A stretch of 64,000 bases of DNA from contig CAXXYH010000004.1 in assembly GCA_963677925.2 (NCBI GenBank), positions 2,176,001 through 2,240,000 on the forward strand. The letters run 5' to 3'. A model generated the notes under the pieces. It did no database searches and had not been told where the DNA came from. It saw only the letters and a program-made list of their open reading frames with translations. The stretch is from Spirochaetia bacterium (GTDB lineage: Bacteria > Spirochaetota > Spirochaetia > UBA9216). Shown in pieces: positions 1 to 64,000 of the stretch; within the stretch, counting starts at the first letter, position 1, and the number at the start of each line of letters is the position of its first letter. A program made the translations under genes and the position numbers.

Positions 1-62
1 AAGATAAGGCTGTAGAAGCAAGTGTTATAGAACTAAAAAGAATTGCAGGAATCGTCGGCTAG
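1..62 (+). CDS. 3' end of an upstream CDS (partial), product unknown
   Basis: Open frame DKAVEASVIELKRIAGIVG* ending in TAG at 60-62, overlapping the AGGAGG RBS of the next gene. Confidence 0.55.
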   Translation, partial: DKAVEASVIELKRIAGIVG

Positions 63-71
63 GAGGCAGAA

Positions 72-1229
72 ATGAAATCCATGAACATTGGGCTTATAGG
101 TTACAAATTTATGGGTAAAGCTCACAGTAATGCCTGGAGAAATTCACCCTTATTTTTCGATATGGAACTTAAGCCGGCAATGAAGGTTGTCTGCGGCCGC
201 CATGAAGAAGCTGTCAAAGAATTTGCAGAGCACTGGGGCTGGGAAGAAACTGAAACAGATTGGAAAAAGGTCGTTGCACGGGAAGATATTGATATAATTG
301 ATATTGCCGTTCCTCAGCACCTGCATTATGAAATTGCCATTACAGCGCTTAAAGCCGGTAAACATGTTTTTTGTGAGAAGCCGCTTGCTATGAATTTAGA
401 GCAGGCCAGAGAAATGGCTGATCTTGCTGCAAAAAGCGGTAAAGTAAATTATGTTAACCATAATTACAGACGCTGCCCGGCAATACAGCTTGCAAAGCAG
501 ATGATCGATGAGGGAAAAATAGGACGTATCTTTCACTGGAGGGGAGCATATCTGCAGGACTGGATTGTGGATCCCGATTTTCCGCTTACATGGCATCTGC
601 AGGCTGAGCGTGCAGGAATGGGGCCTCAAGGTGATTTAAACTCTCACAGCCTCGATCTGGCCAGGTTTCTGGTTGGTGATGTTGAAAGTGTCAACTGCAT
701 GACCGCTAATTTTATCACAGAGAGAGCTTTACCGGATGAAGCTGCCTCAGGTACATTCAGCGGGGCTGCAGGAGAAAGTGGAAAGAAAGGAAAAGTCACA
801 GTAGAAGATGCTGCATTTATGACGGTTCGTTTTAAAAATGGTGCTCTCGGTTCATTTGAGACTACAAGATTTGCCCCCGGGCGGAAAAACTATAATTATT
901 TTGAAATATATGGAAGCAAGGGCTCTCTTGTTTTTAATCTGGAAAGAATGAACGAGCTTCAGTATTTTAACCGTGAAGATCCGGATTATCAGCAGGGATT
1001 CAAAACCATACTCGTAACTGAAAGTGTTCATAAATATATTCCGGCATGGTGGCCGCCAGGACATATAATTGGATATGAACATGAATTTCACCATGCTGTT
1101 GTCGATTTTATGTCGGCGATAAATACCGGCAGTGAAATTCGTCCAAATTTTCATGACGGAATGAAAGAACTTGAGATACTGGAAGCCGGATTGAGATCTG
1201 CTAAAGAGGGGCGAGAGATTCAACTCTGA
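72..1229 (+). CDS. Gfo/Idh/MocA family oxidoreductase
   Basis: N-terminal Rossmann IGLIGYKFMG, CEKP motif, AGGAGG RBS. Confidence 0.92.
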   Translation: MKSMNIGLIGYKFMGKAHSNAWRNSPLFFDMELKPAMKVVCGRHEEAVKEFAEHWGWEETETDWKKVVAREDIDIIDIAVPQHLHYEIAITALKAGKHVFCEKPLAMNLEQAREMADLAAKSGKVNYVNHNYRRCPAIQLAKQMIDEGKIGRIFHWRGAYLQDWIVDPDFPLTWHLQAERAGMGPQGDLNSHSLDLARFLVGDVESVNCMTANFITERALPDEAASGTFSGAAGESGKKGKVTVEDAAFMTVRFKNGALGSFETTRFAPGRKNYNYFEIYGSKGSLVFNLERMNELQYFNREDPDYQQGFKTILVTESVHKYIPAWWPPGHIIGYEHEFHHAVVDFMSAINTGSEIRPNFHDGMKELEILEAGLRSAKEGREIQL

Positions 1230-1455
1230 CTGAATACACTGTATTGCGGTATGAAATTGCTGATATGTCTTAGACTTTTTTTATACCGCGATATTGCTGT
1301 AGTTATGATGAGAGTTACAGTAACTTTTGCCTGATTATTTTACATCTCTTCTGTTTTTAACATAAATAGATAGAAATTTTATTTAATGTGGATTTAACGG
1401 GAGAGCTGTGTCCGGAAGAAAAGCGAGTAGATGCTTAAAGCTAAAGGAAGGTATT

Positions 1456-2940
1456 ATGCCGAAATTGCTTGAAATGCAGGACATCTGTAAGAGTTTTTAC
1501 GGGGTTGAGGTTCTGCATTCAATTGATTTTAGTGTCGACAGGGGTGAAATCAGAGCTGTCTGCGGAGAAAACGGTGCCGGTAAATCAACCTTGATGAAGG
1601 TTTTATCAGGTGTTTACGAACAGGATAGAGGTGACATCTTTCTTAATGGGGCCGCTGTCAGTAATTCAGCCGGACCGCTGGAAATGCAGTCATTCGGAGT
1701 TTCAATGATTCATCAGGAGCTGAATCTTTTTGATGATCTGAGTGTTGCTCAGAATATTTTTCTGTGCAGGGAACCTAAATTAAAAAGCGGTCTGATAGAT
1801 TTTAACAGGATGAATCAGGATGCTGCAGAGCTGCTGGACAGGCTTGGGCAGAAAATTCATCCGAGAACGCAGGTTCGTGATTTGAAAATTGCCCAGAAAC
1901 AGATGATTGAAATTGCAAAAGCAATTTCATTCAATGTAGAGCTTCTCATAATGGATGAACCGACAGCTGTACTTACAGGAAAAGAGACCGAAATAATGTT
2001 TAATCTGATGCGGACTCTCTGCAGCGAAGGAATTGCGATCATCTATATATCCCATAGATTGAAAGAAATCACAGAAGTATGTCACTCGGTTACGATACTC
2101 CGTGACGGTTCCTATATAGATACCCAGCGGGTAAGCGATCTTACTGAGAAGAAAATTGCTGCGATGATGGTCGGCAGGGAAGTGCAGGAGTCAAGTGTCG
2201 GCGATTTTAACGGTGAACCTGAAGATGTGATTCTTGAAGTAAGAAATGTATCAGATAGTATGCTCAAAGATCTCAGTTTTACGCTTCGCAGAGGAGAAAT
2301 AATTTGTTTCAGCGGGCTTGTCGGTGCAGGCAGAACAGAATTGATGGAGGTGATATTCGGCATACGGAAGTCTGAACGCGGAGAAATCTTGATTAATGGA
2401 AAACCCGTTTCAGTGAAAAGCCCTATAGATTCAATAAAAGCAGGTATAGGTTTGGTCACCGAGGATCGTAAAAATACAGGACTTGTTTTATGCCGGGATA
2501 TTACAGAAAACACAAATTACGTTTACTGGCGTAAAAATAAGGGCGTTTTCAGGAATCAAAAAAGAACCAGGCATAATACTTCGACCTTGATGAAGCGTAT
2601 GAATATCCGGAGTACCGGATCTGCACAGACCGTTGCAACACTAAGCGGCGGCAACCAGCAGAAGGTTGCTCTGGCAAAATGGCTACTGAGTGATGCAAAG
2701 GTTCTGATACTTGATGAACCTACAAGGGGTGTCGATGTTGGAGCGAGACAGGAAATCTATCAGATAATCAGAGAGCTTGCTGAAAGCGGTATTGGAATAA
2801 TAGTAGTTTCATCAGATATGCAGGAGGTTATGTGCATCAGCCAAAGGGTAATTGTAATGCATGAAGGCCGGAAAACTGGTGAACTTTCATGTTCTGAACT
2901 TGACGAAGAAAAAATTATGTTTCTTGCAACGAATGTATAG
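1456..2940 (+). CDS. Sugar ABC transporter ATP-binding protein (CUT2, RbsA/MglA-like)
   Basis: Walker A GENGAGKS, tandem ABC domains, LSGGNQQK, DEPT; ATG at 1456 after AAGGAAGG preferred over GTG at 1408. Confidence 0.93.
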   Translation: MPKLLEMQDICKSFYGVEVLHSIDFSVDRGEIRAVCGENGAGKSTLMKVLSGVYEQDRGDIFLNGAAVSNSAGPLEMQSFGVSMIHQELNLFDDLSVAQNIFLCREPKLKSGLIDFNRMNQDAAELLDRLGQKIHPRTQVRDLKIAQKQMIEIAKAISFNVELLIMDEPTAVLTGKETEIMFNLMRTLCSEGIAIIYISHRLKEITEVCHSVTILRDGSYIDTQRVSDLTEKKIAAMMVGREVQESSVGDFNGEPEDVILEVRNVSDSMLKDLSFTLRRGEIICFSGLVGAGRTELMEVIFGIRKSERGEILINGKPVSVKSPIDSIKAGIGLVTEDRKNTGLVLCRDITENTNYVYWRKNKGVFRNQKRTRHNTSTLMKRMNIRSTGSAQTVATLSGGNQQKVALAKWLLSDAKVLILDEPTRGVDVGARQEIYQIIRELAESGIGIIVVSSDMQEVMCISQRVIVMHEGRKTGELSCSELDEEKIMFLATNV

Positions 2941-2948
2941 CGGAGAGA

Positions 2949-3935
2949 TTGATGGAAGAAATAAAACGAAGAAAAAAATTGGGTTTCCTGGCAATGTGGA
3001 TTTGGAAAAAATACAGTATTTTGGTGGTCTTTGTTGTTATTCTGATTATTTGCGGAATAGCAGCACCCCGTTTCCTTCGTCCCAATAATTTACTGAATAT
3101 ATTAAGAAATACATCCATTGTGGGTATTATTGCTCTGGGCATGACATTTGTCATCATTGCGGGAGGTATTGATTTATCAAGCGGACCTGTTCTTGCGACT
3201 TCCGGAGCAGCTCTGATTGCACTGCAGAAAATGGTAACCGAAACCGGAGAGCCGGCGCTGCCGTTGATTGTGCCGATTATAGTCTGTCTCCTGGTTTCCA
3301 CGTCTATTGGTTTTGCCAACGGATTGATAATTACAAAAGCAAAACTTCCTCCTTTTATAGTAACCCTTGCAGTAGGAATAATCGCACGTTCAGTTGTTAT
3401 GTATTTCTGCCGCGGAGCTACAATAATGGGAAACAAAATTCCGGAATTTACAAATATTGGAAATGGAGCCATTCTCGGAATTCCCATACCGTTCATTTTA
3501 GCAATAATTCTTGCTGTGATTCTTCACATTTCATTGACCCGCTCCAAGTTCGGAACCTATGTATTCGCTGTCGGTGGGAATGAGAATGCTGCAAGATATT
3601 CGGGCATTAAAGTCGACCGAATAAAGATAGTGACATATATGATTGTAGGATTCTGTACCGGATTAGCTGCAATTATTGAGATGTCAAGGATGGCAGCGGT
3701 TGCAGCTACCTCTTCCGGAATGCAGTATGAATTTGAAGCTATTACCGCTGTAATCGTCGGAGGAACCTCGCTTTCAGGCGGTAAAGGCAGATTAATAGGT
3801 ACTATAGTTGGATTTATTATTCTGGGGATTGTTAAAAATATGATGATTATGCTGGATATCTCACCTTATCTTGCCGGTGCCGTTAAGGGGGCAGTCATAC
3901 TTTTTGCAGTTCTTATTCAAAGCAGGGAAAAATAG
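2949..3935 (+). CDS. Sugar ABC transporter permease (RbsC-like)
   Basis: GGIDLS motif, GGNENAARYSGI loop, hydrophobic. Confidence 0.93.
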   Translation: MMEEIKRRKKLGFLAMWIWKKYSILVVFVVILIICGIAAPRFLRPNNLLNILRNTSIVGIIALGMTFVIIAGGIDLSSGPVLATSGAALIALQKMVTETGEPALPLIVPIIVCLLVSTSIGFANGLIITKAKLPPFIVTLAVGIIARSVVMYFCRGATIMGNKIPEFTNIGNGAILGIPIPFILAIILAVILHISLTRSKFGTYVFAVGGNENAARYSGIKVDRIKIVTYMIVGFCTGLAAIIEMSRMAAVAATSSGMQYEFEAITAVIVGGTSLSGGKGRLIGTIVGFIILGIVKNMMIMLDISPYLAGAVKGAVILFAVLIQSREK

Positions 3936-4012
3936 AATCAGTTCCCGTTAGCGGGATAAAATTCCGATTTTACATATTGATCCGGATTTTCTGAGACAAT
4001 GATTAAAGATTT

Positions 4013-4984
4013 ATGGAGGAAGCAAAGATGAAAAAAGCTGTATTTTTATTTTGTACAGTATTGATTCTGACGGCCGGTCTGTCAGTATTCGCCGGGGGCC
4101 AGCAGGATTCTGACATGGGTGATGTGTACAGAGTTGCAGTATCTTTTCCCCCTGCCAATAACTCCTGGCAGGCAAAGATGCTTGATTCTGCTCTTGATGA
4201 GGCGGCAAAGGATACAAGGGAATTTCAGTTCGTAATAAAGAATGCGGTAGACGATGCAGATCAGCTGAATATTCTGACAACATTTAAAGAGGATAATTAT
4301 GACATGATTATCTGTCTGCCTGGTAATGGGACTTTGATGACTCCGATCTGTGAGGAAATTTATGATGCAGGAATTAAACTTATGATTGTTGACAGACCTA
4401 TAGACAGCGATAAATATACTGTTCTGTTAGGAGGTGACAACTATTTGTGCGGTTCAAATGCCGCCCGTTATATAGGGGACAGGCTGAAAGGAAAGGGTGA
4501 TATTGCGATTCTCAGGAGTTATGTCGGAATACCTATAGACCTTGACCGGTATAACGGCTTCATGGATGTAATCAAAAAAGAATATCCAGGCATAAAGGTA
4601 GTTGTAGAAGCAGATGGTGAATTTAACCAGGATGCAGGTCTTAATGCTATGAATAATATACTTCCCGCATATGACAAGATTGATGCTGTCTATTGTCAGG
4701 ATGATGAATCCGCCATTGGAGCCATAACAGCAATTGAAAATGCCGGCAGAAAAGATGTTCAGTTTGTGACCGGTTTCGGCGGCTCTAAAACAGCTTATAA
4801 ATATCTTTCTGAAGGTAATCCAATATTTGGAGCTTCAATGTCGTATTGGCCGACAATGGGCGGCCGGGCTCTCGCTCTGGCAAAGTCAATACTGCGTGGA
4901 GAACCCTTTGAGAAGAAAAATCTGGATCCTACATACGTTGTTACCAAAGACAATGTATCGAAATTTATGGATAACACATACTGA
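4013..4984 (+). CDS. Sugar ABC transporter substrate-binding protein (RbsB-like)
   Basis: Spirochaete-type signal peptide (..VFAGGQQ), periplasmic binding protein class I motifs. Confidence 0.9.
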   Translation: MEEAKMKKAVFLFCTVLILTAGLSVFAGGQQDSDMGDVYRVAVSFPPANNSWQAKMLDSALDEAAKDTREFQFVIKNAVDDADQLNILTTFKEDNYDMIICLPGNGTLMTPICEEIYDAGIKLMIVDRPIDSDKYTVLLGGDNYLCGSNAARYIGDRLKGKGDIAILRSYVGIPIDLDRYNGFMDVIKKEYPGIKVVVEADGEFNQDAGLNAMNNILPAYDKIDAVYCQDDESAIGAITAIENAGRKDVQFVTGFGGSKTAYKYLSEGNPIFGASMSYWPTMGGRALALAKSILRGEPFEKKNLDPTYVVTKDNVSKFMDNTY

Positions 4985-5005
4985 TCGCCTGAGTAAAACT
5001 CATTA

Positions 5006-5042
5006 GCTCAGGCGTTCCGTAACTGCCTGAGCATTCATTTTT
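5006..5042 (+). terminator. Probable intrinsic terminator
   Basis: GCTCAGGC...GCCTGAGC stem followed by a T-rich tail after the operon's last gene. Confidence 0.6.
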
Positions 5043-5126
5043 CAGACTAAATTAATTCACCTGTTTTCTAATATAAAACAAAACAATAATAAAAAAGGTA
5101 AAATGATAATAAAAAACAATGAAATA

Positions 5127-5155
5127 TTGACTTGGCTCGGTTAAAGTGTTAGAAT
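5127..5155 (+). promoter_or_regulatory. sigma70-type promoter
   Basis: TTGACT-N17-TAGAAT upstream of the 5223 CDS. Confidence 0.7.
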
Positions 5156-5222
5156 ATGACAACAAACGTTAATATAAAACAAGTTATGAGGTTATATTTT
5201 AAACACTATATCGGAGGTAATA

Positions 5223-6242
5223 ATGAGTAATAATGTAAATGTGGCTGTGATAGGCTGCGGACGGGCCGGGATGATTCATGCAAGAAATTATGCCGGGTCT
5301 GTCGCCGGATGTCATCTTGCTGCCATGGTCGATCCGGATGAACAGGCAGCTAAGTCCGCAATTGAAGAATTAGGAATCAGCAAATATTATCTCGATTACA
5401 AGGATGCTCTTGGCGACCCCGGAATTGATGCTGTAGTTGTAGTAACGCCTACTGCATACCATAAAGATATAGTGGTGAATGCAGCTTCGGCTGGAAAGCA
5501 TGTCCTTTGTGAAAAACCAATGGCGATGACTGAATCAGAATGCAGCCTTATGATTGATGCCTGTGAAAAAGCAGATGTAAAACTACAGCTGGCATTTATG
5601 AGGCGCTTTGATGAGAGCTTTCAGTATGCAAAGGAAAGAATTGATACCGGAGAAATCGGGGATATTGTATGTGTAAAATCTCTCACTCATGGGCCGTCAA
5701 TTCCGAAGCCATGGATGTATGACATAAAAAAAAGCAATGGTCCCCTGGCCGAAGTCAGCTCTCATGATATTGACGCACTTCACTGGTACAGCGGCAGCTA
5801 CATCAGTGAAGTATATGCAGTGGCTGGAAACTATAGATGTCCGGAAGCTGTCGATGAGTATCCGGACTTCTATGATAATGTCCTTATGAATTGCCGCTTT
5901 AGAAGCGGTGCACAGGGGCTGGTAGACGGAGCACAGGGTGTGCAGTACGGTTATGATTCCAGAGTCGAAATTCTGGGAACAAAGGGGATTATTCATATAG
6001 GAAAGAACCAGAATTACAGTGTTCTTACCTGCAGTCCTGAAGGTATAAGGACCCCTTTTGTAAAAAGCTGGCAGAACCTTTTTATTGACGCATACAGAAG
6101 AGAAGACCAGGCATTTGTGGACTGTATCCGAAATGATACTCAGCCGGTAGTTACCGGAAGGGACGGACTGGAAGCTGTAAAAGTTGTAAATGCAGGAAAT
6201 AAATCTATTATTGAAAAAAGACCCGTAGTATTGGAGGATTAA
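5223..6242 (+). CDS. Gfo/Idh/MocA oxidoreductase (inositol 2-dehydrogenase-like)
   Basis: GCGRAG Rossmann, CEKP, FMRRFD, HDID motifs. Confidence 0.88.
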   Translation: MSNNVNVAVIGCGRAGMIHARNYAGSVAGCHLAAMVDPDEQAAKSAIEELGISKYYLDYKDALGDPGIDAVVVVTPTAYHKDIVVNAASAGKHVLCEKPMAMTESECSLMIDACEKADVKLQLAFMRRFDESFQYAKERIDTGEIGDIVCVKSLTHGPSIPKPWMYDIKKSNGPLAEVSSHDIDALHWYSGSYISEVYAVAGNYRCPEAVDEYPDFYDNVLMNCRFRSGAQGLVDGAQGVQYGYDSRVEILGTKGIIHIGKNQNYSVLTCSPEGIRTPFVKSWQNLFIDAYRREDQAFVDCIRNDTQPVVTGRDGLEAVKVVNAGNKSIIEKRPVVLED

Positions 6243-6246
6243 TATA

Positions 6247-7278
6247 ATGAAAGCGGCAAGATTGCACGGTGTAGAAGATATCAGAATTGAAGATGTTCCG
6301 ATACCTCAGATAAATGAACATGAAGTTCTTATAAAAGTATCTGCATCATTTATTTGCGGAACTGATGTACGTTTCTATAAAACAGGGGCACCTTCCGACA
6401 AGCCATTGATAGCCGGCCATGAGGTCGCTGGAGTTATAGAGAAGGTTGGAAGCAGTGTAGAAGGATATAGTTGCGGAATGCGGGTCGGTGTTGCACCTAA
6501 TTACGGATGCGGTGTCTGTGATCTGTGCACTGCTGGAAATTCGCATATGTGCCTGGATTCACAGGCCTTAGGTGTCTCTGTTGACGGAGGATTTGCTGAA
6601 TATATGAGAGTTCCGGCAGCCGCCGTCCGGCAGGGAAATATCAGCATTATAGATGACAATATCAGTTTCAGCGAAGCCGCATTGGCTGAACCTCTATCAT
6701 GTGTATACAATGCTTATGAAAAAATTGGTATTTATCCGGGCGATCAAGTTCTGGTCATTGGGGCAGGTCCTATCGGAATGATGCATGTCAGAGTTGCTTT
6801 GCTTGCAGGAGCTTCCAGGGTTTATATTACTGATATAAGCAGTGAAAGACTGGAGCTGGCAAAGACCCTTGTCCCGGATGTTGTAACGATTCCTTCAGAT
6901 CAGCTTGATACTGCAGTGTCTGATTATACCGGCGGCCGTTTAATGAATCTGGTAATCACAGCAGCCTCTGTTCCGGCTATTCAGGAATCTGCTTTCAGCT
7001 ATGCCGGATTAAACGGAAGAATTATGTTTTTCGGAGGGCTTCCCAAAGGAAAATCAGCAGTCCGTCTGGATACCAATGAGATACACTATAAACAGCTTAC
7101 TGTAGCAGGAACGACAAGGCAGAGTCTGCGTCAGTACCGTCAGTGCCTGAAACTTATATCGTCAGGGCGTTTAAAAGTTTCAGATCTTATTACATCAAGT
7201 TCTTCGCTAGATAAGATCGAACAGGTCATAAAAGATGTGGCGGCCGGAAAGGGTTTAAAGAGTGTGATAACCGTTTAA
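6247..7278 (+). CDS. Zinc-dependent polyol dehydrogenase (MDR family, sorbitol/iditol DH-like)
   Basis: ICGTD, GHE, CGVCDLC..C structural Zn site, GAGPIG. Confidence 0.9.
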   Translation: MKAARLHGVEDIRIEDVPIPQINEHEVLIKVSASFICGTDVRFYKTGAPSDKPLIAGHEVAGVIEKVGSSVEGYSCGMRVGVAPNYGCGVCDLCTAGNSHMCLDSQALGVSVDGGFAEYMRVPAAAVRQGNISIIDDNISFSEAALAEPLSCVYNAYEKIGIYPGDQVLVIGAGPIGMMHVRVALLAGASRVYITDISSERLELAKTLVPDVVTIPSDQLDTAVSDYTGGRLMNLVITAASVPAIQESAFSYAGLNGRIMFFGGLPKGKSAVRLDTNEIHYKQLTVAGTTRQSLRQYRQCLKLISSGRLKVSDLITSSSSLDKIEQVIKDVAAGKGLKSVITV

Positions 7279-7315
7279 AATTAAACCTGGAGCAGAACCA
7301 GAGAAAAAGAGGGTA

Positions 7316-8833
7316 TTGTGTATGGTGCAAGATTTACTTTTAGGCATTGATATTGGAACACAGGGGGTTAAAGCTTCTCTATTTGATTCATCAGGAACCT
7401 GTCGAGGTTCAGCATTTATACCATCCAGACTGCATCAGCCGGCTCCCGGTGTTACCGAGGAGGAGCCGGAATTTCAGCTTGATTCTGTCTGCAGGTCAAT
7501 TTCAGAATGTCTTAAGTCTCTTACTGAATTGGATAAAAAGGCCGTCAGATGTATAGCTATAGATGGTCAGATGGCTGGTATTATAGGAATAGATGAAGAC
7601 GGAAAAGCCCTTACTCCTTATGACTCCTGGCTGGATACTCGCTGTGCACCCTACATTGAAAAATTAAAAAACGCTGCCGAAGAGGAAATCATTAAAAAAA
7701 CCGGTAATCCCCCAAGTTTCAATCACGGCCCGAAAATTCTCTGGTGGAAGCATGAACGAAAGGATGTATATAAGCAGGTGGCTTCCTTTGTTCAGCCCGG
7801 CGGTTATGCTGCAATGCGGCTCTGCGGTTTGAAAGGGAAGGATGCATTCATCGATAAAACCTACCTTCATTTTTCCGGTTTTGCGGACAACCGAAACGCC
7901 CGCTGGGATGAGGATTTACTAAGATTATTTGATGTAGAGGTCTCGAAACTACCCCGTATTGTATCCAGCACTGAAATCATAGGTACAATGACAAAGGAAA
8001 TGTCTTTAAGATGCGGTCTGCCTGCTCCTGTTCCTGTAGCTGCAGGCTGCGGTGATACCGCTGCATCATTTCTATCCTGCGGTGCTGTCAAACCCGGAAT
8101 ATGTATTGATGTCGCAGGTACAGCCAGTGTTTTCGCCGCTACAACAGATCGATTCTCCTGCGATCTGAAGTATCAGGCCATGGGCTGCGGAGCATCGGTT
8201 ACTGAGGGACTATGGCATCCCTATGCCTATATTAATGGCGGAGGTATGAATGTTGAGTGGTTTCTTTCTGAAATCATGGGAAGGGATAAGTCAGACCCGG
8301 AAAGGTTTCGCGGCCTTGACAACGAACAACCTGACCTGAGAGATGATTCTCCCATGTTCATTCCACATATGTCCGGCAGGGTGAGTCCCAGTCAGCCTGC
8401 TCTGAAGGGGACTTTTTCAGATCTAAGCTGGCGGCACCGCAGTATTGATATGTTTTTTGCTGTAATGGAGGCTGTAGCTCTTGAATATGGTATTTACCGG
8501 GATGCCCTTGAATCAATGTTACCCGGATATTCTATATCTGAAATGAGAATTACCGGAGGGGGGGAGCGGAACACTGCATGGAAGCTGATGAAATCAGGAG
8601 TCCTTCAGGTTCCAGTTGTCTCAATCAACCAGAATTACGGGGCTCCTATGGGGGCTGCGATTGTAGCAGGCGCAGCCTGTGGAATTCTTACGTCCGCTGG
8701 AAATGCAGCTGAATCATGGATCTCAACCAAAGATGCTGTCATCTGTGAAGCGGAGTACTACAGTCATTTTGAAAAAAGGCTCAAAAAATATCGGCGTCTG
8801 CTTGATACTATGAACAATTTTTACTCAAATTAG
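7316..8833 (+). CDS. FGGY-family carbohydrate kinase (xylulokinase-like)
   Basis: LGIDIGTQG, WLDTR, GD, ITGGG motifs; start may be ATG at 7322. Confidence 0.9.
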   Translation: MCMVQDLLLGIDIGTQGVKASLFDSSGTCRGSAFIPSRLHQPAPGVTEEEPEFQLDSVCRSISECLKSLTELDKKAVRCIAIDGQMAGIIGIDEDGKALTPYDSWLDTRCAPYIEKLKNAAEEEIIKKTGNPPSFNHGPKILWWKHERKDVYKQVASFVQPGGYAAMRLCGLKGKDAFIDKTYLHFSGFADNRNARWDEDLLRLFDVEVSKLPRIVSSTEIIGTMTKEMSLRCGLPAPVPVAAGCGDTAASFLSCGAVKPGICIDVAGTASVFAATTDRFSCDLKYQAMGCGASVTEGLWHPYAYINGGGMNVEWFLSEIMGRDKSDPERFRGLDNEQPDLRDDSPMFIPHMSGRVSPSQPALKGTFSDLSWRHRSIDMFFAVMEAVALEYGIYRDALESMLPGYSISEMRITGGGERNTAWKLMKSGVLQVPVVSINQNYGAPMGAAIVAGAACGILTSAGNAAESWISTKDAVICEAEYYSHFEKRLKKYRRLLDTMNNFYSN

Positions 8834-8947
8834 TATATTAATACCAGCAGCAGGAGTGAACTGTGCGTTTGTCTTCTGTTATGATATAAATACCCTGAAT
8901 TAAAAACAGGAATAAGTACAGGGTGGACGGAGATAGGATCTATTATT

Positions 8948-9733
8948 ATGGAAAAAGATACTAACCTCTTTGCAGAAGAGCGAAAGAATAAGATTGTTGA
9001 TTATATCAATGAAAGACGCAGAGTTACTGTTCCTGAACTTTGCGAGCATTTTTCGGTTTCAGGTGCTACTATGCGCAATGATCTTCGTGAGCTTGATGAT
9101 TCCGGAATGATTACCCGGACTCATGGCGGCGCAATAAAAAAATCGCGGACCGGATATGAACCCTTAATTGATAATAGATCTCAGCGTAATCTTGATTCTA
9201 AAAAAAAGATAGCGGAAACAGCTCTGCTGGAGATAGAGGATGGAGATACAATAATTCTTGAGACCGGCACAACCGTAAAAGAACTTGCAAAGGTTCTGCA
9301 TCTGAAAAAAAATCTGACAGTAGTCACAAATGATATAACCATAGCAGCCGAGCTTGAAACTCAGGGCACCTGTGAGGTTCTGATGATTGGGGGATTATTG
9401 AGAACAGGGTTCCACTGTACAGTTGGTTACGGCATGTTCTCAAATATCGGGGCTTTGTCTGTTGATAAGGCTTTTTTGGGTACAAACTCTTTCTCTCTGA
9501 AAAAGGGGGCTAGCACCCCCGATCTGTCACAATCTGAAGTGAAAAGGCAAATGATGGAAATTGCTTCAAAAGTTATCATTCTATGTGATCACAGCAAGCT
9601 TGAGACAGATTCTTTTATAAATTTTGCCCCTCCCGATCGTGTGGACCTGATTATTACGGACGAAATCACTGAAGAGCTTCGCCGCCAATACGAAGAAAAG
9701 GATATTGCAATACGAAGTTATTCTTTTAAATAA
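8948..9733 (+). CDS. DeoR/GlpR family transcriptional regulator
   Basis: VSGATMRNDL HTH, RTHGGA, C-terminal sugar-phosphate sensor domain. Confidence 0.93.
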   Translation: MEKDTNLFAEERKNKIVDYINERRRVTVPELCEHFSVSGATMRNDLRELDDSGMITRTHGGAIKKSRTGYEPLIDNRSQRNLDSKKKIAETALLEIEDGDTIILETGTTVKELAKVLHLKKNLTVVTNDITIAAELETQGTCEVLMIGGLLRTGFHCTVGYGMFSNIGALSVDKAFLGTNSFSLKKGASTPDLSQSEVKRQMMEIASKVIILCDHSKLETDSFINFAPPDRVDLIITDEITEELRRQYEEKDIAIRSYSFK

Positions 9734-9759
9734 GAGCACAGATCTTGTTTGTGTTTATC

Positions 9760-9790
9760 TTGACAGCTTACAAATCTGTGTTAGCATAAT
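9760..9790 (+). promoter_or_regulatory. Possible sigma70 promoter
   Basis: TTGACA at 9760 with TAGCAT/CATAAT 16-19 bp downstream. Confidence 0.45.
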
Positions 9791-9842
9791 CTGAAACGTT
9801 TTAGATTGTTTTCGATCTTCTAAAAAACCTTTATAAGATGGA

Positions 9843-11174
9843 GTGATATATATGAAACCAAGACTTTTACCTGTTTATTTTAAAAAGGAGCGGACCTCCC
9901 GCTTTTCAACCCAGCTTTCGGCATTGAAAAAACTGCTTGCGGATTCTGCAGAGTTTCTTCCCGAACAGCCGCTGGGTGCAACGGTGCCTGAATGTGAAGC
10001 GGTATTGTTTCCTGAGATTCTAGGTGAAGCATATCGTTCTGTTGAAGATATCAAATCAATTAATGTTCCTATACTCATTATTACTTCAGAATTTGCAACT
10101 GTTTCCATGTGGGATTGGGAAATCAGTAATTTTTTACGCGGGAAGGGGATTAAGACAGTTACTCCATACAGTCTGGATGAATCTCGATTAATCTGCAGAA
10201 TACTTGGAACCGCCAGGAAAATGTCAGTGTCTAAATTCCTTATCTTTCAGGATAATCCGGGGGAAGGTTTTCAGCCTGAGATTTTCAAATCTTTCTACTG
10301 GTGGGAAAAAGAAAGTGATGAAACTATACTTAGCCGTTTCGGTACAAAAATTGAGAGGCGAAGTCTGAAAGCTCTCGGGGAAAAGGCGGAGAAAGTCAGT
10401 GATGCAGATGCTAGACATCTATGGAACAGCTGGGATTATCCGAAAGTTGACGGTTTTGAAGAGATTAGAGGGCTGAATGCAGCCAAATTTCATATTGCAA
10501 TTACTGAGGAACTTGATTCCGAAGATATTATCGGTATCGGCTCCAACTGCCTGAATGAATCCCACTACTGTAAAACAACTCCCTGTATTACCTGGGACAG
10601 GCTGCTTGAAGATAGAGGATTGTTATGGGTCTGTGAGGGAGATACCCAAACTCTGACAAGTAAATATCTTTTGTATAATTCAATCGGGGCTCCGCTTTTT
10701 ATGACGAATATATATCCCTTTATGATGGGGCAGGCTGCGCTGAAGCATGAAAAGATTCCGTCTTTTCCTGAAATAGTTGATGACCCTGAGAACCATATTC
10801 TTCTTGCTCACTGCGGTTATTTCGGTTTGCTTCCGAGAAAGTTCAGCACAAGCTTTAAGCTTGTACCCAAACAGCTTGCCATAGTAAATGAGAATTCCCA
10901 TATGATTGATTCGAGAATGGCCGTCGGAGCTGTAACTGTTGCTAAAATGAATATGGCTATGAATAAGATTATGTCGATTAAGGGGGAGCTTAGAGGATAT
11001 GTTCAGTATGATTCATCTTCTGACGTAAGAAACGGAGGGATTCTGAAAGTCCAGAACGGCCGCCGGCTTATGGATAATGTTTATTCACATCATGTGATCC
11101 TGATGGAAGGAGACCATACTCAGGCTGTCGATCTAATCGGAAAACTGATGAATCTTGAAGTAGAGGTTATATAA
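9843..11174 (+). CDS. Hypothetical protein, possibly L-fucose/L-arabinose isomerase-like fold
   Basis: CEGD, LAHCG and C-terminal HH motifs resemble the FucI/AraA-like family; sugar-catabolism context. Confidence 0.55.
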   Translation: MIYMKPRLLPVYFKKERTSRFSTQLSALKKLLADSAEFLPEQPLGATVPECEAVLFPEILGEAYRSVEDIKSINVPILIITSEFATVSMWDWEISNFLRGKGIKTVTPYSLDESRLICRILGTARKMSVSKFLIFQDNPGEGFQPEIFKSFYWWEKESDETILSRFGTKIERRSLKALGEKAEKVSDADARHLWNSWDYPKVDGFEEIRGLNAAKFHIAITEELDSEDIIGIGSNCLNESHYCKTTPCITWDRLLEDRGLLWVCEGDTQTLTSKYLLYNSIGAPLFMTNIYPFMMGQAALKHEKIPSFPEIVDDPENHILLAHCGYFGLLPRKFSTSFKLVPKQLAIVNENSHMIDSRMAVGAVTVAKMNMAMNKIMSIKGELRGYVQYDSSSDVRNGGILKVQNGRRLMDNVYSHHVILMEGDHTQAVDLIGKLMNLEVEVI

Positions 11175-11937
11175 GATTCTGCTTTTTCCTGAATTCAGCC
11201 GGACTTGTTCCTGTTTCTTTTTTGAACAGCCGGCTGAAGTATCCCTGATCCTCAAATCCAAGATTGATTGATATTTCCTTAATTTCAAGTTCATCAGAAT
11301 CTGTCAGAAGACGTTTTGCCCGGTTTATTCTAAGTTCTGTCAGATAACGGCTTGGCGTTCTTCCTGTATTCTGTTTAAAAATCCGGCTCATATATGTAGG
11401 ATTAATTTTAAAATTTTCAGCAAGTTCGGATATTGCAATATTTTCTGTAAAATTATTTTTAAGAAATTCTGTCAGCTGTGTACACAGCTCGCTGACAGCG
11501 GTTTCGGAATTATAAATATATTCAGACTGGCAGAGTGTTTCCTGGTTGCCGGATAAAAGTATTTCCATGCGGGAAAGCAGGGATGTGAGTTCTTCTCTCG
11601 AGGATGGTTTTAAAATATAATCCTTCACTCCGAAATGGATGGCTTTTTTTGCATAACTGAAATCATCATAACCGCTTAAAATTACCACAGGAAGATCCGG
11701 ATGAGTTAAATACAGCTCTTCTATAAGCTCCAGTCCATCCATAACCGGCATTTTTATATCTGTTATCAGCAGGTTCGGAGCCTTTTCAATTATCATATCA
11801 AGTGCCTGCTTTCCGTTGACAGCAGTTCCGGCTATAAAAAAGAGTGGGTTTATTGACGGTATTTTTTTTGCAAGATTATCTCTGATCCTGTACTCGTCTT
11901 CTGCGATGATGACACTGAATTTATTATTAGTCCTCAA
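11167..11937 (-). CDS. Response regulator with AraC-type output domain (YesN-like)
   Basis: Receiver motifs ED, TDIKMPVMDG, LKP; C-terminal AraC HTH (GFEDQGYFSRLFKK). Confidence 0.93.
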   Translation of the reverse strand: MRTNNKFSVIIAEDEYRIRDNLAKKIPSINPLFFIAGTAVNGKQALDMIIEKAPNLLITDIKMPVMDGLELIEELYLTHPDLPVVILSGYDDFSYAKKAIHFGVKDYILKPSSREELTSLLSRMEILLSGNQETLCQSEYIYNSETAVSELCTQLTEFLKNNFTENIAISELAENFKINPTYMSRIFKQNTGRTPSRYLTELRINRAKRLLTDSDELEIKEISINLGFEDQGYFSRLFKKETGTSPAEFRKKQNLI

Positions 11938-13750
11938 CCGGTCCCTCCATTTCTATACAGGCTCCGCCAGTCTCTGTAGAATTATAACAGGAAAAACTGA
12001 AATCATTATTATAATAAAGCATCATCCTGGAATAAATATTGGGAAGTCCCAGTCCGTCAAAATGAAACCCAAGCTGAACAGCGATGTTTTTGTCGCAACT
12101 GGCAATCATTTCACTGTTTTTATTCAGTGCTTCTGAACTGAATCCGGGACCGTTATCCTTGATTGTAAGTCTCCATTTTTTTATTCCTGAAACAAACGAA
12201 ACCTGTGAATCAATAGTAATTTCCCACGGCGGTTCTTTTATTGTTGAATATTTGATGCTGTTTTCGACAAGGGGCAGGATGATGAGCTTTGGGACGCTCA
12301 TTTCAAAGATCTCCGGGGAGATGGATATTTTGTAGTTGAGCTCCTCTCCGAATCGAATTTTCATGCATTCTAGATAATTTCTGCTTATTTCAATTTCCTC
12401 CCGGAGCGGAACATAAAGCCTGCTCCTGGATGCCGTATATCTTAAAATTGACGTCAGGTGAGTAATGGTGTAGATGATATTTTCCGATTCACCTTCCTCT
12501 GCCATTATTCCAATACTTGTGAGCATATTATACATAAAATGAGGATCCATCTGGGACTGTAGGGCAAGCATTCGGGCGTTCTCCTGAAGACTTCTTTCTT
12601 TAACAACCAGTTTCATTGAATCGTACAGCTTTTTATTCATTTTCAGGAATTCCTGATGAATTTCTTCAAACTCGGTCAGGACGAAGATTTCATTTGATGT
12701 TTCAGGTCTTTCATCAGCCAGGTTGTCCCAGTGAAGATTGGAAATCCACCCGTTAAGCCGGCCGAGAGAGGTTGTTATCATGCCGGAGAAACGTCTTGCA
12801 ACCGAAATGCTGAAAATGAACAGCATTGCAGAGCCTATAACCATGATCAGCATCACACGGTGAACAGGAAGCAGGATATCGTTTTCCCTTGCTATATTCA
12901 GAATTGTCCAATTAATTTCCCTGCATTTACCTACCGAAATGATTTCTTTCTGATCTGTCACCTGATTACGGAATGAGAATATCCCTTCGTCAGTATTGCT
13001 GTTAAGCAGGTTGGTGTACGGTTTCAGCTCTGTAAGCGTAAAAGGATATAGTTGTTCATGTGCCGCGTTAAAAATCATGAAATTCTTATTGGCTTTTGAC
13101 GGCCCATAAAATATGGTTTCTGCAAACTGTTTAACCTCTATTATTCCGATGGTTTTATTGGAATTCTCACTGAAAATGGAACGATACAGGGATATATAAT
13201 TCTGATTTTTATATAAGGGAAAGGCTTTTTCAGCAAGAGGATCCCTTATTGCATTACTGAAATGCCTTTTCCCGTAGGTCCTGTCAATCCCCTCAATTGC
13301 CAGTTCGGTTTCAAGCGGTATTTCATGAATCAGATTGTATGTTCCGGCACCGATTAATCTTCCGTCTGGTGTGATGTAATTGATTTGAGGAACAGTTTTG
13401 ACTGGACCGGCAGTCATGGCCAGAGTGTTTGAGATATCTCGTCCGGCCAGATAGATCTCGGTGCTTGATTGTGAATATCCATCAGCCGTGAGTTCAAGAT
13501 ATAAGTTAATTTGATTTTTCAGTATTGTAGAATTTGATATGTTCAGTGACAGGTTATTCATTTTCGCAATTTCAGAATCGATTATACTCACCATCTTGTC
13601 AGTAAGATAAGTCAGGTTGGATTCTTCCCTGTTTCTTAGAACCTGTGAAGTGTAAATAAAGAAAAACAAAGAAAGAATAAATACAGTTATGACTATCGGG
13701 ATGAAGTATGCGAAAAATAATGTTTTCTCGACTGTTCTCTGTTTCATCAT
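11927..13750 (-). CDS. Sensor histidine kinase (YesM/LytS-like His_kinase family)
   Basis: LQSQMDPHFMYNML H-box, ENSIKY, DNGPG, two TM helices; start set at ATG 13750 because the longer ORF overlaps the divergent gene. Confidence 0.9.
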   Translation of the reverse strand: MMKQRTVEKTLFFAYFIPIVITVFILSLFFFIYTSQVLRNREESNLTYLTDKMVSIIDSEIAKMNNLSLNISNSTILKNQINLYLELTADGYSQSSTEIYLAGRDISNTLAMTAGPVKTVPQINYITPDGRLIGAGTYNLIHEIPLETELAIEGIDRTYGKRHFSNAIRDPLAEKAFPLYKNQNYISLYRSIFSENSNKTIGIIEVKQFAETIFYGPSKANKNFMIFNAAHEQLYPFTLTELKPYTNLLNSNTDEGIFSFRNQVTDQKEIISVGKCREINWTILNIARENDILLPVHRVMLIMVIGSAMLFIFSISVARRFSGMITTSLGRLNGWISNLHWDNLADERPETSNEIFVLTEFEEIHQEFLKMNKKLYDSMKLVVKERSLQENARMLALQSQMDPHFMYNMLTSIGIMAEEGESENIIYTITHLTSILRYTASRSRLYVPLREEIEISRNYLECMKIRFGEELNYKISISPEIFEMSVPKLIILPLVENSIKYSTIKEPPWEITIDSQVSFVSGIKKWRLTIKDNGPGFSSEALNKNSEMIASCDKNIAVQLGFHFDGLGLPNIYSRMMLYYNNDFSFSCYNSTETGGACIEMEGPVED

Positions 13751-13797
13751 ACGCAGATAATTATAACTCTGTCCTGCCTTTTTTATAAAGTTGAAAA

Positions 13798-13828
13798 TGT
13801 CCATATGGAAGATCAGTTTTGTCCATAT
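13798..13828 (+). promoter_or_regulatory. Direct repeat TGTCCATAT x2 (22-bp period), candidate binding site of the AraC-type response regulator
   Basis: Exact 9-mers at 13798 and 13820 in the divergent intergenic region; two-turn spacing is typical of AraC-family half-sites (inference). Confidence 0.5.
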
Positions 13829-13893
13829 ACAAATAAAAAGAATCACTATTAAAATAACATAAAATAAGAACAAATGAAAGGAGAAGAAGGCAA

Positions 13894-14901
13894 ATGAAAA
13901 GAGTTGTTTTTGTATTTTTGTGTGTTTCAATTCTTTTAGGTGTATCGACCGGTGTTTTTGCTGCAGGGCAGCAGGATGCAGCATCAAAAGATGAATTTGT
14001 AATCGGATGGAGTAATGCCGGAATGGGAGATTCCTGGAGGCAGTTTTTAAAGGCTAACTTTGAAGCAGAGGTAGCTGCAAATCCTGAAATTGTAAAATAC
14101 TATATTTCTGATGCAAATGAGAGGCCTGAAAAACAGATTTCAGATATTGATGATCTTCTGGCAAAGGGTGTGGATGGACTGATTATTTACCCGACTGTAG
14201 GCGATGCAATTATTCCGGCTGTAGAACGGGCTTACGAATCAGGTATTCCTGTAATAGTTTTTGGGGGCAGTATCAATACTGACAGTCTTACAAGTCTTGT
14301 TACTCAGGATCTGTATGAATTCGGAAGAGCTCAGGCGAAGTGGCTTGTAGACGAGCTTAACGGCAGCGGGAAAATAATTATGCTTTCAGGTATTGCAGGC
14401 AATACAACAGCTGAAGAAAGACTTGCAGGAGCCAGAGAAGTTTTTACGGCCAATCCCGGTATTGAAATCCTTGATCATCAGTACTGTGACTGGTCTGCTG
14501 CCAAAACAAAAACAATAGTGGAAGCTATGCTGAATGCATTCCCGGAAATAGACGGAATCTGGGCTGATTCAGGATTGATGTCATGGCCTGCACTCCAGGC
14601 TTTCGAAGAAGCCGGAAGACCGCTTGTTCCTTCAACAGGAGACCAGCTTAACGGCTATGCAAAATATGTAACTGAGAAAAATGTTCCGGCCTATCTTTAT
14701 CCAATGTCTACAAGACTTTCATCAGAGGCTGTAAAAGTTTTAGTAAAGGCTATGAAGGGTGAAGCAGTTGATAAGATGGTTTCAGCTTCATTTGAAGGAA
14801 TGGGACCTGATAAAATAAAGGAATTTGTTAAGCCGAATCTTTCCGATTGGTGGTGGGTCGGTGATGACCAGATTCCGGAAAAGTTTCTGCCGAAACTGTA
14901 A
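13894..14901 (+). CDS. Sugar ABC transporter substrate-binding protein
   Basis: Signal peptide ..VFAAGQQ; class I periplasmic binding protein motifs. Confidence 0.9.
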   Translation: MKRVVFVFLCVSILLGVSTGVFAAGQQDAASKDEFVIGWSNAGMGDSWRQFLKANFEAEVAANPEIVKYYISDANERPEKQISDIDDLLAKGVDGLIIYPTVGDAIIPAVERAYESGIPVIVFGGSINTDSLTSLVTQDLYEFGRAQAKWLVDELNGSGKIIMLSGIAGNTTAEERLAGAREVFTANPGIEILDHQYCDWSAAKTKTIVEAMLNAFPEIDGIWADSGLMSWPALQAFEEAGRPLVPSTGDQLNGYAKYVTEKNVPAYLYPMSTRLSSEAVKVLVKAMKGEAVDKMVSASFEGMGPDKIKEFVKPNLSDWWWVGDDQIPEKFLPKL

Positions 14902-14920
14902 AATCGTTAATTTCAGTTAT

Positions 14921-14943
14921 AGCCCGGATTTTCCGGGCTTTTT
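14921..14943 (+). terminator. Intra-operon hairpin plus T-tract after the binding-protein gene
   Basis: AGCCCGGA-ttt-TCCGGGCT-TTTT. Confidence 0.65.
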
Positions 14944-14963
14944 GGTATAGGAGAGAGGAAACA

Positions 14964-16106
14964 GTGAATATTGAAAATTTGAAGAAAGATATAAATTTCC
15001 ACGGTAGAAAATTATCCAACAGGTTTGCAATTCTGCCTACTGAAAGTAACTGTGCTGCACCCGGCGGACTTCCTGGAGAAGAAGTTATTGAGGTTTACCG
15101 AAAGGCTGCCGGAGGCGGGGCTGCACTGATCTACTGTGAAGCAACTGCTGTAAGCGCTGGCGCCAGAGCCAGAGTTAATCAGCTTATTCTGACAAAGGAT
15201 AACTGGGAAGCTTTCAAGCCGCTGGTACAGGCTGTAAAAGATGAAAATCCGGAAGCTGTTTTTATCCTCCAGCTTGACCATGCAGGGACACTGGCAGACC
15301 CCTCTTTTGCTGAACCTGTTGCTGTGTATGAACGGGACGGAAACCCTGTACATGTTCTCACTGATGCGGAGATTGAAAATATTATAAAGAATTTTATAGA
15401 CTCAAGCCTGGCCGCGGAAAAAGCCGGATTTGACGGTGTAGAGATAAAAATATGTCACGGTTTTCTGGGAACAGATTTTATTCAGCCTTTAAATAGGAGG
15501 GTGGGACGCTACGGCAGGAGTCTAAAAAACAGAACTTCTTTTATAGAAGAATTTTCATCCGGAGTCAAAAAGGAAGCCTCTGAAAGTTTTATACTAGGGC
15601 TTCGAATTCCTGCATATGAGAGTATTCCCGGCGGATTCGGAACCTCAGGCCCCGATGAAGTAATCGAAGATTTAACTGAAACTCTGGAAATGTGCAGGAT
15701 TGCTGAAAACGCGGGTGTTTCGATTATTTCTGTTTCGGCAGGAAGCGCAGTTGGAAATGCAGATCTTATTCATCCTACTGAGAAGTATCCCGACGGTGTT
15801 TACCGACATTTCGGGTGGGCTGCTGCGGTGAAAAAGGCTGTAGGAATTCCGGTTGTCGGTGCAGGATACAGCTATCTTTCAAATGGGAAAACCGGAATAG
15901 GCAGCTGGAGTTACTGGGCTGAGAAGAATGTACGGGATGGAAATGTAGACTTTGTCGGACTTGGGAGGCAGAGTATTGCGGATCCGCTTCTACCCTCAAA
16001 ACTGATGGATGGCAGGGAAAATTCAATTAATTACTGTACGGCCTGTCTCGGCTGCGGCGGACTTTTGCTGAGTCAGCAAAAAGTAGAATGCGTGGTTTAT
16101 AAATGA
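14964..16106 (+). CDS. NADH:flavin oxidoreductase (Old Yellow Enzyme-like TIM barrel)
   Basis: AGFDGVEI..HG, YG.SL.NR, GRQSIADP, C-terminal CxxCxxC..C. Confidence 0.85.
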   Translation: MNIENLKKDINFHGRKLSNRFAILPTESNCAAPGGLPGEEVIEVYRKAAGGGAALIYCEATAVSAGARARVNQLILTKDNWEAFKPLVQAVKDENPEAVFILQLDHAGTLADPSFAEPVAVYERDGNPVHVLTDAEIENIIKNFIDSSLAAEKAGFDGVEIKICHGFLGTDFIQPLNRRVGRYGRSLKNRTSFIEEFSSGVKKEASESFILGLRIPAYESIPGGFGTSGPDEVIEDLTETLEMCRIAENAGVSIISVSAGSAVGNADLIHPTEKYPDGVYRHFGWAAAVKKAVGIPVVGAGYSYLSNGKTGIGSWSYWAEKNVRDGNVDFVGLGRQSIADPLLPSKLMDGRENSINYCTACLGCGGLLLSQQKVECVVYK

Positions 16107-17050
16107 TTCTGATAAAAAAACAGGGGGAGGTCGCTGTCGGACTCTGGGCTGCTTTAATAATTATGATTGCAGCAGCCCTGGTTCTTCAGTTAATAACCGG
16201 TGTCAGTTTTTTCACCCTGAGTAATATGCTGAATGTTGCGCGAAACTTTTCAATGCTCGGACTGGTTGCGCTGGGACAGACTATGGTGATAATGTCCGGC
16301 GGACTGGATCTTTCAGTGGTTGCTGTAATCTCAACCGGGAATATCCTGGCTGCATCCATGATTGACGGCAGGAATTCTCTGGTCCTTCCCGTACTGCTTC
16401 TCACAATGACTGTAGGAGCTATTGTTGGAATGATGAACGGACTTCTTGTAACAAAACGTAAAGTGCCTGCATTTATAGCAACCCTTGGGGTCTCCATTGT
16501 TGTTAACGGGCTGCGTCTTATTGCTACAGGAGGGATTCCGAAAGGCAATGTCGCTGCCAGTCTGATTGAGATCGGAACCGGAAATTTCCTTGGTATCCCA
16601 TGGCTCGTTCTGATTTTCGGAATAACCGCTGTTTTCTTCTATTATCTTCTATCCAGATCTGCTTATGGCAGACGTTTGAGAGTGACCGGGTGCAATCATG
16701 ATGTCGCTGAACTCTCAGGAATACGAACGGATCGGGTGATTATCACTGCATATATTCTGTGCGGAGCTTTGAGTGCACTTACCGGTGTGTTTCTTTCGGG
16801 CTATACAGGAATAGCTGATAACTGGGCGGGAAACGAGTTTGACATTAACAGTATCGCAGCAGCGGTTCTTGGCGGTGCTGCAATCGGGGGAGGTTCCGGT
16901 TCTGTTCAGGGGACAGTATTAGGTTCAATTATCCTTCTTCTTATAACAAACCTGGCAATACTTGCACACCTTCCGATTCAGAGTCAGATGATGATAAAGG
17001 GACTGGTAATTATTCTGGCTCTTGGTCTTTTTAACAAGGGGAGGAGATGA
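16103..17050 (+). CDS. Sugar ABC transporter permease
   Basis: GGLDLS motif, hydrophobic. Confidence 0.92.
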   Translation: MILIKKQGEVAVGLWAALIIMIAAALVLQLITGVSFFTLSNMLNVARNFSMLGLVALGQTMVIMSGGLDLSVVAVISTGNILAASMIDGRNSLVLPVLLLTMTVGAIVGMMNGLLVTKRKVPAFIATLGVSIVVNGLRLIATGGIPKGNVAASLIEIGTGNFLGIPWLVLIFGITAVFFYYLLSRSAYGRRLRVTGCNHDVAELSGIRTDRVIITAYILCGALSALTGVFLSGYTGIADNWAGNEFDINSIAAAVLGGAAIGGGSGSVQGTVLGSIILLLITNLAILAHLPIQSQMMIKGLVIILALGLFNKGRR

Positions 17051-18585
17051 TGGATTCAGAATATATCCTGGAATTCCGTGGTATTGATAAACAGTTTCCA
17101 GGCGTGATGGCTTTGTCTGATGTAAATATGGCTTTTAAGCCTGGGGAAGTTCATGCCCTTGTGGGCGAAAATGGCGCCGGGAAATCTACTCTTATGAAGA
17201 TTTTGTCAGGAGTTTACCAGCCTACAAGAGGGAAGATAATATACAGGGGGCATGACTTTGTACTCCAGAATCCCCATCATGCACAAACAGCGGGCATTTC
17301 CATAATTTTTCAGGAATTCAGCCTGATAAATACTCTGGATGTAACGGAAAATGTCTTTCTTAACAGGGAACCTCTAACAAGGTTCGGTCTTTTCGACAAG
17401 AAGAAGGCTTCAGCCAGAACAGTCCAGCTTCTGGACTCTATAGGAATTAAGCTTGATGTTTCTTCGAAAATCAGAGATCTCAGTGTGATAGAACAGCAGA
17501 CTGTTGAAATTGTAAAGGCTCTTTCTATTGATGCAGATATCATAATTATGGATGAGCCTTCAGCAGCTCTCTCGGATAAAGAGCTGTCAAAGCTTTTTGA
17601 TATAATTCATAAACTTCGGAGTGACGGAAAAACCATAATATATATATCCCATATGCTGGAAGAGGTTTTTTCAATTGCTGACAGGGTTACAGTTCTCAAA
17701 GACGGAAAGGTAATGGCTACAGAGAACACCTGCGATATTGACAGGAACCGGCTGGTCAGTCTTATGGTTGGACGTGAGATAGATGATGTATATCCTGAAC
17801 TTCCGGAGGAAACCGGTGAAACTATTCTTTCTGTGGAGGCTTTAAGCGGCGAGGGTATTGAGAACATTACGCTAAAACTCAAAAAAGGTGAAATACTTGG
17901 AGTGGCAGGAATTGCCGGTTCGGGACGTTCTGCTCTGGTAGAAACTATTTTGGGGCTGCGTCAAGGGAACTCCGGAAATATGGAATTAAACGATATCTCT
18001 GTAAAATTCAAAAATATACGTGAGGCTATATCAGCCGGGTTCTGCTATATTCATTCTGATCGCAAGAACAAGGGAATCATTGCTCCTGAATCAATCACAG
18101 TAAATACAACTATAACAAATCTTGATGAATACAAAGGCCGGTTTTTGCTGAAGAAAAATAGAGAAGAAAAAGTAACCCGTGAACAGGCTGAACTTCTCGG
18201 GACCAGGATGGCCGGGATAAATCAGAAAATAGAAGAGCTCTCCGGCGGAAATCAGCAGAAGGTTCTACTATCGAGGGCTCTTCTAAAGGAACCTGCAATT
18301 TATATTATAAATGAGCCTACTCGTGGAATAGATGTCGGAGCTAAACATGAAATCTATAAAATTATGCGGGAACTGACCAGTCAGGGGAAGTCTATAATTA
18401 TGGTTTCTTCAGAGCTGCCGGAGATTATTGGAATGTCCGATCGAATTGCAGTTATGAATTTTGGACGACTTGCAGGGGTATTGGATCAGCATAAAAAAAG
18501 GTACTCGGAAGAAGAAATTCTGTCTCTTGCAGTAGGTCATGAATACCAGCTTCCGGCAGGAGGATGTGATGAAGAAGAGATTTAA
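17047..18585 (+). CDS. Sugar ABC transporter ATP-binding protein
   Basis: GENGAGKS, LSGGNQQK, tandem ABC domains. Confidence 0.93.
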   Translation: MMDSEYILEFRGIDKQFPGVMALSDVNMAFKPGEVHALVGENGAGKSTLMKILSGVYQPTRGKIIYRGHDFVLQNPHHAQTAGISIIFQEFSLINTLDVTENVFLNREPLTRFGLFDKKKASARTVQLLDSIGIKLDVSSKIRDLSVIEQQTVEIVKALSIDADIIIMDEPSAALSDKELSKLFDIIHKLRSDGKTIIYISHMLEEVFSIADRVTVLKDGKVMATENTCDIDRNRLVSLMVGREIDDVYPELPEETGETILSVEALSGEGIENITLKLKKGEILGVAGIAGSGRSALVETILGLRQGNSGNMELNDISVKFKNIREAISAGFCYIHSDRKNKGIIAPESITVNTTITNLDEYKGRFLLKKNREEKVTREQAELLGTRMAGINQKIEELSGGNQQKVLLSRALLKEPAIYIINEPTRGIDVGAKHEIYKIMRELTSQGKSIIMVSSELPEIIGMSDRIAVMNFGRLAGVLDQHKKRYSEEEILSLAVGHEYQLPAGGCDEEEI

Positions 18586-19534
18586 AATTAGAATTACAGA
18601 TCCCGGTGTGTTTGTCTGGGTACTGCTGGCTGCAATAATAATTTTCAGCATGTCAGCCAACCCTGTCTTTCTAAGAACCAGGAATCTGAAGAATGTATTT
18701 CTTATTCAGCCGGTAGGATTAGGGCTTGCCTCTCTGGGACAGGCTGTAATTATCATTTCCGGCGGGATCGATATGTCGATCGGTGCCGCTGTTTCTCTTT
18801 TGACTTCGATTGCCGGCGGGCTTTATCGTGATTTTCCGCAAATAGGGGTTCTGACCGTATTTATTTTAATAGCCGGTATAGGGCTTTTAATAGGTTTTAT
18901 TAACGGGCTTCTGGTTGTAAAGCTGAAGATTGCTCCGTTTATGGCCACACTTGCAACAATGTCTGTTATTCAGGGTGGAATATTTATATATACAAAAAAA
19001 ACAATAGGCGGTATTCCAAAGAGTTTCCGTTATATAGCGGAAGGAAATATAGGAGCTGTACCTGCAAGTTTTATCTATTTCATCCTGATTCTTTTACTGG
19101 TGTATATTTTACTCAATAAATCAAGATACGGACGCCACCTGTATGCTGTCGGGGCAAATGACTGGGTGTCAAGAATCAGCGGGATAGCTGTGGATAGAAT
19201 TCAGTTGTCAGCCTATATGTTCGGAGGGTTACTGGTAGGTTTGGCCTCAGTCTTTCTTGCCGGAAGAATGGGCGGAGGCGGACCGCTTGTAGGTAAGGGG
19301 TATGAACTTGATACTATTACCGCAGTTGTGATTGGCGGTATTGCTCTGGCTGGAGGTGAAGGTAATATTACGGGTGCTGTAGGCGGAGTATTGATTCTAA
19401 GCATCTTCAGTAACCTTATGAATATTCTTGATGTAAATCCTTATATACAGATGCTTCTAAAAGGTCTCATACTTATAACTGCGGTGTTCTTTTATTCTCA
19501 GAAAACGGTTAAGAGCAAAAGAATTACAGCCTGA
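18569..19534 (+). CDS. Sugar ABC transporter permease (second)
   Basis: GGIDMS motif; start near 18566-18569 after AGGAGG. Confidence 0.9.
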   Translation: MKKRFKIRITDPGVFVWVLLAAIIIFSMSANPVFLRTRNLKNVFLIQPVGLGLASLGQAVIIISGGIDMSIGAAVSLLTSIAGGLYRDFPQIGVLTVFILIAGIGLLIGFINGLLVVKLKIAPFMATLATMSVIQGGIFIYTKKTIGGIPKSFRYIAEGNIGAVPASFIYFILILLLVYILLNKSRYGRHLYAVGANDWVSRISGIAVDRIQLSAYMFGGLLVGLASVFLAGRMGGGGPLVGKGYELDTITAVVIGGIALAGGEGNITGAVGGVLILSIFSNLMNILDVNPYIQMLLKGLILITAVFFYSQKTVKSKRITA

Positions 19535-19617
19535 AGTTTGCATTTTTTTATTCTACTATGTGAGAAATAGGTTTTTAATGAAATCCTATAAAATTATAAG
19601 AAATATTTGTATTTCCG

Positions 19618-19646
19618 TTGACATGAAAGGCCAATTTCTATATATT
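19618..19646 (+). promoter_or_regulatory. rrn operon promoter
   Basis: TTGACA-N17-TATATT with an AT-rich upstream region. Confidence 0.8.
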
Positions 19647-19798
19647 CATCATCACACGTTAACGAGACGAATTGCCGACATCTGCTTGAAAGAGTTTGTT
19701 TGAAGCAGTTGCATCTCATCAAAGAAATAACGTAGGTGAATATTCAGCCTCCGCTCATGGAAAGCAGTAAAGCTTCTATGTGCGTTTTTGGGTGGATG

Positions 19799-19810
19799 TG
19801 TTCTTTAACA
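19799..19810 (+). promoter_or_regulatory. boxA antitermination element in the rrn leader
   Basis: TGTTCTTTAACA versus consensus TGCTCTTTAACA; second copy CGTTCTTTAAAA at 21959-21970. Confidence 0.75.
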
Positions 19811-19937
19811 GTTAATTAGGGAAGGAAAGAGAGCCTGTGTTAATAGGTTTGATACTGAGCTACTTGAAAGATAGTAGATAGTGCGAACCGTCAATTGTTA
19901 GGATTAAAATTGCTAAGCTTTATGTTTAGCAAATTAT

Positions 19938-21475
<1,538 letters not shown>

Positions 21476-21749
21476 CAATGTGAAAGGAACGTGACTAAGT
21501 CTGAAAACTTCGGTTTTAAAACTTAGCTTAGAGTTTGTTTACAAGCTTTAACGCTTTAATAGTCATGGAAAAAACAGCCTGTTAGGCAAAAAACAACGCA
21601 GTGAAGTTCAGTTTACTGAACTTCCGAGATGCAGCTTGCTGCATCTCCGCTCTCTTTCTTCCTTTTTTATATTAAGTGAAGGTCAACTGGTTTTACTCGC
21701 TTGGAGATTTACCATGTAAAGCTCTGGAGGAAATCTTTGATTTTCTTTC

Positions 21750-21823
21750 GGGGGTATAGCTCAGCTGGCTAGAGCGGTGGCTTTGCAAGCCATAGGTCTG
21801 GGGTTCGAATCCCCATACCTCCA
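21750..21823 (+). tRNA. tRNA-Ala (TGC), CCA not encoded
   Basis: Acceptor stem GGGGGTA/TACCTCC with G3:U70, anticodon loop TTTGCAA, GGTTCGAATCC T-arm. Confidence 0.97.
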
Positions 21824-22059
21824 ATAGATATTTAACCGGTAACGGTTTGATATATTAAAGTCCTTTTTGTAGGGCTTTAAGACATAGTCTCCATAGAGAG
21901 ATTTAAGTTTGGCATTGTCAAACTTAAGAGAATACGGAATTAAGAATTCAGTATTCTCCGTTCTTTAAAATAGATAAAGACTGTTGAAAGATTACAGTTT
22001 TGAAAACTTATCCATATAACAGGGAGTGGATAAGTATAGGGAAGGGTTAAGAGGTAATA

Positions 22060-25048
<2,989 letters not shown>

Positions 25049-25191
25049 TATTTCCCCTTAATCAATTCCCGGAGAATTGAGCCAATAGGCTGCATGGACT
25101 AAGAAGTCCTGTGAATAGCAACCTATCGTGCCCAAACTCAATCCCTGTTCATTCTGCAATAGCAGGATGTAAGAATAATTTTGAATAATTA

Positions 25192-25287
<96 letters not shown>

Positions 25288-25301
<14 letters not shown>

Positions 25302-26270
25302 TTTTTTTTATTAATTTGGTTTTCATAACCAAATTAATAAAAATACAGTCTAAGATAACATAAGAAGTTTAGCTTGCTAAACTTCAGAGATTGCTCATGA
25401 TTAAAATATTGGGTTAAAAGAAGAACAGAGTCTGGAAGGAATACTGGAATAAAAAGCTGTCTGCAGCTATCTCCGGTCATATGCCAGGCTTTTTTTTATT
25501 AATTTCAAAAAGCAGTATTACAATTCTTAACTTTTAAAATAATCACTCCCGCTAACGCGTGAACTGATGTAACTTTTTTCACGTAAAATCTATCTAAACT
25601 AATAATTTGCGGGACTACGTTAGGCCCCATAGGCTCACCCTGAAAGTAGCACAGCAGGCTTAGCCTGATGTATAGTAGGTCATCGCCAGGCTTTTTTTTA
25701 TTAATTAAGTCTAAAGACTTAATTAATAAAATATTAGTATAAGATGTGGTAAGAAGTTCTGCAAAGCAGAACTTCAGAGAAAGTACTTAAGTAAAATTGA
25801 GTACTCAGAGATAATAGATAGTCTGGAAGGAATGCTGAGAATAAATAGTAGCAAAGCTACTTTCTCCGGTCATAACCCGCCAGGCTTTTTTTTATTAATT
25901 TGGTTTTGTAAACCAAATTAATAAAAATACAGTCTAAGATAACATAAGAAGTTTAGCTTGCTAAACTTCAGAGATAGCTCATGATTAAAATATTGGGCTT
26001 AAAAGAAGAACAGAGTCTGGAAGGAATACTGGAATTAAAAGCTGTCTGCAGCTATCTCCGGTCATATGCCAGGCTTTTTTTTATTAAATCGAATTTACAA
26101 ACTTTGTTATTCTTAACCCTTAAACCAAATACTCCTGGTAACGAGAGGACTGACATTCCTGATATTCACGAAATGATTTATATAAAACTTAAATGTTAGC
26201 GGGACTGTGTTTGGCTATGCATTTGTGCCCGAATAAGCAGCACAGCAGGCAACGCCTGATGTATAGTAGC
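25288..26270 (+). repeat. Array of five ~188-202 bp structured non-coding units delimited by copies of the 5S 3' end plus T8
   Basis: GGTCAT-n(1-5)-GCCAGGC-T8-ATTAA with GCCAGGC at 25295, 25483, 25685, 25879 and 26068; unit order A-B-A'-A-B'. Confidence 0.9.
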
Positions 26271-26410
26271 TGGCATGTTCAGTGTTAACGAACTGGAGAA
26301 GTTTCTATGGAACTTCCTTTTACCGTTTTTTTATTAGGTTAAATTCCTTTGTCAAAAAATAGATTATGTTGTAATTATCTAGCTAAATATAATATAGTGT
26401 TTTATAGCTT

Positions 26411-27217
26411 TTGAAGATGGAGAAAAAAATCATCGAAAATCCTGAATATTCCGACGCCAAGAAAGATTTAAAACTTACTAATCTTCAGAAAATGACTTAT
26501 ATTTTAAAGATCCTCAATCAGCCGCCTTATAAATTTACGGCGCAGGAAATCAGTAATCTTACAGGTATTAATCGTACTACCGTTTATAGAACATTGATGG
26601 TTCTTGTTGAAGAAGACTTTATTCTTCAGGATGAAGAAACACGGAAATTTGCAGTAGGTCCGATGTTATACCATATAGGACTTGGGTATCTGAATAACTT
26701 TCATTTCAAAGATGAAATTTACAAAACGCTTGAAAAATTAGCTGATATCACCTCGGAAGCCATTGGAATCGCTGTAAGAGAGGGCAACAAGATAATCTCC
26801 CTGTACGAGATAGATATTCAGCAGCCTTTAAAAATGAGTTATCCGCCAGGTTCATATTATCCGATGAACAGAGGCTGTTTCGGGAAACTTCTTATGGCCT
26901 ACCATGACCGAAATACTGTTCGAAAACTGCTTGAGCAAAGCAGTTTTGAAAAGTTATTTCCAAATACACTGACTGAAACAGATGAAATTCTTCATGAGTA
27001 TCAGAATATACGTAACAATGGATATGTGATTAGTGACGGAGAAGGATACAGTGTAATTGCTGCGGGAGTAGGTGTCCCGGTTTATAACACAAGAAATCAA
27101 GTTAAAGCCTGCCTTGCTGTTTCTTTTGTAAAGGATGACGATTTCGAAATTAAAAAAGATGAGCTGCTGAAATTATTACAGGAATATTCCAAAGAATTAA
27201 CAATTTATATGCCTTAA
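26411..27217 (+). CDS. IclR family transcriptional regulator
   Basis: N-terminal HTH (GINRTTVYRTL), GKLLMAY and GVGVPV effector-domain motifs; start may be ATG at 26417. Confidence 0.9.
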   Translation: MKMEKKIIENPEYSDAKKDLKLTNLQKMTYILKILNQPPYKFTAQEISNLTGINRTTVYRTLMVLVEEDFILQDEETRKFAVGPMLYHIGLGYLNNFHFKDEIYKTLEKLADITSEAIGIAVREGNKIISLYEIDIQQPLKMSYPPGSYYPMNRGCFGKLLMAYHDRNTVRKLLEQSSFEKLFPNTLTETDEILHEYQNIRNNGYVISDGEGYSVIAAGVGVPVYNTRNQVKACLAVSFVKDDDFEIKKDELLKLLQEYSKELTIYMP

Positions 27218-27263
27218 TGTTTTGAATTATGTAATAAATTATCCTGATTTTGCAGTTTAGCGC

Positions 27264-27333
27264 TTGCATATCATTTAGATACTTCGTAAAGTAAAGAAAG
27301 TTCACAATACGGACACAAGTTCATAATATGAAC
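27264..27333 (+). promoter_or_regulatory. sigma70 promoter followed by two IclR-type operators
   Basis: TTGCAT-N17-TAAAGT; palindrome GTTCATAATATGAAC (27319-27333) and imperfect copy GTTCACAATACGGAC (27300-27314). Confidence 0.7.
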
Positions 27334-27356
27334 AGGATTTACTATAGGAGCGTCTA

Positions 27357-28568
27357 TTGAGTCAGAGAGTTGATTTTCTTTGTGCATCTGTGAATGAAAA
27401 ACATCTTGTAGAATTAATATCAGATTTGATAAGAATTCCCAGTTATCAAGGCATTGAAAATCAGGAATATAGAGTTGCTGAATATATTCAGAACTACTTT
27501 ATTGACTCACAGATAGACTGTGAACTTATACCTGTTGACGGTGAACGAAGCAATGTTTATGCAAAAATACTCGGTGATAAACCTGAACCGGTTTTGTTAT
27601 TTAACGGCCATATAGATACTGTACCACCTTATGAAATGGGAAATGCCTGTCATCCTTTGATAGAGGGTAGACAAATTAAAGGGCGTGGCTCATGTGATAT
27701 GAAAGGTGCTGTTGCCTGTATGATGTATGCATTAAGAATTATTATGGAATCAGGTATCAAATTACCCGGAACTTTAATTTTTACTGCAGTAATAGATGAG
27801 GAACTTACAAGCAAAGGGACAAGGGCTTTCCTGAAATCAGGTATAAAAGCTGATGCGGCAGTGATCGGCGAACCTATGGCATACTCAATTGGCCTGGGGC
27901 ATAAGGGGCTGCAGTGGTTTCAATTTGATATCCACGGTAAATCCGTTCACGGGGGTGAACAGGAAAAAGGAATCAACGCAATCGGTAATGCCTCGATTCT
28001 GATAAATGCTATTGAGGAAAGGCTGGTTCCAAGGCTCAGAAAACGAATACATCCATTGATAGGTACATCAACTCTTAACTATGGACTGATAAGGGGCGGT
28101 TCACAGCCTAGTACTGTAGCCGGGGAATGTATGATTCAGCTTGATAGGCGATGGATTCCCGGAGAAGCATATGCGGATGTCTGCAGGGAATTTGAAGAGC
28201 TGATTTGTGATTTGGAAAAATCAAATCCTGGTTTTAAATGTGATTTCAGCGTAGTTGAAAACAGCTTAATGGAAGACGGTATTATTCATGAAGTCTGCAT
28301 TACAGATGAATCTGAGCCTATAGTTAAAGCCGCAGAGAAGGCTATGGTTGAATCTATAGGGCAGCAGCCTGAGAAAAAGGCGTTTCCTGCCTGGAGCGAC
28401 GGGGGACTTCTTAATTATTACGGAAAGATTCCTGTCATCATTATGGGACCCGGAGAGCTGTCCTGCGCACATACGGATAGAGAATATATTGATATTGATC
28501 AAGCCGTTGAGTTTGTAAAGATATACATAAAAACCGCGATGAATTTTCTACATTGGGAGGATACATAA
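27357..28568 (+). CDS. M20 family metallohydrolase (ArgE/DapE-like)
   Basis: GHIDTV, GRGSCDMKG, DEE, GEP, C-terminal AH. Confidence 0.9.
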   Translation: MSQRVDFLCASVNEKHLVELISDLIRIPSYQGIENQEYRVAEYIQNYFIDSQIDCELIPVDGERSNVYAKILGDKPEPVLLFNGHIDTVPPYEMGNACHPLIEGRQIKGRGSCDMKGAVACMMYALRIIMESGIKLPGTLIFTAVIDEELTSKGTRAFLKSGIKADAAVIGEPMAYSIGLGHKGLQWFQFDIHGKSVHGGEQEKGINAIGNASILINAIEERLVPRLRKRIHPLIGTSTLNYGLIRGGSQPSTVAGECMIQLDRRWIPGEAYADVCREFEELICDLEKSNPGFKCDFSVVENSLMEDGIIHEVCITDESEPIVKAAEKAMVESIGQQPEKKAFPAWSDGGLLNYYGKIPVIIMGPGELSCAHTDREYIDIDQAVEFVKIYIKTAMNFLHWEDT

Positions 28569-29515
28569 TGTTAAAACCGAAACGATTATCAAAGGGAGAT
28601 TCCATTGGCATTATTTCTCCCTCAAGCCCGCCGTTCTATAGAAGTGATATAATCCGTGGAGCTGAAATGCTCGAATCATGGGGTTATAAACCGGTAATGG
28701 GTAAGAATGTTAATAAACGCTACAAATACCTTGCCGGTACTGATGAAGAAAGAGCTTCCGACATAAATGAAATGTTTTCAAGGGACGACATCGATGCAAT
28801 CTTCGTAACCCAGGGCGGCTACGGCGGTGCGAGGACACTCAAGTACCTTGATTTCGATATGATAAAAAGCAATCCGAAAATTTTTACCGGTTACAGTGAT
28901 ATCACCTCACTTCATCTTGCATTTTATAAGATGTCGGGTCTGGTTACCTTTCACGGTCCCGGTAATGACGGGCTGAATTCTGAGGAACTCTCCGATTACA
29001 CAAAGGATTATCTGTTAAAGGCTCTTACAACTGGAGACCCCATAGGAGAAATTCCGATGGCAAGCAGTAAGGGATGGGTTAACAGGATCGGCAGGGGAAA
29101 AGCCCGGGGGGAACTGATCGGAGGAAACCTTACTCTGATATGCGGAACTCTGGGGACACCATATGAGATTGATGTGAAGGATAAAATTCTTCTTATCGAG
29201 GATGTGGATACTGAACCATGGATATTTGATCACATGCTGTCTCACATGAGTAATGCGGGTAAACTTCAGGAGGTTGCAGGCCTCGTAGTAGGTGTTTGTG
29301 AAAATTGTGTGCCCAGAAAACTTGATCCGGCTTACCATACAACATTCAGCCTTGAGGATGTTCTTGAGGACTGGCTTGCACCGCTTGGGGTTCCCGTAAT
29401 ATATGGATTACCGCTGGGGCATGCAAGGGATAAGGCCACTGTACCTTTTGGAGTAACAGCTTTTGTTGACGGTGATGAAGGCCGTTTATTTATTGAAGAG
29501 TCCGGAACCCTTTGA
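28568..29515 (+). CDS. S66 family peptidase (LD-carboxypeptidase/MccF-like)
   Basis: GGYG, GYSDIT (catalytic Ser), GGNL, ED, GH motifs. Confidence 0.9.
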   Translation: MLKPKRLSKGDSIGIISPSSPPFYRSDIIRGAEMLESWGYKPVMGKNVNKRYKYLAGTDEERASDINEMFSRDDIDAIFVTQGGYGGARTLKYLDFDMIKSNPKIFTGYSDITSLHLAFYKMSGLVTFHGPGNDGLNSEELSDYTKDYLLKALTTGDPIGEIPMASSKGWVNRIGRGKARGELIGGNLTLICGTLGTPYEIDVKDKILLIEDVDTEPWIFDHMLSHMSNAGKLQEVAGLVVGVCENCVPRKLDPAYHTTFSLEDVLEDWLAPLGVPVIYGLPLGHARDKATVPFGVTAFVDGDEGRLFIEESGTL

Positions 29516-29549
29516 TAATTCAAGGGATAAAAATACTAAGGGGTAGAAA

Positions 29550-31187
29550 ATGCAAAAGAGATCTATGACTTTCAAAAAGATTGCTATGGTAGCAATGATG
29601 GTTCTTTTAGCAGCAGGCGCGGTTTTCGCCGGCGGCCAAAAAGAAGGTAGACAGGTTCCGTCCGTATTGAGAATCGGCTGGGGCAGTGAAGGGGACAGTC
29701 TCAGCCCGTTTATCTGTTATACTCAGGCCGGGTCAGAGATTATCCACCTGATCTATGATTCTCTGCTTAACTTTGATGAGAATCTACAGCCTGTTTCAAA
29801 CCTTGCTGAAAGCTGGGAAACCAGCGCAGATAACCTGACATGGACCTTCCATCTGAAAAAGGGAGTGAAGTGGCACGATGGGGTGGATTTTACTTCTGCG
29901 GATGTTAAGTACACCTATGAAAGACTGCTGGATACAGGTCTCGGTCTTTTTGCAGATTCGCTCGCGGGAATTTCAACAATTGAATGTCCTGATGCTGATA
30001 CTGTAGTTCTGCACACCGAGAAGCCGAAGGCTAATATGCTGATGGTTACTACTCCGATCCTTCCCGAACACATCTGGACTGATGTCTCGGATGATGATCT
30101 GGAAATCTGGGAGAACGAAAGTCCGGTAGGTACGGGTCCGTTCAAATTTGTTGAGTGGCAGCAGGGTGAATATCTTAAGCTTGCAGCAAACAAGGACTAT
30201 TTCGGAAAAGTTCCTGATATTGATGAACTGGTTTTTGTACTGTATGCGAATGCCGATACAATGGGTCAGGCAATTAAAACCGGAGAGCTCGGAGCTGCCA
30301 TATACCTGAATGCAACTCAGATAAAAACTCTTAAGGAAGATAAGAACGTAGACGTAATTTCAGGGACAATGTTTGGATTTACTGAATTGTCTTTCAACTG
30401 TACACCCTATGAAGAATCCCTTGGTAATCCGATTCTTATGGACAAGAAAGTCCGCCAGGCTATTGAGTACGCTATGGACAAGAATAATATTATTGATGTT
30501 GCCTATTCAGGCCAGGGAAATCCGGGTACTACAATAATTGTACCAGATGATTTCTGGCATTATGAACCAACTGCTGCAGAAATAAGAAATTATAACCTTG
30601 CAAAGGCAAAAGCCGTACTTGAGGAAGCAGGGTATACCGATAAGGACGGCGACGGTATCAGGGAGAATGCTGCAGGTGATAAGATGAGTTTTACTCTTAC
30701 CTGCCGTTCAGACAGTACCGATGAGATCAAAGCCGGACAGATGATAGCCGGAAATCTGAAGGATGCCGGTATTGAGATCACCATTGAAACTGTAGATGAC
30801 GGTCTTCTTCTTGATAAAATCTATTCATATGATTTCGATATGTTTATCTGGGGATGGGGTACCGATGTTGACCCGACAATAATTCTCAGAGTCATGAGTA
30901 CTGATCAGATCGGTAATAACAGCGACTGTAACTATTCAAACCCTGTTTATGACCAGATGCTTCTTGATCAGGCAACAATCATAGATAAAGCTGAAAGACA
31001 GAAAATGGTATGGGAAATGCAGAAGATTATTTATGAGGATGCACCTTATATCGTGCTTACCTATGATATAAGCATTCAGGCTGTACGAACTGATATGTTC
31101 ACAGGCTGGAAGCAGATTCCCGAGAACGGTCCTTATATTTACAATCTAACATGGTATAACTACCTGAATGTTAAGCCTGTAAGATAA
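29550..31187 (+). CDS. Peptide/nickel ABC transporter substrate-binding protein (family 5)
   Basis: LAESW, WHDG, PVGTGPF motifs; signal peptide. Confidence 0.93.
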   Translation: MQKRSMTFKKIAMVAMMVLLAAGAVFAGGQKEGRQVPSVLRIGWGSEGDSLSPFICYTQAGSEIIHLIYDSLLNFDENLQPVSNLAESWETSADNLTWTFHLKKGVKWHDGVDFTSADVKYTYERLLDTGLGLFADSLAGISTIECPDADTVVLHTEKPKANMLMVTTPILPEHIWTDVSDDDLEIWENESPVGTGPFKFVEWQQGEYLKLAANKDYFGKVPDIDELVFVLYANADTMGQAIKTGELGAAIYLNATQIKTLKEDKNVDVISGTMFGFTELSFNCTPYEESLGNPILMDKKVRQAIEYAMDKNNIIDVAYSGQGNPGTTIIVPDDFWHYEPTAAEIRNYNLAKAKAVLEEAGYTDKDGDGIRENAAGDKMSFTLTCRSDSTDEIKAGQMIAGNLKDAGIEITIETVDDGLLLDKIYSYDFDMFIWGWGTDVDPTIILRVMSTDQIGNNSDCNYSNPVYDQMLLDQATIIDKAERQKMVWEMQKIIYEDAPYIVLTYDISIQAVRTDMFTGWKQIPENGPYIYNLTWYNYLNVKPVR

Positions 31188-31253
31188 TCGCAGGCGAAGT
31201 ATTTAATATGGTTGGAGTAATGCCTTTAAGGCTTACTCCGGCCATTATTTTTT

Positions 31254-32234
31254 ATGGAGACAGGAATGAACAAAGGCTACATCCTAAGGAAGATTTTTCA
31301 ATCTCTGATAACCGTACTGGCTGTTCTGATAATAAATTATTTTCTATTCAGGGTAATCCCAGGTGATCCTATGCAGATGGTAATGAGGAACCCCAAGGCT
31401 TCGCCTGAATCGATTGCTCACATCAGAAGCCTGTTCGGGCTTGATAAACCATGGTATACCCAGTTCGGAATTTATATCAGCCAGCTGTTTAAAGGGGATA
31501 TGGGTCTTTCCTTTACATTTAAAAAACCCGTTGTGGAAGTGATAGGGGCAAGGGTATTCCCGACTGTTCTTCTTGTTGGTGTTGCAGAAATTATTGCAAT
31601 TATTGTGGGAACACTGATTGGAATTATATCGGCATGGAAGAGGGGAAAGAAAATAGATGTTATCGCTCTGAGTTTTTCACTTATTACCTATTCAATGCCG
31701 ACATTCTGGCTTGGAATCGTCCTGGTTGTAATTTTCAGTGTTCAGCTGGGTATTTTCCCGACAACCGGAATGGTAACTCCCGGAATGAGTTTCTACAGTT
31801 TTTTTGACAGGTTTTTAAATATCGGCTGGCATTCCGTCCTTCCGGTTCTTACCTTCTCACTGGTGATGATAGGTGAGTATACAATGATAATGCGGAATAC
31901 TCTGATGGAAGTTCTTACTGAAGATTATATAACCACGGCGAGGGCGAAGGGATTTAAGGAAAAGTATGTAATTATGAAGCATGCTGTCCCTAATGCCCTG
32001 CTGCCGATGACTACGATAATCGCTATAAACCTGGGCCTTGTAATAGGAGGCGCAATTCAGGTTGAAACAATCTTCTCCTGGCCGGGGCTTGGTAGACTTA
32101 TGTATGAGGCACTGATAAACAGGGATTATCCTCTGCTCCAGGGGATTTTCATGCTGGTAAGCATAGCAGTAATCGGGGCTAACCTCATCGCTGATATTCT
32201 CTACAGTTATCTTGATCCGAGGGTAAAGGGATGA
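31254..32234 (+). CDS. Peptide ABC transporter permease (OppB/DppB-like)
   Basis: TARAKG EAA loop, ETIFSWPGLG, RDYPLLQG. Confidence 0.93.
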   Translation: METGMNKGYILRKIFQSLITVLAVLIINYFLFRVIPGDPMQMVMRNPKASPESIAHIRSLFGLDKPWYTQFGIYISQLFKGDMGLSFTFKKPVVEVIGARVFPTVLLVGVAEIIAIIVGTLIGIISAWKRGKKIDVIALSFSLITYSMPTFWLGIVLVVIFSVQLGIFPTTGMVTPGMSFYSFFDRFLNIGWHSVLPVLTFSLVMIGEYTMIMRNTLMEVLTEDYITTARAKGFKEKYVIMKHAVPNALLPMTTIIAINLGLVIGGAIQVETIFSWPGLGRLMYEALINRDYPLLQGIFMLVSIAVIGANLIADILYSYLDPRVKG

Positions 32235-33127
32235 TGGTTGATACAAATAAGTTAAACGACAGCAGCGTCAGTATTAAAAACAGGAATAAAGACCTTCTTG
32301 ATGCCTTTTTGCAGAACCGTATGGGAATGGCCGGGTTTATCATGTTTTCATTTTTTCTTCTGATGGCTGTATTCGGGCCGCTGTTTCTTCCCTACGATCC
32401 GCTTGAGTTCGGCAGCGGCTCCGATGTGTTTGCTGCACCAAGCCTCGAGCATCCGCTAGGACTTGATGATATGGGCAGGGATGTAATGAGGGCGCTCATT
32501 TCCGGATCGCGGGTTTCCCTTCTGGTAGGGGTGCTTGCCACGGTTATTTCAATGATGCTCGGTACGGTAATAGGAATTGTTTCCGGATATTTCGGAGGCA
32601 AAACCGACATGCTTCTCATGCGCTTTACCGATATCTTTCTTGTTCTGCCCTGGCTGCCTCTTATGCTGGTAATAGCCGCTATACTTGGCAGTAATATCTG
32701 GAATATTATCTTTGTTATCGGTCTTACAAGCTGGTCGGGGACTGCAAGAGTAGTACGTGCCCAGACGCTTACCGTAAAAGAGAATCAGTATGTTGAAAGG
32801 GCCAAGGCAATTGGAGCCGGACATCTGCATATAATGTTCAAGCATATAATGCCGAATGTTTTCCCGCTGGTATTTGCAAATACAATACTCATTGCCGCAG
32901 TGGCTATTATATCCGAAACAACTCTAAGCTTTCTGGGGATGGGCGATACCCTTCGTCCGAGCTGGGGGATGATGCTGCATTTTGCATTCGAGTCCGGGGC
33001 TTCAAGTGCCGGCGCTTTCTGGTTTCTCATCCCGCCGGGAATCTGCGTAATTCTGGTTGTTCTGTCCTTTACATTCCTCGGATACGCATTTGATGAAATA
33101 CTGAATCCCAAACTGAGGCGCAGGTAG
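32231..33127 (+). CDS. Peptide ABC transporter permease (OppC/DppC-like)
   Basis: HPLGLDDMGRD, LSFLG, PSWG motifs. Confidence 0.93.
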   Translation: MMVDTNKLNDSSVSIKNRNKDLLDAFLQNRMGMAGFIMFSFFLLMAVFGPLFLPYDPLEFGSGSDVFAAPSLEHPLGLDDMGRDVMRALISGSRVSLLVGVLATVISMMLGTVIGIVSGYFGGKTDMLLMRFTDIFLVLPWLPLMLVIAAILGSNIWNIIFVIGLTSWSGTARVVRAQTLTVKENQYVERAKAIGAGHLHIMFKHIMPNVFPLVFANTILIAAVAIISETTLSFLGMGDTLRPSWGMMLHFAFESGASSAGAFWFLIPPGICVILVVLSFTFLGYAFDEILNPKLRRR

Positions 33128-33131
33128 ATAA

Positions 33132-34097
33132 ATGGAATTACTTGAAATAAATAATCTTGTTACTAATTTTACTATAAAGGCCGGAGTTGTTCAGGCTGTA
33201 AACGGCGTGGGCTTCAGTCTTGGTAAAGGTGAAACCCTCGGCGTCGTAGGCGAATCCGGCTGCGGTAAATCCACACTTGCACTGTCGATTGCAAGGCTGC
33301 TCCCGAAAGAAGGAAAATCCACCGGTGGTGAGGTAATTCTTGACGGCACAGACCTGCTAAAACTTTCAGACGAAGAACTGAGACAGAGAAGGTGGAAGGA
33401 TTTTTCCATAGTGTTTCAGGGTGCGATGAATGCTCTTAATCCGGTAATGAAGGTCGGAGAGCAGATATCTGAGGTGATAATGCTTCATGAAAAATGTACT
33501 CCGAAGGCCGCAAAGGAAAAAGTCATTGAATTGTTTGAACTTGTGGAAATAGACAAGGCAAGGGTTAACAATTATCCGCATGAATTCAGCGGCGGTATGA
33601 AGCAGCGGGTAATGATTGCAATGGCGCTTGCCTGTTCTCCGAAACTGCTCATAGGTGATGAACCGACCACCGGCCTTGATGTTATTGTTCAGGCCCAGAT
33701 ACTTGATCTGCTTAGAAGGCTGTGCAGTTCAAAGGATATGGCTTTTATTCTAATTACACACGACCTTTCCATTCTCTCGGAGATTGCAGACAAGGTGGCA
33801 GTAATGTACGCGGGGAATATTGTTGAAATAGGTAAAACAGAAGATGTCCTTCAGAAAAGCGCTCATCCATACACCCGGAAACTGGCAGAATCATTTCCTG
33901 ATGTTAACGGAAAAAGGGAAATGGTGTCATCAATTCCCGGAACGCCGCCGAATCTGATTAATCCTCCCCACGGCTGCAGGTTTCATCCCCGATGTGAGTC
34001 GACCTGCGATATCTGCAGAACTGAGGTTCCTGAATATCAGGATCTTGGAAATGGTCACCTTGTAGCCTGCCACAGCGGGTCAGGAGTTTTAAAATGA
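33132..34097 (+). CDS. Peptide ABC transporter ATP-binding protein (OppD-like)
   Basis: GESGCGKS, FSGGMKQR, C-terminal GCRFHPRC. Confidence 0.93.
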   Translation: MELLEINNLVTNFTIKAGVVQAVNGVGFSLGKGETLGVVGESGCGKSTLALSIARLLPKEGKSTGGEVILDGTDLLKLSDEELRQRRWKDFSIVFQGAMNALNPVMKVGEQISEVIMLHEKCTPKAAKEKVIELFELVEIDKARVNNYPHEFSGGMKQRVMIAMALACSPKLLIGDEPTTGLDVIVQAQILDLLRRLCSSKDMAFILITHDLSILSEIADKVAVMYAGNIVEIGKTEDVLQKSAHPYTRKLAESFPDVNGKREMVSSIPGTPPNLINPPHGCRFHPRCESTCDICRTEVPEYQDLGNGHLVACHSGSGVLK

Positions 34098-35098
34098 GTG
34101 CTGTAATTGAAGCCAGGGATCTTAAGATTCATTTTGACATACGAAAGAGTTTTATCGAAGAAGTTATAAAGAACAATAAAAGCCGGGTGAAGGCTGTAGA
34201 CGGAATCAACCTTGAAATAAAAAAAGGCGAGATTGTCTCACTGGTAGGTGAGAGCGGCAGCGGAAAGACCACTCTTGGAAAGGCTCTGCTTTCGCTGGTT
34301 CCTAAAACAGACGGTACAATACTTTTTGACGGGAATGAGGTCCATGCCAAAAAAGGGCGCGAGCTTTCACTTTTCAGACAGAAAGCGCAGATTATTTACC
34401 AGGATCCCTATAAATCGCTTAATCCGCGGTATCTTATTCAGGATATAGTCGCCGAACCGCTGGTGGTAAACAGGCTGGTAAAGACGGCAGCTGAACAGCG
34501 TGAAAGGGTTATCGAAGCACTTACCTGGGCCGGACTTACACCGGCAGAGGATTACCTTCACCGCTTTCCTCATGAACTTAGCGGCGGGCAGAGACAGCGT
34601 GTTGCCATTGCCACCACGCTGATCATGAAACCTGAATTCATCGTTGCTGATGAGCCGGTTTCTATGCTGGATGTGTCAATAAGGGCGGATATACTGAAAC
34701 TGATGGTAGGGCTTCGTGACCGAATGGGTATTTCATACTTGTTTATCACCCACGACCTGTCCCTTGCCTGGCTGATATCAGACCGGATTGCGATTATGTA
34801 CCTTGGGAAGATTGTAGAGATAGGTCCGCCCGCCCTGATTGTGGGTGATTCTCTTCATCCCTATACCCGGGCTCTCATTGATGTAATGCCCCATGTTAAA
34901 TCCTCGGGTAAGAGAAAAAAATCGATACTTAAAGGTGAAACTCCAAATCCGATAAACCTTCCTTCCGGCTGCAGATTCCATCCCAGATGCCCTGCTGCGC
35001 AGGATATATGCAGGAAGGAAGAGCCTGTTCTTCGAAAGATGAAGGATAATCATTTTGTTTCCTGCCACCTTGCAGAAAATTTTGCGGCGGAGGGCTGA
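34094..35098 (+). CDS. Peptide ABC transporter ATP-binding protein (OppF-like)
   Basis: GESGSGKT, LSGGQRQR, GCRFHPRC. Confidence 0.93.
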   Translation: MSAVIEARDLKIHFDIRKSFIEEVIKNNKSRVKAVDGINLEIKKGEIVSLVGESGSGKTTLGKALLSLVPKTDGTILFDGNEVHAKKGRELSLFRQKAQIIYQDPYKSLNPRYLIQDIVAEPLVVNRLVKTAAEQRERVIEALTWAGLTPAEDYLHRFPHELSGGQRQRVAIATTLIMKPEFIVADEPVSMLDVSIRADILKLMVGLRDRMGISYLFITHDLSLAWLISDRIAIMYLGKIVEIGPPALIVGDSLHPYTRALIDVMPHVKSSGKRKKSILKGETPNPINLPSGCRFHPRCPAAQDICRKEEPVLRKMKDNHFVSCHLAENFAAEG

Positions 35099-35099
35099 A

Positions 35100-36272
35100 A
35101 TGGCAGGTTTGAAAGAGATTACAAATGCCGTTGAGAAATACAGGCAGGAACTGGTCGAGATGGCCGGAACCATTCACCATAATCCGGAAATCGGCGGTAA
35201 TGAGTTTATTGCCATGGAGGCAATCTGCGGTTTCCTTGAAAGACACGGCTTCGATGATGTTCAGCGCGGTGTCGGAGAGCTTAAAACAGCATTCACTGCT
35301 GTATGCAAGGTTAACGGCGGAGGCGGGCTGCGGATCGGTTTCTGTGCTGAATATGATGCCCTGCCCGAAATAGGTCATGCCTGCGGGCATAACCTGATAG
35401 GCGGCGCCAGTGTTGCCGCTGCGGTTGCCCTGGCGGAATGTGGTACTGATATTCCGTTTGAGGTAGTTCTGATCGGAACTCCGGATGAAGAGATAAGCGG
35501 CGGTAAGGTAGATTTGATAAAACTTGGTATATTCGATGATATCGATGCCGCCATGATGTTTCATTCCGGCTACGGCACTTCAATTCATACAGAGTCTCTT
35601 GCATGCAAGACCTGGCTGTTCGGTTACAGGGGCAGAAACGCGCATGCCGCATCCGAGCCGGAAAAGGGCAGGAATGCACTGGACGGTGTGATGCTTACTT
35701 TTACCAATATCAATTACCTGAGGCAGTATCTTAGAGAGGATACGCGCATTCACGGAATAATCAAGGAAGGCGGAAAAGCCAGCAACGTAGTTCCTGATTA
35801 CGCGGTTGCCGAAATATGCATTCGTTCAAAGGATAATGATTACCTGGCATATATTGAAGAGCGCGTCATGGACTGTGCGAAAGCCGGTGCTCTCGCATCG
35901 GGCACAGAGCTTGAAGTGACCCTTTACGGCAATCCATATGATGCAATGGAAAGCAATACCGTTATGGAAGGCCTTTTCAGTGAGAGTCTTGATGAAATTG
36001 CTTATGTTGATATAGCAAAGCATACCGAAAAAACCGGTTCGATAGATATGGGAAATGTAAGCAGGGTAGTCCCTGCGATTCATCCTGTGATTTCGATTTC
36101 TGAGGATGTAGTCATAGGCCATACCCGTGAATATGCGGCTTTATGCGACACACAGAAGGCGTACAATATTATGCTTGAAGTCGGTAAAGCCCTTGCTATG
36201 ACCGGTTATAAAATTATCACTACTTCCGGAATGATTGAGCAGATAAAATCAGAGTTCAGCAGCAGGGGCTGA
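35100..36272 (+). CDS. M20 amidohydrolase (AbgB/PM20D2-like subfamily)
   Basis: HHNPE, EYDALP, HACGHN, GSIDMGNVS motifs; ATG at 35100 after GGAGGG. Confidence 0.88.
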   Translation: MAGLKEITNAVEKYRQELVEMAGTIHHNPEIGGNEFIAMEAICGFLERHGFDDVQRGVGELKTAFTAVCKVNGGGGLRIGFCAEYDALPEIGHACGHNLIGGASVAAAVALAECGTDIPFEVVLIGTPDEEISGGKVDLIKLGIFDDIDAAMMFHSGYGTSIHTESLACKTWLFGYRGRNAHAASEPEKGRNALDGVMLTFTNINYLRQYLREDTRIHGIIKEGGKASNVVPDYAVAEICIRSKDNDYLAYIEERVMDCAKAGALASGTELEVTLYGNPYDAMESNTVMEGLFSESLDEIAYVDIAKHTEKTGSIDMGNVSRVVPAIHPVISISEDVVIGHTREYAALCDTQKAYNIMLEVGKALAMTGYKIITTSGMIEQIKSEFSSRG

Positions 36273-36313
36273 GCTTTTCAGCTGATTGCTTTAAGCATTT
36301 GTGAGGTTAAAAA

Positions 36314-36332
36314 TCCGGGCATTCCGCCCGGA
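36314..36332. terminator. Hairpin between convergent genes
   Basis: TCCGGGC-attcc-GCCCGGA. Confidence 0.55.
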
Positions 36333-36337
36333 ATATT

Positions 36338-37570
36338 TCAGATAATATCAACAGCCTCTCTGATCACTTTGACAGTATATTCCAGGTCTTCCTGAGTATG
36401 CCTGTAGCATATGTATCCATGATGATAGGGCTGCTGGAATACTCCGTTTCTAATCAGATAGGTATAGAAGTCATTTCTGCGTCTTTTATATGCGGGATCC
36501 ATGTCCTTATTGAATGTGATGAATGACATTGGAGGGATGCCTGAGAGTTCAATGCCCTTTCCGGAATTTTCAAGAATCCGGTTTACCTCATTCATATACC
36601 AGGTACCTTTTTCCCAAATCTTATCGAGGATGCTGTCACGTTCAAGAATCTCGATAGTTTTTAAAGCGGCCACATAGCCAAGACTGTTCGGGAAATAGGT
36701 GGAAGAGATAAATACATCCGATTCTCCCTGCTTCATTATTTCAGATTTTCCCGTGACAGCCGCAATGGAATAGCCGTTTGCCATGGCCTTTCCGAATACA
36801 GCCATATCAGGAGTTACTCCGTAGTATTTCTGGGCTCCTCCTATACTGACCCTGAAGCCAGAGCGAATCTCATCGAAAATCAGGACCGCCCCGTATTTCC
36901 GGGCCAGTTCCTGCACGCCCTCAAGGAAGCCTTCTGCGGGTTCCTCCATATTGTGAGCCAGCGGATGTCCCACAGGAGTAACTATGATTGCAGCTGTCTG
37001 ATCTCCGTGTTTTTTCATTAGATCTTCGAGTCCCTGCAGATCATTGTAGTGGAACTCAAATACATCCTCGTACAGTTTTGCAGGGATGCCTCCCTTAACC
37101 TCTACACACCAGTCATGCCATCCGTGGTAACCGCAGCGCATAATCTTGTCCCTTCCGGTGTAGCTTCTGGCAAGCCGTACAGCTGTGGTTGTAGCATCGG
37201 AGCCTGTTTTAACGAAGAGGCTCATCTCTGAGCAGGGAATTATTTCAGTAAGTTTTTCGGCCAGTTCATTCTGGTATGTCTGGGTCAGGGAGAAACAGAA
37301 CCCCCTGTCCCGAATCTGTTTTATTACAGCCTCATCCACCTCGGTTTCCCTGTAACCCAGGATAATAGGACCATAGGCGCACAGGTAGTCGATGTATTCG
37401 TTTCCATCGATATCGGTGATTTTCCCGCCTTTTCCCTCCTCGATAAAAACAGGATATTCTCCGTCCACGAAGTTATAGGGTCTTCTTATTCCGAGAACTC
37501 CTCCGGGAATAAGTTTTTTTGCTCTTTCAAGTTCTTTAAATGATTGGGTCAGTTTTTTTTCAGGCACCAT
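36338..37570 (-). CDS. kat: 3-aminobutyryl-CoA aminotransferase (class III PLP, HemL-like)
   Basis: Class III motifs DEIRSGFR and FGKAMANG; GIRRPYNFVDGEYP and YHGWHDWCVEV match my recollection of Cloacimonas Kat; adjacent to lysine fermentation genes lacking kal. Confidence 0.8.
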   Translation of the reverse strand: MVPEKKLTQSFKELERAKKLIPGGVLGIRRPYNFVDGEYPVFIEEGKGGKITDIDGNEYIDYLCAYGPIILGYRETEVDEAVIKQIRDRGFCFSLTQTYQNELAEKLTEIIPCSEMSLFVKTGSDATTTAVRLARSYTGRDKIMRCGYHGWHDWCVEVKGGIPAKLYEDVFEFHYNDLQGLEDLMKKHGDQTAAIIVTPVGHPLAHNMEEPAEGFLEGVQELARKYGAVLIFDEIRSGFRVSIGGAQKYYGVTPDMAVFGKAMANGYSIAAVTGKSEIMKQGESDVFISSTYFPNSLGYVAALKTIEILERDSILDKIWEKGTWYMNEVNRILENSGKGIELSGIPPMSFITFNKDMDPAYKRRRNDFYTYLIRNGVFQQPYHHGYICYRHTQEDLEYTVKVIREAVDII

Positions 37571-37606
37571 TATTTTTACCTCTGAATTAGATTGTACAAA
37601 AATGAA

Positions 37607-37622
37607 TGCAGGAACTGTGCCA
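37607..37622 (-). promoter_or_regulatory. sigma54 (-24/-12) promoter of kat
   Basis: Minus strand TGGCACAGTTCCTGCA (GG-N10-GC). Confidence 0.85.
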
Positions 37623-37739
37623 GAAACAGGGCTTTATTTGACAGGTTTAATACGGGAAAAGGCTTATTTTTGGTAAAAAAGTCTGATCTTGTCTATAAAA
37701 ATCAACCATACTGAGCTTCAGGCTGTCAAAAAAAGGGGC

Positions 37740-37757
37740 TGATTCATTTATGAATCA
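37740..37757. promoter_or_regulatory. Candidate upstream activator sequence
   Basis: TGATTCA-N4-TGAATCA with perfect arms, ~120 bp upstream of the kat sigma54 promoter. Confidence 0.7.
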
Positions 37758-39172
37758 GCTTGTTCGCCTATGCCGTAATACTTCATTTTCCGTACTATGG
37801 TTGACTGGCTGATCTCAAGTACGGCTGCCATTTTCCGTGTGAACCGGTGTTTCTGCCAGGCATTGGTTATCAGTTTCTTTTCAAAGGCTTCGACCGCTTC
37901 AGTAAGGGGCTGTATCTGCACAGACATTCCGTCAGATTTAATGATAAGCTCCTCTTTAATATAATCAGACAGATCCTCCCTGGTTATCAGTTTGCCAGAA
38001 GAAAGTACTGCTATTCTTTCAATTGTATTCTCCAGCTCCCTAGTATTTCCGGGCCAGTCGTAGGCCTCAAGCAGCACCAGAGCTTCAGGCGAGAATCGAA
38101 GCTGTTTGTTGAATTTAAGGTTGAACACCTCTATGAAATGATTTATAAGCGGGATAATATCATCCCTGCGATCCCGGAGAGGCGGAATATGAATAGGTAC
38201 AACATTGAGTCTGTAATAGAGATCCTGGCGGAATGTCCCTTCCTGTACCATTTTTTTTAGATTTTTATTGGTGGCTGAAATAATCCTGACATTAATCTTA
38301 ATCGGTTTCCGGCCCCCGATACGGGTTATTTCCTTTTCCTGTATGGCTCTCAGCAGTTTTACCTGCAGGTTCAGACTTATATCACCGATCTCATCGAGGA
38401 AGAGAGTTCCTCCCTCGGCTACTTCAAATAATCCCTGTTTCCCGCCGCGATCAGCTCCTGTAAACGAGCCTTTTTCGTACCCGAAAAGTTCACTTTCCAG
38501 CAGATTTTCGGGGATGGCACTGCAGACAGCGGTGATAAGCGGCTTATTCACGCTTGTCCCTGCGTTATGGATGGCGCGTGAAATAATTTCCTTACCGACT
38601 CCGGATTCTCCGGTTATAAGCACGGTGGAATCGACCTCTCCGAGCCTGAGGGCAAACTTCATAATGTCTTTCATCTGCTGTGATGAAATAATGACATGCT
38701 CCATTTTCATCTGCTGAAGCCGGAGATTAAGAACCTCCATTCTGTAAAGTTCATTTCTTTTTTCCGTCTGGGCAAGGCGGGTTTCAAGATTTTTAAGATC
38801 TGCCATATCACGGAGAGTTGTTACAACGCGGGTGATATTTCCGCTTTCATCGAAGATTGGCGTACCGGTTAGAATGATTTCTTTTCCGTTGGGAAGGGTT
38901 TCGGCAACGCTTGTTGTACATCTGGTTTCCAGAACCATTGTGCTGACCGATTTATTATACACACCGGTTTCTACAAGTTCATCCACCGTCTTCCCGGTGG
39001 TTTCGGATGATTTTATTCCGGTGATTTCTTCGAAGGCCTTATTTGTACGAAGTGTAATTCCGTTTCCGTCAGTAATATATATGCCGTCTGTGACAGAATC
39101 AATAATGGCGTCCAGCTCCCTTATAAGCTGCTGCCGGTTTGCAAGTTCCGCTTCAAGTTCCTTAATTTTCAA
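37748..39172 (-). CDS. sigma54-dependent transcriptional activator (PAS-AAA+-HTH)
   Basis: PAS domain, Walker A GESGVGKE, GSFTGA loop, FLDEI, DLYYRLNV, C-terminal HTH. Confidence 0.93.
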   Translation of the reverse strand: MKIKELEAELANRQQLIRELDAIIDSVTDGIYITDGNGITLRTNKAFEEITGIKSSETTGKTVDELVETGVYNKSVSTMVLETRCTTSVAETLPNGKEIILTGTPIFDESGNITRVVTTLRDMADLKNLETRLAQTEKRNELYRMEVLNLRLQQMKMEHVIISSQQMKDIMKFALRLGEVDSTVLITGESGVGKEIISRAIHNAGTSVNKPLITAVCSAIPENLLESELFGYEKGSFTGADRGGKQGLFEVAEGGTLFLDEIGDISLNLQVKLLRAIQEKEITRIGGRKPIKINVRIISATNKNLKKMVQEGTFRQDLYYRLNVVPIHIPPLRDRRDDIIPLINHFIEVFNLKFNKQLRFSPEALVLLEAYDWPGNTRELENTIERIAVLSSGKLITREDLSDYIKEELIIKSDGMSVQIQPLTEAVEAFEKKLITNAWQKHRFTRKMAAVLEISQSTIVRKMKYYGIGEQADS

Positions 39173-39198
39173 TTCGGCCTCCGTCTGAATATTATCAC

Positions 39199-39236
39199 TG
39201 ATTCAAAAATAACTCAACTGAACTGAATATGACTCA
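39199..39236. promoter_or_regulatory. Two candidate upstream activator sequences
   Basis: TGATTCA-AAAA-TAACTCA (39199-39216) and TGAACTG-AATA-TGACTCA (39219-39236), same format as the 37740 site. Confidence 0.65.
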
Positions 39237-39297
39237 GTAATCTTCTTGTATACCGCATAAATCGCCTGAAACAGCGGTAAATCGGGCTTTTTTGTGC

Positions 39298-39313
39298 TGG
39301 CATGCTTCTTGCA
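39298..39313 (+). promoter_or_regulatory. sigma54 (-24/-12) promoter of the kam operon
   Basis: TGGCATGCTTCTTGCA (GG-N10-GC). Confidence 0.88.
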
Positions 39314-39358
39314 TTAAAATCTAAAGATAAATAGCAAGTCACCTTCGGAGGTTTCCTT

Positions 39359-40922
39359 TTGGAAGAAAAAATAAAAATTGATCATGAGCTTCTGGGCAGA
39401 TGCAGAAAAGCTGCTGTCAGAATTTCCGATAATGTCATGTCGTCCATAGCCGGCCGTACCACCACCTCGGTTGAACGTACAGTTGCAAGGCTGCTGGGGA
39501 TAGACGGTGTGGATGAGCAGGGAATTCCTCTGCCTAATGTTCTGGTTGAACAGCTTAAGACGCATGGAAAACTTGAGGACGGAATCTTTTACTGGTTAGT
39601 GAATTCAATGATAGAGACCGGTAAATCCCCGCGGGAAATAGCTTTGGCAGTAGGAAAGGGAGAGTATGTAATAACAGACTCAAGGCAATATTCCGATGAT
39701 GAAATCCGGCGTACTGCCGGTCCGCTTCTTGAAGAGCGGATCAGTCTTTTTGATGAATCAATTGAGCAGAGGAAAGAGCTTCATTCAAAATATCCGGCAG
39801 GGATAACACCTCTTCTGTATGTGATTGTAGCCACCGGGAATATCTACGAAGATACAGTTTCAGGCGAAGGCTGCCGCAAGGCAGGGGGCGGATATAATTG
39901 CAGTTATCCGTACAACGGCCCAGAGCCTTCTTGATTACGTCCCCTTCGGCCCTACAACCGAGGGCTTCGGCGGAACCTATGCTACCCAGGAAAATTTCCG
40001 CATTATGAGAAAGGCTCTGGATGAGGTCACCGAAGAAACCGGAAGATACATTCATCTGGTAAATTACGCGTCGGGACTCTGTATGCCCGAAATAGCAGTC
40101 ATGGGGGCCTTTGAAGGGCTTGATATGATGCTGAACGACGCAATGTACGGAATACTGTTCCGGGACATCAATATGCAGCGGACTTTTATCGATCAGTACT
40201 TTTCAAGAATGATAAACGCCTGCGCCGGAATTATTATAAACACCGGTGAAGACAATTATCTTACTACAGCTGATGCTCTTGAAAACGGTCACACGGTTCT
40301 TGCCTCTCAGTTTATAAACGAGGAACTTGCCCTGCGCTCGGGAATGCCTAAGAATCTGATAGGACTGGGGCATGCCTTTGAGATTAACCCTGATAAGGAA
40401 GACGGTTTTCTGCTTGAGATAGCACAGGCCCAGCTTATACGGCAGATCTTTCCTGACTGTCCGATAAAGTATATGCCTCCAACAAAGTATATGACCGGAA
40501 ATATCTTTAAGGGGCAGCTCATGGACGGGATGTTCAACCTGGCTTCTGTGATGACAGGGCAGAGTATTCAGCTGCTGGGAATGATGACAGAGGCCATTCA
40601 CACTCCATTTATTCAGGACAGGGCTCTCAGCATTCAGAATGCAAGGTACATCTTCAACAATGCCAGACATCTTCAGGATGAAATAAGCTACCGTCCCGAC
40701 GGAATTATTCAGACCAGAGCTGCTGAAATTCTCAGGCAGACTACTGATATGCTCGAAAAGATTGCGGAGAAGGGGCTGATGCAGGCTATAGAAGATAAAA
40801 TGTTTGCCGATATTTCCCGCCCGCGTGAAGGCGGCAAGGGTAATGACGGTGTTATAGGAATCAGCAGTAATTACAGCAATCCATTTTTGGACATCTTTAA
40901 AAAAAGGCTGGGACTGATATGA
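39359..40922 (+). pseudogene. kamD: Lysine 5,6-aminomutase alpha subunit split by a +1 frameshift (possibly a sequencing error)
   Basis: TTTSVERTVARLLGIDG and YVIVATGNIYED, then an extra T at 39858-39860; removing it gives QAKAAARQGADIIAVIRTTAQSLLDYVP continuous with the 40005-40922 ORF. Confidence 0.88.
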
Positions 40923-41674
40923 GCGGAAAGTCAGATATAAGACCCTACGGGGATACCCTTAATGACGGGATGGTGCAGGTAAGTTTCTCCGTCCCGATGC
41001 AGGCAGGGCCGGAAGCCTCTGAAGCGGCTAAGCAGCTTGCTGAGAAGATGGGGCTGCAGAATGTGAGCAATGTATCCAGTCAGGATTTGAGCGAGGGATT
41101 CAGCTTTCACATCCTCTACGGCAAATGCAGCGTTTCTGTAGATGCATCACAAATCAGCATTCCCAGGGTGGAGACCCCGGTTCTAAACTTCTATGAAATT
41201 AACGATCTCATAAAAGAAAAAATAGGAAGAAAGATTAATGTTGTCGGGGCCTGTACCGGCTTTGATGCCCATACAGTCGGTCTGGATGCAATAATGAATA
41301 TGAAAGGCTATGCAGGTGAATACGGGCTTGAACGCTACCCGGAAATCAACACCTGGAATCTCGGAAGTCAGGTGCCCAATGAGGAACTTATTAAAAAGGC
41401 TGTTGAGGTGGAAGCCGATGCGATACTTGTCTCTCAGGTGGTAACCCAGAAGGATATCCATATTAAAAACCTGACAAACCTTGTTGAACTGCTTGAGGCG
41501 GAAAATATAAGAGACCGATTTATTCTGATCGTCGGTGGCCCCCGGATAAGTCATGAGCTTGCCCTGGAACTCGGGTTTGATGCAGGTTTCGGTCCCGGCT
41601 CACTGCCTCCTGATGTTGCATCGTTTATAGCACAGCTTCTGGAGAAAAGGCTGCCGGAACAGAGGGGGTTGTAG
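40919..41674 (+). CDS. kamE: Lysine 5,6-aminomutase beta subunit (B12-binding)
   Basis: PYGDTLNDG, DAHTVG (DxHxxG), MNMKGY, GFDAGFGPG. Confidence 0.93.
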   Translation: MSGKSDIRPYGDTLNDGMVQVSFSVPMQAGPEASEAAKQLAEKMGLQNVSNVSSQDLSEGFSFHILYGKCSVSVDASQISIPRVETPVLNFYEINDLIKEKIGRKINVVGACTGFDAHTVGLDAIMNMKGYAGEYGLERYPEINTWNLGSQVPNEELIKKAVEVEADAILVSQVVTQKDIHIKNLTNLVELLEAENIRDRFILIVGGPRISHELALELGFDAGFGPGSLPPDVASFIAQLLEKRLPEQRGL

Positions 41675-41675
41675 A

Positions 41676-42500
41676 TTGGAAAAGCTGATAATTACAGCCG
41701 CGGTCTGCGGTGCGGAAGTTACAAAAGATGATAATCCCAATCTTCCGGTTACGGCTGCGGAGCTTGCGGCTGCAGCGCTTGAAGCAGAACTTGCAGGCGC
41801 CTCGGTTATACACCTCCATGTAAGGGATGAGCAAGGACTGCCGACCCAGAGGCTGCAGTATTTCAGAGCGGCATTCGAGGCGATGAAGCAGGCAGGAGTC
41901 AGTGCGATAATTCAGCCATCTACCGGAGGAGCCGCGGGTATGAGCGCCTCTGAACGAATAGAGGTTCTTGATCTGATTCCGGAAATGGCCACACTTGACT
42001 GCGGTACTATCAACTTCGGGGAAGAGGTTTTTACCAACGATCTGCCTCTGATGAGAAGTATCGCGCAGAGAATGAAGGCTGATAATATTATTCCCGAGCT
42101 TGAATGCTTTGAGACAGGCCATATTTACAACGCTCTCCGGCTTGGCAAGGATGGTCTTCTTCCGGAACATCTGCATTTCAACCTTGTTCTCGGCGTTCCG
42201 GGAGCAATGCCGGCATCGGTAAAAAACCTGCTCTTTCTTGTTGAGCAGCTGCCGCAGGGCGCTACATGGACAGCCTCCGGAATCGGATCTAATCAGCTGC
42301 CTGTTGCAATGCACACAATGATGCTCGGAGGTCATGTCAGGGTTGGATTTGAGGATAATATTTATTATTCAAGGGGCAGGCTTGCCGGAAGCAATGCGGA
42401 GCTTGTGGCAAGAATTGCAAGAATTGCGGAAGAAGCCGGACGGGAGATTGCCTCTCCGGCGGAGGCCAGAGTTATACTTAATATCAGGGAGAAGAAATAA
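41676..42500 (+). CDS. kce: 3-keto-5-aminohexanoate cleavage enzyme
   Basis: KLIITAA, HLHVR, QPSTGGA, HVRVGFEDN. Confidence 0.92.
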   Translation: MEKLIITAAVCGAEVTKDDNPNLPVTAAELAAAALEAELAGASVIHLHVRDEQGLPTQRLQYFRAAFEAMKQAGVSAIIQPSTGGAAGMSASERIEVLDLIPEMATLDCGTINFGEEVFTNDLPLMRSIAQRMKADNIIPELECFETGHIYNALRLGKDGLLPEHLHFNLVLGVPGAMPASVKNLLFLVEQLPQGATWTASGIGSNQLPVAMHTMMLGGHVRVGFEDNIYYSRGRLAGSNAELVARIARIAEEAGREIASPAEARVILNIREKK

Positions 42501-43535
42501 ATGAAGAAGGGAAATATTTTCGGCCTGCACAGGGTTATTGAGCCGGAAGGGGTACTGCCTCAGCCGGCGCTCAAGATAGATAATTCAATGGATATCTATG
42601 ATAACGAGATACTCATAGATGTTGATACACTTAATATAGATTCCGCGAGTTTTACACAGATAGAAAAAGCCTGCGGCGGGGATGAGAAAAAAATAAGTGA
42701 GATGATTCTATCTATAGTAAACGAGCGGGGCAAGATGCAGAATCCGGTTACCGGCTCAGGCGGAATGCTGATAGGGACTATTGCCGGTGTCGGCGAAAAG
42801 CTGAAAGATCGTGATTTGACCGTGGGGGAAAAAATCATAAGCCTCGTATCGCTATCTCTTACGCCTCTTAAGATTGAAAAGATCATCGAGGTGAAATCAG
42901 ATATCGATCAGGTTCGTGTTAAAGCCCGAGCAGTTCTCTTTGAATCGGGAATTTACGCCAAACTTCCGGAGGGCATGGAGGAGTCGCTTGCCCTGGCTGT
43001 CCTTGATGTAGCCGGGGCCCCCGCACAGACGGCGAAGCTTGTTCAACCAGGTGATACTGTACTGATTATCGGAGCCGGAGGAAAATCAGGACTGCTCTGT
43101 CTGCATGAGGCAAAAAAGCGTGCGGGTGTCAGTGGAAGGGTAATAGGCCTCTCCCACAGCAAAGGCGGGGTTGAGCGTATTAAGAAAACAGGCCTGGCTG
43201 ATATTGTCCTTCAGGCTGATGCATCGAAACCCGTTGAACTTTATGAAATGATCATGGAAGCGACAGCCGGCAGGCTTGCCGATATCGTTATAAACAATGT
43301 CAACGTTCCCGATACCGAGATGGGCTCAATTCTATGTACAAAAGATGAGGGCACCCTGTATTTCTTCAGCATGGCTACAAGCTTTACAAAGGCCGCTTTG
43401 GGCGCTGAGGGAGTCGGCAAGGATATCAACATGATAATCGGAAACGGATACACCAAGGACCACGCGGAAATTACTCTTCAGGTTCTTAAGGAAAATCCTG
43501 TACTCAGGAAAATGTTTGAGGAACTGTATACCTGA
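42501..43535 (+). CDS. kdd: L-erythro-3,5-diaminohexanoate dehydrogenase
   Basis: HRVIEPEGVLPQPA, NIDSASF, GKMQNPVTGSGGM, FFSMATSF. Confidence 0.93.
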   Translation: MKKGNIFGLHRVIEPEGVLPQPALKIDNSMDIYDNEILIDVDTLNIDSASFTQIEKACGGDEKKISEMILSIVNERGKMQNPVTGSGGMLIGTIAGVGEKLKDRDLTVGEKIISLVSLSLTPLKIEKIIEVKSDIDQVRVKARAVLFESGIYAKLPEGMEESLALAVLDVAGAPAQTAKLVQPGDTVLIIGAGGKSGLLCLHEAKKRAGVSGRVIGLSHSKGGVERIKKTGLADIVLQADASKPVELYEMIMEATAGRLADIVINNVNVPDTEMGSILCTKDEGTLYFFSMATSFTKAALGAEGVGKDINMIIGNGYTKDHAEITLQVLKENPVLRKMFEELYT

Positions 43536-44746
43536 TGATACCGCAGGCAGCTGTCGAAAAATACATAAATTATGAAAGCGTAACCGGTCTTCTCTCGGAA
43601 CTTGTCGGTATACACAGCCCATATTTCAGGGAAACCGGGATTGTAGATTATGTTTACAGCTGGCTTGCGGACAGACATCTGCCTGTGGAACTTTACAGTT
43701 TTTCCGAAGCAAAGATTACCGGAGTAAGCGGCAGGAATGTCGTTGGCGAGCTGTGCGGAAGCAACGGCGGTCCGAAACTTCTTATAAACGGTCATCTTGA
43801 TACGGTGGATATATGCGAAGGGTGGACAAGAAATCCTCTTGACGCTGAAATTGCCGACGGCAGACTCTACGGTCTGGGTGCTCTGGATATGAAGGGCGGG
43901 GTTGCCGCTGCAATGCTTGCTATTGAGGCCTTCAGCATGATTAAACCGGAGTTCCGGGGACGTTTACAGTATACATTTGTAAGCGGCGAGGAAGGGCCCT
44001 ACGGACTTGGAACTGATGCCCTTATTAATGACGGAATAATCAGCAGGGCTGATGCCGCACTTGTTCCGGAGCCCAGCGCCGCCTTCTGCGGTGTCGAGTT
44101 TCCCTGCCTCTGCCTCGGAGCGAGGGGAGGCTGGCATTACACGGTGAAGTTTACCGGACGCAGCGCCCATGCCGCGGCTCCGGAGGACGGCCTGAATGCG
44201 GTCTCCGAGGCGTCAAGGTTTATATGCGAGCTTGAGAAAACAGCCCTTCCGGAAAGAGTGCCGCTTGGAAGGGGTTCGATCTGTATTACCGGAATCAGCG
44301 GAGGCGGGAAAACCTGCTCTGTTGCGGAGGATGCGTCTGTCACGGTGCTGCGGCATGTAACACTCGGTGAGGACCCGCAGCTGCTTATGAAAGAGATTAA
44401 TGCTGCAGCGCAGCGCGCCGGAATCCGCTGTGACTATGAGGTTAAATTCCGGGAGGCTCCGGGGCCGGGAAGTGAGGGCTTTCATCCCTATGTGGTGGAT
44501 AAAAACAGTCCTGAAAGCAGACTCCTGATGGAAAGCATCCTGGATGTTACCGGCCGGGAGGCTGATACAGCTTATTTTTCAAGCATCGGTGATTTTAATT
44601 ATATAAGCAGCAGAGCGGGAATCCCCGCATATATCTTCGGTCCGGACGGAGGAAATTATCACGGTCCGGATGAATACGTAATAATTGATTCAGTGGTGGA
44701 AACCGCGAAAGTAATACTTGATTTTATTATAAGATTTTTTAGGTAG
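43535..44746 (+). CDS. M20 family metallohydrolase (ArgE/DapE-like deacylase)
   Basis: GHLDTV, GLGALDMKGG, GEE, PEP, YH..DE. Confidence 0.88.
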   Translation: MIPQAAVEKYINYESVTGLLSELVGIHSPYFRETGIVDYVYSWLADRHLPVELYSFSEAKITGVSGRNVVGELCGSNGGPKLLINGHLDTVDICEGWTRNPLDAEIADGRLYGLGALDMKGGVAAAMLAIEAFSMIKPEFRGRLQYTFVSGEEGPYGLGTDALINDGIISRADAALVPEPSAAFCGVEFPCLCLGARGGWHYTVKFTGRSAHAAAPEDGLNAVSEASRFICELEKTALPERVPLGRGSICITGISGGGKTCSVAEDASVTVLRHVTLGEDPQLLMKEINAAAQRAGIRCDYEVKFREAPGPGSEGFHPYVVDKNSPESRLLMESILDVTGREADTAYFSSIGDFNYISSRAGIPAYIFGPDGGNYHGPDEYVIIDSVVETAKVILDFIIRFFR

Positions 44747-44752
44747 GTTACC

Positions 44753-46036
44753 ATGAAAGAATACAGCAGAGTCAGCTATAAGGATGTGCCGCTTTACAGC
44801 AATGTAACGGACGAGCAGTGGAATGACTGGCGATGGCAGATGAAGAACTGCATTACCGATATTGAAACACTTTCAAAGATTACAGAGCTTGATGAAAAAG
44901 AAATTGAAGATCTTGAAAAGACGCTTAAAAAGTTCAAGATGTCCATTACCCCCTATTACGCAATGCTTATGGACAGGAGCTACAAACTCTGCTCTGTCAG
45001 GCTTCAGGCAATTCCGAGGGTAGAGGAGCTTAATTACGATGAATCGGACATGGAGGATCCTCTTCATGAGGATGTTGATTCATCGGTGCCCGGACTGACT
45101 CACAGGTATCCTGACCGGGTTCTTCTTCTTGTTACGAGTATCTGTTCAATGAACTGCAGGCACTGTACACGGAGGAGACTTGTAGGCCAGAAGGATACCC
45201 ATATGAGCTGGGACCGGATACAGCTGGCAATTGATTATATTCGGGAGCATACAGAGGTAAGGGATGTTCTTATCTCAGGTGGAGATCCGCTTACGCTTGC
45301 TGATTCATATCTTGAGCGGATACTTAAGGCACTGCGGGAAATCCCGCATGTTGAGATAATCAGAATTGGAACAAGGACTCCTGTCGTAATGCCGATGAGG
45401 ATAACCGATGAACTCACGGACATGCTGAAAAAATATCATCCACTCTATATAAATACTCATTTTAACCATTACTCCGAGGTCACCCACGAGGCAAAGCAGG
45501 CATGCGAAAAACTTGCCAACGCAGGAATTCCGCTCGGCAACCAGAGTGTCCTTCTTCGTGATGTCAACGACTGTCCGAGAATTATGAAAAAGCTCGTGCA
45601 TGAGCTTCTGATGATCCGGGTCAAACCCTATTATATTTACCAGTGCGATCTTTCAAGCGGCATATCGCATTTCAGGGTTTCAGTTTCAAAGGGCATTGAG
45701 ATTGTTGAAAGCCTGCGCGGCCATACAACAGGTATGGCTGTTCCAACATACGTGGTTGATGCCCCAGGCGGCGGCGGAAAAATCCCCCTTATGCCTAATT
45801 ATCTTCTATCGCATTCAGACAAGCGCTATGTGCTCAGAAACTATGAGGGGGTAATTACCACCTATACCCAGCCGGCCAATATCTTTTCGGAATGCTGGTG
45901 CGAGCTGTGTAAAAATGATGAGTACGGGCCTCTGGACGGAGTAGCGAAACTGCTTAACGGAAAAAAGCTTGCCCTGGAACCCAAGGGTCTTGTCAGGAGG
46001 ATGAGGAGCCTGAATGGTAAAAAGCAGGGCGAATAG
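44753..46036 (+). CDS. kamA: Lysine 2,3-aminomutase (radical SAM, PLP)
   Basis: WNDWRWQ, LTHRYPDRVL, CSMNCRHC, APGGGGKIP. Confidence 0.95.
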   Translation: MKEYSRVSYKDVPLYSNVTDEQWNDWRWQMKNCITDIETLSKITELDEKEIEDLEKTLKKFKMSITPYYAMLMDRSYKLCSVRLQAIPRVEELNYDESDMEDPLHEDVDSSVPGLTHRYPDRVLLLVTSICSMNCRHCTRRRLVGQKDTHMSWDRIQLAIDYIREHTEVRDVLISGGDPLTLADSYLERILKALREIPHVEIIRIGTRTPVVMPMRITDELTDMLKKYHPLYINTHFNHYSEVTHEAKQACEKLANAGIPLGNQSVLLRDVNDCPRIMKKLVHELLMIRVKPYYIYQCDLSSGISHFRVSVSKGIEIVESLRGHTTGMAVPTYVVDAPGGGGKIPLMPNYLLSHSDKRYVLRNYEGVITTYTQPANIFSECWCELCKNDEYGPLDGVAKLLNGKKLALEPKGLVRRMRSLNGKKQGE

Positions 46037-47063
46037 GCTTATCGATATTATCAATGACAGCTGCGTCGAATCTCTTGCGATAATAGGTCTTGCCAAGAAC
46101 GCGGGAAAGACCGTTACAATGAATACCGTAATTAAGGAAACTCAGCAGCAGGGGCAGAAGATTACCGTAGTTTCATACGGACGTGACGGTGAGGATACTG
46201 ATGCTATAACTCTGAAAAAGAAACCTCATATTTATATCCCCGCCGGTTCATATTTCGTGACAGGCTCGGAAATTCTCAAGCGTACCGGCAGGCAGGCCAG
46301 GGTTATCTGTGAACTGGAAGACCGGGCCCGCATAGGAAGAGTCTGTCTGTATGAAAATGACTCTGAAGGTTTTGAGGTGGAACTGATAGGAGTTAACAGC
46401 AGAAGCGGTATTGCAGGGCTGAAAGAGCAGCTTCCGGATGATTCAGAGCTTCTGCTTATCGACGGGGCTCTTGACCGGCGCAGTTCCGCGGTGCCGGAGC
46501 TCTCCGACGGTATAATCCTTGCAACCGGAGCAGTAGTAGGAAATACAGAGGAGCTCATTGCAGAACGGACACTGGCAGAAATTGAACGCCTGACGCTCCC
46601 GGTATCTGAAGAGCATCCTGAATTAATCGGTAAAATTCTTGGTGATGGACTTTCAGCCGTTATTTATGATGGTGAGATAAAATCTGAAGGGAATACTCTT
46701 TTTAATCTTTCGGATTCTTTCGATTTCAGCAGTGTCGGCAGGAACAGCATCCTTGTCCTCAACGGGGCGCTCACCGACCGTCTTGCAGAAACTCTGCTTG
46801 CGGGGTGTGCCGAGAACTTTTCAATAGTTGTCAGGGACGGTACCCGTGTTTTTCTCAATCAGCGGAATATGAATTTATTCAGAAAGAACGGAATCAGACT
46901 TTCTGTTCAGTCCGGGATTAAACTGCTTGCCCTGACGGTTAATCCCTACAGCCCCTACGGGTTTTCTGCGGATTCGGAAACTCTTGCTGCGAAAATCAGT
47001 GAATACCTTGAAAGTGCAGGTCGGGATATTCCTGTTTATGATGTGCTGTCTGAATCTTATTAA
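46014..47063 (+). CDS. KamB-like P-loop protein (putative aminomutase reactivation component)
   Basis: GLAKNAGKT P-loop, GRDGE, LIDGALDR, ILATGA; follows kamA as in other lysine fermenters. Confidence 0.65.
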   Translation: MVKSRANRLIDIINDSCVESLAIIGLAKNAGKTVTMNTVIKETQQQGQKITVVSYGRDGEDTDAITLKKKPHIYIPAGSYFVTGSEILKRTGRQARVICELEDRARIGRVCLYENDSEGFEVELIGVNSRSGIAGLKEQLPDDSELLLIDGALDRRSSAVPELSDGIILATGAVVGNTEELIAERTLAEIERLTLPVSEEHPELIGKILGDGLSAVIYDGEIKSEGNTLFNLSDSFDFSSVGRNSILVLNGALTDRLAETLLAGCAENFSIVVRDGTRVFLNQRNMNLFRKNGIRLSVQSGIKLLALTVNPYSPYGFSADSETLAAKISEYLESAGRDIPVYDVLSESY

Positions 47064-47100
47064 AAATTAATGATATTAACGATTATTAAGTTATAATGAT

Positions 47101-48189
47101 TTGATGTCATTAAACGCTATTCTTCAGCAGCTCTATTTTACCGGTTTTGTTTTATTTTTCTTTTTTGGATTTCTGCAGCTTAGTCTGAGAAACCGGTTGC
47201 ATTTAAATTTTGCTCTTGCCTTGCTTTTCTTTTCGGGCGGATATGAGCTTTTCTATTATTGGGCATACATATCAAGAACTATCCTGAGAATTTCTTATCT
47301 GATGAATACAGAAATTGCATTAAGTTATCTTATCGGGCCGGTATTTTATTTTTATTTTTCTATGGCTCTGGGGTTTAACTCTCAATTTAAGAAACGGGAT
47401 ATAATACATGCGGTTCCTTTCATTCTTTCACTCTGCCTTATAGTAATTATCAATTATTTTGCACGTAGTGAAAACTTTTATGAACATTTTCGATATGAAT
47501 ATTTTCCTTTTTATGAACAAAGAAATCCTCTGTTTTTAATAGCAACATTCTCTGATATCTCCATTTCAGGCTATATCCTGATGACGCTTTTTAGAATATT
47601 TAAATTGCTGAAAGGAGAGACCCCCGAAAAGGAAATACGTCTGATGATTGTTTTTCTTTTCCTGATGATCATGAGTTCTGTTCTTTTAATATTAGGAGGC
47701 ATGTCAAGACTGATCTTTTTCCTGATTTTGGGAGTAGGCAGCTTTACAGTCATTGGAGCTGTCTATGTATTGTTTTCTTTCAGATATCCTGAACTCAGTA
47801 TGAAGGTTTTAAGGGAAGCAAAGATACTTCAGCAGAATAAATCCAATATTAAAAATATTGATGTTTCATCGATTCTGGAAAACCTGAATGCACTAATGGA
47901 AAACGAAAAACTATATCTTCAGGAGAACATAAACCTTAAATTTTTAAGTTCAAGACTGAAAATAACTTCTCACCAGCTGTCACGAATATTAAATGAATAT
48001 CTTCAAGTCAATTTCAGAACCTATATAAATTCATACCGTATAAAAGAAGCCATTGCTCTTTTGGAATCTTCTCCTGAGCTTGGGATTCTGGAAATATCAA
48101 TTGCAGCCGGATTTAATTCAAAATCATCGTTTTATACGGCATTTCAAAAAGAGACAGGCTGCCTTCCCGCTGAATACCGAAAAAAATGA
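47101..48189 (+). CDS. AraC family regulator with multi-TM N-terminal sensor
   Basis: About 7 hydrophobic segments, then AGFNSKSSFYTAFQKETG AraC HTH. Confidence 0.9.
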   Translation: MMSLNAILQQLYFTGFVLFFFFGFLQLSLRNRLHLNFALALLFFSGGYELFYYWAYISRTILRISYLMNTEIALSYLIGPVFYFYFSMALGFNSQFKKRDIIHAVPFILSLCLIVIINYFARSENFYEHFRYEYFPFYEQRNPLFLIATFSDISISGYILMTLFRIFKLLKGETPEKEIRLMIVFLFLMIMSSVLLILGGMSRLIFFLILGVGSFTVIGAVYVLFSFRYPELSMKVLREAKILQQNKSNIKNIDVSSILENLNALMENEKLYLQENINLKFLSSRLKITSHQLSRILNEYLQVNFRTYINSYRIKEAIALLESSPELGILEISIAAGFNSKSSFYTAFQKETGCLPAEYRKK

Positions 48190-48211
48190 GTTCGGAATTA
48201 TAATTCCGGAC
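48190..48211. promoter_or_regulatory. 22-bp near-perfect palindrome, candidate operator
   Basis: GTTCGGAATTATAATTCCGGAC (one mismatch), directly after the AraC stop and upstream of the lipoprotein genes. Confidence 0.6.
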
Positions 48212-48268
48212 GAAATCAGACTCCCGTAATGTTAATGTTTTTATATAAAGACCTTTTACGGAGAGTCT

Positions 48269-50170
48269 ATGAAAAAGATAAAAGTTCCTTCAGTAATTAT
48301 TTTGATTGTCCTGTTGATTTCAGTATTGTTTTCAGGATGCGACCCCGATGATCCAGGGCTGGATAGTGATTTATATCTGTATATAGGCTTGTCCCATGAC
48401 AGTGCCGGAAACGGAGCACTTGATGAGGCCGTTACATCAGTGAACGGGATATATTCCGCCGGGGATGAAATAACAGCCACGGCCAAGGCAGATTCCGGCA
48501 GCACCTTTACCGGCTGGTATGATTCAAAGGGCGGCGGCATGCTTGTATCTGCTGAAAACCCTTATACTTTTAATATAGAAGCGGATACCTACTTATATGC
48601 CTATTTTTCTGATTCCGCAGCGGCTGTTGAGCCTTCAGATTCGAAGTCTCCGGCTGAGGTTGCGGATTTTTCCATCTCGCATATCGGCGGAGGCGTTGCT
48701 ATTATGGACTGGACTGATCCGGCGGACAGTGATTTTGACCATGTTGAGATTTCCGTATCGCCTGCCGACATAAGCTCTGTCACAGTACGCAGAGGTATAG
48801 AAAGCGGAACACTTACCGGGCTTAACAGTGAAACCACCTACACCATAACCCTGAAAGCCGTGGATACAGCGGGTGATACCTCTACTGGCATTGCTGTTAC
48901 TGTGGGTATACCTGCTTACTTTACAACGATCAACGTGGATATGCCGGAGAGTTTTACAGCAATAACCATTATCACTGACAGTAACGGGGCTGCGTTGAAC
49001 AGCACTCTCGCATCGGATCTTTCGGGGTACTATATACTGTTGGTTGATATAGATCTTGATGGCATTAGCTGGACACCGGTTGGTAGCGATTCAACCCCTT
49101 TTACCGGCATTTTTGACGGAGGCGGCCATACAATTTCCAATCTGACACTCAGCTCTTCTGATTACTACCAGGGCCTATTCGGATATTCCTCCGGTACATT
49201 GCTGAATGTCCTTCTTGAAAATGTATCCGTTACAGGTACCGGCCATGCGGGAGGTCTGGTGGGTAGGAGTGTCGACGGCTTTATTAGCAACTGCAGTGCA
49301 GTAGGCGACGTTTCGGGTACGAGCAGTGTAGGCGGTCTTGCGGGATCGAACACCGGCACAATAACCGAAAGCTATACCATAGGCAATATCTCAGGTACTA
49401 CGAGTAATGTGGGCGGTCTTGTGGGATACAATAATGGCCCTGTAATCGGCAGCCATGCTGCAGGAACGGTCTCTGGCCCTCAGCATATAGGCGGCTTGAT
49501 AGGAAAGAACGATAATACAGTAACCGGCAGCTATGCTGAAGCTGCAGTCTCGGGGACCTATGCCTACATAGGTGGCTTAACGGGAGAAAACAACGGCGGT
49601 ACAGTAAGCAACTGCCATGCCTCTGGAGATGTCTTAAGCACTGGTGACTGCATTTGCATAGGCGGTCTGATGGGAAGGAATACCGGCGGCACTGTAGCCA
49701 ACTGCTATGCTACAGGGGCCGTTTCTATAGCATCAGGCTTATGTACTAGCCAGTATGCAGGCGGCTTGGTGGGGCACAATAATGGGCAGGTAATCCGCAG
49801 CCATGCATCAGGAACAGTTTCAGGCTCTACCTATGGAGGAGGCTTGGTGGGACAGAATTACGATAACGGTACAATAACCAATTGCTACGCCACAGGAGCT
49901 GCCTCTGGAAATTACACATCAGGAGGCCTGGTAGGAAAGAACTATTCCACAGTAAATTATTCATATGCTAATGAAACGGTAAACAGCGGTTTCCCTTTAA
50001 TTGGACTGAATAGCACAACTGCTACATATACAGGTTCCATGCTTTCGACAGCTCAGATGCAGTCTTCGGGATTTTACGGCAGCAGTTGGGATTTTGTAAA
50101 TACTTGGGCGATCAGCAGCAGTGTTAACAGCGGTTATCCATATTTAAGAGAGCTGGCTGCTTCCTATTGA
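48269..50170 (+). CDS. Lipoprotein with Ig/FN3-like domains and GLUG-type beta-helix repeats
   Basis: Lipobox LFSG-C; FTGWY B-repeat-like domain; FTGIFDGGGHTISNL; repeated GGLVG.N; terminal NSGYPYL. Confidence 0.82.
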   Translation: MKKIKVPSVIILIVLLISVLFSGCDPDDPGLDSDLYLYIGLSHDSAGNGALDEAVTSVNGIYSAGDEITATAKADSGSTFTGWYDSKGGGMLVSAENPYTFNIEADTYLYAYFSDSAAAVEPSDSKSPAEVADFSISHIGGGVAIMDWTDPADSDFDHVEISVSPADISSVTVRRGIESGTLTGLNSETTYTITLKAVDTAGDTSTGIAVTVGIPAYFTTINVDMPESFTAITIITDSNGAALNSTLASDLSGYYILLVDIDLDGISWTPVGSDSTPFTGIFDGGGHTISNLTLSSSDYYQGLFGYSSGTLLNVLLENVSVTGTGHAGGLVGRSVDGFISNCSAVGDVSGTSSVGGLAGSNTGTITESYTIGNISGTTSNVGGLVGYNNGPVIGSHAAGTVSGPQHIGGLIGKNDNTVTGSYAEAAVSGTYAYIGGLTGENNGGTVSNCHASGDVLSTGDCICIGGLMGRNTGGTVANCYATGAVSIASGLCTSQYAGGLVGHNNGQVIRSHASGTVSGSTYGGGLVGQNYDNGTITNCYATGAASGNYTSGGLVGKNYSTVNYSYANETVNSGFPLIGLNSTTATYTGSMLSTAQMQSSGFYGSSWDFVNTWAISSSVNSGYPYLRELAASY

Positions 50171-50200
50171 TTGGTTTCGATTATGTATTACGGAGAAATT

Positions 50201-52042
50201 ATGAAAAAGATAAAAGTTACTTCAATGTTTATTATAATTGTTTTGCTGATTTCAGGCTTGTTTTTCGGATGCAGCCCCGATAATCCGGGGGTAGAGGGGG
50301 AGCTATACCTGTATATAGGTCTGTATCATGGCTGCGCCGGTAGCGGCGATCTTGACGAAGCAGCTACATCGGTGAACGGAATATATTCCGTCGGGGAGGG
50401 GGTAACTGCTGCTGCCGTGGCTGATTCAGGCAGTGTCTTTGCCGGCTGGTACGATGCTGAACAGGGCGGTAATCTCGTTTCGTCCGAAAACCCTTATAGC
50501 TTTGATATTGAAGCGGATACCTGCTTATATGCCTCGTTTTCTGATCCCGTACCCCCGGCCGAAGTTTCGGATTTTTCAATATCGCATATCGGCGAAGGGG
50601 TTGCCATAATGGACTGGAGCGATTCGCCGGACAGTGATTTTGACCACGTTGAGATTTCCGCATCGCCTGCAGATGTAAGCACAGTTACAGTAAGTGAAGG
50701 CATCGAAAGTGCAACCCTTACCGGACTTAGCAGTGAGACTTCCTATACAATAAGCCTGAAAACCGTGGATGCCGAGGGTAATAAATCTTCCGGTATATCG
50801 TTCAATATGTATATACCGGCTTCCTTTACAAGGGTAAGCTCGTTTATTACCGACAGCGACGGAGCTGTGTTGAATACTCTGCTTGGAAATGACGTGACAA
50901 ACGGAACAGGCGGCTACTATATTTTAGCTGTCGATGTGAACCTTGACGGCGTGAGCTGGACTCCAGTCGGTGATGATACATCTCCTTTCACCGGCACCTT
51001 TGACGGCGGCGGCCGCACCATCTCCAACCTGACAATCAATTCTTTGGAATACTACCAGGGGCTTTTCGGCTACACATCCGGTACATTGAGCAATGTCTGC
51101 CTGGAAGATGCCTCAGTTACCGGCACCGGTCATGCGGGAGCTCTGGCGGGAAGGAATGACGGAGGTACCATAAACAATTGTCTGGTTGCAGACGGCGATG
51201 TATCGGGTACGGGCGCTGTAGGCGGACTTGCGGGCTCGAATACCGGTTTAATAACCGGTAGTTCTGCGGCCGGCAGTATTTCAGGTACAGGAAGTAATAT
51301 AGGCGGCCTGGTGGGATATAACAATGGTCCGGTAAGCGGCAGCCATGCTGTAGGGACGGTTTCAGGACCTCAGCATGTCGGCGGTTTGATGGGGAAGAAC
51401 GAAAGCACGGTAACCGACAGCTATGCCGAAGCAGCTGTCTCGGGAACCGGATATTTCATAGGGGGGCTGGCTGGAGAAAACAACGGCGGCACAGTAAACA
51501 GCTGCTGTGCCACGGGGGAGGTTTCAGGCTCAGCCGACTATGCAGGGGGACTGCTCGGAGAAAACAACGGCGGTACGGTGACGGAAAGTTATGCTGCAGG
51601 GCCTGTCTCGATCTCAGGCAACTATGCCGGCGGTTTCATAGGAGAAAACAGCGGCGGTTCAGTGGCGGATTGCTACGCAACAGGGGCTGTATCCGGTTCA
51701 TTCCATGTCGGCGGCCTGGCGGGAACCAACAACAGCAGCGGGACCGTGACCAACAGCTATGCTGCTGGAGCGGTCTCCGGCTCCGGCAATGCAGGGGCCC
51801 TGGCGGGACAAAACCTCAGCAGCGCTGCAATAAACTATTGTTATGCCGATAGTACAGTCAACAGCAGTTTATCTTTGATTGCAGAAAGTAGCGGCTCCTT
51901 TACAGGCTCCATACTTTCTACAGTACAAATGCAGGATTCACAAAATTATCACAGCAGCTGGGATTTCACTAACACCTGGGAAATAAGCAGCAGCATCAAC
52001 AGCGGATATCCCTTTCTAAGAGTCCTTGCCGATACCTATTGA
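50201..52042 (+). CDS. Paralogous GLUG-repeat lipoprotein
   Basis: Lipobox LFFG-C; same architecture and many shared peptides; ATG at 50201 after CGGAGA. Confidence 0.82.
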   Translation: MKKIKVTSMFIIIVLLISGLFFGCSPDNPGVEGELYLYIGLYHGCAGSGDLDEAATSVNGIYSVGEGVTAAAVADSGSVFAGWYDAEQGGNLVSSENPYSFDIEADTCLYASFSDPVPPAEVSDFSISHIGEGVAIMDWSDSPDSDFDHVEISASPADVSTVTVSEGIESATLTGLSSETSYTISLKTVDAEGNKSSGISFNMYIPASFTRVSSFITDSDGAVLNTLLGNDVTNGTGGYYILAVDVNLDGVSWTPVGDDTSPFTGTFDGGGRTISNLTINSLEYYQGLFGYTSGTLSNVCLEDASVTGTGHAGALAGRNDGGTINNCLVADGDVSGTGAVGGLAGSNTGLITGSSAAGSISGTGSNIGGLVGYNNGPVSGSHAVGTVSGPQHVGGLMGKNESTVTDSYAEAAVSGTGYFIGGLAGENNGGTVNSCCATGEVSGSADYAGGLLGENNGGTVTESYAAGPVSISGNYAGGFIGENSGGSVADCYATGAVSGSFHVGGLAGTNNSSGTVTNSYAAGAVSGSGNAGALAGQNLSSAAINYCYADSTVNSSLSLIAESSGSFTGSILSTVQMQDSQNYHSSWDFTNTWEISSSINSGYPFLRVLADTY

Positions 52043-52066
52043 AGGTTAAAATTTAATTGTGTTATG

Positions 52067-52215
52067 AGCTTCTTGCAAAACTCGGTTAGTTTAGCAAGAA
52101 GCTTTGAAGCAAAATTTTACATAATTATGTAAATTATTATATAATAACAAATTGTAAAATTTTCTTCATTTACATTAAGGTAGCAATTTCAAAACTTTCT
52201 TAGTTTTGAAATTGC
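52067..52215. repeat. Cluster of palindromes / REP-like hairpins between convergent genes
   Basis: AGCTTCTTGC-AAAACT-cggtt-AGTTTA-GCAAGAAGCT, and perfect GCAATTTCAAAACT-ttctt-AGTTTTGAAATTGC, flanking nested AT palindromes. Confidence 0.7.
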
Positions 52216-52296
52216 CTCTTATAACGGGTTTTTATCAGGGGGCGTTTCAGCCCCCATATTATTTAGTTTTGCGTATGAGAACCGATCCGGGGACGA

Positions 52297-53196
52297 CTAT
52301 TCCCCGTCCTCATCATCGTCATCATCACTAAGAACATTATCGTTCTCAAAAGCCACCTTTGCCGTTGCGCTTGCTCCCTGATTTGCATCGAGAAAGAAAT
52401 CAACATCAAAGTTCTGAATAATCGATTCTATTGTAGCTGTGCTTCCTACCTCTACAGTAAATGAACTCAAATCGATATCGATGTCCACTTCACTTATTGT
52501 TTCATCAACAAAAACTGAAGTAGTGCCGTCTTCATTTGCGATTGATATGGAAATTGGAATAAGAATCATGTCACCGAGAAAATCCTTATCTCTTGCATCT
52601 GCAAGCTGCTGAACATTGCTTGGCCTTGTTTCTGTTTCTGCAACAAGTGATGTAGAATCGGTGTCATACCATTTGAATACACCGCCGTCTTTTATAAGCA
52701 GATCGCCTTTCTGGTATGGCGCAACATTCCCGCCGGATACTCTAACTGTGTATTCGGTTGAGTCATAGGTAAAGGTGAAATCATAGTATTTTCCGTACAG
52801 GGCGATAGCGCTTGAATCTCCGCCGCTCCCCTGAAGATCTCCGGCATTATGCGACCATTCCACCGGTACACTCAGATCAAACTTCTCAAACAGACAGCCT
52901 TCCATGGCTACCGGCCCGCGTTCTTCATTTGCCGTGAAAACGGTATAAGCGTAGGGTTCTCCGTCAACCGGAAACAGTACCGCATTCATCTGGCCGCTGA
53001 TATTTGTCAGAACCGGCGGATCGGGCGGTGCTGCAGCTCTTGAGAGTCTTGCACCTGTTTCCAGATCACTGCTGTGAAGTGTTGTCAGAATCGGATATTC
53101 CAGATCCTGTTCCTCTTCACATGAAATTAGAATTACTGATATAAGTATCAGCAGCACTGCTATAAATCTCTTTTTATTCAATTTGTGCCTCCGCAT
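52297..53196 (-). CDS. Hypothetical lipoprotein
   Basis: Basic N-terminus, hydrophobic core, LIS-C lipobox; acidic tail. Confidence 0.75.
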   Translation of the reverse strand: MRRHKLNKKRFIAVLLILISVILISCEEEQDLEYPILTTLHSSDLETGARLSRAAAPPDPPVLTNISGQMNAVLFPVDGEPYAYTVFTANEERGPVAMEGCLFEKFDLSVPVEWSHNAGDLQGSGGDSSAIALYGKYYDFTFTYDSTEYTVRVSGGNVAPYQKGDLLIKDGGVFKWYDTDSTSLVAETETRPSNVQQLADARDKDFLGDMILIPISISIANEDGTTSVFVDETISEVDIDIDLSSFTVEVGSTATIESIIQNFDVDFFLDANQGASATAKVAFENDNVLSDDDDDEDGE

Positions 53197-53226
53197 ACGA
53201 TTTTCTTTATTTTAATAAAGAAAATT

Positions 53227-54969
53227 TCAGACCGCAAGCACAAAAAGCCATCCTGCCATGACGGCAAGACCGATTGAAAATGAGATGAAAAGACCGCTGT
53301 AGCTGCGTGGACGTTCTCTGATGATTCTGAGTACTGATTTCCCCGGTATTGTTTTAAACAGCAGATATATTATTAATCCGCATATAATTATTATTCCTGT
53401 TTTTATCAGGCTGTCTGCAGAATATAGTGCAGGCGGGATGACTTTTACCTTGGCATCAATCCCTGCAGGATTCAGCAGGTGCCCGGCCAGAACTGACAGC
53501 CGGGGTGCCGCAATTCCGGCTGCAAGGCAGAGGAGTGAAAGAAAAAGCTGTGCAATTTCAGCAGCAGGACTGACCCGCTTATCCAAAGGCTCAATCTTAT
53601 TAACTTTTTCCCTCCGGCCGGAGGGGAGAAATATTCTTGAAAGCTTGATAAATGAAGCAACTGTTCCTACACTGGCAATAGTCAGGATCGTGTATTCCCA
53701 TCTTCCTTTCAGGCCGTACAGGAGGGCCGATTTGCTGGCGAATCCGTTTAAAGGCGGAATGGCGGAAATTGCCATGGCGGCAAGAAAAAAGGCAATTGCA
53801 GTAAGCGGCAGACGTTCTCCCGCTTTTCGCAGAAGAGATGCACCGTTTCTTAGTTTATATACATCCCTCTCTCCGGCAAGATCAGTCAGACTTCCTACAG
53901 TAAGAAAGAGAGCGCCTTTGAACATAGCGTGATACATGGCATGCAGAAAGGCTGCTGTCATGAGGATCAGGCCTGCCTGACTGTGAAGACCTATGCTCAC
54001 AGCGGCTCCCCAGGCACAGACTATATAGCCGATCTGACTGATGGAATGATATGCAAGCAGACGTTTCGCATCTTTCTGTGAAAGTGCGATGATGACCGCC
54101 GCAAGGGCTGTGATTCCGCCGGCGTAACCAAGCAGTTGACCGGCTGCTGCTCCAAAGGGGAGTATAAGCAGAATTCTTGAAAGTGCAAAAAGCGGAGTTT
54201 TTATTAGTACTCCCGACAGAACTGCAGAAACTGCGTGCGGGGCCATTGCGTGGGCATCAGGCAGCCAGCCGTAGAGAGGCAGGACTGCAACCCTGAGGGC
54301 TACGGCTGCAACAACCAGGGCCAGAGAGATAGCCGCTGTTGTTCCTCCGTTGTTTTCAAGGACTGAAAGGCCGGCTGCAATACCTTCATAGGAGAGGGAA
54401 CCTGTCAGCCGGTAGAATCCGTAAAGTCCTGCCAGAAAGAATATCATAGCGGTGGCGCTGACCATCAAATAGGAAAATGCTGCAAGGTAGGCTCCCTTTT
54501 TTTCTGAAAATGTAACCAGTGTGTACGAAGCTATTCCCATAACTTCCAGACATACAAAAAGGTTGAACATATCTGCTGTTATAGCCGTTGCTGTCAGGGC
54601 CGCTGTCTGAATCAGAAATATTGCTGTGAATTTAGGGCCTCTGGGACCGGCTCCTGTTGAATAGAGCCAGGCAGGCATCGCAACTGAAAATCCTAGAAAT
54701 ATTACAAGCCATGCCAGACCGTCAAATTTGTAGGATATTCCGACACCGGAATGCCAGTCTCCGATTATTCCGGAATAAATCTTTCCCTGCAGCAGCCAGG
54801 GCAGTATTGAAAACAGTACCAGCCAGGGAAGCAGCAGTCCTATTGCTGCTCCCATATATTCGAGAATTTTCTGCAGCCGGTTTTTAAAAAAGGCTTTAGA
54901 GCAGAAGACCACTGCCGCCCCTAAGAGAGGCAGCAGAACAGGCAGGAAAATAATATCAGAACCCTTCAT
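53227..54969 (-). CDS. mnhD: Mrp/Mnh antiporter subunit D (MbhH-like)
   Basis: DMFNLFVCLEV, WLPDAH, KRLLAYHSISQIG, PPLNGFASK. Confidence 0.88.
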   Translation of the reverse strand: MKGSDIIFLPVLLPLLGAAVVFCSKAFFKNRLQKILEYMGAAIGLLLPWLVLFSILPWLLQGKIYSGIIGDWHSGVGISYKFDGLAWLVIFLGFSVAMPAWLYSTGAGPRGPKFTAIFLIQTAALTATAITADMFNLFVCLEVMGIASYTLVTFSEKKGAYLAAFSYLMVSATAMIFFLAGLYGFYRLTGSLSYEGIAAGLSVLENNGGTTAAISLALVVAAVALRVAVLPLYGWLPDAHAMAPHAVSAVLSGVLIKTPLFALSRILLILPFGAAAGQLLGYAGGITALAAVIIALSQKDAKRLLAYHSISQIGYIVCAWGAAVSIGLHSQAGLILMTAAFLHAMYHAMFKGALFLTVGSLTDLAGERDVYKLRNGASLLRKAGERLPLTAIAFFLAAMAISAIPPLNGFASKSALLYGLKGRWEYTILTIASVGTVASFIKLSRIFLPSGRREKVNKIEPLDKRVSPAAEIAQLFLSLLCLAAGIAAPRLSVLAGHLLNPAGIDAKVKVIPPALYSADSLIKTGIIIICGLIIYLLFKTIPGKSVLRIIRERPRSYSGLFISFSIGLAVMAGWLFVLAV

Positions 54970-55310
54970 TTTGAGTCCCTGTTTATCTTTCTGCGTATTT
55001 CATCGATATCGAAGGTCCCGGTTGAATTATAAAGCCGGTAGGCTATGGAGAGTGCAAGAGCTGTAACACAGACACCGATTACTATTGCTGTTAGCATAAG
55101 GGCCTGAGGGACCGGATCAACGATTGATTTTACACCGTCTGTCAATATAGGAGCATTATCACCAATTATCGCTCCTTCCTTAACAAAAAGGATTACTATT
55201 GTGCTGTTAAGTATGCATAGTCCGAATATCTTCTTAATGATATTTTTCTTTCCTACAACTCCGTAAAATCCTGTAAGAAAGAGAACCAGCAGCAGGATAC
55301 GGTCTAACAT
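54966..55310 (-). CDS. mnhC: Mrp/Mnh subunit C
   Basis: DPVPQALMLTAIVIG. Confidence 0.9.
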   Translation of the reverse strand: MLDRILLLVLFLTGFYGVVGKKNIIKKIFGLCILNSTIVILFVKEGAIIGDNAPILTDGVKSIVDPVPQALMLTAIVIGVCVTALALSIAYRLYNSTGTFDIDEIRRKINRDSK

Positions 55311-56074
55311 GCTTCAAAATCTCCCATCATGGCAACGCTCATGTAGGCAAGTCCGGAACCTACCTTAAGGCCTATTACCGCATTCAGCAGTATAATAAAA
55401 CCCACCTGCGGAATCTCAGTGCCTCTGAAAGGATTTGCAAAAAATCCGATCCCTGTGATAATACCGGCGCCGGAGGCTATTACAAATAAAAGAAAAGAAA
55501 GGGCTTCTATCCGGTTCAGGATATCGGCTCTTGCCAGCACATTGCTGTAATTGCCTCTTGTCCCCAGTGTTATAAATATTATTCCGGATGCAATTACAAC
55601 TCCGCCCTGAAAGCCTCCGCCCGGCGACATGTGCCCGAAGAGTATTACATAAAGACCGAAAATCAGAACTATCGGTCCCAGTTTTCCTGTTACAACTTCC
55701 ATAAGTACAGTACGTTTACGGGTTAGAAAAACCGGATTTTTCCCGGCTGCAGCAGCCCTGTTTGCAGAGTCTTCGCTGCAGTACTCCGGAGCGATGTTTT
55801 TACCGGTATAGGCAATCATCCCTATGGTACCGCTGATTGCAACCAGAAGGACAATTGTCTCCCCGAGGGTGTCATATGCTCTGTATCCAAGATATATTGA
55901 GCTCACAATGTTTACTGCACCGGTTTCTTCATGTCCGCTCTGCTCAAGATAGTCTCTGATTTTTGCCGGCCATCTTGAGTTCTCCATAAAAACCGGCAGC
56001 AGGACAGCAGTCACTAATAATACCGGAAGCAGAATCTGAAATATCCTTAAAAAAGATTTCAAAATAAATTTCAT
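55304..56074 (-). CDS. mnhB: Mrp/Mnh subunit B (MbhE+MbhF-like fusion)
   Basis: NIVSSIYLGYRAYDTLGE and GHMSPGGGFQGG motifs. Confidence 0.87.
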   Translation of the reverse strand: MKFILKSFLRIFQILLPVLLVTAVLLPVFMENSRWPAKIRDYLEQSGHEETGAVNIVSSIYLGYRAYDTLGETIVLLVAISGTIGMIAYTGKNIAPEYCSEDSANRAAAAGKNPVFLTRKRTVLMEVVTGKLGPIVLIFGLYVILFGHMSPGGGFQGGVVIASGIIFITLGTRGNYSNVLARADILNRIEALSFLLFVIASGAGIITGIGFFANPFRGTEIPQVGFIILLNAVIGLKVGSGLAYMSVAMMGDFEAC

Positions 56075-56307
56075 CAGCTTTTATCCCATTTATCAGTGAC
56101 CTTTATGGCCCAGACAAAGATGATGGTTGAAATCCCTGCTCCAACTGCCGCCTCTGTAATTGCAACATCAGGCGCTTTTAAAAGATAGAAAAGCATGGCT
56201 GAGATCAGACTGAAGGCGGAAAGTGCAAGTATACCATGCAGGAGATTCCGGCTTGTCAGGGTATATACTGCCAGAATGATAAGCATAAGTATCATTATTC
56301 TAACCAT
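56074..56307 (-). CDS. DUF4040 / MbhD-like small subunit
   Basis: APDVAITEAAVGAG; ATG at 56307. Confidence 0.87.
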   Translation of the reverse strand: MVRIMILMLIILAVYTLTSRNLLHGILALSAFSLISAMLFYLLKAPDVAITEAAVGAGISTIIFVWAIKVTDKWDKS

Positions 56308-56629
56308 TTTCCCTGCCTTTGCTTTTGGGAGGCTTTTGGCCGGAAACACCGGAGTTCCAGATAAATCTTGCCACTATATGTGAGCTGGTTGGTGAGGAGA
56401 CCATGAAAAAAGCGGCTATTATCAGAACTCTTGCGGCAATCGCCCAACCCGGTGATAGGGCGAGCGCTCCTATCATGATTGAAAATACTGCAGTTGTGCC
56501 GCAGAGCGAACCTGCCTGCAGTCTCTGGTAGGGATCTTTAAAACGGAACAGTCCGATAAGTCCTGCTGTTCCGAATATGACGGCACTTAGAAATGCCGCT
56601 GCTGCAATGATGTCAAGAGCAAGTCTCAT
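56300..56629 (-). CDS. mnhG: Mrp/Mnh subunit G
   Basis: GLFRFKDPYQRLQA, SPTSSH. Confidence 0.87.
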   Translation of the reverse strand: MRLALDIIAAAAFLSAVIFGTAGLIGLFRFKDPYQRLQAGSLCGTTAVFSIMIGALALSPGWAIAARVLIIAAFFMVSSPTSSHIVARFIWNSGVSGQKPPKSKGRENG

Positions 56630-56910
56630 CAGCTACCATCTCCGTCGCCTGAGAATTTATCCTTCAGAAAGCGTGCTATGGCAAGGAATCCCAGAAATCC
56701 GAATATATCATAGACAAGGGCCACATCAAGATAGAGGGCCCTTCCTTCGCTTACACCTCTTGTTACAAGAAAAGCCAGTACAACGCCTGACAGAATATTA
56801 AGGGCTACCAGTCTGTCTGATGAGGTCGGGCCGGAAATCATCCGGATGATGCAGATCAGAGCGCATAAAAGCAGGAACCACTTCATCCACTCAAGCATGA
56901 GCATACGCAT
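56629..56910 (-). CDS. mnhF: Mrp/Mnh subunit F
   Basis: GPTSSDRLVAL, YLDVALVY. Confidence 0.88.
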   Translation of the reverse strand: MRMLMLEWMKWFLLLCALICIIRMISGPTSSDRLVALNILSGVVLAFLVTRGVSEGRALYLDVALVYDIFGFLGFLAIARFLKDKFSGDGDGS

Positions 56911-56916
56911 GACAGC

Positions 56917-57456
56917 TTACCTCCAAACCCGGTTAAGCATTGTTTCCATACGGCCCTTAACTGCATCTCCGGCTACCTTTGAGTGGTGGGTGTTGCAGAA
57001 CATCCAGTGAACTGTGAGATGGTCGTCGTTTAAATCAAGTGTGATTGTTCCGGGAGTAAAGGTTATTGAATTGGAGAGTATCATTCTGGCAAGATCCGAA
57101 CGGAGTCTAGTTTTAAAGTGAACTATCTTAGGTGAAATTTTTCCCGAGAATACAGCAGGAAGCATTTTCAAACTCGATGCATACATAGCGTATATAATGT
57201 AGAAAAGAAATATTGCAAGCCTGAAAGGACTCAGGAAAAAAAGGCTTCTTGATACCTCGTGTTCAGCTATAAATACTCCATAGGTTAGCCATGAAATGAG
57301 AATCGACCCGGCCAGTCCTGCAATAATTGAATAAATATTCCATGTGAAGGAGAACAGCAGCCAGACCGCGAAAAGTGCGGAGGTAGTAAGTAAGAAACGA
57401 ATCAGCTTCCAGAGGCGTGAAGCTGATTCAGAACTCAGTCTGCTTTTATCATTCAC
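56917..57456 (-). CDS. mnhE: Mrp/Mnh subunit E
   Basis: LSNSITFTPGTIT, LTVH. Confidence 0.88.
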   Translation of the reverse strand: MNDKSRLSSESASRLWKLIRFLLTTSALFAVWLLFSFTWNIYSIIAGLAGSILISWLTYGVFIAEHEVSRSLFFLSPFRLAIFLFYIIYAMYASSLKMLPAVFSGKISPKIVHFKTRLRSDLARMILSNSITFTPGTITLDLNDDHLTVHWMFCNTHHSKVAGDAVKGRMETMLNRVWR

Positions 57457-57462
57457 CGGTAT

Positions 57463-57921
57463 TTATCCTTCTTCAGCAATGAAAACCGATAAAAGTTGCT
57501 GAGGTGACCCGGAGGAAATCAGACTGTTTCTAAAATCTTCGTTATGAAGCAGTCTCGCCGTTTTAGACAGAAGTTTCAGATGAGTTCTAACCCCGGATTT
57601 TGGTCCGATCATCATTAGTACGATTGTAACCGGTTCTCCGTCAGTAGATGAAAAATCTATTCCTCCGGGTATTACAGCCGCCGCCATCGCAGTTTTTTCT
57701 GTACTCTCTGTCAGAGCATGCGGAACCGCACAGCCTGAACCTATGGCAGTAACCGAGATATCCTCACGGGCCAGAACCTCTGAAAACAGTGCCTTGTTAT
57801 CTTCGATTTTAAGAAAATCAGCAAGTCTGTCCGTCATAAGCCTGAGCAGTTCCTCTTTCGACTTAGCAGGAGGGTTAATGAAAATACAGTCAGGAGATAT
57901 CAGCGGATATATTTTAATCAT
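57463..57921 (-). CDS. PTS EIIA domain protein (PtsN/fructose-mannitol type)
   Basis: ARE...TAIGSGCAVPHA phospho-His motif, HLKLLSKTARLL. Confidence 0.88.
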   Translation of the reverse strand: MIKIYPLISPDCIFINPPAKSKEELLRLMTDRLADFLKIEDNKALFSEVLAREDISVTAIGSGCAVPHALTESTEKTAMAAAVIPGGIDFSSTDGEPVTIVLMMIGPKSGVRTHLKLLSKTARLLHNEDFRNSLISSGSPQQLLSVFIAEEG

Positions 57922-57923
57922 AT

Positions 57924-58286
57924 TCAGGACTCCTCATCGAATTCTATCAACCCTGCAGCCCAGTCTATAGGCAGCGTAAACATTATTCCGGTTCCGGGGT
58001 TTTTAAGGCCTCCGACAACCTCATCAATCAGCACTCTGACACGTTTTATAACTTCATCATCGGTAACTACAGAAATGATGGTTTTGTTATAGGGTTTATT
58101 GCCTTTCATGAATTCCTTGAATCCGGCAAAGAGAGGAACCTCATAGGCAAGGAACCTGCCCATTCCCTCTGAGTCAAACATTGTTGCTCCGTCAATACCA
58201 GCCTCCACATAGGCTTCAAGCACCTCTTCGAGCAGTTCTTCCTTGTTCAGAATAAAAACGAGCAGTTTCATTAATTTATTATTCAC
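57924..58286 (-). CDS. PII-like (GlnB-fold) protein
   Basis: GATMFDSEGMG, GTGIMFTLPI..G; size and pattern fit PII-like proteins. Confidence 0.65.
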   Translation of the reverse strand: MNNKLMKLLVFILNKEELLEEVLEAYVEAGIDGATMFDSEGMGRFLAYEVPLFAGFKEFMKGNKPYNKTIISVVTDDEVIKRVRVLIDEVVGGLKNPGTGIMFTLPIDWAAGLIEFDEES

Positions 58287-58312
58287 CTAAAAGTAAGTTT
58301 CTGTCAAATTCC

Positions 58313-58867
58313 TTAGCTGATTAAAGCTACAGTTCCTTTTTTCTTTCTTTCACCAAGCATAAATTTATTTTCCGCTGCAGGGTAGCCTATAATTACTGCA
58401 CAGATAACCCTGTTGTTTTCGGGAATCCCGGCTTCTTTTTTGAGCTCTGCATTTTCAGGACTGTTTAAAATCATGGACGGAGATGCAAGAAAGCATGAAC
58501 CCAGACCAAGACCTGTAGCCTCAAGCAGCATGTTCTCTGCAGATAATGCTGTATTTACTGCAGTGTAGGGTGCCTCCTGCGGTCCTGAAAGAAGTATCAG
58601 TACTGGTGCACTGTACAGCGGCTGGTAACCGGGGAGTGCCGCCCTCTGTCTGAGGAATTCTCTTTCGGATTTTACCATTTTTTCATGTGTGAGGTTATTT
58701 ATCTTCTCAAGCAGCTGTGGATTTGTAATTGCTGAAATATGAAAGTCACCGGCTACCGGACCCCACTGTCCTGCTTCAAGAACCTGGTTGATAATATCCT
58801 CAGGAACTGTTTTCTCAATATAAGCTCTGGTACTTTTTCGTGCTCTTACTGCTTCGGTAATTGTCAT
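58313..58867 (-). CDS. Nitroreductase family protein
   Basis: RKSTRAY, ENMLLEATGLGLGSC, IGYP. Confidence 0.9.
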   Translation of the reverse strand: MTITEAVRARKSTRAYIEKTVPEDIINQVLEAGQWGPVAGDFHISAITNPQLLEKINNLTHEKMVKSEREFLRQRAALPGYQPLYSAPVLILLSGPQEAPYTAVNTALSAENMLLEATGLGLGSCFLASPSMILNSPENAELKKEAGIPENNRVICAVIIGYPAAENKFMLGERKKKGTVALIS

Positions 58868-58994
58868 ATGATTTCCTTTGTTTTAATTTAATTCTTAATT
58901 TTATTACCTCTCAATTAAAGCATAAAACCATATCCGACTACAATAAATAAAAGGAAATCATTGATAAAAATATTATTAGAATATACGATGCGGC

Positions 58995-59735
58995 ATGAAT
59001 AGAAAAACATTGATTATAATGAGCTCAGCGCTTATTGCGTCATCGGTATGCATGTTTGCCATCCATCTTCTGATTTTCAGAGATCTGCATCACATAATGA
59101 TCTATACCATTCATGATATCGCTTTTCTGCCGATTGAAGTACTTATAGTAAGCCTGTTTTTTCACAGGATAATAGAATCCGTACAGAAAAAGAATATGCT
59201 TGAGAAGATGAACATGGCTGTCGGCCTCTTTTTCAGTGAGGGAGGGACTGAGCTTCTGACCTTGATTGTAGCTATGGATCAGGACGCTGACGAGATCAGC
59301 AGTGAGCTTATAGTTGCACCGCAATGGAAAAAGAAAGAGTATGAAACAGCTTTGAAGCGGGTTGAGAAACTCGAAGGTGATCTGCAGATTACTCCGGATA
59401 CGCTTCTTGAGATAAGGGAGCTTCTTAATTCAAGGAGGGAATTCCTGCTTTCGCTTCTTGGTAATCCTAATCTGATTGAGCATGAAACCTTTACGGATAT
59501 GGTTCTTGCGGTATTTCATCTTTCGGAGGAACTTGCTGCACGTGATGATTTTTATTTTCTTCCGGAGAGCGATCTCAGGCATCTTGATATTGATATAATG
59601 AGAGCCTATAAACTGCTGGTAAAGGAATGGCTGCGTTATATGGAAAACATACAGAGGAATTATCCCTATCTGTTTTCAATGGCTGTGAGAACCAATCCGC
59701 TTAAGAAAAATCCGGACCCTGTATTCAGGCAGTAA
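58995..59735 (+). CDS. Hypothetical membrane protein
   Basis: 246-aa ORF with two N-terminal TM segments and a helical soluble domain. Confidence 0.75.
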   Translation: MNRKTLIIMSSALIASSVCMFAIHLLIFRDLHHIMIYTIHDIAFLPIEVLIVSLFFHRIIESVQKKNMLEKMNMAVGLFFSEGGTELLTLIVAMDQDADEISSELIVAPQWKKKEYETALKRVEKLEGDLQITPDTLLEIRELLNSRREFLLSLLGNPNLIEHETFTDMVLAVFHLSEELAARDDFYFLPESDLRHLDIDIMRAYKLLVKEWLRYMENIQRNYPYLFSMAVRTNPLKKNPDPVFRQ

Positions 59736-60885
59736 AATCCTCAGGAAGCGGGACAGGGAGCTCAAAACTGCTTTCCATTTCATAGAACTCATGGGTTTTG
59801 GCTGATTCAAGCATCTTAATCATTACTTCAAGGGCGTGAAAGGCCATCTTTCCGCTTGCTCTTGGGGATCGCTTGTCCCTGATTGCGTAAGCCATATCTA
59901 CAAGGCCGATACCCCGGCTGTTTTTTGCATGCGATGTAGAGCTGAAGGGTTTGTTTACCGGCACTTTAATCCAAGGTTCGGGTTTTTCATCACGCGGAAA
60001 ACCGAACCAACGGTATTCCTTCTGTGTTTTCAGGAGAACCTCACCACCGAAGATGTTGGGTCCGTCAAGAGGATCCGGATCCTTCATGCAGATGGTTCCC
60101 TTAGTACCGTAAATCTCGATTCGCGGCATTTCAGAGTCCCAGACATCAAAGCTGGTGATTACAGACGCTATTGCACCGCTTGCAAATTCAAGATTTCCAA
60201 GAATATGAGTATCAACTTCTACATCAAGGATCTCTCCCTTGTAGGGACCTCCGAGAACCTCTCTGCGATTAAATGATTTTTTTGCCATTGCACTGCAGCG
60301 TTTTACAGGCCCCATCAGTGAAAACAATGCTGTAAGATAATACGGGCCCATATCAAGAAGCGGGCCTGCACCTTCTTTGAAATAGAAAAAGGGGCTGTTG
60401 TGGAAGGTGTCAATACCATGATAGAGGCAGTAGGCTCCCGCCCCGATGATATCGCCGATTTTCCCCTGATCAATTATTTCACGGCAGGTCTGAAGTCTTG
60501 CTCCAAGAAAGGTATCAGGTGCACATCCAATGTACAAGCCCTTTTCCTCCGCCAGCCGCATGGTTTCCCTTGCACTTTCAAGGTCGGTTCCAAGAGGCTT
60601 TTCGCTGTAGACATGTTTGCCGGCCTTCAGCGCAGCATTATTTATCCCGCTGTGAGCTCCGGGGACTGTAAGATTTAAAACTATATCAATATCTACATCA
60701 TTTATCAGCTCAGCGGCCGAGCCGTAGGCTCTGGGGATGCCAAGTTCTGCTGCTCTTTTCTCAGCCTTCTCTTTGCTCCTGGCCGCACAGGCAAGAACAT
60801 TTACTATGTCATACTGTTTAAGGTTGTTGATATACTTATCACTAATATCTCCAACACCGATTACACCTACATTATATTTATTCAT
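59725..60885 (-). CDS. Gfo/Idh/MocA family oxidoreductase
   Basis: GVIGVGDIS, YSEKP, APDTFLG, DMGPYY; ATG at 60885 after AAGGAG. Confidence 0.9.
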   Translation of the reverse strand: MNKYNVGVIGVGDISDKYINNLKQYDIVNVLACAARSKEKAEKRAAELGIPRAYGSAAELINDVDIDIVLNLTVPGAHSGINNAALKAGKHVYSEKPLGTDLESARETMRLAEEKGLYIGCAPDTFLGARLQTCREIIDQGKIGDIIGAGAYCLYHGIDTFHNSPFFYFKEGAGPLLDMGPYYLTALFSLMGPVKRCSAMAKKSFNRREVLGGPYKGEILDVEVDTHILGNLEFASGAIASVITSFDVWDSEMPRIEIYGTKGTICMKDPDPLDGPNIFGGEVLLKTQKEYRWFGFPRDEKPEPWIKVPVNKPFSSTSHAKNSRGIGLVDMAYAIRDKRSPRASGKMAFHALEVMIKMLESAKTHEFYEMESSFELPVPLPEDFTA

Positions 60886-60955
60886 CGTAACTCCTTCTGA
60901 CAATGATGAATGCCGTTATCTCCAATCATATATCCTGAAGGGGGCTGAACACAAA

Positions 60956-61819
60956 TTATTTCGGGCTTTTTTTAAGTCTTATTAGTTCAATATGCGGATC
61001 CGCGAAGAATCTTACCGGCATACTTGATACACCGACTCCGTTCGAGACAATCAGCCGGTTGATATCGCTGAAATAGCAGCCCCTCCAGTATTGCCGGTTC
61101 TGCAGCGGCAGTACTGGTGCATACCATCCAAGGAAGGTTATCTGCCCGCCGTGTGTATGCCCGGAAAGCATCAGGTCAACCCGTTTGTCATTCCTTATTA
61201 TCGAATACATTTCAGGCGAATGAGAAAGCAGAATGCATAGATCATCTTTTTCAACATCACTTAAGGTCAGCTGTATTCCCGGAAAATCAGTGTAATAATC
61301 CGCCAGCCCTGCAACCGTTAATTTCTGTCCGTCTATTTGAAACTGTACCGTACTGTTGTCCAGTACCTGAAACCCCATAGATTCAAGTTTGTCCCGGACA
61401 TTATAGGGGGAAACAAAATTATCGTGATTTCCCATCACTACAGCGTTTTTTAATGCAGCAAGAGGAGCCAGCTTTTCAAGCGCAGCGTCAAAATCCTCAG
61501 TATGTCCGTCAATATAGTCACCGCCCAGAAGTACAATATCCGGCTCGAGCGCCAGAATCTTTTCCACGGCCCCGGTGAAATACCCTTCAGGAAGCAGGCG
61601 GCTGATGTGGAGATCAGATACAAAGACTATTCGAATTACCTCTGATTCTTCTGCTAACTCATCAGCGTAAACAGTTGATTCTTTTACTGTGAGAATGCTT
61701 GCGCAGCCGGAAAAAATCAGGACGAATAATGCTGTTAAAATGAACTGCAGGCTGACTGGAGGTTTCAGGTACTTTGTCACGTTTCTATAGATAACATAAA
61801 ACAGCTTCAGTTTCATCAC
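60956..61819 (-). CDS. Calcineurin-like metallophosphoesterase (YkuE/YaeI-like)
   Basis: SDLH, GGD, GNHD, SH.P, SGHTHGGQ; possible lipobox FSG-C; start uncertain. Confidence 0.9.
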   Translation of the reverse strand: MMKLKLFYVIYRNVTKYLKPPVSLQFILTALFVLIFSGCASILTVKESTVYADELAEESEVIRIVFVSDLHISRLLPEGYFTGAVEKILALEPDIVLLGGDYIDGHTEDFDAALEKLAPLAALKNAVVMGNHDNFVSPYNVRDKLESMGFQVLDNSTVQFQIDGQKLTVAGLADYYTDFPGIQLTLSDVEKDDLCILLSHSPEMYSIIRNDKRVDLMLSGHTHGGQITFLGWYAPVLPLQNRQYWRGCYFSDINRLIVSNGVGVSSMPVRFFADPHIELIRLKKSPK

Positions 61820-61877
61820 ATTAAACGATTTTTATGGCGAAGCCCCGGCTTTTCTGATAAAATACCTCTCATTATCT

Positions 61878-63140
61878 ATGAAAATCAGAAGACAAATTTT
61901 TTCTATAATAACTATTGTTCTCGCGGTATCAGGCTGCGCCAGTTATGCAAAACTTTCGGGAATATCTGATGATTATGATTCCGCACAGGAATTTTTTGCA
62001 GCCGAAGAAATCCCTGTTTTTGAGGCCGAAAGCCGGGGAATTTATTTTGACGGAAGACAGTGGTACGAACGGAGTCTGGAACTGATAGAATCGGCAGAAG
62101 ACTATATTCTGATAAATTCCTTTCTGACAACCGAGCATGAGCACTGCCGTGAGATATTCCGCGCCCTCAAGCGTAAAATGGATGAAGGCGTACGGGTTTA
62201 CTGTATATTTGACAGCGCGTCCTCCTACAGGACCTATCCAAGGTCGACGGAGGTCATACGCGCAGCTATTCCCTATGTCCGGGAACTCGGTATTCCCTAC
62301 ACAGAATACAGCCCTATCCGGGGAAGACGTGTTCCTACTTTTCTGGGGCTCTTCGACAGAGACCACCGTAAATTCTGGATAGTAGACGGAAAGGCTGTTG
62401 TTGAGGGCGGCCAGAACATCGACTATGACAGCCTCAGTTTTCCTGAAGATGGCGGCTGCATTGATACAATGGTAGAAATTGCTTCAGCGGAGTATGTATC
62501 GATGATGCAGGATGCTTTTTTCACAAGCTGGAACCGCTACTCGGTCACAAAGCTAAATAAGGAAGATTTCAGAATAAGGGCGCCTGAAAAAGGTGAACCT
62601 GTATGGGTGTTTAATCAGGACCGCGGCGATGCTTCAACGGTGACCGCCATGTTTGACGGGCTTTTCACATATGCAGAAGATGAACTCTGGCTGGTTCAGT
62701 GCTATACCTATGTTACACCCTCACTTCTGGATAAGATAAAATTTGCCGTCGATCGGGGTGTAAAGGTAAATTTTATAATATCCGAAAACCAGATCGGTGA
62801 GAGATTTGAAAAGGCCGCATTATATTCCATTAAAACTCTGCTTGAAACCGGGGCCAATGTTTATCTTTTTAACTCACCCTACAAAGCTTTGCTGCATTAC
62901 AAGCTGATTCTGGCCGACGGCAGATACGCTTCAATCGGGTCGGCAAACTATAACTTCAGATCACAGTCTCTATCGAGAGAGCTTTCGGTCATCTCTGATG
63001 ATCCTGTCCTTGTTGAAACCGTCTCCGATAATCTTGACCAGCTTATGCTCAACTGCAGACAGGTCTACCTCGAAGAGGCGGAAAACTATCAGGGGATGAA
63101 ATATCTGCTCAATTATATTCTGATGCAGTTCTGGGGATAA
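61878..63140 (+). CDS. Phospholipase D / cardiolipin synthase-like lipoprotein
   Basis: Two HKD motifs (HRKFWIVD, HYKLILAD), GSANYN; lipobox VSG-C. Confidence 0.88.
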   Translation: MKIRRQIFSIITIVLAVSGCASYAKLSGISDDYDSAQEFFAAEEIPVFEAESRGIYFDGRQWYERSLELIESAEDYILINSFLTTEHEHCREIFRALKRKMDEGVRVYCIFDSASSYRTYPRSTEVIRAAIPYVRELGIPYTEYSPIRGRRVPTFLGLFDRDHRKFWIVDGKAVVEGGQNIDYDSLSFPEDGGCIDTMVEIASAEYVSMMQDAFFTSWNRYSVTKLNKEDFRIRAPEKGEPVWVFNQDRGDASTVTAMFDGLFTYAEDELWLVQCYTYVTPSLLDKIKFAVDRGVKVNFIISENQIGERFEKAALYSIKTLLETGANVYLFNSPYKALLHYKLILADGRYASIGSANYNFRSQSLSRELSVISDDPVLVETVSDNLDQLMLNCRQVYLEEAENYQGMKYLLNYILMQFWG

Positions 63141-63141
63141 T

Positions 63142-63681
63142 ATGAGAAACAGGTTTATTATTTTAATTGCAGCAGTTCTCCTTTTTGTTTCGGCAGCTGC
63201 CGGCTTCGGTGAAACAAGCGGGTGGACTGCAGGCTTTCAGATATCATCAGAAGGTTTTACTGAGGGATTCAGTTTCGAGGACTCGGAATATGTGGGCATT
63301 GAGCTTTTTCTGGAACCCTGGAGTTTTGATTTTCTAACTCCGGCACTGAACACCGGGTTTCTTCTTCCTGTCAGTTCAACTATGTTCGCAGATTCCGTTT
63401 ATAAAGCTGAAATATCACTGGAGCTTTTTGCTCTGAAAAAACATATATTCAAGAACTTTATTGATCTTGAAAACCGCTGGGCTCCTTTAATCAGCGGCGG
63501 GATAATGTTCCCGGTAAGCAATCCTGATCAGCTGCTTCTGAATCTCGGAGTTTCTCCTTTCAGGCTGAAAACCGGATCAGGCCGCTACAGCATACTGGCT
63601 CTTGATGTCGTAACGGACACCGCGTTCAGCGGAGTTGCTTTCGGAATAAAAATCTTTGATTTCAGGTTGTTCCTGTTTTAG
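63142..63681 (+). CDS. Hypothetical exported protein (possible small beta-barrel)
   Basis: Signal peptide, alternating hydrophobic strands, C-terminal Phe. Confidence 0.7.
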   Translation: MRNRFIILIAAVLLFVSAAAGFGETSGWTAGFQISSEGFTEGFSFEDSEYVGIELFLEPWSFDFLTPALNTGFLLPVSSTMFADSVYKAEISLELFALKKHIFKNFIDLENRWAPLISGGIMFPVSNPDQLLLNLGVSPFRLKTGSGRYSILALDVVTDTAFSGVAFGIKIFDFRLFLF

Positions 63682-63688
63682 GTAAGTT

Positions 63689-64000
63689 ATGAAGAGAATA
63701 CTGCTTTTAATTATATTCTGTTTATCATTCGCTTTTCCTGCCGCAGCTCAGGATATAAGCCTGACCTACGGGCCATGGTCTTTTATTTCTGAAGATGATG
63801 CGGTTTCCGGAGGGGTTTATCCATATGCCGGAATTAACTTCGGTCTGAACGACCGGCTCGAAGCCCAGATCTTTGCAATTGCAGAGGCAGCCCCGGTTCC
63901 TCTTGAAAGAATCATGATGGGAGCAGGCCTCTCTGCCGGAATTCTCGGCGGGCGCCACATAACATACTTCAATATGTATGCAGATCTTGATTTTATCTAC
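63689..64000 (+). CDS. Hypothetical exported protein (partial, runs off window)
   Basis: Open frame MKRILLLIIFCLSFAFPAAAQDISL... to the window end; signal peptide. Confidence 0.7.
   Translation, partial: MKRILLLIIFCLSFAFPAAAQDISLTYGPWSFISEDDAVSGGVYPYAGINFGLNDRLEAQIFAIAEAAPVPLERIMMGAGLSAGILGGRHITYFNMYADLDFIY

Follow-up and report, generated by a model that had tools for sequence, protein, structure and literature searches.

A modular array of 5S-anchored units in a Spirochaetia bacterium, apparently a new kind of trailer RNA of the ribosomal operon

In the window analyzed here (the whole stretch of DNA, 64,000 nt in length), the 5S rRNA gene (25193..25301, plus strand; Rfam RF00001, 97.5 bits; repeat family D2) is followed by a row of five hairpin-rich, non-coding units in the order A, B, A', A, B'. 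Judged from its sequence, this array appears to be a ribosomal-operon trailer RNA of a kind not yet described. The explanation favored here, to which slightly less than an even chance is given, is a modular rrn 3' trailer that is reached by read-through, carries leaky terminator or 5S-type end signals and is reshuffled at a shared anchor.

Organization of the array

Four of the five units close with a 33-nt element copied from the 5S 3' end and the T8 behind it; unit B' has no anchor. The template of the anchor consists of the last 18 nt of the 5S gene plus T8 and ATTAAT. Five copies of the 33-nt element were located by repeat finding (family D2) at 25284, 25472, 25674, 25868 and 26057, which places GCCAGGC at 25295, 25483, 25685, 25879 and 26068 (spacings of 188, 202, 194 and 189). 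Each of the five window copies has T8 directly after GCCAGGC; the other two operons of the genome have T7-T9 there.

All units lie on the plus strand. Unit 1 (type A, 188 nt, 25302..25489) comprises P1 (25305-25343), P2 (25364-25385), a long-range P3 (25387-25394 with 25466-25473), the 5S 5'-end mimic AGTCTGG (25429-25435) and an anchor copy (25472-25504). Unit 2 (25490..25691, 202 nt; repeat families I12 and D2) is a short form of type B; it contains a 5S-antisense motif (25546-25558), and the anchor copy at 25674-25706 supplies its closing 5S 3' end. Unit 3 (type A', 194 nt, 25692..25885) repeats the plan of unit 1, with P1 at 25696-25731, P2 at 25753-25775, P3 at 25777-25784 with 25859-25866, AGTCTGG at 25820-25826 and the anchor copy at 25868-25900, as does unit 4 (type A, 189 nt, 25886..26074), with P1 at 25889-25927, P2 at 25948-25969, P3 at 25971-25978 with 26051-26058, AGTCTGG at 26014-26020 and the anchor copy at 26057-26089. 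Unit 5 (type B' long form, approximately 262 nt, 26075..26336) forms the anchorless end of the array and shows a degenerate 5S-antisense motif from 26132, an internal 5S-like GTTAGCGGGA and two terminal hairpins (the second at 26298-26316), followed by a T7 run (26326-26332). The next gene (26411..27217, plus strand) encodes an IclR-family regulator (Pfam IclR_C, 2.6e-27; HTH_IclR, 2e-6) and is preceded by promoter-like sites at 26349-26398.

Units 1 and 4 differ by five substitutions and one indel (183 matches, 96.8% identity), and unit 3 is approximately 70% identical to both. According to the ORF list, the array holds no open reading frame of more than 72 aa. Tandem Repeats Finder gave no report for the array because its units are of two types. 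The first-pass annotation, made from the letters of the window, had given the five anchor positions and their spacings exactly as above, and its unit order, the near-identity of units 1 and 4 and the non-coding nature of the units were all recovered. Two of its statements have to be revised: the array does not end at 26270, as B' runs on through its two hairpins and the T7 run to approximately 26336, and the two unit types are not unrelated, since they have the anchor in common and a hairpin closed by GAG/CTC, followed by CCG(G)TCAT, is common to A and the long B forms.

Comparison with known families and signals

The same annotation had proposed a search of Rfam, which yielded no known family for either A or B. 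With RF00001 on 25150-26450 (38-bit criterion), only 25193-25301 was matched, and no unit appeared even at E values up to 10; the units in the arrays of relatives likewise had no RF00001 match. Among the 4227 models of Rfam 15, the best match besides 5S reached 24.3 bits against a gathering score of 60, and all 25 Rfam rows other than 5S in the array region were far below threshold. Regarding seven loci from relatives, only rRNAs were found in Rfam at E values up to 0.01. No tRNA was found in the array.

A scan for consensus terminators gave five matches, none of them a compact terminator on the plus strand. The promoter scan of the array gave six sites, compared with 4.7 expected from shuffles, with no consistent placement in the units. 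Of three sequencing runs listed, one contains this stretch, in the form of contigs, and none containing it is registered as RNA. The conserved ATAAAATAT after P1 had been considered by eye as a -10 element and was dropped, as the positions and spacings of candidate -35 elements were inconsistent. A CRISPR array was also rejected, given inter-anchor stretches of 155-170 nt that form two homologous families, with 96.8% identity between units 1 and 4.

Type A units

Type A is a real structured-RNA family. In an alignment of 15 A units fitted to the model, two rows of which are IS-truncated, 97.4% of 268 cells pair, and double-sided changes occur in 17 of 18 pairs (two helices, one of them long-range). 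This level of pairing was reached by none of 500 shuffles, and when the partners were slid by 1-3 columns pairing dropped to 31.7-57.1%. The 8-bp long-range helix P3 exists in seven sequence versions, all of them complementary. As the rows are offset by one column in the MAFFT and model alignments, P1 was judged per sequence; it has 15-19 pairs in 13 of 13 folded units, whose P1 sequences are unrelated, and was also present in 15 of 15 units in a separate count. P1 is palindromic; its outer parts are conserved and its inner parts vary. Minimum-energy folds leave out P3, which has a pseudoknot topology together with the terminal stem.

The A units carry mimics of both ends of 5S rRNA, namely AGTCTGG (5' end) and the 3' end, and the motifs AGTCTGG and TCTCCGG are invariant. 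The predicted terminal stem beside the U-tract has 6 bp (GUCUGG:CCAGGC), is lengthened by A:U pairs and encloses approximately 45 nt. Folding assigned it a probability of at least 0.97 in 7 of the 11 scorable units, of 0.42-0.52 in two and of about zero in the remaining two. In these two, an insertion forms a compact local hairpin instead, whose 3' strand is GCCAGGC and which is followed at once by the U-run.

The four hairpin pairs quoted in the first-pass annotation are present and fold as hairpins in minimum-energy structures; the fourth, however, abuts the 8-bp long-range helix, which had been overlooked. The proposal that structure is under selection holds for A, by the pairing figures and shuffles given above, and is not supported for B, for which no covariation was found. 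Mimicry of the 5S 5' end by A, the 5S antisense in B and the A-like modules described below had also escaped notice.

A-like modules were found on the plus strand of the 16S-23S spacer on either side of tRNA-Ala. The upstream one (21535..21654) is a double hairpin (P2-like plus collapsed P3, then TCTCCG) with both helices fully paired, and was scored at 20.6 bits by model R2 (E 0.0048 in 6.3 kb) and at 29.5 bits by model R1. The downstream one (21846..21965) reached 37.8 bits with R1 (E 3.4e-6) and 28.7 bits with R2 (E 1.6e-4), and its P3-like hairpin stands directly before GTTCTTTAAAA (21960-21970). By eye, this sequence and GTTCTTTAACAG (19800-19811) look boxA-like, boxA being the element that follows a hairpin in the rrn antiterminators of leader and spacer. 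The occurrence of the A core twice in the spacer, with intact helices, indicates that the fold is tied to rrn transcripts.

Type B units

Type B looks 5S-derived and contains the recognizable 5S pieces GTTAGCGGGA and AGTAGGTCAT...GCCAGGC. The motif at 25546-25558 of unit 2 is a perfect reverse complement of 25271-25283 in the 5S gene. In general, the antisense stretch of B is 13-15 nt long and perfect, and is directed against 5S positions 77-92 (helix IV and loop D). Perfect complements of this length to the 5S of the own genome were present in six of seven B units tested and in none of four A units, and in the longest-perfect-complement test a 13-nt complement was reached by 0 of 300 shuffles. 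Across genomes, the matching stretch extends in differing directions and still tracks the 5S sequence. B copies at the three operons are 99.5-100% identical, A copies 62-97%. The motif is degenerate in B' of the window, and one B variant of genome G008 has a change that would mismatch 5S.

Regarding the structure of B, MAFFT and RNAalifold gave one consensus helix of 5 bp with no covariation, and this sole helix is the antisense motif paired with the sense-like GTTAGCGGGA inside the unit. The 21 distinct B rows fall into three to four subtypes without a joint fold. RNAduplex predicted long duplexes between units and 5S, which were no better than those of shuffles. A search for the B motif in G010, G009, G001, G004 and G003 returned only 5S genes plus apparently coding sites, and no B was found in the genomes with a different 5S helix IV (G010, G003, G061 and G155).

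Other operons and relatives

An array follows each of the three 5S genes of the genome, with the unit orders 5S-B-A, 5S-A-B-A and 5S-A-B-A'-A-B'; the comparison of rrn copies suggested in the first-pass annotation revealed an array at each copy and a different order at each. No 5S-type anchor was found elsewhere in the 5.04-Mb genome. Model R1 gave six strong matches in the genome, all within arrays, and its other matches were weak and mostly in rrn spacers. A units behind 5S were found within the same family in G002, G009 and G010 and, in another Spirochaetia family, in G061 and G155; either model detects A in 5 of the 151 genomes sampled from the class. At least eight other genomes have homologous arrays, and those of relatives always adjoin 5S. 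The anchor matches the 5S of its own genome, with GGTCAT in G000, G002 and G008 and GGTCGT in G010, G061 and G155.

A wider contig scan gave 98 stretches; among the 80 matches listed, five candidate loci came from records titled Spirochaetia or Spirochaetales, two of which (L110 and L140) were confirmed with R1, and the remaining 75 rows, from other phyla, were presumed to be chance. A metagenome scan yielded two loci whose units score the same as those of G061.

The orthologous operon before the IclR gene has five units here and one in the sister species, and the operon before a LacI-like gene has A-B-A here and A-B' in the sister species. Units are mosaics of one another's hairpins, and IS66 elements lie in or beside the arrays of three genomes. 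From the range of one to five units at orthologous operons and the IS66 elements it follows that individual units are dispensable. The growth by recombination considered in the first-pass annotation fits the mosaic units, the differing orders at the three operons and the differing numbers at sister-species orthologs. In G008, at least nine successive B-type anchors are followed by TAAATCATTTTTT instead of a U-run, so that the anchor is conserved where a good terminator is impossible.

A proposed modular rrn 3' trailer

According to the favored explanation, the rRNA operon would have the array as its 3' external transcribed spacer, a trailer of modular build. RNA polymerase passing the U8 that abuts the mature 5S 3' end would go on to transcribe at least one self-folding unit, and each unit closes with CCAGGC, copied from the 3' strand of 5S helix I, and then a U-tract. 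In type A, CCAGGC would pair with the internal 5S 5'-end copy AGUCUGG, ahead of which lies a purine/A-rich tract; through this pairing the unit end would imitate a closed 5S end and might serve both as a leaky intrinsic terminator and as a 5S-type 3'-end or processing signal. P1 (15-19 bp, AU-rich) would swallow the preceding U-tract in read-through RNA and is a plausible RNase III entry site for freeing 5S from the trailer. RNase III and RNase Y are encoded in the genome (99.6% complete), in which neither RNase M5 nor RNase E/G was detected; this implies another route to 5S ends here.

The outcome would be staged termination ahead of the downstream gene, by which the same-strand IclR-family gene would be insulated from rrn read-through, and a set of structured RNAs of approximately 190-260 nt made in step with rRNA. 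The units would have been assembled from operon parts (5S ends, the 5S 3' half and the spacer double hairpin), and homologous recombination at the shared anchor and at conserved linkers would let them multiply, vanish and become mosaic. The sequences show the anatomy of the array, its conservation, the covariation in A, the exclusive linkage to 5S and the turnover between operons and species; transcription, termination and processing of the array, as well as any function in trans, are inferred.

Alternative explanations

A tandem terminator battery had been among the options of the first-pass annotation. In its pure form, only the repeated stem plus U8 would be selected, as a fail-safe that keeps antiterminated rrn polymerases from reaching the same-strand regulator gene, while the RNAs themselves would be without a role. 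Tandem terminators are known from the ends of E. coli rrn operons, and the T8 at all five window copies (four after units, one after 5S), the same-strand gene downstream, the strongly predicted terminal stem in 7 of 11 scored units and the compact hairpin that two insertion units rebuild on the anchor are all as expected. Such a battery would not need P1, P2 and the long-range P3, however, and these are kept by compensatory changes across two families, nor would it need the invariant single-stranded motifs; in addition, one unit suffices at the same operon in the sister species. The long array of G008, with anchors that persist without an adjacent U-run, further weakens the pure form, which we consider unlikely.

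Rather improbable, by our estimate, is the reading in which rrn-encoded RNAs derived from 5S form a new class and take part in 5S and ribosome biogenesis, in a lineage with neither of the known 5S-maturing endonucleases, RNase E/G and M5. Here A would be a "mini-5S" with a helix-I mimic that competes for or recruits the 5S-end machinery, B antisense would keep helix IV and loop D of nascent 5S bound or masked until processing, on the same precursor or in trans, and 5S output per operon would be adjusted by how many units there are.

Trans-acting RNAs would require A and B to be stable sRNAs that each have targets, with B pairing with 5S or pre-5S or mimicking 5S for a protein, so that 5S maturation or ribosome assembly would be coupled to rrn output. 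The 5S complement, nearly confined to B, beyond the reach of the shuffles and following 5S from genome to genome, argues for such a role, as does the near-identity of B copies at the three operons compared with the variable A copies. In chloroplasts, a natural antisense RNA to 5S is reported to destabilize it (PMC3017836). On the other hand, the sense-like GTTAGCGGGA can pair the motif within B, in the only consensus helix found, and both the degenerate motif of the window's B' and the G008 variant that would mismatch 5S are contrary to expectation; we regard a trans-acting function as improbable.

Little credence is given to the view that the units are functionless, decaying by-products, i.e., degenerate partial duplicates of 5S and spacer produced by unequal crossing-over and gene conversion. 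It would account for the recognizable 5S pieces in B (GTTAGCGGGA and AGTAGGTCAT...GCCAGGC), for both 5S ends and a spacer-like core in A, for anchors that track the local 5S and for an unstable copy number with tolerated IS66 insertions. Neutral decay would not keep three helices by compensatory changes in two families, however, and the invariance of AGTCTGG and TCTCCGG would be unexpected.

Miniature mobile cassettes, non-autonomous and site-specific for an att-like 5S 3' end, with the recombinase encoded elsewhere and a duplication of the target at every insertion as in islands at tRNA genes, appear very improbable. The succession of gene, unit and gene-3'-end copy, repeated, is the layout left by tandem integration, P1 is palindromic with conserved outer and variable inner parts, and in G003 a ParE toxin module has a 5S gene on one side and a diverged 5S 3'-half copy on the other. 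An integron integrase is encoded in the genome; however, intI (382.9 bits, cut-off 265) is on contig C3 and the arrays are behind 5S on C4, and the integron repeats (approximately 133 nt) share with the array only chance matches of 15-19 nt (E at least 0.03), so that integron cassettes were rejected. Nor was a recombinase gene found in or beside any array, the next gene being the IclR regulator; the units are found nowhere but behind 5S, and the same two families persist vertically across genera.

An assembly artefact from collapsed or chimeric rrn flanks can be dismissed almost entirely: units 1 and 4 are 96.8% identical and collapsed in the contigs made by another assembler from run X1, which leaves the duplicate A copy without independent confirmation, but three separate arrays have unique flanks each, homologous arrays exist in the other genomes, and the X1 contigs (the run possibly being the assembly's own source sample) bridge B-A'-A (25677-26084) and A-B'-downstream gene (26058-26500), with a B-unit depth of 25.8 versus 6-8 in unique flanks (approximately three to four times), which fits three genomic copies.

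Significance and comparison with known systems

If transcribed, the units would constitute two new structured-RNA families hard-wired to rRNA synthesis, and we know of no earlier case in which the own ends of a bacterial rRNA gene are reused as end signals for other RNAs. The arrays may offer a handle on how 5S ends arise in bacteria without RNase E/G and RNase M5, and they show how new RNA modules can arise when parts of an operon (5S ends, spacer hairpins) recombine. In genome annotation there is a risk that such arrays are mistaken for partial 5S genes or assembly errors. A literature search at the level of abstracts found no description of 5S-anchored repeats.

Compared with 5S rRNA itself, no unit scores as 5S, and helices II and III are missing; the likeness lies in the 5' end AGTCTGG and the 3' end of A, in the 3' end and a 10-nt helix IV block of B, and in a GATGTAT/AGTAGG pair of B that, by eye, resembles helix V and loop E. 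Genomic islands integrate in tandem at the 3' ends of tRNA and tmRNA genes, and integron cassette arrays are also known. A copy of an RNA-gene 3' end after each unit and growth at one fixed site are common features, whereas the present units are approximately 190 nt long, gene-less and without an adjacent integrase, and the repeats of the resident integron are unrelated. The leuZ 3'ETS is an external transcribed spacer RNA that acts as an sRNA sponge. The array is comparable in that RNAs whose level tracks stable-RNA synthesis might likewise come from its trailer; unlike the leuZ spacer, its units are repeated and 5S-mimicking.

Some rrn operons have a second 5S gene and T1-T2 terminators behind 5S, and would thus resemble the array in having extra structured RNAs and more than one terminator after 5S in one transcription unit. 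The units are neither tRNA nor 5S, however, only the true 5S matching RF00001, and the terminator stem of the array is a predicted long-range mimic of 5S helix I instead of a compact hairpin.

A close parallel is E. coli tyrT, downstream of which lie tandem repeats that each contain the tRNA-Tyr 3' end (rtT RNA). This analogy, drawn in the first-pass annotation, is apt in layout: both systems have tandem direct repeats of approximately 180-200 nt behind a stable-RNA gene, each closing in the 3' end of that gene, and both are presumed to have arisen by unequal recombination and to be co-transcribed with the gene. The array differs from tyrT in that its anchor is 5S rRNA, its units belong to two families in variable order, its A units have covarying helices and a copy of the 5' end of the gene, and it is kept across two bacterial families, at every rrn operon.

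Organization of the rRNA operon and its array

A complete rRNA operon is carried in the window, with genes for 16S (19938-21475), tRNA-Ala (21750-21823), 23S (22061-25049) and 5S rRNA (25193-25301). A repeat search of the window recovered five copies, counting that of the 5S gene itself, of a 33-nt anchor (the 5S 3' end followed by T8 and ATTAAT), starting at 25284, 25472, 25674, 25868 and 26057, which reproduces the spacings of 188, 202, 194 and 189 nt given in the first-pass annotation. The order of units also stands as described there: A (25302-25489), B (25490-25691), A' (25692-25885), A (25886-26074) and B'. The array end had been placed at 26270, but B' extends from the end of the fourth unit across two more hairpins and reaches a T7 run at 26326-26332. 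The first and fourth units are indeed nearly identical (5 substitutions and 1 indel apart), and A' shows about 70% identity to the two A copies. A match to a known Rfam family, a point raised in the same annotation, was found for neither A nor B units with E values up to 10 allowed. No ORF longer than 72 aa was present within the array; an IclR-family regulator gene lies 3' of it on the same strand.

Secondary structure of the A units and unit ends

RNAalifold on a MAFFT alignment of the A units returned two helices: P2, a 10-bp hairpin, and P3, an 8-bp long-range helix joining a GAGA-type stretch after P2 with a TCTC-type stretch just before CCGGTCAT. In 15 A units aligned to the model, standard pairs occupied 97.4% of 268 cells and changes on both sides were seen in 17 of 18 pairs, figures that lean towards structure, the alignment being fitted to the model and including two IS-truncated units. 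These pairing and covariation values were equalled by 0 of 500 shuffles, and pairing fell to 31.7-57.1% when the partner columns were slid by 1-3. P3 was seen in seven sequence versions, every one complementary; its loop contains variable hairpins and an invariant AGTCTGG, which is the 5S 5' end plus the 1-2 bases preceding it. P1, the hairpin at the 5' end, pairs the U-run after the preceding anchor with a downstream A-run around a variable apex, and comprised 15-19 pairs in all 13 folded units despite unrelated P1 sequences.

Folding predicts that CCAGGC of the anchor pairs with GUCUGG and that the purine-rich tract before GUCUGG pairs with the U-run. Among the 11 units scorable by the search pattern, the mean probability of GUCUGG:CCAGGC was ≥0.97 in seven, 0.42-0.52 in two and ~0 in two; in the last two, GGTCAT and GCCAGGC are separated by an insertion that forms a compact hairpin with the anchor, and the U-run comes right after it. 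From the predicted terminal stem, and the compact hairpin where insertions intervene, the anchor seems in every case to supply the 3' strand of a stem adjoining the U's, as at the 5S gene's own end. P3 and the terminal stem would together make a pseudoknot; minimum-energy folds, in which pseudoknots cannot be drawn, keep the terminal stem and omit P3. A simple terminator scan gave no match on the + strand, and at one locus of a relative (L206 in genome G008) the anchors are followed by TAAATCATTTTTT in place of the U-run (T8). The array read as a pure terminator battery would leave both P1-P3 and these G008 anchors unexplained. Neutral decay, as the source of the array, does not account for the compensatory changes.

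B units and the 5S antisense motif

The 3' end of B resembles 5S (AGTAGGTCAT..GCCAGGC), and 10 nt of 5S helix IV recur unchanged as a block in B' and in the sister species (G002). About 50 nt into B, CTCCCGCTAACGC is the perfect reverse complement of 5S 25271-25283. Perfect complements of 13-15 nt to the 5S of the respective genome, positions 77-92, were present in six of seven B units (four genomes) and in 0 of 4 A units, and were reached by 0 of 300 shuffles; the motif is degenerate in the window's B'. In the sole consensus helix of B, the 5S-like block inside the unit is the partner of the first part of the antisense motif; this helix is invariant and so proves nothing. The antisense motif could therefore function in an internal helix, in pairing with 5S, or in both. 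Long forms of B finish in a small three-way junction; GAG/CTC closes its second hairpin, after which comes CCGTCAT..GCCAGGC, just as in P3 and the tail of A.

Link to the 16S-23S spacer

Covariance models of A (R1, built from 9 A units, and R2) matched two double-hairpin modules in the spacer, at 21535-21654 (R1 29.5 bits, E 2.1e-4; R2 20.6 bits) and 21846-21965 (R1 37.8 bits, E 3.4e-6; R2 28.7 bits). Each module shows complete pairing in both helices, a collapsed P3 loop and TCTCCG as its 3' tail; weak A-model matches also occur within rrn operons of G002 and of a further relative (G010). Because the models match both segments with helices intact, A looks like the spacer double hairpin after enlargement of the second loop and addition of a 5S end. 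GTTCTTTAAAA, directly after the second module (21960-21970), resembles GTTCTTTAACAG in the leader (19800-19811), the GTTCTTTAA motif having one copy at each place. These copies look boxA-like to us, and the second module with GTTCTTTAA may be a hairpin-plus-boxA antitermination signal.

Other operons and assembly support

The genome (5.04 Mb, 4 contigs, 99.6% complete) has three 5S genes, each with an array directly 3' (5S-B-A, 5S-A-B-A and, in the window, 5S-A-B-A'-A-B'), and no 5S-type anchor was found in its 5.04 Mb outside these arrays. Copies of B are 99.5-100% identical across the three operons, those of A 62-97% identical. Another rRNA operon ends ~2.7 kb before the window start on the same strand (5S at C4:2173205-2173313, on the array-bearing contig), in tandem with the window's operon and ~28 kb apart. 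Contigs from a different assembler (run X1) span 25677-26084 and 26058-26500, and in them the B unit has a depth of 25.8 vs 6-8 in unique flanks. Since these contigs merge the first and fourth units, and X1 may be the assembly's own source sample, the unit count in the window depends on the assembly. The array is not local to one operon and is not an obvious artefact.

Distribution among relatives

The GTDB order and family to which this genome belongs comprise 11 species genomes. In G002, one A unit follows each of three 5S genes, with B' also present at one. The operon before the orthologous IclR gene has 5 units in the window's genome and 1 in G002, and that before a LacI-like gene has A-B-A and A-B', respectively. 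A units lie 3' of 5S in G010 and G009; B-type units are present in G005, G006 and G008, and in G007, there with an A-unit 3' end just before. Genome G003 is without A and B units. At its locus L040, an intact 5S gene is separated from a diverged 5S 3'-half copy by a ParE-toxin module with a small upstream ORF, and the sequence beyond this copy is similar to the trailer of a different G003 5S gene.

In a class sample of 151 genomes, R1 matched five, four in the same family and one (G061) in a different family; a second A model that included units from the order of G061 matched the same five. Within that order, R1 matched two of seven genomes, both with 1-2 A units directly 3' of 5S. The B model matched 4 of the 151, all in the window's family (17 matches in G008). 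Scanning 185,579 species genomes with a sequence pattern yielded 98 stretches; among the matches listed (80 of 98) were five loci from Spirochaetia or Spirochaetales records, two of them confirmed with R1, and the other 75 listed matches, from other phyla, are presumed to be chance. A metagenome scan contributed nothing beyond copies of G061's units.

Turnover and mobile elements

The anchor matches the 5S of its own genome (GGTCAT in the window's genome, G002 and G008; GGTCGT in G010, G061 and G155), and units are mosaics of one another: in the second operon, for example, the third unit combines P1 of G002 type, P2 as in the window's first unit and a 3' half as in its neighbour. Since anchors track the local 5S and units are mosaic, the pattern fits recombinational turnover, in which homologous recombination at conserved linkers and at the anchor would add, remove and shuffle units; it also shows single units to be dispensable. 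Against mobile cassettes, as another origin of the units, stands the lack of a recombinase and of any non-5S site. Outside the window, a chromosomal integron (contig C3, ~110000-129455) has an integrase match of 382.9 bits (curated cut-off 265) beside many copies of a ~133-nt repeat; a link to the array was rejected, the integron lying elsewhere and its repeats being unrelated to the 5S arrays.

IS66-family elements (TnpB_IS66, DDE_Tnp_IS66) occur within or next to arrays in G008 (L010, L206), G009 (L033) and G010 (L011), their ends starting GTAAGCGG; this may reflect a target preference, or the arrays may merely be a tolerated landing zone. L206 (one contig, 200-2700) has at least nine B-type units of ~250 nt in a row, of several subtypes, starting right after an IS66 end and not after a 5S gene.

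Interpretation and comparison with known systems

The array, whose anatomy, conservation, covariation and turnover are documented here, is most likely a modular 3' trailer of the rRNA operon, for which we infer every RNA step. It would be transcribed by polymerase that reads past the U8 run closing the 5S gene; each unit would fold by itself and close with a mimic of 5S helix I plus U-tract, a putative leaky terminator and 5S-type end signal, and RNase III would probably cut at P1. The genome encodes RNase III and RNase Y; RNase M5 (TIGR00334) and RNase E/G (TIGR00757) gave no match in this 99.6% complete assembly. On the boldest reading, A and B would act in 5S maturation itself.

A search of literature listings found nothing comparable to 5S-anchored arrays. 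Its layout makes the array a variant of rrn distal elements and of the 3'-end repeats of tyrT type. New to us are the anchoring on 5S, the presence of two RNA families, the imitation of the 5' as well as the 3' end of 5S, and the motif antisense to 5S.
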